This document shows positions 1 through 64,000 of a stretch of DNA of 64,000 nucleotides, piece by piece; the first letter of the stretch is position 1, and the number at the start of each line of letters is the position of its first letter. The notes beneath the pieces were generated by a model. That model saw only the letters and a program-made list of their open reading frames with translations, searched no databases and was not told where the DNA came from. Position numbers and translations under genes: made by a program. This DNA is from an uncultured Planctomycetota bacterium (GTDB lineage: Bacteria; Planctomycetota; Planctomycetia; Isosphaerales; Isosphaeraceae). The stretch lies in the NCBI GenBank assembly GCA_963823665.1, contig CAWGMQ010000006.1, positions 1,536,001 through 1,600,000 of the forward strand, given 5' to 3'.

Positions 1-1347
1 GCCCGAGCCTCCGCCAGAGCCACGGCCGCGATCGCACGCCCCCGGGCCCGCGCGATCAAGATGATGCCGGCGGACAAGAACATGACCGCTGTCAGAAGGA
101 TCGAGACGGCCGTCACTGCCGCACGACGATGTCGTCGTACCCATCGCCACGACCGATCCATGAGGCTTGGCCGTCGCGCCCAGATCGGCTTACGGTCCAG
201 GAAACGCCGCAGGTCTTGCGACAACTCCTGGGCGGTGGCGTAGCGATCATCGCGTTCCTTGGCCATCGCCTTCAGGACGATCATCTCGAGATCGCGCGGG
301 ATAGCGGGGTTTACCCGTCGCGGGGCCTTCGGTTCTTCCTCGACGATCCGTCGCATCAGGTCCAACTGGTCGACGCCCTCGAAGGCAGGCCGCCGTGCGA
401 GCAACTCGTAAAGTGTTGCGCCCAATGAATAGATATCAGTCCGATGGTCAACCGCTACTCGACCGGCCTGGACCTGCTCGGGACTCATGTAACGGGGCGT
501 GCCCGGCAACTCTCCGGTCGTCGTCGCGTGGGCTCCCCCCTGGACGTGTGCCAGGCCGAAATCGGTGATCCACACATTGCCCCGAGCATCGAGCAACAAG
601 TTCGAGGGCTTGATGTCGCGGTGCACCACGCCCTGCCGATGGGCGTAATCCAGGGCATCAGCCGCCTGGAACCCCCACTGGGCCACGTCCCTGGCCCAAT
701 GGCGAGCGTGCGCCGTGGCCCAGGACTGCGACGGCCCGGATCGCGACCCCGACGTCACGCCATTGCTGCAAGCGCCGTTGAACCCAGATGGTTCGTAGTC
801 TGCGACGGGCTCGACCCGACCGGACTCCGGGATGGCCTTGATCAGTGCGACCAAGTTTTGGCCGTCGATGAGCTGCATCGTATAAAAGTGGACCCCCTGC
901 TCGCAGCCGCAATCGACGATTGGCACGATGTGACGATGGCGCAGGAGTTTCGCCGCCGGGATCTCGACCTCAATGAACCACTTGAGTTGCTGAGGGTCCA
1001 TCGCCGCGGCCCTCGTCAAGACCTTGATGGCCACGCGGCGGCCCAGCGAGAACCTGCTCGGCCTCGTAGACGATCCCCATACCGCCCCTGCCCAGCTCGC
1101 GGAGGATCCGATAGTCCTCGAAGGTGGGAACGATGTTGCCCGCGAGGGTCCCGAGAGCCTTGTGGGCCGCGAGGAGGGGTGCCAGGTCATCGGCGTGCGC
1201 GGGGTAGTTGGCTAATAATTGCTCCGGATCGGCTGGGTGGCCCGCCTGGATACGTTCCAGAAAGTGGTCGAAGATGATTGTCGCCTCGATCTCCTCCGAG
1301 CCCGTGGCGCCGGTATCTTCGAGAGGCTGGTCTTCGTTGATAGTCAT
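1..1347 (-). CDS. Ser/Thr protein kinase (planctomycete type); frameshifted, C-terminus runs off the window start
   Basis: ELGRGGMGIVYEA in ORF 970..1347. Downstream minus-strand frames give HRDIKPSN, ITDFGLA and GTPRYMSPEQ. Start overlaps the stop of the upstream ECF sigma gene. Confidence 0.85.
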
Positions 1348-1949
1348 GGCTCTTCCTGTAGCTTCTTCTTCAGTGCCTTCGCGGCTCGCGACAGGAGCTC
1401 GCGCGACGCCCCTTCGGTGCGGCCCATCCGTCTAGCGATCTCCCTGTGCGGGACAGTCTCCACGAAGCGCAAGATCAGCACTTGCTGGTAGTCGACCGGC
1501 AATGACCCCAGGGCGTTGGCCGTCAATACGGCCTGTTCCCGCCGCGATGCGTGGGCGCTGGGGGTGGACCCCGAGGCGGCCAGGGCTTGGTGGACCTCCT
1601 CACCGGCCCTTTCGAGTAAGACCTCCAGCGACCCCGGACGTCGGCCCGGTCTTCCTTGATTCTCGAGGAGGTTGAGCACGTGGTTCTTCAGGATTTTACG
1701 CAACCATCCGACCAAGGCCCGTTCGTCGCTCCCGTTGAACGTGGTGAACTTAAGGCACGCCTTGAGGTTCGTCTCCTGGACGACATCGGAAACGTCCACA
1801 GACGCGTGCGAGGCCGTACGCAGCAGGGAGGCCGCCATCAGTTTCAGGTAGGTATGGCATGAGTCGAGCAAACAGCCTATGGCGACGGTGTCGCCGCCCC
1901 TGGCTCGTTGCAAGAGGACGTCGAAGGACTCGTTACGATTTGCCAACAT
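1344..1949 (-). CDS. ECF sigma-70 family RNA polymerase sigma factor
   Basis: Region 2 (SDVVQET...WLRKIL) and region 4 (LPVDYQQVLILR...EIARRMGRT); coupled to a kinase gene. Confidence 0.9.
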   Translation of the reverse strand: MLANRNESFDVLLQRARGGDTVAIGCLLDSCHTYLKLMAASLLRTASHASVDVSDVVQETNLKACLKFTTFNGSDERALVGWLRKILKNHVLNLLENQGRPGRRPGSLEVLLERAGEEVHQALAASGSTPSAHASRREQAVLTANALGSLPVDYQQVLILRFVETVPHREIARRMGRTEGASRELLSRAAKALKKKLQEEP

Positions 1950-2112
1950 CGGCTGTCCCCTCGATCGTTGGTGGATACCTCTGTTGTGGCCGAGGAATCT
2001 CCTGCGAAACCGAATGGCCTCTCTATTAGAGACAGCCGCATGACGCAGTTGTCACGCGCCGCGTAAGAATCATGGCGCCAGGAGAATGATTGAGTGCATG
2101 ACACGACGTCAC

Positions 2113-2200
2113 TGCTCGGCAGGAGCCTCGCTCTCCCGACATTGAACAGCGCTCTTGTGAGGATAACGCACGCACCGCTCGGCAGGAGCCTCGCATTCCC
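2113..2200. repeat. Two direct copies of REP-like palindrome GCTCGGCAGGAGCCTCGC(T/A)(C/T)TCCC
   Basis: Near-identical 24-mers at about 2113 and 2177, intergenic. Confidence 0.6.
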
Positions 2201-2706
2201 GAACGCGCCGGCGCGTCTAACCGTTTTTTTTTTGTTACCTGGAGGGTCTCCCGGCTCTAGCGAGCCCCAGCCCGAGCAACAGGATCATCATGCCTGCAAC
2301 CGTGATTCGTAGGTGTGCCGCGGCCTCCTCCCTTCCCAGCGTGCCCCCTTGTCTCTGGACATGGCCGGCGGGCCCGCGGTTTGGGTTCCCGCGACCTTCG
2401 GCGACGATTGTACTCGCTGATCATGGAACGATACAATTCGTCGGGCCGGGGCGCTCATGGGCAGGCATCTGACAGGTGTGGGCGGCCCTGTCGCGCTTCT
2501 TTGCGCGGAGTCGTGATGGTGGCGATTGTCGGCGCCGTTTGTCGCGAGCGGAAAGGCGGCCCCACCGGCGGCGGTGGTGCTGGTAACCGGGGGGCCCTCG
2601 GCAATTCCACCAGTAAGTTGTAGAATTGAGTGCGGCAATCTGAGTACGCTGTGCACGACTTGGCCCGAACCAAGTGCGAGCCGTATGCCTCACGCGAGCG
2701 CGGTCG

Positions 2707-2994
2707 ATGGCAACAAAGAGCCGATCCAAGGAGGATCAGAAAACGAGAAGCGGGGCGACCCCGGGCTTCTTCCCGCTGACGGAGGAAGTGACGACCTACG
2801 AGGCGAACCTGGCGGAATGGTCCAATCGCGCGGGTCAGTTTGTCCTGATCAAGCATCGCGATGTTCTTGGGTTCTACTCGCGACACGAGGAGGCGCTCGA
2901 GGCTGGATATGAGCGACTCGGGAATGAGACGTTCTTGGTCAAGCAGATCTTGCGAGACGAACTAATCTACCAGGTCGGCCACGTCGAGCTCTGA
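2707..2994 (+). CDS. Small DUF5678-like protein
   Basis: GQFVLIK...LGFY...EEALEAGYERLG..FLVKQI pattern typical of this family; followed by a protease remnant. Confidence 0.6.
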   Translation: MATKSRSKEDQKTRSGATPGFFPLTEEVTTYEANLAEWSNRAGQFVLIKHRDVLGFYSRHEEALEAGYERLGNETFLVKQILRDELIYQVGHVEL

Positions 2995-3082
2995 TGCCCC
3001 ACTTCACATTGGCCGAGATCTCCTGGCCCAGTGCACGTTTTTCTACAACGGGCCGCGTGGTGAATTGACGCTTTCGTGTTAA
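2994..3082 (+). pseudogene. Internally deleted retropepsin-like aspartyl protease remnant
   Basis: The overlapping TGATG start gives MPHFT, joined out of frame to IGRDLLAQCTFFYNGPRGELTLSC*, the typical IGRD C-terminus. The catalytic DTG region is missing. Confidence 0.6.
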
Positions 3083-3411
3083 ATCGCGCCATCAAGCGGT
3101 CATTGCGCGAAGACGGGTTTTTGTCCCCGATCACCTGTCCATTCTGTCGAGCAAGTCGCGGATCGCTTGCACGACGGCATCGTTATTCTTAGCGATGATA
3201 GCGACTGGCAGGCAACTTGCCCTGACCGATTTTGCCGGGTCGACCGCGCGGAAAAGCATGGTAGTGCCCGTTCCAATTTCTGACGTCCGTGTCACAATCG
3301 TGCAAAAAACGGACATCTCCCTGGAGGGCACGCCGGCAGGCAGGCAGGGGACGGGGCTTTGGGGGCAGCTCAAAAACACGTGTCCGCAGTTTAATCGAGG
3401 ACCTGGCAACG

Positions 3412-6400
3412 ATGGACGAGCAACCCCGCCGCGAATTCGAGGAGCTGGACATCGACCTCGCGCGCCGCATCGACGCGGCGTGTCGCCGCTTCGAGGCCGA
3501 CTGGCACGCCGGCGCCGGCCGCGGATCGAAGACTATCTAGTTTACGTTCCCAATAACGGCTGCGCGCCGCTTCGGGACGAGTTGGAGGCGCTCGAGCGGG
3601 AACTGCGGCAGGCAAGCGACGCGCACGCGCGCCAAGCTGATTCAGCCGCCGCGCAGGGCGAAAAGGAACTTCCTCCGTCGACGATCGCCGAAGCTGCGAC
3701 TTTGCCCCCCGGGGCAACCGGCACCGAACCAACGCCGGGCGCGCCAGGGCGCTCGACCCAACAGGAGACCACCAGCCATCCGCCGGATGGGGTCACTGCA
3801 AACCATGGCACGCTTCCGGGCGACACTCCGGCGCTCTCCAGGATCGGCTATTTCGGCGACTACGAGATCATTCGCGAGATCGCCCGCGGCGGCATGGGTG
3901 TGGTCTTCGAGGCGCGGCAGGTGAGCCTGAACCGGCCGGTTGCTCCCAAGATGATCCTCGCCGGCCAGCTCGCCGATCTAACCGACGTGAAACGGTTTTA
4001 CACCGAGGCTGAGGCCGCCGCCAACCTCGACCATCCGGGAATCGTGCCGGTCTACGAGGTTGGTCAGCACGAGGGCCAGCATTATTTCTCGATGGGCTTC
4101 GTGGAGGGCGGGAGCCTCTCCCAGCGCCTGGCGGAAGGGCCGCTGCCGGCGCGCGAGGCCGCCGCGCTCCTGCTGAAAGTCGCCGAGGCCATTGAATTTG
4201 CCCATCGCCGCGGCGTGATCCACCGTGACTTGAAGCCCGCCAATATCCTGCTTGATCCGAATGGGAATCCTCGAGTCACCGACTTCGGACTCGCGAAGAA
4301 AATCGAAGGCGACGGCGGTCTGACCGGCTCGGGCCAGATCATGGGTACGCCCAGCTACATGCCGCCTGAGCAAGCCGGGGGAAAACGCGGCGACGTGGGG
4401 CCGGCGACCGATGTTTATGCCCTGGGTGCGACGCTTTATGCCCTCGTCACCGGCCGTCCGCCCTTCCAAGCTGCCACTGCGATGGACACCGTGCTTCAGG
4501 TCATAAACGATGACCCCGTGCCACCCCGCCGTCTCAACCCGGCGATTCCGCACGACCTGGAGACGATCTGCTTGAAGTGCCTGGAAAAAGAGCCGGCCAG
4601 GCGGTATTCTTCGGCTCTGGCCCTCGCCGAGGAGCTGCGCCGCTATCTGGCCGGCGAGCCGATCCTGGCTCGACCCGTTGGACCACTCGAGCGAGCGCGG
4701 AAATGGGCCAGGCGCCGGCCCGCGGCAGCCGCTCTCGTGACCGTTAGCACGCTGGCGGTCATCGCGCTTGCGATCAGCGGATTCGCATGGTCGCTCCAGC
4801 TCCGCCGCTTCAATTCAAGTCTCGAGGCGGCCTACAACGACGTCAAGCGCGAGCGCGACGAGGCCGACAAAGAGCGGCAGCGAGCGCTCGTTCAGGAACA
4901 AATCGCGATTCGCCAGGAGTCACTCACGCGGCGTTCGCTTTATGCCGAACACATGAACCTCGCTCAACAAGCGTGGGAATCTGACAATGTCACGAGAGTG
5001 CTCGCGCTCTTGAACCAGCATCGCGGGGAGCCCGGTCGCGAAGACATCCGCGGTTTTGAGTGGTACCACCTCTGGCATCTCTCACACGCCGTTCGCCGCA
5101 CGCTCGGCGATCATCAAAACGTCGTAACCTCTGTCGCCTTTTCCCCCGATGGCAAGCAGCTCGCAACAGCCGGAATGGATCGGACCGTCAAGCTTCGAGA
5201 CCCGTCAACCGGCGCCGTGCTGGCCGAGCTGCCGGGCATCACGGAGCCGGTGCGGTCCATCGTCTTCAGCCCGGACAGCAAGTCGCTTCTGGTGGTGGCG
5301 GGTAAAAAAATCACGCTATGGGATCTGTCGACCAACCACGAGCGCGCGGCGATGCCGGCACAGTCGAGGATGGTCACATGCGCGGCGTTTGCGCCTGACG
5401 GCTCGACGATCGCCGTTGGCGGGCTCGGTCCGAACGTCTCACTGTGGACTCCGCCCAATGGCAAGATCGCCACGCTCACAGGCAAAGGAGGCTGGGTCTA
5501 TTCGCTTGCGTTTTCGCCCGATGGCAAGAGGCTCGCGGCGGGCGGAGCGTTTGAGGGAGCGGCCCAGTTGATCGTGTGGAACGTGGCCTCCGGCGCAAAA
5601 CGCGCGCTCAAGCGACGCGTCGATCCGGGCTCGTCGTCGCTCTTGCCGCCGGAAAATGTGCGGTCTGAGAACTTCCTGGTCGGCGTCGGAACGGTTTTTT
5701 CCGTCGTGTTCTCGCCCGATGGCCGGCTTCTGGGCGCAGGCTTCGGCAACTCGCCGGATACCGGACACGGAGAGTTTGTCGCGAGGCTTTGGGACGTCGG
5801 AACGGGCCAGGAGCGAGCGACCTTCAGCGGTCACGATCAAGCGGTGATGTCGGTGATGTTTTCCCCCGACGGCAAGACGCTGGCGACGGCTGGTCTCGAT
5901 GCAACCCTGCGCCTCTGGGACCCGGAGACCATCCGCAGCAAAGCCGTCTTCCGCGGTCATACAAACGGCATTATCTCGGCGGCGTTCGCCCCGGACGGCC
6001 AGACGCTGGCGACGGCAAGCCTCGACCGCACCGTGAAGCTTTGGGACGCGACTCCCGAACGCGAGCGCGACACCCTTTTCCGCGGGCCTGAATTCGGTGC
6101 ATCCGCACTCGCGTTCTCCGGCGACAGCCGCGTGCTCGCGGTTGGAAGCGCCGACGGAATGACAAGACTATGGGACGTCGCTACGAGCCGTCCGATCGGC
6201 TTGCTCGAAGGCACGCTGCAAGCGTCGGTGCTCGCCGTGGCGATCGCTCCCGACGGCCGAAGCCTCGTGACGGGCTGCAATGACCACCGCGTGCGGGTAT
6301 GGGATCTCAAGACCAGGCGATTGCTCAACACCGTCGAGGGGCACCATGATGCGGTCGCTTGCGCTGCGTTTTCTCCGGACGGCGCAATCCTCGCGACCGG

Positions 6401-7014
6401 AAGCGAAGATCACACTGTGATCTTGTGGGATGTGCCCACGTTCCGTCGTCGCGAGCTTCTTCGAGGGCACTCGAACGATATCACGTGTCTGGCCTTCTCG
6501 CCGGACGGAAGAATTCTGGCGGTTGCCTCCGGCAGCCGGATCGATCCGCACGATCCGGCGAAAGACCTGAGGCTATGGGACGTGGCCAGTGCGCACGAAT
6601 CCGCGTCGCCTGGGGGGTCCTGCTTCATCCATCACCTCGCTCGCGTTCTCACCGGACGGCCGGGTGCTCGCCGTCGCTTGCAACGAGCCGGCCTCAGTCG
6701 CACAGCTCTGGGATGTGGAAAGCCGCCGGATCCTCGCCAGCTTGACGGGTCACAAGGGCATGGTCTCGTCCCTGGCGTTTTCACCTGATGGTAAAACCCT
6801 GGCCACCGCCGGCTCGGACGCCCTTGTCAAGCTCTGGGACCCGATCACGGGCCAGGAGCGAGCGACTCTCAAGGGGCACACCGGTGCGCTCCGCTCGCTC
6901 GCCTTCTCGCCAGACAACACGGTGCTCGCCTCGGCGGGCGGCGCATCCACCCCGGATATCCTTCAGCCCGGTGAAGTTGTTCTGTGGCGCAGGCAGGGCA
7001 GGCCTTCAGCCTGA
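3412..7014 (+). CDS. Ser/Thr protein kinase with transmembrane helix and C-terminal WD40 repeats (frameshifts near 3510 and 6610)
   Basis: MDEQ...IDAACRRFEADW N-terminus; RGGMGVV, HRDLKPAN, DFGLAK, GTPSYMPPEQ; many GH...AFSPDG...LWD repeats. Confidence 0.92.
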
Positions 7015-8023
7015 CAATTGAGTCCCGATCTGATTACTCGGCGCCCCCGTGCTCCTTCGCGACGCGCGTGCGAAACCTCGCCGGCGCACGATTTTCGAGC
7101 CGCTCATCATCCCGCGTAAGCTGCAGGAAGCCGATGCACATCTCATCCGTCGTCTGTTCGCCCCAGCGCACTTCAACGGGCGGCTTGCTTGGGTTCTTGG
7201 GGTTCTTTGCCGAGTTGTCGAAGTGAGCGCCCATTTCGATCTTGGTGCCCTTGGGAATGGCGACCGCGGCGGCGAATTCGTACGTGCCCTGCCAGTTGAA
7301 ATCCCAGTCGTCGATCTTGATCAGCGTGCGCCGGGTGCCGTCGGGCAAGACCGCTTCCAGGACGAAATCTTTGCCGAGCCAGTGCATGTGGGGAATCACC
7401 GAGAGCAGATGAGCGTTGTAGCCGGCCGTCCACGTTCCCTTGACTTCAAAATTCGCTTCGCCCGGCGGGATGTTCAAACGCGGGCGCGCCAGCAACCCCG
7501 GACGCGGCGGCATCACGATTCCGGCCTGGAGCTGCTTGTCGATCGTTCCCTTGGCGAAATACAAGCCGATCGCCGATCGATCGCTTTCGGCCTTGCCGCT
7601 CTTGTGATAGTGAACCTGCAAGAGCACGTCGGCCCCCGCGGGGACGTAGCGGCCAACGCCTTTGGGCAGCTCGTTCGGCATCTTCCCCGGCGCCCAGCCG
7701 CTCAATCCGCCGGACGGCAGGAACGGTAGCCCGCCCGGCAGTGTGCCGTAGCCGGCGAACGTCTTGTAGCCCGGGCCAGGATCGCCCTGGTCGAGAGTGC
7801 GGGCGCACCCGGTCACGTCGAAGGCCGCCAGGATGTGATGCACCACCCTTGGGTTGCCCGGCCGGAAATCAACGGCTTTGACCCACTTTCCTTCCGTCAA
7901 GCCTGACGGAATCACGAACACACGGTGCTCGTCACGGCCTGCGGAATCAAGGGTGTAGGCCTCCGGTAGCTCGAGGACCAGATCCGGCGGGCCCAGCGCC
8001 CAGTCCGAGCTCCAGCTCTTCGC

Positions 8024-9588
8024 CTTTGTCCTTACCATCATTTTCTGGTGGTCATAGGTGCGCTTCCCCGGCCTTTTCCCGGCTTTTCTCGCTTCGCACC
8101 TGGTAATATCAAGCCAAGCCACACGCTGAGGTGGGGGGGAGGGATCGCGTTTCAACCGCCGGAGCCTCGGATGGACACCTTTCTTTCAGATGCGCAGACT
8201 TGGGCCATGACCCAATTCGCCACCACTGATCTTCATGACGAACGCCGTACCAAACGACTCGTTCTGTTGGCAACGCAGATCGCCGCAGATCCGTCCGGGA
8301 GTTTTCCTCAGCAAACCGAATCCTGGAATGATCTGAGGGCCGCATACAATTTCTTCGATTGTGAGGACGTCACCTTTCAAGCGATCGCCAGTCACCATTG
8401 GGAGCTTACCAAGAAGACAGCAGGTGAGCGTCAATTGATCATCGCAGACACGACCGAAATCGATTACGGGCCGTGCCGACAGGTCACAGGTCTTTCGCCG
8501 GTTGGTTCGGGTATCGGACAAGGCTTTCACCTTCACTCGGGTTTGATGGTTTCCCCCGAAGACGACCGGGTTCACGGCTTGGCCGGACAACTGATCTATC
8601 ATCGTCAGCGCGTTCGTAAGGGGGAGACGCGGACCGAACGGTTGCAGCGTGACGATCGCGAATCACAGATCTGGGGTGATCTTGTCATCCAAATGGGATC
8701 CCCGCCGTCGGGAACCTCCTGGATTCACGTAGTTGATCGTGGCGCCGACGACTTTGAGTTTTTCTATCACTGCCAGCAGACAGAAACCGAATGGGTGGCG
8801 CGAGCCAAGAGCCTGATCCGGATCATTATCACGCCGGAGAGCGGGGAAACGCCGCTGAAAGCCTACTTAGGGACCCTGCCGCGGGCTGGATGTTACACGC
8901 TCAATCTGCGGGCTCGCCCCAAAGCACCGGCTCGGACGGCCAAGCTGGTGGTCGCCATCGGGGCCTTACGGATGCCGACGCCGAAACTCAAAAGCCCATT
9001 TCTGAAGCAGGTCAAGCCCGCGGCGATCCCCATGTGGGTCGTCTGGGTGCGCGAGGTAGATGCTCCCGACGGAGTGGAGGCGATCGAGTGGGTGCTTTAC
9101 ACTTCTTTGCTGGTGGAGGATTTTGAAGATGCTATGGCGATCGTGGGGTACTACGGGAAGAGGTGGCTAATCGAGGAGTGGCACAAGGTCCTGAAAACAG
9201 GCTTTCAGGTAGAACGTCGCCAGCTCAAGACGTGCGATCGTCTCGAAGCCATGATGGGATTGATGTCTGTGGAAGCACTGCGGTTGTTCCAGTTGAAGGG
9301 AATGGCGCGGACAGCTCCCGAGCAGCCTGCGACCGAGGTGGTACCGCCCAAATACGTGATGATGCTGAAGGTGGTGCGCAGATTGACGCCCACGACAATA
9401 TTAACTGCGGGAGGATTTTTTCGGGAGTTGGCCAAGCTGGGAGGGTTCCTGGGCCGCCGCCACGATGGGGAGCCAGGTTGGATGACGATCTGGCGGGGTT
9501 GGGACAAGCTGCAGATCATGATCCGGGGCGCCGAGGCTATCATCGACGTATCTTCATCGGTATGATGAAGATGATGGTAAGGACAAAG
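8024..9588 (+). mobile_element. IS4-family (IS50/Tn5-like) insertion sequence, 1565 bp
   Basis: Terminal IRs CTTTGTCCTTACCATCATTTTC (8024-8045) and GAAGATGATGGTAAGGACAAAG (9567-9588), one mismatch. Direct repeat CTCTTCGC at 8016-8023 and 9589-9596. Confidence 0.95.
8171..9565 (+). CDS. IS4-family DDE transposase
   Basis: DTTE, DRGAD, YxxRWLIEEWHKVLKTG (YREK-type motif) and the Tn5-like C-terminus LGGFLGR..DGEPGW.TIWRG. Confidence 0.95.
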   Translation: MDTFLSDAQTWAMTQFATTDLHDERRTKRLVLLATQIAADPSGSFPQQTESWNDLRAAYNFFDCEDVTFQAIASHHWELTKKTAGERQLIIADTTEIDYGPCRQVTGLSPVGSGIGQGFHLHSGLMVSPEDDRVHGLAGQLIYHRQRVRKGETRTERLQRDDRESQIWGDLVIQMGSPPSGTSWIHVVDRGADDFEFFYHCQQTETEWVARAKSLIRIIITPESGETPLKAYLGTLPRAGCYTLNLRARPKAPARTAKLVVAIGALRMPTPKLKSPFLKQVKPAAIPMWVVWVREVDAPDGVEAIEWVLYTSLLVEDFEDAMAIVGYYGKRWLIEEWHKVLKTGFQVERRQLKTCDRLEAMMGLMSVEALRLFQLKGMARTAPEQPATEVVPPKYVMMLKVVRRLTPTTILTAGGFFRELAKLGGFLGRRHDGEPGWMTIWRGWDKLQIMIRGAEAIIDVSSSV

Positions 9589-10323
9589 CTCTTCGCCGGC
9601 GGCTCGTCTCTGGGATCGCCCTCGGGGCAACTCGCCTCGGCCCATGCGGCGAGTGTCTTTTTCTCGGCTTCACTCAAGACCCGTGCGCCCACGAACGGGC
9701 CTCCCTCGGAGGTCGAGGCGTGCCAGGGGGGCATAACGCGATCCTGAGTCACGCTCACGATATCGGAGGAACGTTTGCGCGCCTGTTCGTACGACAGCAG
9801 CGAAAATGGTGCCACCTGTCCCGGCCGATGGCAGTCCTGGCAGTGCTTCTGCAAGATCCGCACGACGTCGCGCTGATAGGTCGGAGCGTCGCCCGCGAGG
9901 GCAACCGGCCTCGCGTAGATGTTGGCCGCGACACAAACCAGAAACGGCAACATTCTTCGAACGATCTTGTCCATTCGCGGCTTTTCCAATACCGGCCTCA
10001 TCGTGATTCGCCCCAACGCATGGTGGCTGATTGAGTCGCAGTGAAACTTCTGCCTATCAATATAACCCCCGATCGCGACACTGGGTTTCACGTCCCGCGC
10101 CGATTCCTCAGTCGTACCCTTACACGGGTTTGATGAAAAGCGGGCCGTGCTGGCGAAATTCCACGTCGACGATTCGGCGTTTTCTGTTGCGCGACAGTTT
10201 TGTGATCGCGGCCGCCGGGACGGACCCCCCGTGGCCCCCCCTTCTGAAGGGGGGGAAACTTGGCGGGACATTCGCGGCGGGAAACCTCCGCTCCTCAATC
10301 TGGAAGTTTTCAACAGGCCACCC

Positions 10324-11739
10324 TCACATTGCCCCCATCGAGGACCGTCTCTGCATCAGATACAACGTCCTCCCGTTCCCAGTCACGCGCACCACGCTTA
10401 CGACTTCGAAGCACTCCGCCATACACCTCTCGAAGTGTTCGCGGTCGTAACGGTGATGAATTCCCCGCGTTCGCTGACTGAGGGAGACGGCCTGCGGGTC
10501 GTCTTCCGGAACGAATTCGATGACGAGCCACGGCGCGAGCCGATTGAAGAACGCAGCGACGTTTTCGAGCGGCTGGTTCCCCGCCAGCACAAGATGGTGA
10601 ACCAGGGCCAGTGCCAGGACCAGGTCGGGCCGCCCGCGCTCGAAGATCGAGGCGCGCTCGCGATTTTCCCAGCCAAAGGAGGGCGTGGGGTTTGCGAGAT
10701 CCTGAACCAGCGCGAGGAGCCGAGTCTCGCCCTTGTCGCGGGCCTGCACATAGATCCGATCGACACATGCCGCGTCCGATTCAAACGCGACGACGCGCCG
10801 GGAGAGCTCACAGGCCAGGAAGCTGAAGTAGCCAGTGTTGGCGCCAAGGTCCCAGACGGCGCCGGTTCCGGTCTGCTCGATCCACGCCTTGACGGTTGCG
10901 GACTTCTGTTCGAACTCTGCAGGCGTGTAGGAATTCTTGTCGTAATACGACTCCCACTCCCCGCGGCGGTGCTTCCAGCGCAAACCGCTGACCGTCGAAC
11001 GCAGACTGTCGACCAGCCCGAGCTTGGCGGCTTTGGTTACCTGCGCTGGTCGTGAGGCCGTCGTCCGGCCGGAATGGCCGCGCTGGAACGCCGAGTGAAG
11101 GTGCAGGTGAACCGCCAGGCCGAAGCGCACCATCGATCGCCACGGCAGAAGCCGTGCCGCAAGATCGATCGGCACGCCGTCCACGCTCGAACGCCAAAGC
11201 TGGCTGAGCCGGCCGTCAAGCAGACCTACCAGGGCCAGCGGCGCGAGGAAATGCTCGCAGAACTGCCGGTATCCCGCCCACGGCTCGCCGCGATCGATTT
11301 CGAACGAAAGCGTATCAATCAGAACTGGGCGCCCGCCGTGAAACGGGAAGTTGAACGCGCTGCAATCCTTGAGGATCATTCCGCGCTCGAGCGCACGGCG
11401 CTGAATTTCCAGCGCGGTGAGCGCGGCATCCTTAAACGCGCTGAAGCTCCATTCGCCGGGATACGAGATAAAGTCGACCCGCTCGGGACGGAGCGTTTTG
11501 TACGCCCGCTGGCGCTCCGGCGCTTCGCCGTTCGAGATTTCCGCGTGCGGAACGAGCAAGCGAGCCTGGACTAGTTCGTCATACAGGCCGCTTGACAGCA
11601 AGCGATCGTAGTGCTCCCGATAATCGTCGTTGACTTGCCGGCGCAGCTCGCCGTTGTGGGAATAGACAAATCCGGCGGGATCACGAAAGGAAACCGACGA
11701 GAGGGATCGCTCGTTCATGCACTGTGTTTTTTCAGCCAA
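10324..11739 (-). CDS. NoeA-like protein: N-terminal kinase-like region + C-terminal class I SAM methyltransferase
   Basis: SFRDPAGF start; LKDCSAFN and LIDTLSF; WDLGANTG SAM motif; LALALVHHL. Confidence 0.75.
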   Translation of the reverse strand: MAEKTQCMNERSLSSVSFRDPAGFVYSHNGELRRQVNDDYREHYDRLLSSGLYDELVQARLLVPHAEISNGEAPERQRAYKTLRPERVDFISYPGEWSFSAFKDAALTALEIQRRALERGMILKDCSAFNFPFHGGRPVLIDTLSFEIDRGEPWAGYRQFCEHFLAPLALVGLLDGRLSQLWRSSVDGVPIDLAARLLPWRSMVRFGLAVHLHLHSAFQRGHSGRTTASRPAQVTKAAKLGLVDSLRSTVSGLRWKHRRGEWESYYDKNSYTPAEFEQKSATVKAWIEQTGTGAVWDLGANTGYFSFLACELSRRVVAFESDAACVDRIYVQARDKGETRLLALVQDLANPTPSFGWENRERASIFERGRPDLVLALALVHHLVLAGNQPLENVAAFFNRLAPWLVIEFVPEDDPQAVSLSQRTRGIHHRYDREHFERCMAECFEVVSVVRVTGNGRTLYLMQRRSSMGAM

Positions 11740-11912
11740 GCTCCGTCACGAATCTGCCGGATCCACGACTTCACGAAGAACGACGAGCTGAGAAGACCCG
11801 CCAGCAGCACCTGCAACAACATGCTGCCGGACCCGGGATCGAGATAGCCCCAAGTCATTTGAAGGCTGTGGAAGGCGGAAGGCAATAGACCTGCGGAGAG
11901 CAACGTCATCAT
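11715..11912 (-). CDS. Small membrane protein with YLDPGSGS motif
   Basis: 65 aa; YLDPGSGS followed by a hydrophobic helix and basic tail; lies between two co-oriented genes. Confidence 0.7.
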   Translation of the reverse strand: MMTLLSAGLLPSAFHSLQMTWGYLDPGSGSMLLQVLLAGLLSSSFFVKSWIRQIRDGAWLKKHSA

Positions 11913-12029
11913 CTGTGTGTCACCATTCGAGAATCGACACCATCCTTGCTTAGCTACTATTTACGTAGGCGTCGCATGTGAATCTCATGTGCCGTGATTA
12001 AGAAAACTTCAGGAAAACCAGCCGTTCGG

Positions 12030-13704
12030 TCAATTCTCTGTCTCACGAACGGCCTCACTGACGTCTTGAAAGACGTATGGCTCCTGCCAGGTCGAAAAGA
12101 AACTCCGATCCACGAGGGGTTCGAGGCGCGACACCGAAATACGCGTTGAGAAGGATACGAAATGAATTCACTGGCGTGACTTGCTGGTAGAGGGCGTCGT
12201 ATCGCCTTCCCGGAAAATAGTATGCGTTAAGTATGGCCATGCGCTCCTTTAGATTCGTGTTGCGAATGTCGTGCGGATCAAGGTTGAGCTCCGAGCCGTG
12301 GTCGGATTGCAGAATGATGATCGGCGGCACATCCGAAGCGGCGAGCAAACGATCGATCGCTTCCTGGATGCGCCGGGTGATGAAGGCGGATTGGCCACGA
12401 TAGCCGGCGCAGAAACTGGCGGGATCGCGAAATCGACCGTTGATTTTCTCACCACTGTACGCCACGTACTTGCGATACTGCGCGCTCACGTCGTCGCCGT
12501 CCTCGCCGAAGACGAACGGAGGATGCGGACAGAACACATGAGCAAGCGTAAATGTAGGCGCTCGTATTCGGGGAATCTGGGGAAGCTGGTCAAGCAGAAA
12601 GAACGTTCGCTGCCGCGACTGCATGGTCCGGTCGAGGTGCGCGGGGTTGGGCCAGATGACCCTCAGCCAGGTGGTGTCGATCACCATTCGTTCGAACCCG
12701 TTCCAGTACCGCTGGGGTGAGAGATAGATGTCGGCCTCGGGGAATTCGGTCGGGTCGAAGCCTGTGGCGAAGGTGACGAACTTGTATCCCAGGGGCCTGA
12801 GCGTCTCGAGCACGTTGCTTTTGCCGATCAGATCCGACAGCTCGGTCTGATCGCGGCCGAGGCCCTTGACGAGGTTGTCGAGATAGCTGGAGTTGAGCGA
12901 AGCGGACAGCGAAAGCGGCGTCTGACAGTAGTTCGCCGTGCTCTCGCGCACGACATAAAATCCAATTTTCTCCAGGTGGTCGAGCAAAGGTGAATTGTCG
13001 AAGTTGAACAACGCCTTCATCACATCCGTCCTCGCGTAGCCGTCGAGAACGATGTAATAGATGTCCGGTAGCACTGCCCCCGCCGGCTGCGGCGGCAGTG
13101 CAAACGGCTCGGCTGCCCGGCTCCGGCGCGTTGCAGTCGGGGCTTTGATCGAAAGGATCTGGTAGACCGGCATGATCAGGAGCACGACCGAAAACAGATT
13201 GAAAAAGGTCGTGGCTACCCGGAAGTCTCGCTTGTTCTTCGCGAGGAAATAGGCCAGACCGACGAGCAAAAGCACCTCCGGGGCCAGCACAAGCGCGGGG
13301 TGAACGACCGTTCTACCGCGCACCCAGTACCCGCTCATCGACGTGATCAATTGTTCGGCCCAGCCCAGGACGAACTCGAACGTGAAGAAAAGCAAAATGG
13401 CGGCCGATGCGGCGATCGCGGCCTTTCTCGCGTCCTTGAGCAGCAAGCCAAGGACGAGCCACATCGCGACCGTGCCGAGGAGGGCGCCGGCGACAACCCG
13501 GATCGGGTCGCTCATTCGAACCTGGCCGGCATTCTGGGCAAAGAGCGCAAGGATCGGAAAAACAGCGAGCAACATCGGGTGAACTGGCCACCGACCGAAA
13601 CGACGACTCATCGCGTTCGATGACGATCCGACCGTTCCGGTACCGAGCCCGCTCGCCGTAACCCTATAAGGCGGTTCCATATATAGCCGCTTTTCGGACG
13701 TCAT
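12030..13704 (-). CDS. Membrane-anchored sulfatase/alkaline-phosphatase-superfamily (LTA-synthase-like) protein; probable frameshift near 12130
   Basis: About 5 N-terminal TM segments; PDIYYIVLDGY, HxxxPHPPF and QSDHG motifs. The alternative frame gives the plausible ending DRSFFSTWQEPY...EN*. Confidence 0.8.
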
Positions 13705-13762
13705 GCATGTCGTCTGTTCTCATCGTCATCCGATCAATGCGATTCTAGCAGTCCTGATCTGA

Positions 13763-14668
13763 TCATTGCGACAACGGAATACCAGCCGGCCTATTTTCGC
13801 GAAATTGTGCCAGGGCATCCTCGATTGCCGGCTGCACGAGACCAGGCAGCAGCGCCCGCAAGCGCGTGGTGTCGAGGGACACGTCAGCGGGCCTCGGCTC
13901 GTGCAAGCGCGTGTCGCCGCGGCGGTTCGCCTGCACCAGATCCTGCGCGAGGCCGAGCGCGGCTGCGGCTCGCTGCATGAGCTCGAAGCGGCTCACGCGC
14001 TCCGGGCCGCCGGCGTGAACGATCCCGGTCGAGTCCGACTCCACAAGCCGGGCCAGGATCTCCGCGGCGGTGCCATAATCGAGCGGCGTTCGGAACTCAT
14101 CCTCGAAAAAGGCTTGCGGGCGTCCCTCGCGCAGGGCGGCGATCGCCTGGTCGAAGTACGATGGTTTCCCCTCCCCGCAGGGACCATAGAGCAGGCTGAG
14201 CCGGACGACCAGCCCTTGGGATGTTGTGAGCACGGCCGCTTCGGCGGCCAGCTTGGTCCGGCCATATTCCACGACCGGAGCGGCCCGATCGCCCTCGTGA
14301 TACCAAGATTTCGTTCCATCGAAGGCCAGATCGGTCGACGTGAAGACGAGCCGCCGGCTGTGCTTCCGCGCCCACTCGCAGAGAACTTCGGTCGAACGAA
14401 CATTGATGTTCCAGCCGAGAGCGGGCTCGAGTCGAACGTCGTCCGCACGGCTCATCGCGCCTGAGTGAATCACGGCATCCGGGCTCGCCTTCTCGATCGC
14501 CGACTGCACCGCCTTTGGATCACCCAGCTCCACTCGCTTGAGGGCTACTCCCGCTCGCTCGCCGCACGTCGAGCCGCTCCAGGCGGCGACCTCGTGGCCA
14601 TGATCGGCCAGCTTCTGGAGCAGGCGGGCGCCGAGCCGTCCGCTCGCTCCGGTTACGAGAATCTGCAT
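13763..14668 (-). CDS. RmlD-like SDR oxidoreductase (dTDP-4-dehydrorhamnose reductase family)
   Basis: ILVTGASGRLG, STD..FDG, YGRTK, RPADVSLD. Confidence 0.85.
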   Translation of the reverse strand: MQILVTGASGRLGARLLQKLADHGHEVAAWSGSTCGERAGVALKRVELGDPKAVQSAIEKASPDAVIHSGAMSRADDVRLEPALGWNINVRSTEVLCEWARKHSRRLVFTSTDLAFDGTKSWYHEGDRAAPVVEYGRTKLAAEAAVLTTSQGLVVRLSLLYGPCGEGKPSYFDQAIAALREGRPQAFFEDEFRTPLDYGTAAEILARLVESDSTGIVHAGGPERVSRFELMQRAAAALGLAQDLVQANRRGDTRLHEPRPADVSLDTTRLRALLPGLVQPAIEDALAQFRENRPAGIPLSQ

Positions 14669-14839
14669 GATCCTTAATTCCCTCCTGTCGCGCGCTTGTT
14701 CTTTGCAAGTCCACGCAAGACGCACACAAGCTCTGCCGATCTTAGGGCGACAGAGTCGGATTGGAAACACCTCGACATCCGAGCTCTCGCGCCCCCAGTT
14801 GCCCTGCGCAATAATGCCCACAACGAAGGACTAGCCCCG

Positions 14840-15739
14840 ATGAAGATTCGCGAGATTCCCCTGGACGACCTGGTTCTCGACCAGAACCTCAACCTGCGTG
14901 ACCGCCTCGACGATTTCACGGTCGAACGCTACGCCGATTCGTGGGAGCGTCTGCCGCCGATCACGGTTTACAATGTAGACGAGCGCCTGCTCGTTGCCGA
15001 CGGGTTCCATCGTCACGCCGCAGCGGTCATGCTCGGCAAGCGGACCATCCGCGCGGAGATCATCGACGGGACGTTCACCGACGCCCTCGACTTCGTCTCC
15101 AGCGTGAACCTTTTTCACGGCTTGCCCCTGACTCGCAGCGAGCGGCGCCGTGCCGTCGAAGTGAAGCTCAAGCTGCATCACGACTGGTCTGACCGTCGGA
15201 TGGCTGAAGAACTTGCCGTCAGCCGCGAGCTGGTCGCGAAGATTCGCCGCCAGTTGATCGAGGCCCACAAGATCCCCAATCTTCCCGGCAGGGTTGGCGC
15301 CGATGGCAAGCTGTACACTTCGGCTGGCCTTCCCAAGGATGCGGGCGAAAAGCTGCCGAAGGAGCCGCAAGTGCCCGTCGAAGAGTCGACGGAGCGCGGC
15401 AAGCGCGCCATGGGCGCGGCGGCCGCTCCGGCCCCACCCGCCAAGGGCGAAGCGCCCGCCATCGGCAAGACACCGACCCGAACTTCCGACAAGACTCCCC
15501 CGCAAATCAGTCGCGACGATCCCCGCTACATCGGCGACGAGCTTTCGGCCGAAGTCGGCGCCGTCGGCATCGACGAGATGCTGGAATTCATGGTCAACCA
15601 GATCAAGCAGTTGATCGACTGGACGCACGTGGAAGGCTTTCTCGACGCGTACAAGAGCGCGTCTGCCGGTCCCCGCGGGCTCTTCCATACGGCTGCCATC
15701 AAGCTGGCCGCGCGTGCCGATCAGCTTCGCCGGGCCTGA
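14840..15739 (+). CDS. ParB/Srx N-terminal domain protein with HTH
   Basis: LPPITV...ADGFHR..A; N..HGLPLT; WSDRRMAEELAVSRELVAKIR. Confidence 0.75.
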   Translation: MKIREIPLDDLVLDQNLNLRDRLDDFTVERYADSWERLPPITVYNVDERLLVADGFHRHAAAVMLGKRTIRAEIIDGTFTDALDFVSSVNLFHGLPLTRSERRRAVEVKLKLHHDWSDRRMAEELAVSRELVAKIRRQLIEAHKIPNLPGRVGADGKLYTSAGLPKDAGEKLPKEPQVPVEESTERGKRAMGAAAAPAPPAKGEAPAIGKTPTRTSDKTPPQISRDDPRYIGDELSAEVGAVGIDEMLEFMVNQIKQLIDWTHVEGFLDAYKSASAGPRGLFHTAAIKLAARADQLRRA

Positions 15740-15782
15740 TCGAGATTGATCGATCGGGACGGTGACAACCACTCGAAACCTG

Positions 15783-16998
15783 CTACACCAGCTCGCAGAA
15801 GACGCGGTCGGCAACGAAGACGCCTTGCGGCGTGAGTCTCACCGTCCGCCCATCGTCTTCGAGGTACCCCTGCGCCAGAAACCGCTTGATCACGCTTCCG
15901 GAGAGGAGGTCGAGGTCGTAGCCCGTTCGTAGCTTGAAATCTTCACGCTCGATGCCGGCCTTCGTGCGCCGCAGCATCAGCATGGCCGTCTCGCGCGCTC
16001 GTTCTTCGGGGCTGAGCTCTTCGTGCGGCCCTGTCGCACTCTGCCCGGCTTCCACCCGCCGCAGATAAGCGTCCAGGTCGCGGGTGCTGGTCGATCGAAC
16101 GCCGCGGAGGTATCGCGCTGCGCCACTCCGAAGCCGAAGTAGGCGTCATTCGCCCAGTAGACCAGGTTGTGCCGCGATTCCTGGCCGGGCCGTGCGAAAT
16201 TGGAGATCTCGTACATTGCCAGGCCCGCGCCTTCGAGCGTCTCGATCGTGGTCTCGTACATGAGGCGCTCGACTTCCTCGGCTAGCGGCTGCACCAGCCC
16301 GCTCTGCTTGCGCGCCCAGAGCGGCGTTCCCTTCTCGAAGACCAGCCCGTAGCACGAAAGATGCGACGGGCCGAGCGAAAGGGCCGTTTCGAGGTCGTTG
16401 CGCCACTGTTCGGTCGTCGAGCCCGGCACTCCGAAGATCAGGTCGAGCGACCAGCGCGCAAACCGCGGGCGGACGACCTCGAGCGCCCGATCAACCTCGG
16501 CACGGCCGTGCTCACGCTCGAGCACGGCCAGGAGGTCCGGCTGAAAGGACTGCGCGCCCAGGCTGATGCGGTTGACGCCGGCTTCTTCCAGCACGTCCGC
16601 CTTTTCCGCGTCGATCGTGCCGGGGTTTGCCTCGACCGTCCACTCGCCGCCGGGGGCGAGAATGAACCACTGCTTGAGGAAGCGGCACAGCGTATCCAAC
16701 TGAGATGCGGAAAGCCGCGTGGGCGTGCCGCCGCCCACGAAAATCGTGTCGACCTCCTGTGGTTTGGTGACGAAGGTCTCGACCTCGCGCTCGAGCGCCG
16801 CCAGATATCGATCGGCCTGATGGTCGACGCCGGCAAGTGAAGCGAAATCGCAGTAACCGCACTTGTGGCGCAAAACGGAATGTGGACGTAAACCGCGCGC
16901 GGCCAGCGCCACGGTGGCTCGATCACACGAACGGGCCCGGCGGCCACAGGATCACCGCGGTCGGGTTTGAGATCGGGGCGAACAAGCTCGTCGAGCAC
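15783..16998 (-). CDS. hemW: Radical SAM heme chaperone HemW (two frameshifts)
   Basis: YVHIPFC / HKCGYCDF, FVGGGTP, EANP, RISLGAQSF, YEISNFA...HNLVYW, and a HemN C-terminal domain. Confidence 0.85.
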
Positions 16999-17023
16999 CG
17001 TTTCGACGCGCCCGGGCCGTTGT

Positions 17024-17401
17024 TCAGTATTCGTTGCCGTATCCGCCGCCCCCGCGGTAGCCGCCGCCTCCACCACCGCCACGATATCCCCCCTCGCCGC
17101 CGCCACCGCCACCGCCTCCGCCACGATATCCGCCCTCGCCGCCGCCACCCGGCGTGCGCGGCCTGGCTTCGTTGACGGTCAGCCGGCGTCCGTCGAAGTC
17201 CTGGCCGTCGAGACTCTCGATCGCCGAAAGGGCTTCGTCGTCGTGCATCATCTCGACGAACCCGAACCCTCGGCTGCGCCCGGTTTCCCGGTCCGAGAGG
17301 ACCGAGGCCGAAGTGACGACACCGTATTGTTCAAATAATTCCTGGAGCTGCGCAGACGTGACGGTGTACTTGAGGTTGCCAACATAAAGACGCTTCGACA
17401 T
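17024..17401 (-). CDS. RRM RNA-binding protein with Gly-rich tail
   Basis: LYVGNL (RNP2), RGFGFVEM (RNP1), GGYRGG repeats. Confidence 0.93.
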   Translation of the reverse strand: MSKRLYVGNLKYTVTSAQLQELFEQYGVVTSASVLSDRETGRSRGFGFVEMMHDDEALSAIESLDGQDFDGRRLTVNEARPRTPGGGGEGGYRGGGGGGGGGEGGYRGGGGGGGYRGGGGYGNEY

Positions 17402-17723
17402 CGCACTTGCCTGAGAAAGGCTCTCCACGACCTCTGCCGAAATCTACCCCAAAAAAACTATAAACACTCCGGCCCGACGCATCAACGACAAAATGCTGGT
17501 CAAAACGAAATCTTTCGGTATTCGCCCGGCGCTGCGACCAAGCACTCTGGCGCGCAATGATAGACACGATTTCCCGGCTCACGAATCCTGGAAACTGGTT
17601 TGCGTCTTCGTGCGTGGTTAGAATCGGGCCGGCGGGACTCCAAGCACGCCGGATCTGGTGACATTCGCCTGATCTCTGCCTCCTGACCAGCCTCCACGGA
17701 TTCCCACCAAGGGGTGAACACTC

Positions 17724-18950
17724 ATGTGTGGCAGTGCGCAACGGATCGCCGGTCTCGCGATCGCTCTGGCAGTCGGCACAATCGCGGCGAACGGACGCTC
17801 GCTCGCGGGTGAGTGGAGCGTCACGGTGCGCGCGGGAGACATCGACCTGGGCGAAACGCCAATCCTCGCCGAGATCCCCGGGAGCATTGCGCCGGGGATG
17901 TATGACCTTCTCGCGGGTTCCGGTGAAGTTCCGATTGCCGGACAGGTCTTTCAAGAGGGGCGAAAGAGGCTGCTCGCCTTTGTTCTACCGGCAGCCGAGG
18001 GGCCGAGGCCCGCGGCGCTCACGCTCTTGGCCCGCGCCAAGACCGAGCGCGAGCCCGGCAAGGGGCTCTCCGTCACGGCCCAGGGCAACAATCTCATCGT
18101 CAAGCTCGATGAGAAGCCGCTGACGGAGTATCGCGTCGACTCCGGAAGCAAGCCGATCTTCTTCCCGCTGATCGGGCCGACCGGCGACTCGTATACGCGT
18201 GCGTTCCCGATGCAGGCGATCCCGGGGGAAGACGATGATCACCCTCATCAGCGATCGTGCTGGTTGACACATGGAAAGGTGAACGGGATCGATTTCTGGT
18301 CCGAAGGTGGAAAAGCGGGCAAGATCGAAGAGACCTATCAGGGCTTGATCGCCAGCGGACCGGTGCTGGTTCGCCTGGTCACCCGGAATGACTGGCTCGG
18401 GCCCGACGGCAAACGAGTTTGCAGTGACGAGCGCACGGTCACCTTCCACCGCACGCGGGTATCGCGAACCATCGACTTTGAATTCACGATTCGAGCGTCC
18501 GACGGCCCCTTGACCTTCGGCGCCACGAAGGAAGGGATGTTCGGCCTCCGGGTGGCGTCGTCGATGGATGTCAAACGGAAGACCGGAGGCCGCATCACCA
18601 ATGCGGAAGGCTTGACCGACGACGCAGCCTGGGGCAAAGCCTCGCCGTGGGTCGACTACGTTGGGCCCGTCAACCAGAAGACGGTCGGCATCGCGGTGCT
18701 CAACCACCCCGGCAGTTTTCGCTATCCCACCGCCTGGCACGTGCGGACCTACGGCCTGTTTGCCGCCAATCCATTCGGCGGGCACGACTTCGGCGGGCAG
18801 ATGCCCGGAGACCACACGATTCCCAACGGCGGCACGATCTTGTTTCGATATCGCGTCATCCTGCACGAGGGCGACACCAAAACCGCGCGGATCGATCGCG
18901 CGTTTGCCGCTTACGCCACGCCGCCGGCGGTCGAGGTTGCCGAGAAATGA
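17724..18950 (+). CDS. Secreted PmoA-family (PF14100/DUF6807-like) protein of unknown function
   Basis: Signal peptide; DHPHQRSCW, DFWSE, KEGMFGLRVA, WHVRTYGLFAANPFG. Confidence 0.7.
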   Translation: MCGSAQRIAGLAIALAVGTIAANGRSLAGEWSVTVRAGDIDLGETPILAEIPGSIAPGMYDLLAGSGEVPIAGQVFQEGRKRLLAFVLPAAEGPRPAALTLLARAKTEREPGKGLSVTAQGNNLIVKLDEKPLTEYRVDSGSKPIFFPLIGPTGDSYTRAFPMQAIPGEDDDHPHQRSCWLTHGKVNGIDFWSEGGKAGKIEETYQGLIASGPVLVRLVTRNDWLGPDGKRVCSDERTVTFHRTRVSRTIDFEFTIRASDGPLTFGATKEGMFGLRVASSMDVKRKTGGRITNAEGLTDDAAWGKASPWVDYVGPVNQKTVGIAVLNHPGSFRYPTAWHVRTYGLFAANPFGGHDFGGQMPGDHTIPNGGTILFRYRVILHEGDTKTARIDRAFAAYATPPAVEVAEK

Positions 18951-18954
18951 TTTC

Positions 18955-20620
18955 TCACCATTTCAGCGACAAGCGACTGTCGACGCCTTGCCCCAGTCCT
19001 TCGAGGTCCGATTTTCGCTCGTCGGGTGTCCTGGACTCGTCGAGGCACAGCCGAAGGGCGCTCGCCAGATCGCCCGCCCTGGCGCGCGCCGCGATGACCC
19101 GTTGCAGCGCGAATCGCTGATAGTTCTGGTCGTCGATCGACCGGATCGTCTTCAAGGCATCCGGAACGTGTCCGGCCATCGCCTGAATCTCGGCGAGGCT
19201 CGCGCTCGGACGCCGGCATATTCTGGCGGACGCCGGGTAATCTCGCGAGGTTCGGGTTGGGGCTGGGAGGATCCTTGACCGACAGACCGGCATCGGTCAG
19301 GGCTCGCGCGAATGTCGCCGTGGCGGCGGCGTGGTCGCCCGCCGCGGCCTGTGCCTGGGCGATGAGCGCGAGGCTTTCAGCCCTTCTGCCTGCCGTCGCC
19401 CGGCCCGAAATCTCTGACGCCGCCCGGACTGAAAGCAGCGCTCGGACCAGGTCGCCGCTGGCGACCTGGCCGCTGGCGATCTGGATATACCGGCCGTCGC
19501 GTCCCCGCATGTCCGGGTGTTCGCGCACGGAGCGAAATGCGTCGCGTAATGTTGCCCTGGCGCCGGCGGTATCGCCCGACTGAAGCTGCACGGTCGCGAT
19601 GCGGAGCAAGGCGTAAGGTTGGCCGTCTGTCATGTCGTAACCGGCGCGGGAAGGCCCTTCGCCGATCGCGATCGCCGATTGCTTCGCCGCCTCGAGATCA
19701 CCGAGGCGCGCCTGGGCGAGTGCCACATCACCGAGGCCGAAGTATGTCTGTTCGGCCGACTTCATCCTCGCGAGCCGCGTCGCGGCCTCTTGCACGAATC
19801 TTCGGGCGGCTTCTCGGTCGAGCGTCTTGGACGCAGCATCGGCGATTTTGCCAAGGACGTTTCCACCGTTCTCTCGCCCCACAGACCAACCGAACGCGGC
19901 TTCAAAGTCGCCGACGGCTGCCAGGGCTGCGGCAATCGTCGGGCGCACCCGTCACGGGCGTTGGCGATGTTGGTCGACGCGAAGAACTTCTTTGAGAACT
20001 CGAGCAGGAGCTCGACTGTCTTGTGTGCGTCTTCTCGGGCGCCGATCCCCACTTGCGTCTGCACGATTTCCGCCAGCGCGTCGACCACCGAGCGATCTTT
20101 CCCGAATTCGCCCGCGACCGCTGGCACCGCGCGGACGGCCCGCTCGAGCGTCGTGCGCGAGTCTTCCTTGAGGCCGCATTCGGCCTGCGCGTGGCCGATG
20201 CGCCAGAGGTTCCGCGGGCTAGCGTTGCCGCCGAAGCCTCCTTCGGCCTCTTTCGCAGCTTCGGCGAACGTGATGCGGGCTCCGTCCAGGTCGCCGGTTT
20301 TGGCCTGTGCAGTGGCGATTGCTGTCAAGGACCACGAGGACGGAACGGGCTTTGCCTTGACCAGCGCGACCGCCTCGCCTGATGCGCGACGGAGCAACTG
20401 GTGTAACTCTGCACGCGCGGGCAGCGCGACGAAGATGGGCGCGGACGGGCCGTTGGACGTCGGCGGATCGCGATGTTTCACGGCGGGCGCGGCGCTTTTC
20501 TGTGAGGCTGTTTGCGACGGAGCGATCGGGGTTCTCTTTCTGCGTCGCCTCAGAGGCGAGCGAAGCTGCTCCGGCAACGACCGAGCCGGCGAGCGCCAAC
20601 GCGACGACCGCGTCCGCCAT
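18955..20620 (-). CDS. Exported TPR-like helical repeat protein (frameshifted; start uncertain)
   Basis: Repeats of IA.AQA..GD..GA across ORFs 19762..20577, 18911..19948 and 18955..19293. Confidence 0.6.
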
Positions 20621-20810
20621 CAGTTTCGTCCACCACACGGCTTGAACGCCCCTTCCGTCTGGGAGGCCACGGACGTCGAAACGGGTCCGGCTGGCGAGAA
20701 GATTGTCAAAGATACCGCGCACGATCGTGTCGAATGAAGGCCGTTTTCGGATGAGGCGGCCACGAGTCAGCCGTCCAATTGCGTTGCGAAACGTCGCGAC
20801 GTCTGCGATC

Positions 20811-20900
20811 TCAGGGATAGAGCCCCAGTAGCACCCATTGACGCCTCGCGGCGACATGGACCGGACGGTTCATCTGAAGAATGGCGACGGTAACTCGCCC
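20811..20900 (-). pseudogene. C-terminal remnant of an HNH endonuclease
   Basis: Translates to GRVTVAILQMNRPVHVAARRQWVLLGLYP*, matching the tail of small HNH nucleases. No HNH core is present. Confidence 0.55.
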
Positions 20901-20917
20901 CTCAGCCGTCAGTCCGA

Positions 20918-21272
20918 TCAGGAGGCCAGATGCAGTGCAGCAGTGCGCTCTCCCGCGCCGCGGATCTCGGCGTCGATGAGATGCTCCAACTCGGTCTGTT
21001 CATCGGCCGAGAGCGTCTCCCCGGCCTCGCGCAGAGCGCGATCGTGTCATGAGTTGTTCCAGTCGCTCGCATTGCTGGGAAGTGAAGAATCGATCCGGGC
21101 CCAGGTTGCGTACGATGATCAGGGTGGCGGCCTCCCGGTCGGGAAGTTGGTTCGTGAGTGCGTCGAGCGCCTCGCCGGCAGTGCGTCCCACAGCCTGATT
21201 TCGCGCCGTCACGGCCGGGAATGAAGTTCCGGTCTGTCCCGGCTGATCTCGATATATGACGACCTTGATCAT
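20918..21272 (-). CDS. Small conserved hypothetical protein, probable antitoxin-like HNH partner (one frameshift near 21030)
   Basis: GRTAGEALDALT...PDRFFT..Q.ERLEQLM, continuing in another frame as GETLSADEQTELEHLIDAEIRGA. Confidence 0.55.
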
Positions 21273-21394
21273 GCACGCGCCCCAATTTCCATCCTCATCC
21301 CCTGATTGTTAGTTTACCGCGCTTTAGCTTGATCGCACAGCCTGCGCGGAAGCGGGACTGACGAAGCTGAGGCTGAGCACTCCCGAGGGAGTTT

Positions 21395-22024
21395 TCAGCC
21401 ACGTGCGTGCGGGGCCGCGTCATGCTTGGCCTTGTCGCGGCCGCCGAACTCCGCCGCGAGGAACTGACCCCACGCTTTCAAGGTGGGTGAAGTTCCGCGT
21501 TTCCGTTCCATCCCCATCTGTCCGTACGTCTGCTTCTTTCCTTCCGGCATGAAGATCGGATCCCAGTTGAATTTGTATTCGCCAAGGGCTTTCTCGGTGA
21601 CCTTGCCCCGGGTTTCGCCGCGGTGGACGCGGACGCGCAAGCCGTCGCAGTATCCGATCACCGAGAGGGCCGTTGCCTCTCGTGGCTCGCCGTCGCGCAG
21701 GAAACCGCACATCCGGTCTCCCACCGTTCTCCAGACGACCTCGCCGATACCGCCGAGCAAGCCGGGCGTGCGACCATCGCTCGAGCGCCAGGCGTCCAGG
21801 AGCAGACCGCCATGCTCCACCACGCACGGTCGCCTGACTTCCTTGTACGCCTCGAGAGCCTTGTGCCGCACAATGACTTCGATGTCGGGAAGCAAGAGAT
21901 CCTGGAGCACCCGCTTGATGGGGCAGATCTCGACTCCAAAGCGAGACTGGACGTCGTTCCGCTCGACGTAGTCGGCGACCTCGCTGATCTTGTACTGGTT
22001 GGCGGTTACGAAGTAGACCTTCAA
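21395..22024 (-). CDS. HAM1/ITPase-fold non-canonical purine nucleotide-binding protein with degenerate active site (KomB-like)
   Basis: FVTANQYK, HKA, VEHGGL (canonical DDSGL/EDTGL), FNWDPIF, YGQM...K..SPT (canonical SHR). TTG start overlaps the SIR2 stop. Confidence 0.85.
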   Translation of the reverse strand: MKVYFVTANQYKISEVADYVERNDVQSRFGVEICPIKRVLQDLLLPDIEVIVRHKALEAYKEVRRPCVVEHGGLLLDAWRSSDGRTPGLLGGIGEVVWRTVGDRMCGFLRDGEPREATALSVIGYCDGLRVRVHRGETRGKVTEKALGEYKFNWDPIFMPEGKKQTYGQMGMERKRGTSPTLKAWGQFLAAEFGGRDKAKHDAAPHARG

Positions 22025-22830
22025 AGGAGTGACTCCAGAAACTCGCCGACGCTCTTGACGGGGTCGACCGGGTCCAATTCCAAAATGGAAACATCCCAGC
22101 GCGCCAGGAGCAGCCGCTGAATCTCACCGGTGCCGAAGGTTGTCAGGTAGGCACTCGGATAACGCTTCCCGTCGCGCCGTAACTGGAGCCTCAGTTTGTG
22201 CAATTTGTATAGCATATACCTTATGTTGATATCGCTCAAACTATAGCCGATGAAGAGAAGCGTCTTGCCGAGGATGTCGGCCCGCAGCTTGATGTCGATC
22301 GCGGATTCGAACTCGAGACGCTCGAAGAAACTCGATTCGGTGAGCACGAGGGTTGCATCGTCATCGAAGCTGCCGTGGAACTTCACCACGTGGGTTGCGT
22401 CGGGAGCCGACGCGGCGATGTCGTCGATGTTGGCGATCGTATGGCACCCGACGCCTTTCAGCTCGAATGCTCTCTCGATGATACGATCATAATTCGTTGT
22501 GTAGATGAGAGGCAATCCCATTTCAACCAGCGCGCCGTGCGCTCGAGATTTCTCGATCAGCTCGTTCGCCGGGTTGAACCGTCGGTCGAGCTCGCTGCGC
22601 AGCGGGCCGATTCCGCCCTTCTTGGCTACGTAATACTCGGCGAGCTGGCGCTCGTCGCCGTTCAGTTTGAAGACCTCAGGGTCATACCCGAGTTGATTGG
22701 CGATGATGCCGATCAGACTGGACCACGACGGCAGGCCCAGCGGCATCGACAGACCCGCGCCGATGAAGGGAATGAGTCGACGCTCTTCTCGAAGTCTGCG
22801 AAGCGTTTCTGACTCATCACCGAGTGACAC
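22021..22830 (-). CDS. Stand-alone SIR2-like (SIR2_2) NADase-type protein (KomC-like)
   Basis: PFIGAGLS..GLPSW, IYTTNYD, VKFHGS, LLFIGYSLSDINI. Confidence 0.9.
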   Translation of the reverse strand: MSLGDESETLRRLREERRLIPFIGAGLSMPLGLPSWSSLIGIIANQLGYDPEVFKLNGDERQLAEYYVAKKGGIGPLRSELDRRFNPANELIEKSRAHGALVEMGLPLIYTTNYDRIIERAFELKGVGCHTIANIDDIAASAPDATHVVKFHGSFDDDATLVLTESSFFERLEFESAIDIKLRADILGKTLLFIGYSLSDINIRYMLYKLHKLRLQLRRDGKRYPSAYLTTFGTGEIQRLLLARWDVSILELDPVDPVKSVGEFLESLL

Positions 22831-23245
22831 TGCACGGTTTCCGCTGGAGGTAAAAACACAATTGCCCGTGTCGCCTCTCGCGAAGCGAGAGATGGCACGG
22901 GCAAAATCACGCCTCCGCCGGAATGCCGTTGAAGTGCTTTTGAGAACCCGCAGTTCAAGTGGGGAGTTGAGGGATGCTAAGAACGAAGTTCCTGGATGCC
23001 GCTCGAGGTCCCCGTCGGGTTAAATGTTGGTTCGCCAAAAGGACCACTTCTTATCGAACATGGCAGAGGCAGTGCCTGGTTAAACCAGACGGTGCTAATC
23101 TAACCGCAGCGCACGCGGTTGGCAATATGCCACCCGAAACGGTGCCAAAAATCACCGGAGCAGGCGCTGCATTGCGCACGATCGCAGAGCAGGAGGTTGG
23201 TCCTCCCGGGAGATTGCGAGAATACACCGCCGCCGGAGCTGCGCT

Positions 23246-24002
23246 TCACTCTGTGACATCACCGCGGAGCCGGCGGATCTGATCACGCAGCCGAGCGGCT
23301 TCTTCGTAGTCTTCGCGAACGACAGAGAGCTCGAGCTGCTGTTCCAGGCGTTCCAGCGGCTCCATCGGGCGTTCGCGCTTCACTTCGCGGCGCCAGTTGA
23401 TGAGCGACTTGAGCTCCGGCACATTCCTGCTCGCGATCCTCTTGCTTGTATTCGCGGAGAAACTTGCGAATCGCCTTGATGCCTGCGTCGATCAGCGCCA
23501 GCGCGGTCGGGTGATCGCTTTCCTTGAGTGCGATCGACGCTTTCGCCCGCGTGTACATCATCTGAACATAGGGGCGATACCTGTCAAATTCGATCTTGTC
23601 ACGCTGTCGCGCGGCGTACCGGCCCACAAACGCGAAGAGCCGGAGGTTGCGTAGCGTGTCGAGAGCCACGATTTCATATCGCTCAAGATGGAACGCGGAA
23701 AGATAGCGATGATAATACTGCAATCCCTCACGCATGAGCTGCGAGCAAACTTCGGGGCCGAGGGAGAAGGCGGAGCCGCGTTCGGCGGCTTCCTGGGCTT
23801 TGGCCTCATAAAAGTCGAGGAGCGATTCGTGTCCTTCGGGGCGTTCGCCGTCGGGGCGGCCGGTCGTCTCGAGCTGGATCAGGCCCAGGTCGATGCGCAT
23901 CTGGATTTTCTCGCGGCCGTCTTCTCCGGTGATGAAGCGGACCTGGAGCTGGTCCGGCTCGAACTCCCAGCCGTCGAGTAGGTGTTGTATGTCCTGGCTC
24001 AA
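23246..24002 (-). CDS. UvrB/UvrC (UVR) motif-containing protein (frameshift near 23420)
   Basis: QMRIDLGLIQLETTGRPDG N-terminus; the alternative frame ends LEQQLELSVVREDYEEAARLRDQI. Confidence 0.75.
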
Positions 24003-24181
24003 GCGAACGATCTCCCCTGGGGCTCACCGCGAGCTGATGAAGAGCTGCGCGGCGCGGGCCGTGAGCGAGTAGTCCCTTAACTATTGTATGCACCGGAGAG
24101 CGTGCTGCGCGGCCCGAAAAGAAAATTCCGAGCACGGGTGTGCTCGGAAGAAGGGCTTCGTCCTGGAATGAGAGCGGGAGC

Positions 24182-25282
24182 CTAGATGTCGTTATTGTCG
24201 TGGATCATCGGCTCGAGCTCTTTGGTGTTGCGTTCGACCGCGAGCACGATTGTGCGTTCTTCGCCACCGTCGGCGCTGGCCGCGACCGCGGGGATGATCT
24301 GGCGCGAGTCGGGCAGGCTGAATCGCACCGTGAACGACCCGTCGCTGCGCAGGTTGACGGGCTCTCCCTGCAGGGTGACGTGGGCGCCGGGCTCGGTAAT
24401 TCCGTACACGATCAACTCGGCGTCGATCTGGAAATGGAAGGCCCGCCCCAGCGGGACCAGCGGGGTCGTTGCCAGGTTCTGCAGGGATGCGCTGGCCATG
24501 GGGCGGCGCAGCCGCTCCTCGAACAGATCGCGCAGATCGATCGGCGAGAGGGGCTGGTGGGAGCCGTTGCCGTTTGGGCTCGGGTTATGAATCCGCTCGA
24601 ATTGTTTCTGCACGTTGCTCCAGTTTTCATCGAGCGCGTCGGTGACTCCGGCCCGGGGCGTGGTGACGACGTTGGACCGCGCCAGCACGTAGAATTTGCC
24701 GCGCCGGGAGACGTATCCGACGTCGACTCGATACGACCGAGGGGGCTCGAGCACGTCGATATACCAGTTGTTGACGCCACCGTGGATCGGGATGTCGCGG
24801 ACGTGGCGCTCGGCCGAGGAGGTAGTGTCTTCGCTGGAGACGTCCATCACTCGGAGGATCGGCCGGGCTTCGTGCCAGTCTTGCCCCAGGGCGGCCCGTG
24901 CGCGAGAGAGGGTCGTCCGGCTCAGCTCCCAGTAGGCGTGCAGCCAGTAGGAATCGCGGGTCAAGACGATGATCCGGTCCTTCTGGCATGCGTGATCGAG
25001 CGTATGGTCCGCCGGCGCCGCGGCCAGGTGGTTCGCCGTGCCGTTGGAGCCGCGCCGCATTGGCGGGGCCGGCACACTTCCGGGTTTCTTTCGCCGCGCG
25101 GCGCTCACGGCCGCAGGCCGAGCCTTTTTCTTTTTCGGACTCTTGGCAGGTGCCGGGCGCGAGCCGGAAAGTGCCCGGATCAGTTGGTCCTTCCTCATCG
25201 CGTGCCAGCCCGCTATGCCCTTGTCTCGCGCCAATTGGGCCAACCGCCTTTTATTGCATTCTTTGAGTGCCTCAACAGTCAT
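24182..25282 (-). CDS. DUF4912 domain protein with Rho-N-like N-terminus
   Basis: LAQLARDKGIAGWHAMRKDQLI; RDSYWLHAYWE; NNWYI; IDAELIVYG.TEP. Confidence 0.8.
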   Translation of the reverse strand: MTVEALKECNKRRLAQLARDKGIAGWHAMRKDQLIRALSGSRPAPAKSPKKKKARPAAVSAARRKKPGSVPAPPMRRGSNGTANHLAAAPADHTLDHACQKDRIIVLTRDSYWLHAYWELSRTTLSRARAALGQDWHEARPILRVMDVSSEDTTSSAERHVRDIPIHGGVNNWYIDVLEPPRSYRVDVGYVSRRGKFYVLARSNVVTTPRAGVTDALDENWSNVQKQFERIHNPSPNGNGSHQPLSPIDLRDLFEERLRRPMASASLQNLATTPLVPLGRAFHFQIDAELIVYGITEPGAHVTLQGEPVNLRSDGSFTVRFSLPDSRQIIPAVAASADGGEERTIVLAVERNTKELEPMIHDNNDI

Positions 25283-25810
25283 ACGGTGCCACTCCGACAC
25301 CCCCCGCTTTGCCCGAAGCGGCCACTACGAGGGATGAATGTGATTGAATGAGACATTCATCCGTGAGTGGACCGATCCGGAAGGCTCCCTGCTTCCCGGA
25401 CGTCAGCTATTCAGGAAGGGCGTGCCGGCCAGGACTGTGCCCCCGATGTGCGCATCAAAAAAGCGGCTATCGGGCCGGAAACTCCGGTCGTGATACCGCT
25501 TGCATCGCTCACGCTGGTGGCACTCTGCGCAACACTATCGCCATGACGGATCCCCGCGGTGAGCAATGTCGGTTGAGTCGAAGAGCGGCGGTCGGGGGAT
25601 TTAGCACTCGCTTCCAATCGCTGGTTATCAGATACCATATCGAGGCAAGGTCTGTCAATCGCCTATTTTCCCAGTTCGACGTTCAAATACGCACGTTTGC
25701 GGCATCGGTCGTTACAACCTCCCCGACCGGCTTCACAATCGCCAATCTCCGTTCAGTTTCGGACCTCGGAGTGACTTTGTGAAAAATTTCTCGAATTGGG
25801 GTCTGGCTTG

Positions 25811-25839
25811 TTGACATGGCGAGTTGTGCTCAGTATAAC
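25811..25839 (+). promoter_or_regulatory. Sigma70-type promoter of the atp operon
   Basis: TTGACA (25811-25816), 17-bp spacer, TATAAC (25834-25839), upstream of the first atp gene. Confidence 0.75.
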
Positions 25840-25982
25840 TGAACGCAGTTTGACCTCCCTCTACGTTCGGAGTTTTCCGGCTGTGCGAGGCTTTCCGGGC
25901 TGTTGCGGTCGGCCTGCCCCGTGGGCCGGAGTGACTCTGGCTCGGATCGCGGGTGCCGGCTCCGGGGAAGTGGGAGTCGCAG

Positions 25983-26312
25983 GTGGCCAAGCAGCCTGAG
26001 CAGCGATCGGCGCTTGCGGTCGGCATCGAGTGGTCCTCCAGGGTCACGACCGTGGCGCTGGGGTTCTCTGTACCGCCGGTGATTGGCTTTATCGTGGATC
26101 GATGGCTGGGCTGGGCACCTGTCGGAACTTTGGTCGGAATCGTGGTGGGCTTTGTGTCGGGTCTGCTCCAAACCGTCCGGCTCGCGAGCGGGCTGCCTGG
26201 AGTGAAGTCTCGGGGGACAGGCGGCTCTGGCGGGGCCGCGGATAGGACGAGGTCCGGCGGCCTGGAGATCCCGGATCGCCGGTCGCAGCCTCCCGGCCAG
26301 GATTCGGCCTAG
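25983..26312 (+). CDS. AtpZ/AtpI family protein
   Basis: Two TM segments with G..VDRWLG..P..TLVG; first gene of the atp operon. Confidence 0.75.
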   Translation: MAKQPEQRSALAVGIEWSSRVTTVALGFSVPPVIGFIVDRWLGWAPVGTLVGIVVGFVSGLLQTVRLASGLPGVKSRGTGGSGGAADRTRSGGLEIPDRRSQPPGQDSA

Positions 26313-26381
26313 TTCGTTTTATCGCTTGCTCAAAGCTTGTTTCGGCAACGTCGCGTTACACCCAAGAATGATCAGGGCTTC

Positions 26382-27206
26382 ATGGCCGAGCATTCAGCAA
26401 ATCCACTGGATCACGTCGTAGACCACGCTAGCATCGAGCTGCCGTGGTTCAGCGGGCCGCATTACGAGTTGAAGCTCGATATCCCGCCGTTGGGCGGGCT
26501 CCAGATCACGCGCTTCATGATCATGGAGTTGATCGCCGCCGTGCTGATGATCGTGATTCTGATCCCGGTCGTCCGGCACATCTCGCGGAACCACGTCAGC
26601 CGCGGCTGGTTCGCGAATATGTTCGAGGCGGTGCTTCTGTTCATTCGTGACCAGGTTGCGCGGCCGGCGATCGGCGGACACGGAGCCGACCGGTTCTTGC
26701 CCTATCTGTGGACTGTGTTCTTCTTCATCCTGTTCAACAACCTCCTCGGCATGTTTCCGGGGGGCGCGTCCGCGACGGGCAACATCAATGTGACGTTCAT
26801 CCTGGCGATCATGACGCTCGTCGTGGTTGTGGGTGCGGGCATGCGGGAGTCGGGCGTCACCGGGTTCTGGCTGGCGCTGGTGCCTCAACTCGATGTTCCC
26901 AAGATCCTCAAGCCGCCGCTCTGGGTTCTGATGTTTTTCATCGAGGTCGTCGGGCTCTTGATCCGCCATGTCGTCCTGGCCGTGCGTTTGTTCGCCAACA
27001 TGTTTGCCGGCCACGTGGTTCTTTCGGTCATTCTTGGCTTCACCCTCATGGCCTGGCCGTCGATCGCATTTTACCTGGTGATGCCTGTCAGCGTCGGCGG
27101 AGCGCTCTGTCTGAGCCTCCTTGAGCTGTTTGTCGCTTTCTTGCAAGCGTACGTCTTCACGTTTCTGTCGGCACTGTTCATCGGGTCGGCTGTTCACCCC
27201 CACTGA
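26382..27206 (+). CDS. atpB: F0 ATP synthase subunit a
   Basis: LAVRLFANMFAGH, ELFVAFLQAYVFTFL. Confidence 0.96.
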   Translation: MAEHSANPLDHVVDHASIELPWFSGPHYELKLDIPPLGGLQITRFMIMELIAAVLMIVILIPVVRHISRNHVSRGWFANMFEAVLLFIRDQVARPAIGGHGADRFLPYLWTVFFFILFNNLLGMFPGGASATGNINVTFILAIMTLVVVVGAGMRESGVTGFWLALVPQLDVPKILKPPLWVLMFFIEVVGLLIRHVVLAVRLFANMFAGHVVLSVILGFTLMAWPSIAFYLVMPVSVGGALCLSLLELFVAFLQAYVFTFLSALFIGSAVHPH

Positions 27207-27226
27207 CGTTAGGAGTTGAGATTCAG

Positions 27227-27547
27227 ATGAAGATGAAGTTGATCAAGTCAATGATCCTGGCCGGTTCCTTCCTCCTCGTGGCGCACAGCACGGCGTATGC
27301 CCAGACCGGAGCGAAGCCGGCTGCCAATCCATTTTCGGACCTGAAGGCCATTGGCGCCGGTCTGGTGACGCTTGGTGCGGCGCTGGGAATCGGCATGCTG
27401 GCCAAGGGCGCGTTCGAGAGTATGGCACGGCAACCCGAGATCGAGGCCAACATCCGGACGGCAATGATCATCGCCGCCGCCTTGATCGAAGGCTTCACCT
27501 TTTTCGCGCTCGCAATCATCATCCTTCAGGTTATCCAGGGGCAGTGA
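27227..27547 (+). CDS. atpE: F0 ATP synthase subunit c
   Basis: GAGL..LGAALGIG, ARQPE, AALIEG. Confidence 0.96.
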   Translation: MKMKLIKSMILAGSFLLVAHSTAYAQTGAKPAANPFSDLKAIGAGLVTLGAALGIGMLAKGAFESMARQPEIEANIRTAMIIAAALIEGFTFFALAIIILQVIQGQ

Positions 27548-27726
27548 CCGCGAACTCGCCGGAAGCGTGTTGCCCTCTGTCCCGACGAGACGAACACGGG
27601 TCCGAGCCGAGCGGCTCGCCCCCGTTCGTGGTGGAGGCGGCCGGCACGTTCGTCTCCTGACGCCTCTCATGACCCGGCACCGTATTCTGCCCAATCGATC
27701 CTGAAGCTTTCACTGAGTTACGACCC

Positions 27727-28440
27727 ATGCTTCGTTCATCACACGCGAGATTCGTCGTCGCGCTTCTTGGTGCTCTCGCCCTGGCGCTTGCCGGGAGTTC
27801 TGAGCTTCGCGCGCAGGACCATTCTCCCAAGGCGGCCGATCCTCACGCCAAGCTCGCCGAGGCGACTCCTGGCCACGCCTCGGGTGGTCCGGCTGCTGCC
27901 CCGCATGGCGACGAGGCCCCTAATCCCATGAAGGCGGAGCCGACCCTGGCGGTCTGGACCCTGGTGCTCTTCGTGATCTTGCTGGGCGTTCTGACCAAGG
28001 TTGCCTGGAAGCCCTTGATGCACGCGCTGCACGAGCGGGAGAAGCATCTCGAGCACGTGCTTCATGAAACCGAGCGTGCCCGCAACGAGAGCGAGATGCT
28101 CCTCTCCGAGCACCGCAAGCAGATGGCCCGTGCCGCCGACGAGGTGCGCAGCCTGCTCGACCAGGCGCGGCAGGACGGGCAGAAGACAGCCGAGCAAATC
28201 GTCAAGGCGGCCCAGACCGAGGCCGAGGGAGCCAAGCAGCGGGCCACCCGCGACATCGGTGCGGCCAAGGATCAGGCCCTGGCGGAGATCTGGGAGAAAA
28301 CCGCCGATATGGCCGTCTCGGTCGCCGGCCGGGTGCTCTCCAAGGAACTGACCCAGGATGATCATCGCAGGCTGATTGCGGCCGCGGTGAACGAGCTGCC
28401 CGCGGCACCCGGTGCCAACGGGCACGGAGGAAAAGGCTGA
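27727..28440 (+). CDS. atpF: F0 ATP synthase subunit b
   Basis: WTLVLFVILL...AWKPL..L.ERE followed by coiled coil. Confidence 0.93.
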   Translation: MLRSSHARFVVALLGALALALAGSSELRAQDHSPKAADPHAKLAEATPGHASGGPAAAPHGDEAPNPMKAEPTLAVWTLVLFVILLGVLTKVAWKPLMHALHEREKHLEHVLHETERARNESEMLLSEHRKQMARAADEVRSLLDQARQDGQKTAEQIVKAAQTEAEGAKQRATRDIGAAKDQALAEIWEKTADMAVSVAGRVLSKELTQDDHRRLIAAAVNELPAAPGANGHGGKG

Positions 28441-29034
28441 TGGCTGGTGCGAAAGGGGCCGAGGTGCACGAAGCTCCTGCCGAAAGCGGCGATTCGGCCG
28501 AGGTCGCGCACCGCTATGCCGAAGCACTGATCCACGCGGCCGAGGCCGAGGGAGCCGTTGACGAGGTTCTCGACGAGCTGGCGCAGCTCGAGGGCGACGT
28601 TTTGAAGCCCAACCCAAGGTTTGCCCAGGTGCTGGCGTCGCCAAGGGTTTCCACGGCCGAAAAGGACCGCATCATCGTCGATTTGCTCGAGGGCCGCGCC
28701 TCGAGCTTGCTCGTGCGGTTTCTGCGGGTGCTAAATCGCCATGAGCGGCTGGGATACCTGTCGGCCGTGGCGCGGACGGCGCGTGCCATCTGGGACAAGC
28801 GACACGCCCGGATACCGGTGCAGGTTCGCTCGGCGGTTCCGCTTGATGAAGGCCAGATGCAGAGCCTTCGTGCGGGGCTATCTCGCATGACCGGGGCGAC
28901 GCCGATCCTGGACGTTTCCATCGACCCGACTTTGCTCGCCGGCCTGGTGGTCCAGGTGGGTGACATCCGTTATGACGCGTCGGCCAAAAGCCGGCTCGCA
29001 CAGCTTCGCCAACGACTGATCGAAGGAAAGACGC

Positions 29035-30704
<1,670 letters not shown>

Positions 30705-30738
30705 AGCGTGACTGCGAATAGCGGTCGTGTGGGGAAGG

Positions 30739-30849
30739 GCCCTCACCCCGGCCCTCTCCCACAGGGAGAGGGAGCGAAAAGTTGAATTCGCAGACACGCT
30801 CTGAGCCGGAAAGGTTCCGGGGTTGCTGTAGGGTGGGTGAAACCCACCG
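30739..30849. repeat. Two REP-like hairpins between atpA and atpG
   Basis: CCCTCACCCCGGCCCTCTCCCACAGGGAGAGGG and GTAGGGTGGGTGAAACCCACC. Confidence 0.6.
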
Positions 30850-30887
30850 TTTCGTATCGAGTTCGAGTCTAATCAGAGTCTGCTTCG

Positions 30888-31814
30888 ATGGCCAAAGCCC
30901 GAGCAATTATCAAACGCCGCAAGGCGGTTGACAACATCCGGAAGATCACCCGGACGATGGAGCTGATCGCGACCAATCGGTTCCGCAAGGCGCTCAACCG
31001 CGCCACGGAGGCCGAGGCGTTCACGCGGAAGATCGCCGAGCTGGTTGCGGACCTGGGCCAGACGAGCCAGGAAGCCCGGCACCCGCTCCTCGAGAAGCAC
31101 GACCCGGTCAAGAAGTCCGTTCTGCTGGTGCTGACGAGCAATCGAGGCCTGGCGGGTGGCTACAACGGCAACGTGCTGCGAGTTGCGCTGGCTCGATACC
31201 AGGACAATCAAACGGAAGGAATCGACACTTCGATCGAGGTCGCAGGCAAGCGAGGCATCGGCTATTTCCGGTTCCGGAAGCTGACGCCTGACGCGACCTA
31301 CACCCAGTTCGAGGACAAGCCGCAGTTTTCCGAGGTCGAGGTCCTGGCCGACAAGTTCATCAAGCTTTACGTGCAGGGATCGATCGACCGTCTTGACGTG
31401 GCGTTCACGCAGTTCGTCTCGGCTTCGCGCCAGACCGCGACGGTGCAGACGCTGCTGCCGATTTCGACGGCTGACCTTGGTCAGGCGGGCCCGTCCGTAC
31501 GGCAGGCTGGTGCGGCTGCCAAAACAGCAGAGCCGGCGGGGAGAGCGGCCGGGCCGGTTTCGTACGAGTTTCTACCGGACGCCAAGAGCATCCTCGAGGA
31601 GATCGTGCCCGTTTCGTTCAAGGTGAGGCTGTTCAAGTGCTTTCTGGACGCCGCGGTCAGTGAGCAGATCGCGCGCATGGTGGCGATGGGAGGGGCGACC
31701 AAGAACGCGGACGACCTCGTGAAGGCACTGAGCCGCCAGTACAATCGAGCCAGGCAGATGCAGATTACCCGCGATCTGGCCGACATCGTCGGCGGTGCGG
31801 CGGCACTCAAATAA
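30888..31814 (+). CDS. atpG: F1 ATP synthase subunit gamma
   Basis: KITRTMELIA, SNRGLAGGYN, SEQIARMVAM..ATKNA, YNRARQ..IT. Confidence 0.97.
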   Translation: MAKARAIIKRRKAVDNIRKITRTMELIATNRFRKALNRATEAEAFTRKIAELVADLGQTSQEARHPLLEKHDPVKKSVLLVLTSNRGLAGGYNGNVLRVALARYQDNQTEGIDTSIEVAGKRGIGYFRFRKLTPDATYTQFEDKPQFSEVEVLADKFIKLYVQGSIDRLDVAFTQFVSASRQTATVQTLLPISTADLGQAGPSVRQAGAAAKTAEPAGRAAGPVSYEFLPDAKSILEEIVPVSFKVRLFKCFLDAAVSEQIARMVAMGGATKNADDLVKALSRQYNRARQMQITRDLADIVGGAAALK

Positions 31815-31864
31815 TATTCACCCAGCGTGTTTTCCACCTGGAACCGAACGCTCAACATTAATAA

Positions 31865-33322
<1,458 letters not shown>

Positions 33323-33329
33323 GAAAGCG

Positions 33330-33794
33330 GTGGTTGCGATGGCGGCGGAAGCGGATGCAGTGGGTGAAGAGAAGCGGTCCTTGCACAAAGGCGGGAAGAA
33401 GCTCCAGTGCGTGGTGGTGACGCCTGAGAAAACGTTGTTCGACGAGTGGGTTGACTTCGTCGCTCTGCCGCTTTTCGACGGCGAGCTGGGCGTCATGCCG
33501 GGCCGGGCTCCGCTGATCGGGCGGCTGGGTTTCGGCGAGCTGAGAACGAAGGTGGCCTCGGAAACGCACTGCTACTTCGTCGACGGCGGCTTCGCACAGG
33601 TGCGCAACAATGTCGTCACGGTGTTGACCCAGCGTGCCATCCCCGCTGCGCAGCTTGACGCAACGGCGGCCGCGCGCGATCTTGAAGTCATCGGGCAGCA
33701 GTCGGCCGTCACGGACGCCGAATACAGCGAGCACGTGAAAGCCGTTTCACGCGTCCGCGGGATGATTCGGGTGGCCGAGCACAAGGCGAAGTGA
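33330..33794 (+). CDS. atpC: F1 ATP synthase subunit epsilon
   Basis: VVTPE, GELGVMPGRAPL, GGFAQV. Confidence 0.92.
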   Translation: MVAMAAEADAVGEEKRSLHKGGKKLQCVVVTPEKTLFDEWVDFVALPLFDGELGVMPGRAPLIGRLGFGELRTKVASETHCYFVDGGFAQVRNNVVTVLTQRAIPAAQLDATAAARDLEVIGQQSAVTDAEYSEHVKAVSRVRGMIRVAEHKAK

Positions 33795-33881
33795 AGTGCG
33801 TCTCTCCGCCAGATGCCTTTCGCCCGCCGCGGAGGCACGATCAAGCTGCAAGAGGCTTGGTCGCCGTCTATCGATTGGTAT

Positions 33882-34139
33882 TCACGTCGGCCCGTTATCG
33901 CGGCGAGGGACGGCTTCGATCGATTCGATGCGTACGATGTGCAGAAGGTCGACGGTCACGGAACGCTCGAACAGCCGGTCGGGATCGTCGGGTGCGGCGA
34001 TTCCGATGAGTGCCGATCGACGGCCGGCCATGCACAACTCTGGGTGTCGAATCTCGTAGGTGCTGCCTTCGGTGAGGGTCATCCGAAAAGGCACGAAGGG
34101 CCGGCGGCGCAGAGCGGAGGCAAGTTCTTCCGGAGCCAA
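33882..34139 (-). CDS. Small conserved planctomycete hypothetical protein
   Basis: RRRPFVPFRM.L.EG.TYEIRHPE pattern; GGAGAG before a TTG start. Confidence 0.65.
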   Translation of the reverse strand: MAPEELASALRRRPFVPFRMTLTEGSTYEIRHPELCMAGRRSALIGIAAPDDPDRLFERSVTVDLLHIVRIESIEAVPRRDNGPT

Positions 34140-34362
34140 CGGAGTGCTCTCCAAAGGAATTTGATGCGAGTGTGGTCGCGAGACGACTTCCAGCGATTCA
34201 GCCAATGAAGTCTTTCTCCCTCGCATCTCGCTCCACCACAAGATTATAGTGAGAAACTCCCGGCACGACGAGGAGCAGAAGGCGGTGGGCATGCAGGTGT
34301 GACCCTGCGTGCGATCGTCGAGCAGGAGAAACGGTTCCTGACACCTTTATCGTTGGGCCTTT

Positions 34363-35124
34363 ATGAAAAGGAAAGACGTCCACCGATGGTTCAGGCCGGT
34401 GCGCGCGCCGATGTCGTTCGCGTCGTACACGCGGCTGCCGCGGCATCCGGCGTACAAATTCGAATACTGGGATGGCCAACTGCGGATCACGCCGCGGTGG
34501 AACAGCCATGCGATGTTCCTGCGGCTCTCGTCTCCGGAGGAGGCCGTGTTTCCTGAGCTGGAATACGCTTCCATCCGGCCGCTAGAGAGCAGCGACTGGG
34601 ATGTGTTGCCGGAGGTGCTGGCGTTTGCATTCGCGAATGTGCCGCCGCTGAGTGTGCTCAGCGGCCGACGGCGGGTGTGGGCCTCGCGCGACTGGCTATG
34701 GTCGACGCGAGACGGCGCCGAGGGCCGGCTCGTTGAGCCGGCGTGTGTCGTGGCTGTCGACCGCAAAGACAGCACGCGGGTGCTCGGTGCGCTCATCGTG
34801 ACGGTGATGGCTGGGTTTACTCGCTCGTGGTACGTGCGGCGGCGGCTTGCGGTGCCCCCGCCTGCGCCGGATCTGGCCGAGGGCGGGGAACAACCGCAGA
34901 TCAGTTGGGTGTTCGTCCATCCGGCGGACTCCGGCCAGGGAGCCGGAAGGGCGCTTCTGGCGACGGCCGCGAGATCGCTCTGGATCTCGGGCTACCGCGA
35001 GCTGGCGTCGGCGACCGACTGCGGCAACGTCACGAGCATGGCATGGCACTGGCGCAATGGGTTCGTTCTGTTGCCGCATCGATCCGATGTGAGCGTCTCG
35101 GACTCACTTCGCCGCGGGGAGTAA
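34363..35124 (+). CDS. GNAT-family N-acetyltransferase
   Basis: VFVHP..SGQGAGRALL acetyl-CoA motif; N..SMAWHWRNGF. Confidence 0.75.
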   Translation: MKRKDVHRWFRPVRAPMSFASYTRLPRHPAYKFEYWDGQLRITPRWNSHAMFLRLSSPEEAVFPELEYASIRPLESSDWDVLPEVLAFAFANVPPLSVLSGRRRVWASRDWLWSTRDGAEGRLVEPACVVAVDRKDSTRVLGALIVTVMAGFTRSWYVRRRLAVPPPAPDLAEGGEQPQISWVFVHPADSGQGAGRALLATAARSLWISGYRELASATDCGNVTSMAWHWRNGFVLLPHRSDVSVSDSLRRGE

Positions 35125-36077
35125 ATCCGCGGTGGATTCGATGGTCAGGTCGACCGAGCCGGGGAGTTCCATATTCATGATTGAGAAGGTCATTTTGTCT
35201 CCCTTGATGCGGATGGATCCCCGCGAGCTGACGACGTGGCCTGCTTCACGGTCGAAGAGGATCGTTCCGCCGGAGGACTCGACCTTGACGTCGCTCTTGA
35301 TGAGCTTGAGGGCGCCTCGGCAGCGGGATCTTGCTTCAACTCGGCCTTGGTTGTCTTGCTGGTGATCTTGTCGAGCGTCTTGTCGCCCACTTTCTCGGTA
35401 CCGGCGTACTCGTACTTCTTCTCGAACGTGAGGGTTTGACCGCTACCGACGTCGAGGACCTCGGTGCGCTCCCACGACTCGCCGGGCCGGGCGAGGACGT
35501 CCGGCAGGTGGCGCAGCTCTTGCTCAAATGCCTTCTTCAGCACGTCGGGCTGGAGCCGGCTGCGGACCGCGCTTTTGGCTTGATCGCTGAGTTTGTCGGC
35601 TTTTTCCAGGAGCTTCTCCGAGCCTTCGATCGCCTTGACCTTGTACTCTTTGTCGAGCACGACCGTATAGCTGGCTTCCGCGCTCAGTTTGAACACCTCT
35701 GCGAGGAACTCCAGTTGGGGGTTGTCGACTTTGAAGTTCGGGTCGCTCGAGTCGTAGTTGACGGTAATGCCCATCGGCAGCGAAAGGTCGATCTTGAGCG
35801 AATCGATTTTCTGTTCGATGGGCAGGCTCGAATCGTCGCGTTTCTTGCCGACAGTGCTCGAAGCGATGACGGTTTGAGTGGACTTGGTCTCGATCTCCTG
35901 CCCGGCGATGGTGAGCACCTGCGACGTCGTGGACGTCGTCTTGTATTTGAGCGATCTCCCCTCGGGGAATTTGTGTTCGAGCTTGACCTGGGCCTGGGCT
36001 GCTTGTGCCCAGGTGAGCGCCAGGCACAGGAGGCCGACACCCGTTACTAGCCACTTGCCCTTTGGGCGAATTTTCAC
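35104..36077 (-). CDS. Secreted hypothetical protein (DUF6263-like; frameshift near 35310)
   Basis: Signal peptide ending AQA-Q; beta-rich body with PGESW; alternative frame continues GTILFDREAG to a stop at 35104. Confidence 0.6.
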
Positions 36078-36349
36078 GAAGCACCTCCAGAAGTCGAATG
36101 CAGGAATCTTGGTGACGCGAGCGCGCACGATGCGACTCGTGGCTCGAATTGCGGAATAAAGCGGTTGCGTAGGAATTTCAACAGGACAGGACGGCATCTC
36201 CCGACGATCTCTGCGGATATTCGCCGGAAGCTCCATCATATTACGCGTGTCGGACAAGCACGTGAAGAGACGCGGTCGCCGCGGTTGCCGCCGGGTTCCG
36301 GTGCAATGTGCTTGCCGAAGGGAGTACGTGCTTCGGACGAAAGGAAAAG

Positions 36350-36636
36350 AGGGGCTCGCGCAAAGTCGCAAAGTCGCAAAGTCGCAAAGGGGGGAAGGCA
36401 CAAATGAACGGAGAAGACGGGATCACGCAAAGTCGCAAAGGGGTCGAAGGCGCAAAGGAGCGACAATATCCGTGGGATCGGGTTCTGGTTGTTCGGGAGT
36501 TGAGCCGATGCCCGGGCAGGTCGAGGGGCTCGGGATCACGGAGGAACAGCGGCCGCGGACTGCCGAGGCCATCGCCGAGTGGCTTCTGTGGTTTGATTCG
36601 ATCGAGCCCATCGAGATGACGCCGGAGGAAGAAGCA
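36350..36636 (+). repeat. CGCAAAG-type tandem repeat plus antitoxin-like 3' fragment, copy 1
   Basis: (GTCGCAAA)n tract, then GITEEQRPRTAEAIAEWLLWFDSIEPIEMTPEEEA; diverged copy at 37710..38009. Confidence 0.65.
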
Positions 36637-36649
36637 GGTAGCCGAATCC

Positions 36650-36848
36650 TTACTTGGTCTCGGGGTGCTTTCTCGTGAGGAACAGGGCTAAACGCCCGTC
36701 AAGGAACGCGGGACTCACCCAAAAGTCGGTCTGTTTGACTTTTTCGAAGGCGTCACCCAGGTTCAGAAGACCCTGGTCGGCTGCTGCCTCCAAGATGCCA
36801 ATCGTGCCGATCACGTGTATGCCGCGGTCCTTGGCCGCCTTCCTGTCG
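36650..36848 (-). pseudogene. DUF3368 (PIN-associated) C-terminal remnant
   Basis: RKAAKDRGIHVIGTIGILEAAADQGLL...TDFWVS; begins right at the 21-bp repeat. Confidence 0.65.
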
Positions 36849-37022
36849 AACGGTGCCTGACACCTTTATCCGAAGAATGGACGCTGCAACGCACTGAGCG
36901 CACCCGTCACGACGGCGAGCGCCGCGATGGCGATCATGATCGTGCGGCTTCGGAGACGGATAAGCGGCATCGGCATGGGCAGCACGTCCTGGGAACCCGA
37001 GGCCGGCGTCCATCGACTTCGC

Positions 37023-37217
37023 TCATCCCGGGTGCGGATGATGATGATGCGGCTTATGTTCTGCGTGGTTCGACTTGTCTTTTTCAACAATCATGTTCAA
37101 AAAAACACCGTGCCCGCCGGCGATCGAGCGAAGCTCCTCCGCCGTCAAGTCCACCGTCTCTTGGGGGTCCTGCGTTTCCTGCGCCATTCGGCTTTTTTGA
37201 GCGGATTCATTGCCCAT
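37023..37217 (-). CDS. 64-aa peptide with double-glycine-type leader and His-rich tail
   Basis: GGAGG RBS; DLTAEELRSIAGG followed by HGVFLNMIVEKDKSNHAEHKPHHHHPHPG. Confidence 0.6.
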   Translation of the reverse strand: MGNESAQKSRMAQETQDPQETVDLTAEELRSIAGGHGVFLNMIVEKDKSNHAEHKPHHHHPHPG

Positions 37218-37496
37218 GGCTGGCCGCCTCCCGGTCAAGAGGAAAGGTACGAGCGAGCGCCGTGCTCCGTGGCACAATTCGAGCACACGGGTCAAGTTTA
37301 CCCCATGAACGGCCCTGACTCAACATCCGAAGCCATTTGCAGAAACTCGCCGACTTTCCTTTCGGCCGAAGCGACAGCAATAATACGCACCGAGGCCGCA
37401 TTTTCTGCGTTGGCCCGGCATACCCGAATCAATCGTCGTCGTCTTGCGCGCAAGGTGCACCAGGGATGCTCGACTCGAGGGGCAAGTGATGAAGAC

Positions 37497-37675
37497 TCAG
37501 CCCGCGAGACAGACACCACCGCGGGGATCACTGCCGGTCAGATTGAGCGTGAAGGTGCCGGTGGAGCTATTCACCGCGCTCGGGTTAGTGCCAGTCGTGG
37601 TGTCGACCGCGGTGACCGGCGGGGTCAGGTTGGGAAGATAGGTGCTGGCTTCGATCGTGGGTGTCTTGACTTCGC
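37497..37675 (-). pseudogene. Internal fragment of a large Ser/Thr-rich secreted protein
   Basis: EVKTPTIEASTYLPNLTPPVTAVDTTTGTNPSAVNSSTGTFTLNLTGSDP; no start codon or RBS. Confidence 0.45.
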
Positions 37676-37709
37676 GCCAAGGGACGAAATCGCATGGGCG
37701 GGGTGGTTG

Positions 37710-38009
37710 AAATGAAAGGGCAAAATGGGCTCACGCAAAGGCGCAAAGTCGCAAAGGGGGAAACGCAAATGAAAGGGCAAGATGGGCTCACGCGAAGTCG
37801 GAAAGGCGCAAAGGTGGGGAAGGTGCAAGGGAGCGAGAATGGCTGTGGATTAGGAGACTGCTTGTTCGTGAGTTGAGTCTGTTCGTGGCCAGGTCGAGGG
37901 GCTCGAGATCACAGCGGAACAGTGACCGCGGAGTTCCGAAGCCATCGCCGGGTGGCTTGAGTGGTTTGATTCGATTGAGCCCATCGAGATGTCGCCGGAG
38001 GAAGAAGCT
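37710..38009 (+). repeat. CGCAAAG-type repeat plus antitoxin-like fragment, copy 2 (contains an in-frame stop)
   Basis: Aligns with 36380..36636, e.g. WFDSIEPIEMSPEEEA. Confidence 0.65.
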
Positions 38010-38216
38010 ACTTGGCGATCCGCCAGAGATGCTCTCGCCATGTAGACCGGGTTGACGACGAGCTTCGGTGGCGAGAAGGGTTCCCGACACACCTTTATCG
38101 CCTGTGGCGAAATCGCGGATTTTGCACAGAAGCTAACGGAGGTAACGAAGAAAACGGGACAGGAGAGGGAACGGTGTTTGAACGCAGACGGTGCATGGCG
38201 GCTGATCTGAGGGAGA

Positions 38217-38705
38217 TCATCCCAGGGAAAGACCGGACTTCAGCTTGTGCCCCTTTGCGCGGGTGGCCAGAGTCAGGTCGAGGGCGGAGATTGTGCCGTC
38301 GCCGTTGACGTCGGCGCCAAGCGGCGCGAGGCCTGTCGGGTTTGAGAGATTGATTTCGGCGGCGATTTCGTTCAGGTCGTTGTTGTCTACCGCGCCGTCT
38401 CCCGAGACGTCGCCGAGCAGGCGGTAGAAGTGGTGGACGGCGGTCGCTCCGCTCGGGAGCTTGATATCGAGCTCGTAGTAGCCGTCGGCCGTCGTCGTGT
38501 TGGGGCTGCCGCTCAAGCCGTTTGCGCCGAAGTCGAGCTCGATCGCGTGGTCGATCAGTGGGACGTTGACGTTGGCGAGCGAGACGGGCGCTTTGCTCGA
38601 GGCGTCGTCGTTCAGGTCGTACTGGTAGAGCTGGATGTCAGGTGATGCGGTCTTGAGGGAGTTGACGATCTGGGTGAGCTCGCCGCCGGACTGGGTGTCT
38701 GACTC
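38217..38705 (-). pseudogene. Orphan C-terminus of a large secreted protein with dockerin type I domain
   Basis: DGYYEL...HFYRLLGDVSGDGAVDNNDL...ADVNGDGTISALDL; no 5' part. Confidence 0.7.
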
Positions 38706-38708
38706 GTT

Positions 38709-38860
38709 CTTAGTTCGTTCCGCCGGCGGCTGAGGATCACGTCGAAGTGGTTCAAGACGTCGCGTCCAAGGATGCTCAAGTCGGTCACGGTAGGGTCGAC
38801 GAACGCCGCGAACTCGCCGCGGACGTGGGCGGGACCGCCGTCTTCGCGGATCAGTTTGCA
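38709..38860 (-). pseudogene. C-terminal remnant of a retropepsin-like protease
   Basis: FAAFVDPTVTDLSILGRDVLNHFDVILSRR; the N-terminal catalytic part is missing. Confidence 0.55.
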
Positions 38861-39141
38861 TAAATCCGAGGCCCTTGTCCGGGGAAGACATACTGGCTCA
38901 AAGCGCCGTCGTCTTCGGGGTGGGCCGCCCGTGCCATGGCCCAGGCCTCTTCTGGAGTGGCGGCGATGAACGCTTCCTGACCGGCCACGGCGACGAACTT
39001 GCCTCGCGCCTCGGGCAACAGATCCGCCCAGTGCGATTGCAGCCAGTCGCTGTTGCGCCTGGCTCGCTCGTCCTGAGCCTTGCACCGCGCGACCTGAATG
39101 GGCTCGTTCACTTCTTCGATCTGAAAAACGGGCTCACTCAT
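38851..39141 (-). CDS. Small DUF5678-like protein
   Basis: NSDWLQSHW.DL....GKFVAVAGQEAFIA.TPEEA...ARAAHPED. Confidence 0.6.
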   Translation of the reverse strand: MSEPVFQIEEVNEPIQVARCKAQDERARRNSDWLQSHWADLLPEARGKFVAVAGQEAFIAATPEEAWAMARAAHPEDDGALSQYVFPGQGPRIYAN

Positions 39142-39501
39142 GGCTTGACTCCGCTTGCCAGCCTTCCGCATCCAAGACTCCGCGGCGTTCAGCCGTTGGC
39201 GTCTATCGTTCGTCTTCAATGACTCTGTATGCGAACGCGGCCGACCGGTAGCTCGGACAGACAGCGCGCGAAGTTGCGAGCAGGTAAATACTGCGCCTAG
39301 GTCGGCGCGGCGGCGAGAACGATTCCTGACACGTTTATCGGAGAAGGGCCGTGCTGGAGCGGGGGAGTCAGGCTAAAGCCTAACCTACAATTACAATCGG
39401 TTCCGTGGATCCACTAAGAACGGCTCCTGACACCTTTAGCTGGCTGACACCTTTAGCTGGCACCAGGCGTTCGGGATGCGGCGACCGAACGAACAAACAC
39501 G

Positions 39502-39736
39502 GCATGGAGAGCGGGCTGACGATGAGGTTCGGTGGCGAGAACGGTTCCTGCGGCGTTTATCCGGGGGCGGGATAGAAATCTTCAACCACGGATAGCACGG
39601 ACGGGCACGGATGGGAAGCAAGCTGAATAACGGTTCGTGACGCCTGATCGGTCGGTTTCTCGCAGCAGGCCGTGGTTGAAATGGTCGCGGATTGTTTTGG
39701 TCAAGCCCGCGAGGGCGTTCTGGTTGAGCAGGGCGT
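39502..39736. repeat. Diverged duplicate of the RHS gene 3' end and its downstream flank (40416..40650)
   Basis: Encodes ALLNQNALAGLTKTIRDHFNHGLLRETD versus ALLNQNALAGLTKTIRQHLNHGLLREPD*. The flanking CACGGACGGGCACGGATGGG block is shared. Confidence 0.8.
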
Positions 39737-39770
39737 GAAGACGCTTGCCAGCGCGTTTGTTCACCCGGTA

Positions 39771-39981
39771 TCAGGGTTCGCCCGCGGACTGCAGGATCTG
39801 TGCTCGTAACGAGGCAGAAATGAAAAAACCGAGTTCGCGCTCGAGTCGATCGATGCTTGGCGCGACGGCGGTGATCAACCCGCGCTGCTTGGCGCGAACG
39901 AGGGTGCCGAGAACGCCGATCGGCAGCAAGCCAAGCCGCTTGGCCATTGCGCGTCCTGCACGCTCGTGGATCGTGACAAGG
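39771..39981 (-). pseudogene. DUF3368 C-terminal remnant (PIN domain deleted)
   Basis: ERAGRAMAKRLGL.PIGVLGTLVRAKQRGLI....IDRL...GFFIS. Confidence 0.7.
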
Positions 39982-40227
39982 TCAGATCCCCAGCTTATCA
40001 AGTGCGGCGATGTCGTCGGCGAGATCGCTCTCGTCCGGACGATAAATTGCGATCTGGCGGTCGTTGAGCGCTTGCTCGAACGCGACTCGATTCATGCCAG
40101 CGAGCTTTGCCGCAGGCCAGAGAGCGAGCTTCCCGGCGGCGAACAGTCGACACGCGATTTCGACCAGAGCTTCATGTTCGGTCAATCCAGCGTCTCGCAA
40201 CGTTTCGTCGGAAATGACGACGGGCAT
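39982..40227 (-). CDS. UPF0175 family antitoxin-like protein
   Basis: EIACRLF..GKL.L..AAKLAGM.R..FE..L..R.I. Confidence 0.8.
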   Translation of the reverse strand: MPVVISDETLRDAGLTEHEALVEIACRLFAAGKLALWPAAKLAGMNRVAFEQALNDRQIAIYRPDESDLADDIAALDKLGI

Positions 40228-40562
40228 TGGGACCTCGGAGCTTTGTGGCAGATTGCGGATATCCTCCTTTGATGATATCGCGGCGAGCGCGCGTTCGACC
40301 AGACGGGTGGTGCGTTACGCCAGCGAATCGGTGCGTACGGCGTGATCTGTTCCTTGTGAGTTTGAGAGCACGACCGAATGTATGCTGTTGGCGAGCCGTC
40401 AGAGATGCTTTCAAGCCATGTAGGCCGGGCCGACGACGAGCTTCGGTGGCGAAAAGGGTTTCTGAGGCATTTTTCGGGGGGCATGACAGGAATCTTCAAC
40501 CATGGACAGCACGGACGGGCACGGATGGGGAGCAATCTGAACAATGGTTCGTGACGCGTTTA

Positions 40563-43500
40563 TCAGTCGGGTTCGCGCAGCAGGCCGTGGTTGAGGTGTT
40601 GGCGGATTGTTTTGGTCAGCCCGGCGAGGGCGTTTTGGTTGAGCAGGGCGTCGATCATTGTGGAGGCTGGGTTGTTGGCCTGGGTGCGGGCTCGGATGGA
40701 GGATGCCACTGCGTTCAGTTTGACACCGCTGCGGGAGAGGATGGCGACTGCGTTGCTCCCGGGTTGGCCGTTGTTGGCGCCGCTTATGGCGCGGCCGTAG
40801 GTGTCTTGCAAGGCGGAGAGGCCTGTGCCGTAGACCAGGAGCTGGACTGGCTTGGTGAGGGCGAAGGGCTTCTTGGGGGTGAGGGCTACGGTGTTGCTCG
40901 AGGCGGTGTAGACGGCCGAGCGGAGCTTGATGATGGCGGCGTTCTTGGTTGTGTAGGAGCCGTGCTTTCCGGGCGTTGCCAGGTGGTAGGTTGCGAGCTG
41001 GTTGGCCTGGGCGGCGTTGACCGGGCCGGTGAACTTGACGAGGACCTCGGTCACCTGGTGTTTCTTGTTCAGCATGTCGGAGACCTTGGCCAGCGTGACC
41101 AGCGGCGGGATGGTCGTTGTTGCCTGTGCGGCTTTCGGAGTCGTTTGGCGATCGCCGAGGTTGTCGGTCGCGACGCTGTAAAAAGCGTAGGTGTGGCCGT
41201 ACTGGCCGGTGAAGGTGGCGGAGGTTTGTGTGGTGTTTGAGAGGTACGGCGTGAACGGGGCGCCGTCTTCGGAGACGTAGATTGTGTATGAGGCGATGCG
41301 GGTGGCCCCCTGCCCTGGTGAGCCCTTCCAGCTTAGCGTGACGTTTGAGGTCCCGGTCGTGGCTGGTGGGGCGTTGACTGTGCTGGTGGGTAGGGCGGCG
41401 AGGTAGGTCGTGGCCTGGGCGGTGGTTGGTGTTGGCTGGACGTTGCCGACGTTGCTGGTGGCCACGCTGTAGAACCCGTAGGTGTGGCCGAACTGGCCGT
41501 TGAACGTTGCTGAGGTCTGCGTGGTGCCGGTGAGGAAGGGCGTGAAAGGTCCGCCGTCTTCAGAGACGAAGACGTTGTAGGTGGCGATTCCGGAGCCGGC
41601 GCCGTCGGAGCCGGACCAGGAGATTGGGAAGGTCGTTGTGGTCGTTGTCGCTGGGAGCGCGGTGACCGCGCTGGCGGGTGCGATTGCGTCGAACGTGTTG
41701 AGGACTTGTGGAGTGGCGAGCGGGGCATTGGTGTCGAAGACGACAACGGCCTGGGCGTTGATCTGGGTACCCGTTGTGACGCCGGCTTTGGGCCGAATCG
41801 TGTAGTTGACAGTCGCCTCGCCGCTCGGCGGGCTGGAATCGGGCGGAAGGAAGCCGGTGAAGATATCCGAGGGCAGGTCCCCCGTGGTCGGATCGACGGA
41901 GGTGAACGTCCAGGTGGCCACGCCGGTCGAGAAGTTGATCCCGGCTGTCACTTCGAGGTAAATCCCCAGCGTGCTGGTGAGGTCGAGCTGAGTGCTGTAC
42001 GAGCCGTCGTTGGGAGGCACGGCGTAGACCGTGCCGCCGATGCTGAAATCGCCCACCTGGAAGGTCGTCCAGTCGAGGCTCGGATCGAGCTGGTCGGTGA
42101 CGACGACCTGCTGCACCGGAATGTCGGCGGTCGGCTCGTTCGCAAACATAATGGTGTAGGGCAGGGTTTGGTCTGGCGTGATGAAGCCGCCTGTGCCGAA
42201 GCCTGCGGGACCGATCAGGTTGTTGGGGTCGCCATTCTTGAGGTGGGTGGAGTTTGAATACTTTACCGGTTTGAACGATTGCGCGAAACCCTTAAAGAAC
42301 CCAATCAATCCCGCAAGGAGCGCCACGGCGTTCCTGGGCGTCGGAGGAGACAAGGTCCTTCTCTGAGTATCTTCCAGAAACCGTTGACTTTTTCCCGCTG
42401 CCGGGGCAAGGACACCCCCCGTGGCGCCGATGTTGTTGTACTCCTCGAGATCCGGCCCCGGCGATGCATTTGGGTCTCCGGCCTCTTCTTGGGCGCTATG
42501 CAAAAGATTCCCGGCCTTGGTTAGAGCATTTCCCGCTTCCTCCCCGTGTTCTTCCGCCTCAACAGCCTGCCTCGCAGTGTTTGCCCAGTTCAACGTGTTC
42601 CAAAAAGTAGAGAGCCCGGGATTTGTGCTTGTGGATGCTGGCGCATCGGCTGGCTGGCTGGTGGGCTGAGGGCCGCCTGTATCGGAATTAGCGGGACTTG
42701 GCGCAACTCCAGCCCCGCCTTCGTCGCCCCACGATGGCCAATCGGCAGATTCGCCAAGTGGGTCGATTGTGTTAGTTGGAGTATTAAACGCGTACTGATA
42801 ATAATTGGCCTCGCCTCCCGCCAGGCCAATTGGATCGGGTTGCGTAAACCGACCGGTTGCACCGTCGTACCAGCGATTCCGCATGAAAAACTGCCCGCTG
42901 CCATCACTGGAGACACCGAATTGTCCGACGTAGGTAAACGGATTCGGCGTGCTCCCTGTCGCACTCAATTGCTCCCCGAAGGGCAGATAGCTATACGTGT
43001 TCAGCACAGCCCCATTCGCGCCGGTCAGCTCCGTCGTATTCCCTGTCAGATCGAAGTTGTAGTACGCCGCATTCCCCATCGCGTCGACCTGGCTCGTCAG
43101 CCCGATGCCCTGCGTATAATGGTCGATCAGGTTCCCGTTGGCGTCGAAGGTCCCTACGACGTTACCGATCCCCGTCGGGTCGATGAGGTACTGCGTCTCC
43201 TCGCCATTTTGCGTCTCCGCGATGAGGTTTCCGAGCGCGTCGTACTGGTAGGTCCAAGTTCCCTGCGGCGAGACAACGCTTACGGGCTGGCCCAGGTCGT
43301 TGTAGGAGTAGCTCGTGGTCCCCGAGCTGTCGGTCGACGAGGTGAGGTTCCCGTCCTTGTCGTAGGTGTACGTCGTCGATCCGACCTGCGTGTATTCATT
43401 CATGTCATTGGTCGTGTAGTTCGTCGTGACGCCATTGTCAGTCACGCCGACGCGGTTGCCGGCGGCATCGTACTGGTAGGTGATCGTCGAGCCGCCTGGA

Positions 43501-46500
43501 AGGTCGACCGATGTGAGCTGGTCAGTCGCGTCGTAGCCGTACGTCGTGGTGCCGTCGAGCGTCGCGCCGCTGTCCGGCAGGCCCAGGTCGTTGTAAGCGT
43601 AGTCGTAGCTCGAGAGGACGGTGCCGCCGGGTTCGTAGTTGACGATGCTCGTGAGGTCGCCGTCCAGGTCGTAGCCGAAGTTCGTGTACGTGCCGTTGCC
43701 CAGGTCCTTGCAAGTAAGCAAGCCCGCGGCGTCGTACGTGTACTGGGCGATCATGTTGCCACTACCGTCGGTGAGCTCGGAGAGCCGGCCAACATGATCG
43801 TATTCGTAGTTGACCGTGAAGCCGGTTTGGTCGACCATCTGCGTCCGCTGGCCGACCGCATTGTAGGTGAATTTGAGATACATGCCGTTGGGGTATGTGA
43901 CCTCGGTCAACTCGTCCGATGAATTGTACGTGAACGAGGTCGTGCCGCTCGAATTTGTTGCCGAGATCAGGTTGTCGTGCGCGTCATAGGAGAACGTGAT
44001 TGTCGAGCCGTCGGCGAAGTCTTCTTCTGTGAGTAAGCCGGCTGAGTTATAGGTGTAATGAGTCGCGTTGCCGTTCTGGTCCACGGACTCGATCAGGTTG
44101 CCTGTAGGATCGTACGTGAATTGCTGCTGGGTGCTGTCCGGATAGGTGATATCTAGCAGGTTCCCGTTGGAGTCGTAAGTGTATTGAGTGGTATTGCCGT
44201 CTGGGTCGGTCAGGCTCGTCAGATTGTTGAAGAGCGAATCGTATGTGGCCGTGATCGTGTCGCCGAGGGGATCGGTCGTTGACGTCGTGTCGCCGGCCGC
44301 ATTGTTCGTGAACGTGGTCGTGACCCCTCCCGGGCCGGTCTCCTGAATCAAGTTGTTGTTGGCGTCGTATGTGTAATTGGTGATGTTGCCGAGCGGGTCT
44401 ACGAATCGAGCAACTTGATCGGATTCGTTGAGAAAATATGTCGCCGTGGCGCCGTCGGCGTTGGTTACACTGACGCCGCCTTCACCATTATAAGAATAGG
44501 TGACCATCTCGGCGCCGCCATCGGCGCTTTGGCTGGTTAGCTGGCCTTGAGTGTTGTACGTGAAATAGGAGTGCGCACCGTCTGGATAAGTGATCGAAGC
44601 GAGGGCGTATTCGCTCTGCGCACCTTCGTCGGTGAAATATGTGTAGCTCGTGGTACCGGTCTCGTTCGTCACACTCTCTAAAAGCTGGCCTGTGGGGTCG
44701 TAGGTGTACGTCGTGACGCGGCCGACCGGGTCGGTGAGACTCGGTGATTCGTCCCTGGCTGTTGTAGGTGAACGAGATCGTCGCGCCGGTCGCCGAGTCG
44801 ACGAAACTGGTCAGCAGACCGTTCGTGTAATTCGCGGTGATCGTGTTACCGTTGGTGTCTTCGGTGTAGTTGAGCGTGCCGTTGGGATTAAATACGATGA
44901 GCGAGCCATCGGTTTCGCGGAGGGTGTAACTACTGTTTTGCAGCGTCAGGGTGGAGGCGTCGCCGGGCGCACCTTGATACGAGCCGTTCGGCTCCAGCGT
45001 GAAGGGCTCGACCTGACCTGAGTATTCGATAGTGACGTTTCCGGACGAGTCCGTAACCGCCTTGGTATCGGTCGGGTCGGGCCACCCGCGGCCGAACGCG
45101 CCAAGGAAGTAGTTTTGCTCGATGGTGCCGAAATCGTCGGCCTTCTCCAGCTCGAAGCTCAAGAGCTGGCTGGCGTCCGCTGTGTATTCACCGAGCTGGC
45201 TTAAGTACGTGGCGTCATTGTCGAGCACCTGCTGGTATTGGCCCAGAGTGTCGCCGACTGCGGCGGTGAAGTTCTGATAGATGGCGGCCCAGGCGTCGCT
45301 GGCGACATCGGGCGGTTGCAGGTCGGATTCGACCGAGTTCCAGTCGAAGGGCGTGTCGGCCGACGGGATCGTCGAGAGGGTAAAGTTGCTGACGGCGTGG
45401 GCGCCTTGATTGATCGGCAAGAAGCTCAGCGTGATCGTGCCCTGGTAGCCCGGTGGCAAGGTCCCGGCCGGCCCACCCTGGTTGATGCCCAGAAGCTCTA
45501 CGCTGTCCGGGACGTAGGTCGTCTCACCCGGCAGCTCGAAGCTGGCGTTGTCGGACGAGAGGATCATCAGCGGCGCCGGGGCATCCGTGCCGCCGGTGTT
45601 CGTATAATTGAGGGTGATCGTTCCCGGGTTATTGTTGTTCGTGTAGGCGCTGCAGCTCAGGCTGAACGATACCTGGCCGGGGGGAGCGCTGGTGACGGTG
45701 AAGGCGGTCGGGTCCGTGAAAGTCTGGCCGCCGTCGGCGATTTGTACACCGTAACTCCCCGGTATCAATCCCGTCAGGCCGAACGTGGCAAACAGGGTCG
45801 TGTTGTCCTTGTAGAGGACGTTGGATGCAGGCGATTGCGCCCCGCCGGTGGCGACGAGGCTCACTGTGGTGCTGGGCGTTAGCTGGGAACCGTTGACTGT
45901 CAAGGTGGCCTGCCCCGCGTTGCTGCCTTGATTGGGGCTGACGCTCACCACCTGCAACGCCAGTTCTTGGACGCTGATATCGAACGGTTTGCCACCGGCA
46001 GAACCCGCGTTGCCATGGAGCCAGATGTAATACGATCCCGCCTGTATGCCGTTCAGGGTGATCTGTTGTTGCGATTGGCTCGGGTCGAACGCCTCCTGAT
46101 CAAACGTCGTCGCGTCGGGAACATTCTGGTACCTGACAAACAGCTCGCCCCGGCTGCGGCGGCGAAGTCGGCCGTGATCGTGACCACCGGCCCAGCCGGC
46201 AGGTTGACCTGGTAATACTCATCCTGGCCGTCGTCGATGGTCCCCGAGGCTGTAACCCCGGGAGCGAGGCTTTCCATTCCTACTGTGATGAGGTTCGGCG
46301 CCGCCAGGGTGTTGTTCGCACGATTCACGTCGGGCACGTCCCCTTGGCTGTCGCAGATGACGAAGATGTGGTAATTGCCTGGCACGATTCCGGGCAGAGG
46401 AGCTATGAGAGTTCCGGTGTAGCTCGCGCCCCCTGCTAGGGCCCCCGTATGTTGTGCCTGCCCGATTAACCTTGCCGACGAGTCGTAATAATCGTCCGGC

Positions 46501-48803
46501 GAGAGGTAGATGGAGTCGACCCAGGAATCGGCACTCGTTGGCGTACTCTCGTTGTTGATCACGGTGTAGTTGATCGTGACATCCTGGCCGGATTCGGCGT
46601 TGTTCGGGGCGGTAAACGAAACGCTCTGCACAGCCAGGTCACCCGCGTCGACGAGCGCATTCACGGCCACATCGGTGTCGCTGGTCACGAGCTCGAATAA
46701 TTGAGTACGCCCAGCAGTCAGCCCGTCGATCAACGGAAATGCGCCGTTCCCGCTGCCGTAGGTCATGATCTGGAAATGATCGCCCGCCTGGGGCGCAAAA
46801 CCATTGACGAGACTGATGGACAAAGTACCGCCGAGCGTGGCATTTCCCGAGGCCGTAACCTGACCGAACTGTCCGCTGGCGGGAGTGCCGCCCACCTGGA
46901 TAGCGAGCGAGGCCGAATTCAATTGCGTGAAGTTGCCATTGACGCTCAACGTGCTCCCCGCACCGACGTTCAACGAGCTCTGATTTGTCAAGTCTCCGAT
47001 CATCGCGAGATCTGCGCCGTCGAGGATAATCAGGCTTTCGGCGTTGCTGGTGATGCTATTGACGAAGGGAAAGTTCGCGCCGGTGCCGCTCAGGGTTACA
47101 GCGGCGTCGTTCGTGGTGATTGTACCGGCGGTCGTGATGTCCAAGGTCGAGCCCCCGAGAACGTTCCAGGTGCCGCCCGACAATGAGCTCTCGGAAACTT
47201 GAGACACCGTCGCGGTGATCGCGAGGGTTCCCGAGTCCACTTCGACGGTGCCACTGTTGTTGAACGTCGATACGATGATCGTCGACGTCCCATCGCCGGC
47301 CGACGTTCGCAATGTACCGGCGTTGTTCAGGACCGGAGGTGGAGGGGATTGAAGTGTTCCTTGGAAGCTCGTAATCCCCGCGTCGTCCTGGAGATCAAGG
47401 GTGCCCCCGGCGAGGTTGCTCAGTGTTCCCCCGATGCCGTATTCGTTGCCGAAGCCGGCGGTTGTCACGATGCCAAGGCTCAGGTTGCCGGGGCCCTCCT
47501 CGACGATGGTACCGGCGTTGGCCAGTGTGCCGCCTGCGACGTACTCCGAGTTGGCGCCCGAGATGGCGATCGTCCCGGAATTGGTGAGCGTGCCCGCGAT
47601 TGTTCCCCCGGTCCAGGTGATCGCGCCAGAATTTGTGAGCGTGCCGGCGAGCGTTCCCCCGCTCCAGGTCATCGAATTCTGGTTGTTCAGGGAACCCCCG
47701 ATCGTGCCAGCCGTCCATTGGAAGTCTGTGAAATCTAGGGTGGCGCCTGGTGAGCCGGCGACAAAATTACCGTCGTCAGCGAACTCGACGAGTCCGGCAC
47801 CGGCGCCCGTGAACGTGCCGCTGAATACTAGCTGGTAACCAGATCCCACCACTGCGATGTTTGGGGCAAAAAAGTCCAACGTGGCGTCGCTCTCGGTGGT
47901 AAACGAGCCGCCGTTACTCGTTATGGTGCTTCCATAAGCATAACCCAGGCTCAAGGTGCCCGAGTCGACTTCGACACTGCCGGTGTTATTGATGTACGAG
48001 GTTTCAATCGCGGCTGACGCAGACCCAGCGGCCACCTCGACCTCGCCTGCGTTGTTGACAACGCTCAACGCCGTGTAGAAGGTCTCGAGATCAACGATCG
48101 ACGCACCAGCTTGTAGGTCGATAACGCCCGAGGCGAGATTGTTGAGGGTGCCGGGAGAGTTGCTGTCGGAACCAGCGGTTCCGAGGACCAACGAACCGGT
48201 CCCGCTGTCGATGATCGTCCCCGAGTTGCTGAGCGCTCCACTGAGGAAGATCTGACTGGAACCACTGAGCGTTATCGTTACCGTGTTGGTCAACGAACCA
48301 CCAAAGGTTCCGCCCGTCCAGTCAAAACTCGGGAAGTCCAGGACGGTGCTCCCACCGGCATTGACGTTGCCGGCGCTGAACTGCGCGGTCGAGGAAGCTC
48401 CGCCGGAGTACATCCCCGACAGAGCCAGGTTTCCGTTGAGCTGGAAACTCCCATCGATCTCTGCTCCTGCGGCGACGGCAAGCGAACCGCCAGATAGGGA
48501 GAGCGTCGCATTACTTTCGCTCAGAATACTGTTCACCGATTGGTTGCCAGAGTCGATGGTGACGGTCAGCGCGGTGGGTGGGTCGATCGTCACGTCGTCG
48601 TTCGGGCCGGGGGCTGTACCCGTGCTCCAATTCGAACCGACGTCCTAGTTGCCGCTGGAGGTGGCCACCCAGTTGACCTGGGCCAAGAGGGTTCGCGACT
48701 CGAGAACCTCGTCGCGAATCCGGTGCAGTCGGCGATCCCGTGAGCGTGGGTTCAGCCGGGTCGGAGACGATGATGGACGCCAGAGCGAATGAATGCGAGA
48801 CAT
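40563..48803 (-). CDS. Giant secreted RHS/YD-repeat protein (about 2,700 aa); one in-frame TAG at 48645 and frameshifts near 46145 and 44740
   Basis: LESRTLLA N-terminal motif, beta-helix-like G/T/N repeats, CARDB-like domain, YD repeats, RHS core (NPFTYVG...RWYD...GRFTQPDPIG...DPLG), then a DPN..GP.G domain and Ig/FN3-like repeats. Confidence 0.88.
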
Positions 48804-48881
48804 GGGAGCCCTTTTCTCAGGCGTTGCAGGACTGCCAATTTTCAAGCACGAAAACGTCGTGATCGGATCTGTGTCGGGCTA

Positions 48882-51548
48882 TTACTTCTGGTTCAATTCC
48901 TTGACCAAGCTTTGAAAGCTCTCGAACGGAGGGAGCGATTGAAGCTCGGGGTGTTCTTGGAGTGATTTGGCCGTCCAGGCGTGTCCGTTCTTTATTCCCA
49001 TCCGGAGCAGACCCACGGCGCGGTCGGCGACGGAGAGGGACAGCTCCCGGCGCTGGGCGTTGTTCCGGTTCGGAAGCTCCTCAAGCCTCGGCACGCAGCG
49101 AGTGTAAGCACAGGCGATTTCAGAGAAGGTATCCGGAGCGTCTGGCAGAATGCGGATGGCAGTTTCCACCGCCTCGAAGGCATTCTTCGTATCACCCTTG
49201 GACAACAGAATCTCGGCCAGGAGCACGTAGCCGTTGCGAAGCCAGGCGAGAAACGTCGGATGCTTTGGGCTGGCCGTCAGAGCGGTCTGATGGAGGGTGA
49301 TCGCTCGCTTTGTGAGTTCAGTGGCTTCCGCGTATTTCCCCTGATCGCGGAGCGATTCCGCCAAGCTGATCGCGACCAAGCCCAGATTGGCCAGACTGTC
49401 CGGCACGTCTGGATACCGAGACGCGAGCTGCTCGCGCTCGGACAGCGCGTGACGGAGGACCGCCTCGGCCTCCTCGAGCAGGCCTCTCTTCGTCAAGATC
49501 TCGCCCAGGTTGATCCTGATGTCAGTCACCCGTTCGCGGTAGCTCCAGTTCTAGGGAGCGTTGGCCACCAACTTCTCCTCGATCTCCAGCGCCTGACGGA
49601 ACGCGTGCTCGGCCTCCGCCAGATGCGGCCGGCGGGCATCACTGAGCAGCCCGGCGAATGCGGCGAGACCGGCGGCCAGCTCGTGCCGGCGGTCTGGATC
49701 AGTGGGCGATTCGGCGACCAACTTCTCGCGTAATCCGATTGCTCTTCGATAGTCGCGCTCGGCCTCGAGAAATCGCTCGCTCTCATGGTGCAGGATGGCC
49801 AAGTCGTGAAGGTTGTGGGCCATCACCTGGCGGAACTCAGGGCGGTTGGGAAACTCGGTTGCCGCACGCTCAGCCCTGTCGAGACTGCGCCGGATGGCAT
49901 CCTCGGCCTCCTTTGTGCGGCCTTTTGTGCGATAGGCAAGACCAATCTCGTTCAGGCTACGCGCGAGCGAAAGGCTGTAGGCAGGCTCGTGCGGGAATTC
50001 CGTCGCGAGCGCATCGAACAGGGACACGGCACCGGCGTAGGCTTGCTCCGCCGCGTCAATCTCACTTAGCTGGTTGTTAATCCTGCCTACACGGAAGCGC
50101 GCATTTGCTGTCTCTGCCCGTGCAGCCGCGCTTGAGCCGTTCCCCACGGCGGCTTGGTCATCGTAATATGTACGCATCTTCATGAGAAACTCGCGGCGGG
50201 CCTTCTCCATCCCCGGCAGTTTCGGCAACAATCGTTCGGCGGCCTGGGTGTACATGTCGTCGACAGCTCGCTTGGCCTGGTCGCGCTGTCTGGCAATCTC
50301 GGCGTTCTTGCGCGACAGCACCGCGGTCATGACGGCCAGCCCGATCGTCCCGGCGATCAGCAGCGTCGCGACCAGACCTGCCAGTCCCGCGAGCGAGCGG
50401 TTCCGGCGCGCCCAGCGCCATCCTTTGACGAGCGGGCCGACTGGCCGCGCAGCGATCGGCTTTCCGCTCTGCCAGCTTTCGAGGTCATCCGCCAGGGCTT
50501 CGGCGGACGCGTAGCGGGCTTTCGGCTCCTTCTCGAGGCATTTCAGGCAGATCGTGTCCAGGTCGCGGTCGACGCGAGGATTGAGTATACGCGGGGGCGT
50601 TGGGGCGATGTTACGCACCATTTCGATTGTGTCGAGGGCCGTCTCGCCGCGGAACGGGGGCTGGCCGGTCAACAGCACGTAGAGCACCGTGCCCAGGCCG
50701 TAGACGTCGGTCGAGGTACTGAGTGCGGTGCGACGGCCCTGGGCTTGTTCGGGGGACATGAAGCTGGGGGTGCCCACGATCGCGCCGGAGATTGTCAGGC
50801 CGCTGTCCATGTCCAGGCGCCGGGCCAGGCCGAAGTCGGAGACGTGCGGTTCGCCGGACTGGTCCAGCAGGATGTTCGACGGTTTCAGGTCGCGATGGAG
50901 GATGCCGTGGCGGTGCGCGTGATCGATGGCATGGGCCACAGTCGCGAGCAGTTCGGCGGACTTGCGAGGATCGTCACGATAGGCCTCGATGTTGTCCGCC
51001 AGGCTGCCGCCTTCCAGGTAGGGCATGAAGAGGAAGAGGCGGCCGTCGTGCTCTGCTACTTCGAGGACCGGCACGATGTTTGGGTGGCTCAAGGCGCCGA
51101 GTGTCTCGGCCTCGTTGCGGAAGCGCTCGACATCGAGCGGCGAGATCTGGCGGCCGACGCCGATCGTCTTGATTGCCACGAGACGGTTCAAGCGGCGCTG
51201 GCGGGCCTTGTGCACGACCGCGGTTCCGCCGTGGGTGGGCGCACCGAGCAACTCATAACCGCGGGCTTCGAGGACGGCGATCAGGTGGGGATCGGGTGCG
51301 GAATCGAGGTCGGTTTCGTGGCGAGGGATCTTTGCGGCACATGCCACTGCACGAAGCGGGGCGGTCAGGAATGCCACCTCGTCCTGCGCGGCGAAGAATT
51401 CTTCCAGCTCTGGAGCGAGGTCGGAGTGTTCGGCCAGGAGGGCACGGCGATCGGGCACCAGGCCGTCGCCGAGGGCGTCGAGGAAGGCGGTGACGACTTC
51501 GCCTAATTGTGGTTGGGTCTCCGAGGGCTCGACAGCGTCGACGGGCAT
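48882..51548 (-). CDS. Ser/Thr protein kinase with TM helix and TPR repeats (frameshift near 49550)
   Basis: VAIK, HRDLKPSN, DFGLA, GTPSFMSPEQ; C-terminal TPR helices. Confidence 0.9.
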
Positions 51549-51646
51549 TGATGATTCCTCTCAGTGGGCTTTCGCGTTTCGGGGGTGCTGAGCGACCGGG
51601 CGTTGAGCACTGGCAGTGCCGGTGCGAGCCAAGGAAGCGTTGCCGG

Positions 51647-51988
51647 GCCTCGCGTTTTCGGGGGTGGGAAGACCTGCGGTCGGGCGGAGGGCGGGGTCTG
51701 GAGACCCGCGCCCAACGTCTGAGCGAGTGGCACCCAGGGAGGCGTTGGCGAGCCTCGCGTTTTCGGGGGTGGGAAGACCTGCGGTCGGGCGGAGACCTGC
51801 GGTCGGGCGGAGGGCGGGGTCTGGAGACCCGCGCCCAACGCTCGCCTCGCGCTTTCCGGGCTGGGAAGACCTGCGGTCGGGCAGAGGGCGGGGTCTGGAG
51901 ACCCGCGCCCAACGCGCGCCTCGTGGTTTCGGGGGTGGGAAAGCCTGCGGTCGGGCGAGGGGTGGGGTCTGGAGACCCGCGCCCAACG
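51647..51988. repeat. Four tandem ~71-bp REP-like units
   Basis: Unit GCCTCGCGTTTTCGGGGGTGGGAAGACCTGCGGTCGGGCGGAGGGCGGGGTCTGGAGACCCGCGCCCAACG, containing hairpin GGGCGGGGTCT-GG-AGACCCGCGCCC. Confidence 0.9.
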
Positions 51989-52062
51989 CGCGTGGAAGGG
52001 ACACTGGCAGAGCCTGTGCCACCCAGTTCAGTACATTCCGGTTCGTCATCGTGTAATGCTAT

Positions 52063-52626
52063 TCAGGAAGACTCGGCGAGCTTCTCGCGTATCGTTGTGA
52101 CTCCTCGTGTGATCAGTGCGCCGACGGCATTCTGAGTGGGGCCCATCCGCTGGGCGATGTCCCGGGTTTTGTATCCATGAATGTAGAAATCCTCGACGGC
52201 CGTCCGTTGATCTTCCGGCAAGCTGTTGATCGCGCGTGCGATCCGATCGAGCTGTTCCTCACGTTCGGTTTGGGCTTCGGGGCCAAGGGACGAGGCGCAG
52301 AGCCACGCTTCAAGTCGCGCGGAAGATAGGCACAGGGCCTGTTCGAAGGCTTGCTCCAGGTCGACGTCGTGGGCTGGTCCGGACAAGGTGCGGCCCTTGT
52401 CCTTGAGCAGGTTTACCAGGATCTGCCGAAGCCAGGACCTCAACTCCGGAACGCTGTTTCCTCGGTACTGTTGGATCGCCTTGTGTGCACGAAGGAGGGC
52501 TTCCTGGGCAATGTCTGATGGATCCAACTGGCGCCGGAATTTTGGCTCCAGCAACACGCGCGCGAGGAGAACCAGGTAATCACGGTGCTGCTCGATGGGC
52601 GGCGTGCCGTCGCGGTCACCTTCCAT
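52063..52626 (-). CDS. ECF sigma-70 family RNA polymerase sigma factor
   Basis: LDPSDIAQEALL, WLRQIL, LPEDQRTAV...IAQRMG. Confidence 0.9.
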   Translation of the reverse strand: MEGDRDGTPPIEQHRDYLVLLARVLLEPKFRRQLDPSDIAQEALLRAHKAIQQYRGNSVPELRSWLRQILVNLLKDKGRTLSGPAHDVDLEQAFEQALCLSSARLEAWLCASSLGPEAQTEREEQLDRIARAINSLPEDQRTAVEDFYIHGYKTRDIAQRMGPTQNAVGALITRGVTTIREKLAESS

Positions 52627-53870
52627 CTGCGGCCACCTATCTACACTGACGAGGGAACGTTCGGAATTCCGCGCGGGTCGCGATTTTTTTTTGGCTTCGA
52701 GGATGGTGGTTCAAGTGCTGGCGGACCCACGCGGGCACGGTCGTGACGAACTGCTTGATTGATGTCTTGCTTCTTCGCCGGGAACTCCTCGCGCCTGAGC
52801 GATTTCGATCGATGCCGTCAGGGGATCTGGATGCGACCGGAGCGAGCAAACGGGGAGGATAGCAGATCGGGGGGCGGGAAGGGAGCGAGACGCTTGATTT
52901 TGGATTTTGGATCGGGGGACGAGAGCTGGCGGGTTTGTGCGGCCATTCAACGTCAGGTAGCGCGTTACTAAGTTGATTCAGGTACTTCGAGGTCATCGAC
53001 GCGGCTGTGGGCCGAGGCTTTCTGCGGCGGTGCGCAGATGCCGAGGGAATTTTCTTCCGTAATCGATCCAGGCGGTGGAACCGGGAAACTTGCTGAAGAT
53101 TTCCTGGTCGAAAGCCGGTGGAATCCGCAAGGTCGCCGCATATTCTCAATGAGACAGTGCGCTGATCGGCGGCGCGATGTGAACTGCGAACGCCGGCTCA
53201 TGGCACCACCGGCGCTCTGGAGCTACAACGGGCGGCCGGAGGAAGTCACTCATTACTGAGGGCGTTACATTGATCAGGAAAACATTGGGGTCTGGCGGGA
53301 GGTGGCTGCGGCTAGCGGCGTCCGAGTCGGAACGAGATCAGGGTCCCGGCCAATTTACACTAATGTACGGATGCTGGAAGGGGCTCGTAATATTGCCACT
53401 TATTGCCATTTTTCGGCGAATGCGGCGATTGCTTGAGACGGCGTGGCTGCTCTGTAAGTTAAATCGGCATAGAGCAATAGGAAGAGAGCGTGGCGTTGTT
53501 CGGCGACGGCAAACGCTCATGGCAATGGCCAATGAAAATTGCCACGACAATTCGACGATGTTGTTCACTATGTTTTCGACGGTTTTTTTCGGCTGTTGGA
53601 GGCCCGATCCGCGAATGCTACCGGCGAATGTGCGTGGTGCTGGGGACACGTTCGGTTCCATCGCAAACGGCGAGAAAGGGGAGTGCCCATTGGGCGGGCG
53701 AAGGGTGACAATGGGGTGGCGCAGCGCCAGCTCGACGGGGAGCTGGCAGGTTGGACAGACGGCAACTGGCCCGGACCACACGCTGGGCTTGCGGTCTTGC
53801 CCGTGCGCGAGCCCACCACGACGCCGTTCGGCAGCACTTTCCCGACACGGGTGTGTGGAATGCCTTCGTT

Positions 53871-54863
53871 CCCGTAATCGTTGTGGCGTAAGGACGCGCG
53901 ACGAATGTACAAAACGAAATCAGCCGAGTAGTAGGACGGAGGACGGAGGGCGGAATCAGACAAAGACTTCAACCACGAAGCCGACTGAGGTCACCGAGAT
54001 GAACCGAGTCGGGAGATTGAACGTTCGATCGCGGAATTTGAGCGCTGGTTCAAAGTTGGGTAGCGCACTGCTGAACTGGTTCTCGTTCTCTGGATGATCT
54101 CTGTGACTTTCAGCACGCCCTCGACGACCGATCGGACGACCGCGTGATGGGTTTTGATTCGACCGCGTGTTCACAATTAACAAAGAAATCGCGCAAAGCC
54201 GTAGCTCCTGACGTTGCAGCCGCATCGATTGAGTGATTGCAGTTTTTTTGGACGCTTTTATTGCCGATCGCTGAAACCGGTCGCATATATACATAGGGCA
54301 GGGTCCGCGAACGCGCGATGCTGGCGCGATGGGCGGCTCCTCTTTGCTTTCCTACCTTCTCGTCGATCTCCACTGGCCCTGAGAACAGCGGCGAAATTCA
54401 CGCACCGAGTGCAATCCAGTGCAAACTACCGCAATGAGAAAAGAGGCTGAGACCAAAACCGAAACGCAGGCAGGCTTGGCCGTTGCGCAGGGCGACTCCG
54501 TCGCCCTGGCGGCTTTGCCGCGTCGTCGGTTGAGTGCAGGGTTCGCTGCCCAGAATCAGAACCAGGATCAAAGGCGAGGATCTTCCGATTTTGCTATCAT
54601 TAGTTATCATTTTGCTCCAGGGGAAAGAATCTGTTGGATCGACGGAAGCCTTTTTCGCGCATGCACTTGCGGAGGGCCGCGCACTCGGACTCGGAGGGTG
54701 GAGCGCTTCGCGGGGCACTGTGGAGATTCTGGGTCAAAGCCACGAGGTTGCAGGCAAGGCTTTCGGCCTCGAATTCGGCCCATGGCATCGCCATGTCGAC
54801 CGAGGGAGTGCGTGCCCGTAGTCCTTGTGGCATAAGGCTGCGCGACGAATGTACAAAACGAAA
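53871..54863 (+). repeat. Two 49-bp direct repeats in a gene-poor region
   Basis: CCCGTA.TC.TTGTGGC.TAAGG...CGCGACGAATGTACAAAACGAAA at 53871 and 54815. Confidence 0.7.
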
Positions 54864-54938
54864 CGAACGGTCGGTGACGGGAGGCGCGGGAAGAGTGTCA
54901 GGCTGAAGCCTAACCTACTTTGATGGGCAGCCCAGGTC

Positions 54939-55823
54939 TCACTCCCAGAAATCCCCCTCGTGGTGAATTTTTCGAAAGTCCCACCCTGCGCCATGCCAGA
55001 AGTGATGATCCACGGTCACGTCCCTTCCTTCCATCGTGATCTCGAGAAAGCCAGGATGATGTTTGGCCCGGTGGTCACGCATCAGCGGAGCGCCCGGGTT
55101 CAAGCAAAGCTGGTTCGGGATCGACCGGGGGCGGAATGCCCATGCTGCGTGGATGTGCCCGCAACAATACAGATGAGGGCCAATCGTTTTCAGCCAGGCA
55201 ACCAGGTCCGATCCGTTCACAATCGACTTGCGCGCGAGTCGGGATTCGTACTCGGCGGGGGCCGCGACCGGATAGTGGCAGGCGATGAGCAGATTCATCC
55301 TCTCTGCCGCACCCTCTGCCGCGGCGGCGACGAGCTCGGCGGCGGCGATCAACTGTCTTTCGGGCAGCCAGCCCCGCGCAGAGACGCCGGCGCGGGTGGG
55401 ATCGAGGCCGAGGACCGCTGTGCGCGAGTCGAGCGGCCTCAGCCAGGGATAAGGGCCCTCGGGTGCGAAGGCGCCGAAATACCGCTCAAACCTTCTCGTG
55501 CGGTGGGCCCGGAGGGTGTAACGGTCGTGGTTGCCCGGGATGATCGTCACGCTCGCCGGGTTGTCCAAGAGGCCGGAGAGAGCGGTCCGGGCGTGATGGA
55601 ATTCGTCTGCCAGCGCGGTTGTGGTCAAGTCGCCCGTGATCAGGACATGGTCGGGATTGAGACTCCGCACTCGCTCGACCAGGTCGGGGACTCGCTCGAG
55701 GCGGAAGCGACGGCCGCGGCCCATCAAAAGCGAAGCCGTGCCGACGAGACGCTTGCTCAAGAGGCGCATGGGATGGAGGGCGTAACGCCAGAAATGAATG
55801 TCGGAGAGATGGATGATTCGCAT
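54939..55823 (-). CDS. Calcineurin-like metallophosphoesterase
   Basis: SDIH, TGDL, PGNHD, HYP, GHIH. Confidence 0.9.
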   Translation of the reverse strand: MRIIHLSDIHFWRYALHPMRLLSKRLVGTASLLMGRGRRFRLERVPDLVERVRSLNPDHVLITGDLTTTALADEFHHARTALSGLLDNPASVTIIPGNHDRYTLRAHRTRRFERYFGAFAPEGPYPWLRPLDSRTAVLGLDPTRAGVSARGWLPERQLIAAAELVAAAAEGAAERMNLLIACHYPVAAPAEYESRLARKSIVNGSDLVAWLKTIGPHLYCCGHIHAAWAFRPRSIPNQLCLNPGAPLMRDHRAKHHPGFLEITMEGRDVTVDHHFWHGAGWDFRKIHHEGDFWE

Positions 55824-55917
55824 GCTTGCCGGAGCTGGCCGGGGGCCAATGAAAGAAGAGAAAGAAGATTAGGATTAAGATTAGGATTAAGATTAGGATT
55901 AGGATTAGGGGCGTGGT

Positions 55918-56316
55918 TCAATCGGCCGGGTTTTGTCTTTCGTAGTCGCGGGTGGAGTTTTTTTTGATCAATCCCATGAGCATGCGGACGACGCTCTGGA
56001 GGCGCTCTTTGCCGGGGCGGATTTGGTCCGGGGTTAACTTGGATTTCGCGACGAGAACGTCGAGGCCGGCGGCGCACTCGAGCGCGGAGGCGTTAGCGGT
56101 ATCAAAGAATCGGCAGCGATCCTTGAGTGCGTATTTGCCATTGCCTTCCGCAATATTGAGTGTGATCGAAGTTGACGCTCGGTCTAACTGGTCTTTGACG
56201 TCGCCGAGCCGGGTCGAAGCTTCCAGGAGTGGCGTGAGCCATGAGATAAACGCGAGCGATGATTGATAGACTTCCAGTTTTTCGTGTTCGAAGAAGTATT
56301 CCTGGGGCGCTGGCAT
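55918..56316 (-). CDS. Four-helix-bundle protein (23S rRNA IVP / bAvd-like fold)
   Basis: FEHEKLEVYQ, DQLDRASTSITLNIAEGNG, A.ASALECAAGLD. Confidence 0.9.
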   Translation of the reverse strand: MPAPQEYFFEHEKLEVYQSSLAFISWLTPLLEASTRLGDVKDQLDRASTSITLNIAEGNGKYALKDRCRFFDTANASALECAAGLDVLVAKSKLTPDQIRPGKERLQSVVRMLMGLIKKNSTRDYERQNPAD

Positions 56317-56447
56317 GGCGTCGTACTCCTGCTTCAAGTTGCTGATCGTGTCAGAAACTTGATCCTAATCTTAATCCTAATCCTAATCCTAATCTTAATC
56401 CCAATCCCGCATTGTTCACGAACTGTCATCCGCAGATCGCCGGTCTC

Positions 56448-56570
56448 TTACTGGCCGGCGGCGATCCAGCCTACGAGGATATCGTAGATTGCGTGCGTGC
56501 CGACGGCGACACGGAAGCCACGGAGGACGAAGACCCAGGCAAAGAAGACACCGGCCGTCCTGCGAAAGAC
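56448..56570 (-). pseudogene. Orphan diverged copy of the last ~41 codons of the adjacent CPBP protease gene
   Basis: VFRRTAGVFFAWVFVLRGFRVAVGTHAIYDILVGWIAAGQ* versus IFRWMAGVFFAWVFVLRGFGVAVGTHAIYDILVGWIAAGQ*. Confidence 0.85.
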
Positions 56571-56644
56571 GAGCAAGATTGAGATTAAGATTGAGATTAA
56601 GATTAGGATTTGCGGCACGGATCGATCGGCCGGATTACCCTTAT

Positions 56645-57463
56645 TTATTGTCCGGCGGCGATCCAGCCTACGAGGATATCGTAGATCGCGTGCGTGCCGA
56701 CGGCGACTCCGAAGCCGCGCAGGACGAAGACCCAGGCGAAGAAGACACCCGCCATCCAGCGGAAGATAAAGGCGAACCAGGTGAACGGCTCGCCGGGCAT
56801 TCCCGCGTGGTGCGCGAGCGCGAACAGCAATGCCGATCCCGTTACCGCGAGCGTGCTGGCCAGAACTTGTGGTGCCTGCAAGAGTCGTAGCACGCCAAAG
56901 AAAACTGGGACGAGGATCAAACGGAACAGGGTCTCTTCATAGACGCCAGCACCGATGTATCCGACCAGCGACGCGACGTACGGCGACTCTTTCACCGGCA
57001 CGAGTGCCAGCACGGCGGTTTCGTGCTGCTCGAGGTAGGAGAAACCGGCGTCGATCAACCGGCTGATTCCGATGAGCATGACCGCCCACACCAAACTTTC
57101 GACGGCCATTCCTGCGAGGATTCCGGGTGAGAATCTCCATTCGCGATAACTCACGACCTGCCATCCCAGGAGGATCACGACGAGCAACAGCGGCAAGAGC
57201 CAGCGGTCGTCGAGGCCTGCGGAGGCGAGCATGCTGCGCATCCAGGTGTCGGCACCGGTGCGGAGCTTGCCGGGAGTCGGTCCTCCCAGCCAGATCACCG
57301 CCCATTCATAGCCGATGACAAGAGGCGCAACCAGAAGGAGCGAGGGAAACGGCCGCCGGGTGGCTGTCCAGTACGACGTCGGCCGCCCGTCGGCGAGCCA
57401 ATCGGCCGTCCTGGCGCCTCGAGCGTTCCAGCGAGTGCGAAGCGGAAGTTTGCGTGATTTCAT
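56645..57463 (-). CDS. CPBP (CAAX/Abi) family intramembrane metalloprotease
   Basis: EETLFR, FALAH and HAIYD motifs; multiple TM segments. Confidence 0.85.
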   Translation of the reverse strand: MKSRKLPLRTRWNARGARTADWLADGRPTSYWTATRRPFPSLLLVAPLVIGYEWAVIWLGGPTPGKLRTGADTWMRSMLASAGLDDRWLLPLLLVVILLGWQVVSYREWRFSPGILAGMAVESLVWAVMLIGISRLIDAGFSYLEQHETAVLALVPVKESPYVASLVGYIGAGVYEETLFRLILVPVFFGVLRLLQAPQVLASTLAVTGSALLFALAHHAGMPGEPFTWFAFIFRWMAGVFFAWVFVLRGFGVAVGTHAIYDILVGWIAAGQ

Positions 57464-57770
57464 CTTCTCTTCTGCCGCTGGATCCAGGAGGACGTCCCGG
57501 CGAACACGTGCGCGGGAGGCCGGGCGCTCGAGCGCCTCGCTGGCGCGTCGGGTTGGTGTGTGGAGAACTAATGCTGTTATCTGTTCGCCGGTCCCACGTC
57601 CAGCTCGGCCGTTTCATAATTGTTATCGTTTTCGGCGAGCACGAAAAATACGAAATTGGTCGCTGCCTTGTAGGTCTCCCAGGCGACCGCTAGGATAATC
57701 CGGACACCAAAACTGATCACCCGGACCGGGTTGGGTCGCTGGTCCGACATACTGGGAGGTTCGGCGCATC

Positions 57771-59169
57771 ATGCCGCGGGTTGGTCTGTTTGTCGCGATT
57801 GCTTGCGTGTCCTTGTCTGTATCACTCACCGGATGTTCTGATGCTTTCAATGCCGGTCCGCTCGAGTATGTTGAAAGCGAGGCGATGACCAAGGAGGTCA
57901 CAGGGGGCAAGGCGAACCTCTCGAAGAGCCCGATCATGCGGGAAAAGGTTCGCAAGGCCCTCAAGCGTCTCTACGGCGACTCGCCGCAGCACATCAAGGT
58001 TCCGCCTGGCTCGGGGTTTCCGCTCGGGGGTCTTTACCTGGCGAGCTACGTACAGGAGGGCGAGGGGGGGCAAGCCAAGTATTTCCGGCTTTATGAAGAT
58101 AAGGCCGTCGACGTGCCGACCAAGGTCGCTCATGACAGTTATCCGGCCGCCAAGCCGCAGGCGGGCGGATACAGCCTCTATCGCCGCAACTGCCTGCACT
58201 GCCATGGTGTGTCCGGGGCCGGCGACGGGCCGACCGCACCGTTTCTCTATCCGACGCCGCGCGACTATCGCAAAGGCATCTTCAAGTTCACGTCGACGCC
58301 CAGCGGCAAGCCGCCGCATCGGAGCGACCTGCGGCGCACGATCTCGAACGGCTTGCACGGGACGTCGATGCCGGCGTTTCACTCGCTGATGACGCCCGAC
58401 GGAAATCGAGCAAGTGATCGACTACGTGATTTTCCTGAGCATGCGCGGCGAGTCGGAGACGCTCTTGATCGAGGAAGCATTCACTTCCGACGAGAAAGAT
58501 CCGAATGCGTTGTCGGACGACATTGTCAAGGATATGGTCACGAACGGCGTGTTCAACAAGTGGAAGCTCGCGGAGACCATGCAGAGCAATCCTCCCAGCC
58601 CGCGCACGCCGCCGACTCCCGAAAGCGTTGAGCGCGGGCGGAATCTCTTCCTGGGGCGCACTTCGGAGAAGCTGGAATGCTCCGGTTGCCACGGGGCGCT
58701 GGCGATGGGCGACGGCCCCAGCTTCGCTCCCCAGGAGCTTTTCAACGAGGTGATATTCGGGGGTAACCCCAGCGAGCGCCAGGCGCGATTGGAAGCACAC
58801 CTGGCCGACATGCGATCAGGCAAAGACGAAGCAGAGAAGCTGAAGAACAAAGACAAAGCAGAGAAGCTGAAGGCGCTCTGGGACGCCAAGAATGACGATT
58901 GGGGCAACCCGCTTCGTCCGGCTAATTTGAACCGCGCCGTTTACAAGGGGGGCAGGCGGCCGCTCGACATTTACTGGCGCATCGCCAAAGGGATCAACGG
59001 CGCGCAGATGCCGGCGCATTACCCGTCGCCGCTTCAGGATGAAAAGAAAGTTTGGGACCTGGTGAACTTTGTGCTCGCATTGCCTTATCAGCCAGAGCTT
59101 TTGAGGGATGCCCCCCCTGCCCCGACAACCCCCGCAGCCGTCACCGCATCTCGTGAGCCGGCGCGATGA
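57771..59169 (+). CDS. Di-heme cytochrome c lipoprotein (frameshift near 58400)
   Basis: Lipobox-like LTGC; CLHCH and CSGCH; GTSMP and GAQMP axial Met motifs. Confidence 0.85.
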
Positions 59170-59294
59170 GCATGGCTCGCGCGGAGGAAGCCACGCCGCG
59201 CGAGCTTGGGACCGAACGACTGGACAACAGATGAGAATCACGCATTACGGAACGAAATTTGAAATTTTGATCATGATCCTCTAGGGAGTGGGCC

Positions 59295-60116
59295 GTGCGT
59301 TACTGGAGCATCCTGTTCGGGCTTGCCGCCGTTTTCGCCGTCGGCTGCTTCGTCTACTCGCCATTCTCGAGCGACTGGTGGATGCCGGTGGCGGGAACCC
59401 CTCCGCACGTGATCTCGAAGTTCGGCCGCGAAATCGACAGCCTCTACCTCCTGATTCTCTTCATCACCGGCGTCGTCTTCATCGGCACCCAGATCGTCTT
59501 CGTGGTCGCGTGCTACCGTTTTCCGGATGAGCGCGATGCCCAGGGGCGGCCGGTTCGCAAGGCCCAGTACTTCCACGGCAGCCAGAGGCTCGAGGTGATC
59601 TGGACGATTCTCCCGGCCTTCATCCTGGTCTTCATCGCGTTCTACCAGTTGGGAACGTGGACGAGCATCAAGTTCCGCAGCGCCGCTCCGAGGGTGCCGC
59701 CGCTCGCCGAGGTCACGGCACGCCAGTTCCAGTGGGTGATTCGCTATCCGGGCCCCGATGGAAAGTTGAACACGAGGGACGACGTATTCGCCGTGAACGA
59801 CCTGCATTTCGTCAAGGGCAAGCAGGCACTCATCTATTTGAGGTCGTCGGACGTGATCCATTCGTTTTACTTGCCGCACATGAGAATCAAGCAGGACGCG
59901 GTACCTGGTCTCTTGATTCCGGTGTGGTTCGATTCCGACACGGCGGGTGATTTCGAGCTAGTCTGTGCGGAGCTTTGCGGCTGGGGCCATTACAAGATGC
60001 GCGGCAAGGTGAAGGTGCACGAGACTGAAGCTGAGTTCGACAAGTGGATGAGCGAGCAGATTGAAGAGCAGAACCGGAGCCAGCTCAGCATGACCGACGG
60101 TTCGCAAGGGAGATAA
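59295..60116 (+). CDS. ctaC: Cytochrome c oxidase subunit II
   Basis: LEVIWT; CuA motif DVIHSF...CAELCGWGHYKM. Confidence 0.95.
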   Translation: MRYWSILFGLAAVFAVGCFVYSPFSSDWWMPVAGTPPHVISKFGREIDSLYLLILFITGVVFIGTQIVFVVACYRFPDERDAQGRPVRKAQYFHGSQRLEVIWTILPAFILVFIAFYQLGTWTSIKFRSAAPRVPPLAEVTARQFQWVIRYPGPDGKLNTRDDVFAVNDLHFVKGKQALIYLRSSDVIHSFYLPHMRIKQDAVPGLLIPVWFDSDTAGDFELVCAELCGWGHYKMRGKVKVHETEAEFDKWMSEQIEEQNRSQLSMTDGSQGR

Positions 60117-60121
60117 GGCGG

Positions 60122-62035
60122 ATGAGTTCTGAACCGACAGGCGGCGGATCGCATGGTTCTGCCCCGGACGACCATGGTCACCAGGGGAGCCATGGTCATT
60201 CGGACGGCAACGGCCACGCCGGAGCGCACGATCACGCCGGCGGCCATGACGAGCACGACCACATTCACCCTGCGCCTTCGACCTTTCTCACCCGCTATGT
60301 CTTCTCGACCGACCACAAGGTCATCGGCATTCAGTTTCTGACCTCGGGCTTGATCTTCTTCGTGATCGGCGGCTTGGCGGCGATGGCCGTTCGCTGGCAG
60401 CTTGCCTGGCCGTGGAAGCCGATGCCGTCTGCTATCGAGACTGCTCTGGTCGGACCCTTCGCATGGCTATCAGATGCCGCCGGAGTTCTACAACAAGCTG
60501 TTCACGATGCACGCCACGATCATGATCTTCTTCGTGGTGATTCCGCTCTTGACCGGGGCCTTCGGCAACTTCCTGATCCCGCTCATGATCGGGGCGCGGG
60601 ACATGGCGTTCCCGAAGCTGAATATGTTCTCCTACTGGTTCATGCCGCCGGCGATGATCTTCATCACGTATTCCTTCTTCGTGGAAGGAGGGTCGGCGGA
60701 AGCCGGCTGGACGAGCTACCCGATCTTGACGATCGCGCGGTGGGCGACTCCCGGGTCGTTGAACGGGCAGACTTTCTGGCTGCTGGCGCTACTTTGCGCC
60801 GGGATCTCGTCGCTGCTGGGGTCGATCAACTACATCACGACGATCGTGATGCTGCGTGCGCCCGGGATGAAGATGTTCCGGATGCCGATGACGGTGTGGG
60901 CCATGTTCATCACGGCGCTTCTTGCAGGCGTTTGCCCTGCCGGTACTGACCTCGGCGCTTGATCATGCAGCTTCTGGACCGGGTGGCCGGGACGAACTTC
61001 TTCAGCCCGGTGGGCTGGACGGTGGCGAATGCACCGCCGGTGGTCGGCGGCGGCGGCCCGATCCTGTTTCAGCACGTGTTCTGGTTTTACTCGCACCCGG
61101 CGGTGTACGTGATGATCCTGCCGGCGATGGGCATGGTCTCGGACATCATCGCGACGTTTTCGCGCAAGCCGCTCTTCGGCTACAAGCCGATGGTCTTCGC
61201 GATCGCCGGGATCGCCGGGCTGGGCTTCATCGTCTGGGGCCACCACATGTTCCAGTCGGGGATGAACCCGGCCTTGGGCGCCACGTTCATGCTGTCGACG
61301 ATGATGATCGCCCTGCCGTCGGCGATCAAGGTGTTCAACTGGCTGGGCACGATCTGGGGGGGCCGACTCCAGTTCACCTCGGCGATGCTCAATGCCCTTG
61401 CGTTCGTGACGATGTTCATCATCGGCGGGCTGTCGGGAATCTTCATGGCGGCGACGCCGGTGGATATCCATATTCACGACACGTACTTCATCGTGGGCCA
61501 CATTCACTACGTGCTTTTCGGCGGCAGCATGTTCGGCATCTTCGGCGCGATCTATTACTGGTTCCCCAAGATGTTCGGGCGAATGATGGATGAGCGGCTG
61601 GGTATCATCCATTTCATCTTGACGTTTATCTTCTTCAATGGAACGTTCTTCCTGATGCACATCATCGGGATGCATGGCCATCCTCGCCGGATTGCCGATC
61701 CCAATACGTATCTCTACCTGCAAGGCGCGGGGATCGTCGGCATGAACCAGTTCATGACCATCAACGCCTTCCTGCTGGGACTGGCGCAGATCATCTTCGG
61801 TTACAACTTCGTGCACAGCATTTTCCTCGGGCCCAAGGCGTCGGAAAACCCCTGGCACGCCAATACGCTTGAGTGGGCGACGAGCTCACCGCCGGCCCAC
61901 TACAACTTCGCGCGGATCCCGACGGTCTATCACGCGCCTTATGAATACAGCGTGCCTGGTGTTGACGAAGATTATCTGCCGCAGACGGTTCCCCGGCCGG
62001 CTTCGGCGGGGCCTCTTGATCCGGTGATGGCGTGA
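60122..62035 (+). CDS. ctaD: Cytochrome c oxidase subunit I, A2 type (several frameshifts)
   Basis: STDHKVIG, TMHATIM, YSHPAVY, WGHHMF, HDTYFIVGHIHY, PRR. Confidence 0.95.
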
Positions 62036-62054
62036 ATCCGTTTCGCGAGATACC

Positions 62055-62177
62055 AACCCGAAGCGTCAGCGAGGTGCCATGCCGCGCGTTCGCACTGTCC
62101 ACCGCCGGCACCCCTCGCTTACGCATCCCCTTAGTAAGTGGCAAAGTGTCCCTCGCTCACGCTTCGGGTTAGTGTGT
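62055..62177. repeat. Inverted REP pair (AACCCGAAGCGTCAGCGAGG ... CCTCGCTCACGCTTCGGGTT)
   Basis: Direct inverted match; a related single copy lies near 57536. Confidence 0.7.
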
Positions 62178-62215
62178 GGGGAACTTGATGTGTTCGTTTG
62201 CTTGAAGAAAGTTTG

Positions 62216-63222
62216 ATGACCTTCGAGAAGCCAACCAACTTGTCCGACCCCATTGATGCCCCGTATCGCCGCGTTGCGCACTGGATGGCTCTTGGTGCGG
62301 CCGTCTTCACGTTGCCGCTTCTGTATGTGGGCGGCTCGGTGACGACGTATCGGGTGGGGCTGGCTGTTCCGGACTGGCCGGAGACGTTCGGGATCAACAT
62401 GTTCCTTTTCAACATGTGGGAACATCCGTTCGGCGTTCGGGTCGAGCACAGCCATCGTCTTTACGGGGCTGCGGTCGGGCTGTTCACGCTTGATTCTGGC
62501 CGGCTGGCTGCTCGTCTTCGAGCCGAGGAAATGGATGAAGTGGCTGGGCCTTGCCGCGGTGGCAACGGTGATCGTTCAGGGTGTGCTGGGCGGCACGCGA
62601 GTCACGCAGACATCGACGATTCTGGCAGCCGTTCACGCCTGTGTCGGTCAGGCATTCTTCGCGCTCATGGTAGCACTGTGCGTCTTCACCGGCCGGCGGT
62701 GGCAGAGCCCGGTCGGTACGCGGATCGAATCGGCGTGGCTGAAGCCGCTGGGCTGGGCCATCGTCGCTCTTGGTGCCTGCTCAGATCATGCTGGGAAGCT
62801 GGCTGCGGCATTTTGGGACGTGGCAGGCGCTGGTGAATCACGCGTTCGTCGCGCCGGTCGTTCTGGTGTGCTGTCTGTTTCTGGCATTCGTGGTCGAGCA
62901 GAACAGGGCGAACTGGGCGCCGCTTGTTCCCGCGGCGCGGGCGCTGGGGCTTATGGCCGCTGTTCAGGTTGGGCTGGGAATCGGCTCGTTCATCGCGTTG
63001 CTACCGTTTGACGGACTGGCGAGAACGGTGACGTTTTACCAGGCGGTGACGCGGACGGCGCATCAAACGAGTGGGGCACTGCTGCTGGCGGCGGCGGTGG
63101 TGTTCCAGTTACGATGTCTCCGCCACGTGACGAGCGTGCGGCGGTTCGCGCGGAATGCGGAAGAGTTGGTATCATGTCCCGAGGCGGATCCGGTTGCAAT
63201 CAGTCGGGGGGCATTGGCGTGA
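62216..63222 (+). CDS. ctaA: COX15/CtaA heme A synthase (frameshifted)
   Basis: GLAVPDWP, EHSHRL, QGVLGG.RV, VHA, HQ. Confidence 0.85.
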
Positions 63223-64000
63223 AGTCGATGGCGTCGGTCGAGCCATTTGGTCTGGCTGCATCGGAGCCCGGGGCCTTTGTGTCGGTATTGGCGAGCCGCG
63301 CCATGGCTTATCTTTCACTCACGAAGCCGCGGCTGGTGGTGCTGGTGCTGGCCACGGTGGCGGCCGGGTTCTTTCTGGGCGCGCGGTGGGAGTTTCGGCC
63401 GGTGGCGGTGATGAGCCTGGCCGCGACGCTCGTGGGAACGGCGCTCGTTGCCGGCGGGGCTGGTGCGCTCAATCAATGGCTTGAACGTGACCGCGACGCC
63501 CTGATGCGGCGGACGGCGGGCCGCGCGTTGCCAAGTGGGAGGATTGCAGCCCGGCACGCGTTGCTTTTCGGCGGGCTGCTCGTTGCGGGCGGGACGGGCG
63601 TGCTGTTGCTGGGCGCGGGCTTGACTGGCGGCGCTGGTCGCATTTCTGACAGCGGTCCTTTATGTGTTCGTCTATACGCCGCTGAAAACGCGAACGACGC
63701 TCAATACGCTGGTCGGCGCGATTCCGGGTGCGTTGCCGCCGCTGATCGGCTGGGCGGCGGCGGCCGGGCGGCTCGGCCCAGAAGCCTGGACGCTGTTTCT
63801 GATCGTGTTTCTCTGGCAGTTCCCGCACTTTCCTGGCGATTGCCTGGATTTATCGGGAGGATTACCGGCGCGCCGGATTTCGCATGCTGACGGCCGAGGA
63901 CGCTGCGGGGACGAAGGACGGGCTGCCAGGCGTTTTCGTATGCACTGGTGCTCGTGCCCGCCGGGTTTGTTGCCCGCGATCATTGGATTGGCGGGCCCGG
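63219..64000 (+). CDS. ctaB: Protoheme IX farnesyltransferase (frameshifted, truncated by window end)
   Basis: [42 protein letters not shown]. Confidence 0.92.

Follow-up and report, generated by a model that had tools for sequence, protein, structure and literature searches.

A SIR2-HAM1 gene pair of the Kongming KomC/KomB type without an adjacent deaminase in an uncultured member of the Isosphaeraceae

The SIR2-HAM1 gene pair

The stretch of DNA analysed here, further called the window, comprises 64,000 nucleotides of the genome of an uncultured Planctomycetota bacterium of the family Isosphaeraceae (assembly GCA_963823665.1, contig CAWGMQ010000006.1, positions 1,536,001 to 1,600,000). On its minus strand, a gene for a SIR2 protein is directly followed by a gene for a HAM1 protein, and both are located in a short segment specific to this species. 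The following features are of importance for the locus.

18951-22857, no strand: species-specific segment of 3,907 bp, with two TPR-like ORFs and an ORF of 90 aa besides the gene pair
21395-22024, minus strand: KomB-type HAM1 gene, putative nucleotide sensor with a predicted catalytically dead ITPase fold; 209 aa, TTG start; Pfam Ham1p_like, PF01725, E 3.8e-23
22021-22024, minus strand: TTGA stop/start overlap of 4 bp, shared by the TTG start codon of HAM1 and the TGA stop codon of SIR2
22021-22830, minus strand: predicted KomC-type SIR2 NADase gene; 269 aa, GTG start; Pfam SIR2_2, PF13289, E 3.9e-24
22908-23072, minus strand: 6S RNA (ssrS) gene; RF00013, full-length model, 35 bits (gathering score 46.4), E 1.3e-5
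23097-23125, minus strand: sigma-70-like promoter match, TTGCCA, 17 nt, TAGATT; 9/12, a consensus match only

An original prediction, made from the sequence alone, described this locus as a stand-alone SIR2 gene overlapping a gene with a HAM1/ITPase fold by 4 bp. Both Pfam assignments agree with this description, as do the motifs GAGLS (residues 24-28), TTNYD (111-115) and KFHG (150-153) in the SIR2 translation and the TTGA in the minus-strand sequence. ORF coordinates show the same 4-bp overlap for no fewer than 29 of the 32 related genomic loci, and it is predicted to couple SIR2 and HAM1 translationally. The locally AT-rich stretches that had also been proposed were found in SIR2, with a GC content of 0.572 compared to 0.618 for the window and 0.552 in the lowest 500-bp bin, but not in HAM1 (0.627).

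The top PDB match of SIR2 is KomC of the Kongming system (8zsf, E 4.8e-71), with residues 17-267 aligned to residues 11-260 of 264. SIR2 is a full-length homologue of KomC in which the catalytic Asn, His and Asp are retained (N113, H152 and D200, corresponding to KomC N107, H146 and D194). These three residues and D115 are invariant in all 29 intact pairs. In the PDB search, the nearest relatives of SIR2 are immune effectors for which NADase activity is proven, with KomC first and ThsA and DSR2 next. ThsA of Thoeris, for which the PDB match has an E of about 1e-20, is also the top PADLOC match (106.6 bits), but this PADLOC match covers the SIR2 domain alone (positions 20-211 of the 478 of the ThsA profile). 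The SLOG/STALD sensor domain of Thoeris is not present in the 269-aa protein, in which Pfam detected no second domain, and no ThsB/TIR gene occurs among the neighbours of the pair, the putative sensor here being a separate HAM1 protein.

For HAM1, the top PDB match is KomB (8zsg, E 1.2e-24). It shares the fold and the phosphate- and purine-binding residues of the housekeeping ITPase RdgB/HAM1, but His71 stands in the position of the catalytic Asp (VVEHGG compared to LTDDSG in the housekeeping copy of the same genome) and the SHR motif is changed to SPT. Its top score with the housekeeping ITPase equivalogs of NCBIfam (90.8 bits) is far under the cut-off of 203, and a separate, normal housekeeping HAM1 with the catalytic Asp is encoded on another contig of the genome (C11). 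The Asp-to-His change is shared with KomB, together with N9, K12 and E15, which have the same numbering in both proteins. Seven residues of HAM1 (K12, E15, K55, E70, H71, W154 and D155) are invariant in 29/29 intact pairs, and F152 is kept in 21 of these.

The structural report on KomB (PMC13454610) gives R8, H11, K49, H65, T66, F140, Q141, W142 and R168 as dITP contacts. In the HMMER alignment, HAM1 keeps four of the nine (K55, H71, F152 and W154) and differs from KomB in the other five (R8 to A8, H11 to Y11, T66 to G72, Q141 to N153 and R168 to T181), at positions that also vary among members of the branch to which the pair belongs. Because of these differences, the assumption of a nucleotide ligand is based on the kept phosphate and stacking residues only. 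On the basis of these pocket residues, dITP can be neither established nor dismissed as ligand. Since the base-reading residues H11, Q141 and R168 of KomB are replaced and variable, the ligand may not be dITP and may differ between members.

Genomic setting of the pair

The flanks of the 3.9-kb segment (16000-18950 and 22858-26187) are colinear with a contig of a same-genus genome (G001:C4) at 81-85% identity, with nothing matching in between; the same-genus genome carries an unrelated 400 bp in place of the segment. No direct or inverted repeats of at least 8 bases were detected between the two 120-bp edge zones of the segment. With HAM1 as a query, a match was obtained in 2 of 40 relatives and none in the same-genus genome (84% complete). 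Compared to locus L012, the nearest relative, DNA homology spans 22829-21410 alone and thus just the two genes. The decayed HNH module that had been proposed beside the pair was not recovered, as no stop-to-stop frame of 20219-21308 contains a Pfam HNH domain at E <= 0.1; the frame at 21000-21308 had no match in PADLOC. At 19410-19481, a match to RT-15 RNA with 26.6 bits, compared to a gathering score of 82, was treated as chance.

A 6S RNA gene immediately precedes the pair and has the same orientation. Its RF00013 match is the sole one in the 16.46-Mb genome, and 22 of the 26 genomes searched (relatives and own genome) contain exactly one such match. The match in the same-genus genome G001 is syntenic with the window copy, which aligns with the copies of the family and shows five compensatory pairs. 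This 6S RNA gene is resident core DNA outside the module. The original prediction of about 400 bp of non-coding DNA upstream of the pair therefore has to be revised: the region, of about 450 bp, holds a 6S RNA gene common to the same-genus genome and does not represent a lost gene. Among the sequences preceding the two genes, the sigma-70-like match just 5' of the 6S RNA gene is the sole promoter-like site, and read-through from ssrS may account for transcription of the pair. The presence of the 6S RNA gene upstream of the pair also matters for annotation.

Relation to Kongming and conservation of the SIR2-first branch

To our knowledge, no immune pathway before Kongming had been shown to signal via a base-modified nucleotide, and the published logic of Kongming requires a deaminase encoded by the system itself. 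It consists of KomA, KomB and KomC and was described in E. coli NCTC13216 (Zeng et al., bioRxiv 10.1101/2024.12.20.629578, later Science 2025), with structures available as 8zsf, 8zsg, 8zsh, 8zsi and 9xvc (Zeng et al.; Li et al., Nat Commun 2026, PMC13454610). According to the main text of the preprint (bioRxiv 10.1101/2024.12.20.629578), classical Kongming needs KomA, but while the pairing of KomB with KomC is constant, the association with KomA is 'less conserved': KomA can be replaced by other nucleotide enzymes, KomBC modules without KomA exist, and some KomBC modules are adjoined by RADAR-like systems. The KomB and KomC genes of Kongming are adjacent, as are their homologues in the window, which also co-vary. 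The window pair differs from Kongming in having no KomA, in a context that appears chromosomal rather than prophage or plasmid, and in its gene order, since SIR2 precedes HAM1 with a 4-bp overlap whereas the E. coli and Vibrio Kongming operons have the reverse order.

The absence of an adjacent deaminase, as originally predicted, was confirmed around the pair in the window by both Pfam and tblastn. In related loci, SIR2 was found directly upstream of HAM1 in 32/35 genomic and 75/80 metagenomic cases. The SIR2-first, deaminase-free layout thus recurs in 107 other loci, from at least six phyla. None of the 159 ORFs flanking the 32 genomic SIR2-first pairs, and none of the 121 ORFs flanking the metagenomic ones, gave a match to the adenosine deaminase domain PF00962. 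A tblastn search with two KomA/Add proteins against 115 loci (884 kb) and the window, in which the controls matched, gave one weak match, located 5 kb off in locus L041. An adenosine deaminase beside the pair was hence found in 0/107 related SIR2-first loci, the opposite of the near-constant deaminase association that the original prediction had named as evidence against itself, and for this reason the pair cannot be considered a truncated Kongming.

No other partner gene recurs in 92 of the 108 loci (window counted), whereas the main text of Zeng et al. reports other nucleotide enzymes in place of KomA. The remaining 16 loci carry an upstream methyltransferase set, a subtype that fits the 'SAM-dependent methyltransferase' association mentioned there. 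All-against-all clustering of the flank ORFs, for which a longest-ORF heuristic was applied to contigs from MAGs and metagenomes, returned only shadow ORFs, synteny between close relatives and this methyltransferase subtype. PADLOC profiles matched 5 of 136 flank ORFs at E <= 1e-10, in four loci, all of them generic (kinase, methyltransferase, HTH, radical SAM), and the Pfam neighbours of related pairs are mostly housekeeping-looking.

In a tree of HAM1, phyla are intermixed and the SIR2-first copies form a long branch apart from the HAM1-first copies (SH-aLRT 98); the SIR2-first branch moves horizontally. We found no phage record matching SIR2 in INPHARED and no copy of the SIR2-first branch in a pattern-based scan of IMG/VR. 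The plasmid matches that were inspected (43-48% identity) are HAM1-first or contain SIR2 alone and fall outside the branch. HAM1-SIR2 pairs on Pantoea plasmids (e.g. NZ_CP104759.1; 95 Pantoea plasmid records matched) are of the KomB/KomC type like the window pair, and at the one locus inspected no adenosine deaminase is annotated beside the pair, but they have HAM1 as the first gene and share only 33% (HAM1) and 44% (SIR2) identity with the window proteins, and in the tree the Pantoea pair clusters with classical Kongming.

The reading frames of SIR2 and HAM1 are intact in the window, dN/dS amounts to 0.04-0.32 for unsaturated pairs (0.12 for SIR2 and 0.21 for HAM1 between the window and L012), and both genes are under purifying selection. 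The two genes co-vary (Spearman 0.62, with 0/2000 Mantel permutations as high). Fusions of HAM1 with a SIR2_2 domain make up 11 of the 16 long HAM1 relatives from an exhaustive representative search, with 26-37% identity to the window HAM1 and a position not near the SIR2-first branch; a word-index search of longer proteins detected no fused SIR2/HAM1 form. Co-variation, the predicted translational coupling and these fusions would agree, though only indirectly, with a complex or filament of the two proteins. A complex prediction from alignments of SIR2 and HAM1 gave a score of 0.12, compared to a mark of 0.32, and was counted neither for nor against an interaction.

The description of the locus as a Kongming-like module without deaminase thus stands as far as a true pair of KomC and KomB homologues lacking KomA is concerned, but its novelty was overstated. 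KomBC modules without KomA, which like the window carry a KomB-KomC pair, are already reported in the main text of Zeng et al., so that the pair is not a new system. In the passages of the Kongming/KomBC and HAM1-SIR2 phage literature that were covered, among them text of Zeng et al., we found no description of the two-gene SIR2-first type.

Proposed function and alternative explanations

We consider it probable that the pair is a Kongming-type effector module, in which a HAM1 nucleotide sensor and a SIR2 NADase bring about abortive infection in response to a ligand supplied in trans. Judged from homology and conserved residues, its most likely function would be that of a KomBC-type sensor-effector depleting NAD+ upon binding of a non-canonical purine nucleotide made in trans; the assembly of a complex, its NADase activity, protection against phage and the kind of ligand are what we infer here. 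HAM1, with His71 in place of the catalytic Asp, would act as a dead ITPase that senses a nucleotide. By homology to KomB-KomC, HAM1 and SIR2 would assemble into a hetero-oligomer that is silent at rest and becomes activated when HAM1 binds a non-canonical purine (deoxy)nucleoside triphosphate. The activated SIR2 would then hydrolyse NAD+, by which the infected cell dies or stops growing. As no signal-making enzyme is encoded alongside the pair, the activating nucleotide would have to come in trans from phage or host metabolism; a nucleotide made by the phage, a host enzyme in trans and stress-driven deamination had been put forward as possible triggers in the original prediction. More tentatively, the bare SIR2-then-HAM1 branch as a whole might be an immune sensor without a synthase, reading a modified purine nucleotide that is either made wholly by the invader or derived from a host pool damaged by infection, and serving as a receptor for a small molecule that marks infection.

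A physiological checkpoint, in which the level of deaminated or damaged purines (e.g. under nitrosative or oxidative stress) steers NAD+ turnover or growth arrest, would fit the mostly housekeeping-type neighbours, the near absence of known defence genes around the pair and the identity of SIR2 of about 70% across phyla, which is unusually high for a defence gene; moreover, with no synthase encoded, an endogenous metabolite would be a natural ligand. We nevertheless judge this explanation unlikely in view of the patchy distribution of the pair, its position in a species-specific insertion, the mixing of phyla in the tree, the proximity of SIR2 to immune effectors with proven NADase activity and the normal ITPase already present in the genome. 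It is also distinctly unlikely that the pair works together with an unlinked RADAR-like RdrB adenosine deaminase supplying ITP or dITP on infection, as a split Kongming/RADAR hybrid instead of a module without synthase. RADAR-like systems adjoin some KomBC modules, and the own genome indeed contains an RdrB-like gene (L061:7636-10002, 788 aa, 88.7 bits to PADLOC RdrB) with an A_deaminase-like tail in another frame. This gene is, however, located on contig C11 and the pair on C6, and its C-terminal deaminase part, which accounts for the sole PF00962 match of the whole genome, is out of frame. The Vibrio KomA protein as a query found no match in the genome either. Among five other pair-carrying genomes, with the own genome as positive control, RdrB was present in none and PF00962 in three, never near the pair.

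Whether a free nucleotide is involved at all can be questioned on the basis of the variation in the SIR2-first branch at the base-reading positions (the equivalents of KomB H11, Q141 and R168), and the system could instead defend against phage by responding to a phage protein or to the loss of a host factor, with HAM1 as a mere scaffold or inhibitor of SIR2. We regard this as very unlikely, because the phosphate- and Mg-binding K12, E15, K55 and E70 and the purine-stacking W154 (and, in most intact pairs, F152) are kept under selection, which would be needless for a scaffold. Least credible of all is that the pair represents a decayed, non-functional remnant of a three-gene Kongming after loss of KomA. 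The KomA requirement of classical Kongming and the damage in four of the 35 genomic relatives (L012, L035 and L042 frameshifted, L043 truncated) would agree with decay, but the frameshifted copies come from MAGs, where assembly errors are possible, and the recurrence of the deaminase-free layout across phyla, the intact frames of the window, the invariant catalytic residues and the low dN/dS values argue against it.

With a KomBC-type sensor-effector as the preferred explanation, the SIR2-first branch presents a case in which a sensor and an NADase are kept under selection across phyla with no signal maker, raising the question which nucleotide is sensed and what makes it. If the ligand is just dITP from host enzymes, the branch would be a modest extension of a known system. 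If phage or a perturbation of the host pool is its source, the pairs would sense abnormal nucleotides directly, and their variable pockets could then constitute a natural library of modified-nucleotide sensors.

The SIR2-HAM1 pair and its putative ligand pocket

Two overlapping genes constitute the pair:

22021-22830, minus strand: SIR2 gene, 269 aa, GTG start; Pfam SIR2_2 (PF13289), E 3.9e-24
21395-22024, minus strand: HAM1 gene, 209 aa, TTG start; Pfam Ham1p_like (PF01725), E 3.8e-23

In agreement with the original prediction, the genes overlap by 4 bp (minus strand 22024-22021, TTGA, placing the HAM1 start on the SIR2 stop) and the motifs GAGLS, TTNYD and KFHG are all present in the SIR2 translation. 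The claimed AT-richness is seen to some degree in the SIR2 gene (GC 0.572 compared to 0.618 for the window) and not in the HAM1 gene (0.627), and the decayed HNH module proposed alongside was not recovered, as no frame of 20219-21308 encodes an HNH domain (Pfam, E <= 0.1).

Among all PDB sequences, the SIR2 protein is closest to Kongming KomC (8zsf; E 4.8e-71; its residues 17-267 align with 11-260 of the 264 in KomC), with ThsA and DSR2 as next and far weaker relatives, and the HAM1 protein is closest to KomB (8zsg, E 1.2e-24). In HMMER alignments, SIR2 residues N113, H152 and D200 align with N107, H146 and D194 of KomC, of which H146 and D194 were reported to be essential (bioRxiv 10.1101/2024.12.20.629578; PMC13454610). 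HAM1 possesses VVEHGG where the housekeeping ITPase of its own genome (contig C11) has LTDDSG, an Asp-to-His change described as invariable in "defensive HAM1s", and carries N9, K12 and E15 at KomB's own numbering, the residues mutated in the binding-dead control of the same study (Zeng et al., bioRxiv 10.1101/2024.12.20.629578). Its NCBIfam score of 90.8 is far under the ITPase equivalog cut-off of 203. PADLOC 2.0 (2023), which has no Kongming model, returned the SIR2 domain of ThsA as best match for SIR2 and no match for HAM1.

By homology to KomBC, HAM1 would most likely bind a nucleotide and, once bound, switch on the SIR2 NADase inside a hetero-oligomer. KomC alone was reported to be inactive (Zeng et al., bioRxiv 10.1101/2024.12.20.629578) and dITP to remodel the KomBC filament (Li et al., PMC13454610). 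The nine KomB residues around dITP according to the latter study were compared with the window protein:

KomB residues around dITP and their counterparts in the window HAM1 protein
K49: K55, kept
H65: H71, kept
F140: F152, kept
W142: W154, kept
R8: A8, changed
H11: Y11, changed
T66: G72, changed
Q141: N153, changed
R168: T181, changed

Q141 was described as critical and unique to KomB (Li et al., PMC13454610). Throughout the SIR2-first relatives of the pair (hereafter the branch), HAM1 residues K12, E15, K55, E70, H71, W154 and D155 are invariant whereas the positions matching KomB R8, H11, Q141 and R168 vary widely, and thus of a purine-NTP pocket the positions for phosphate and for stacking are kept and those that read the base are not. 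From these residues we infer a purine (d)NTP-like ligand with the base left unspecified; they neither support nor exclude dITP.

Gene order, neighbours and evolution of the branch

Relatives of the window HAM1 protein were gathered together with their genomic or metagenomic DNA. In the genomic set (one-genome-per-species contigs, 35 loci), SIR2 is located directly upstream of HAM1 in 32 loci, 28 of them intact, three frameshift-split (L012, L035, L042) and one a 52-aa remnant (L043), and at least 29 of these 32 share the 4-bp overlap of the window; the other three are a Pseudomonas and a Stutzerimonas locus in the classical order, HAM1-then-SIR2, and one HAM1 alone. On metagenome contigs, SIR2 is directly upstream in 75 of 80 loci; in four of the other five the contig ends no more than 145 bp from the HAM1 start, and the fifth (L116), where 814 bp of upstream DNA is available, matches HAM1 in part, beginning at residue 36.

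All-against-all clustering of the flank ORFs of 108 SIR2-first loci (window counted) yielded a sole recurrent neighbourhood, a 16-locus methyltransferase subtype (L040, L041, L109-L111, L118, L120, L122, L125, L128, L130, L131, L133, L135, L137, L138) with three genes:

Upstream, same strand: TehB-like SAM methyltransferase, 16 loci
Upstream, same strand: HARE-HTH protein of ~505 aa, 14 loci
Upstream, same strand: D12-class N6-adenine methyltransferase, 8 loci

Downstream in subtype locus L133 lies a PCNA gene, which suggests that this contig is archaeal. The other 92 of the 108 loci, window included, have no recurrent neighbour and are called bare; where at least 1.5 kb of upstream DNA is available, 52 of 66 loci are bare and 14 belong to the subtype. 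As close same-strand neighbours are rare in bare loci (a same-strand nearest ORF no more than 60 bp away is present upstream in 3 of 57, downstream in 6 of 70), the pair behaves like an operon complete in itself.

No adenosine deaminase was found among the 176 flank ORFs within 2.6 kb at the 35 genomic loci (159 from the 32 SIR2-first loci), nor among 121 metagenomic flank ORFs, comprising 120 of the 156 nearest-neighbour ORFs and one extra; the 36 omitted are 21 further methyltransferase/HARE-HTH copies and 15 duplicates (near-identical contigs or a shadow ORF). Six-frame tblastn with Vibrio KomA and Zymomonas Add, covering the window in full and 884 kb from the 115 loci, matched both control loci and gave one weak match, at L041 (E about 1e-5, 5 kb upstream, opposite strand). 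These surveys contradict the outcome that had been named as refuting a deaminase-free operon, namely that homologous pairs nearly always carry a deaminase. The decayed copy L043 has one amidohydrolase downstream.

A deaminase acting in trans was also considered. The single PF00962 match in the own genome (29.9 bits, profile 231-304) corresponds to the C-terminal tail of an RdrB-like gene in a RADAR-like locus of contig C11 (L061:4985-10350; also loci L001, L163, L164). The main frame of this gene (788 aa) matches PADLOC RdrB with 88.7 bits, and its deaminase-like C-terminus is encoded in a different frame, owing to either a frameshift in the gene or an error in the assembly. A 505-aa ORF upstream of it has only a weak RdrA match (22 bits), and the Vibrio KomA protein query gave no match in this genome. 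PF00962 occurs in three of five other bare-pair genomes, never near the pair, and RdrB in none of the five (own genome as positive control); no consistent unlinked partner is apparent in this small sample of the own and five other genomes.

A quick IQ-TREE analysis of 40 HAM1 rows, with a housekeeping outgroup too long for a reliable root, places the six HAM1-first rows, including a Vibrio plasmid operon with KomA and a Zymomonas plasmid with a divergent add gene, in one clade (SH-aLRT 98) on a long branch away from the 32 SIR2-first rows. The sister of the window protein is an Isosphaeraceae copy (support 97), phyla are interleaved, and subtype rows L040 and L041, and also L043, are nearest to the classical clade. 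For 29 intact pairs, HAM1 and SIR2 distances are correlated (Spearman 0.62; 0 of 2000 Mantel permutations as high), with HAM1 evolving faster (mean p-distance 0.448 compared to 0.316), and dN/dS, for pairs unsaturated at synonymous sites only, is 0.04-0.32. When 1.84 billion representatives were searched exhaustively and without a profile, 1348 HAM1 relatives reached E <= 1e-3, of which 238 had E <= 1e-10 and 9 had E <= 1e-30. Bare SIR2-first pairs form a genuine and large branch that is under selection.

Sixteen long HAM1 relatives include 11 HAM1-SIR2_2 and two HAM1-TIR fusions; although only 26-37% identical to the window HAM1 protein, the fusions argue for a direct physical link between sensor and effector. 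The HAM1-TIR proteins P0247 and P0233 carry the KomB-like Asp-to-His motif FVEHTGL and look like a dead-ITPase sensor joined to a TIR effector in place of SIR2, the sole partner type named in the main texts of the Kongming papers (bioRxiv 10.1101/2024.12.20.629578; PMC13454610).

The probable 6S RNA gene and the species-specific segment

The ~400 bp upstream of the pair, previously regarded as non-coding, are resident core DNA and hold a probable 6S RNA gene:

22908-23072, minus strand: 6S RNA (ssrS), Rfam full-length match, 35 bits against a gathering score of 46.4, E 1.3e-5
23125-23097, minus strand: promoter-like site just before the 6S RNA, the only one upstream of the pair

This match is accepted as probably ssrS because it is unique in the whole own genome, single-copy in relatives (exactly one match in each of 22 of 26 genomes, 25 relatives and own, with 13 above the gathering score), syntenic in the same-genus genome G001, and alignable with 12 copies from the family, an alignment in which the closing stem is conserved and five pairs show compensatory change. 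Being core DNA with an RNA gene, the upstream stretch is therefore no footprint of a lost deaminase. No terminator-like site occurs between the 6S RNA and SIR2 on the minus strand, and read-through from ssrS could possibly transcribe the pair. At 23246-24002 (minus strand), a 239-aa ORF without family assignment is overlapped, in a different frame, by a 58-aa ORF that has a UVR-type motif and weak NCBIfam matches to McsA, UvrB and UvrC; both are possibly one frameshifted gene.

The pair lies in a segment that begins about 50 bp past the 6S RNA 3' end. Positions 16000-18950 and 22858-26187 are colinear with G001 (81% and 85% identity), and the 3,907 bp between them (18951-22857) correspond to an unrelated 400 bp in G001 (G001:C4:3025854-3026253; L051/L052), the translation of which, read by eye, resembles part of an aldo-keto-reductase-type gene. 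The position downstream of ssrS appears to be variable. Immediately preceded by the stop codon of a DUF6807 gene and ending 27 bp before the SIR2 GTG, the segment has no repeats at its edges and also contains a 90-aa ORF without family match and the following:

18911-20577, minus strand: two TPR-like ORFs (345 aa, 271 aa), overlapping by 187 bp in different frames, possibly one frameshifted gene

By flank clustering, none of these ORFs recurs beside the pair in other loci, and the closest relative, L012, is similar at the DNA level (77%) over 22829-21410 only, the stretch of the two genes. With the HAM1 query, the pair was found in two of 40 relatives (a frameshifted same-family copy and a 33%-identical HAM1-first copy) and not in G001 (84% complete). 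The own assembly (16.46 Mb, 12 contigs, 91.9% complete) has 13 SIR2_2 family matches, several in large proteins or tandem pairs (for example C3:1269986 and 1270997; C10:2173359 and 2176096), which suggests that it holds many SIR2-based systems.

Defence role and relation to Kongming

A non-immune checkpoint on damaged nucleotides stays a live rival to a role in defence, because the flanks of relatives consist mostly of ordinary genes, PADLOC matches at E <= 1e-10 occur in only 5 of 136 flank ORFs and all concern generic domains, and neither phages nor IMG/VR contigs yielded a copy of the branch. A few bare loci adjoin integrases or genes for a PD-(D/E)XK nuclease, patatin, DUF4062 or CHAT-domain proteins.

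Kongming was defined as three genes, and its authors describe two major clades of defensive HAM1s, all tied to KomC, with a less conserved link to KomA, which can be replaced by 5'-nucleotidase, UDG, NTPase, SAM methyltransferase or RADAR-like genes; fusions were already reported as well (Zeng et al., bioRxiv 10.1101/2024.12.20.629578). The main texts of both Kongming papers describe neither a pair without neighbours nor SIR2 in first position, and no further description of the SIR2-first two-gene type was found in the literature. On a Pantoea piersonii plasmid (NZ_CP104759.1, L059), a HAM1-then-SIR2 pair has no adenosine deaminase annotated alongside and an 'amidohydrolase family protein' ~800 bp downstream on the opposite strand; 95 Pantoea plasmid records contain SIR2 matches, the neighbourhood having been inspected at L059 only. 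A Mesorhizobium ciceri plasmid (NZ_CP088148.1, L060) encodes a KomC-like SIR2 (44% identity), around which tblastn detects no HAM1 for 4 kb in either direction. Whereas Kongming has the classical order HAM1-then-SIR2, the window branch is SIR2-first.
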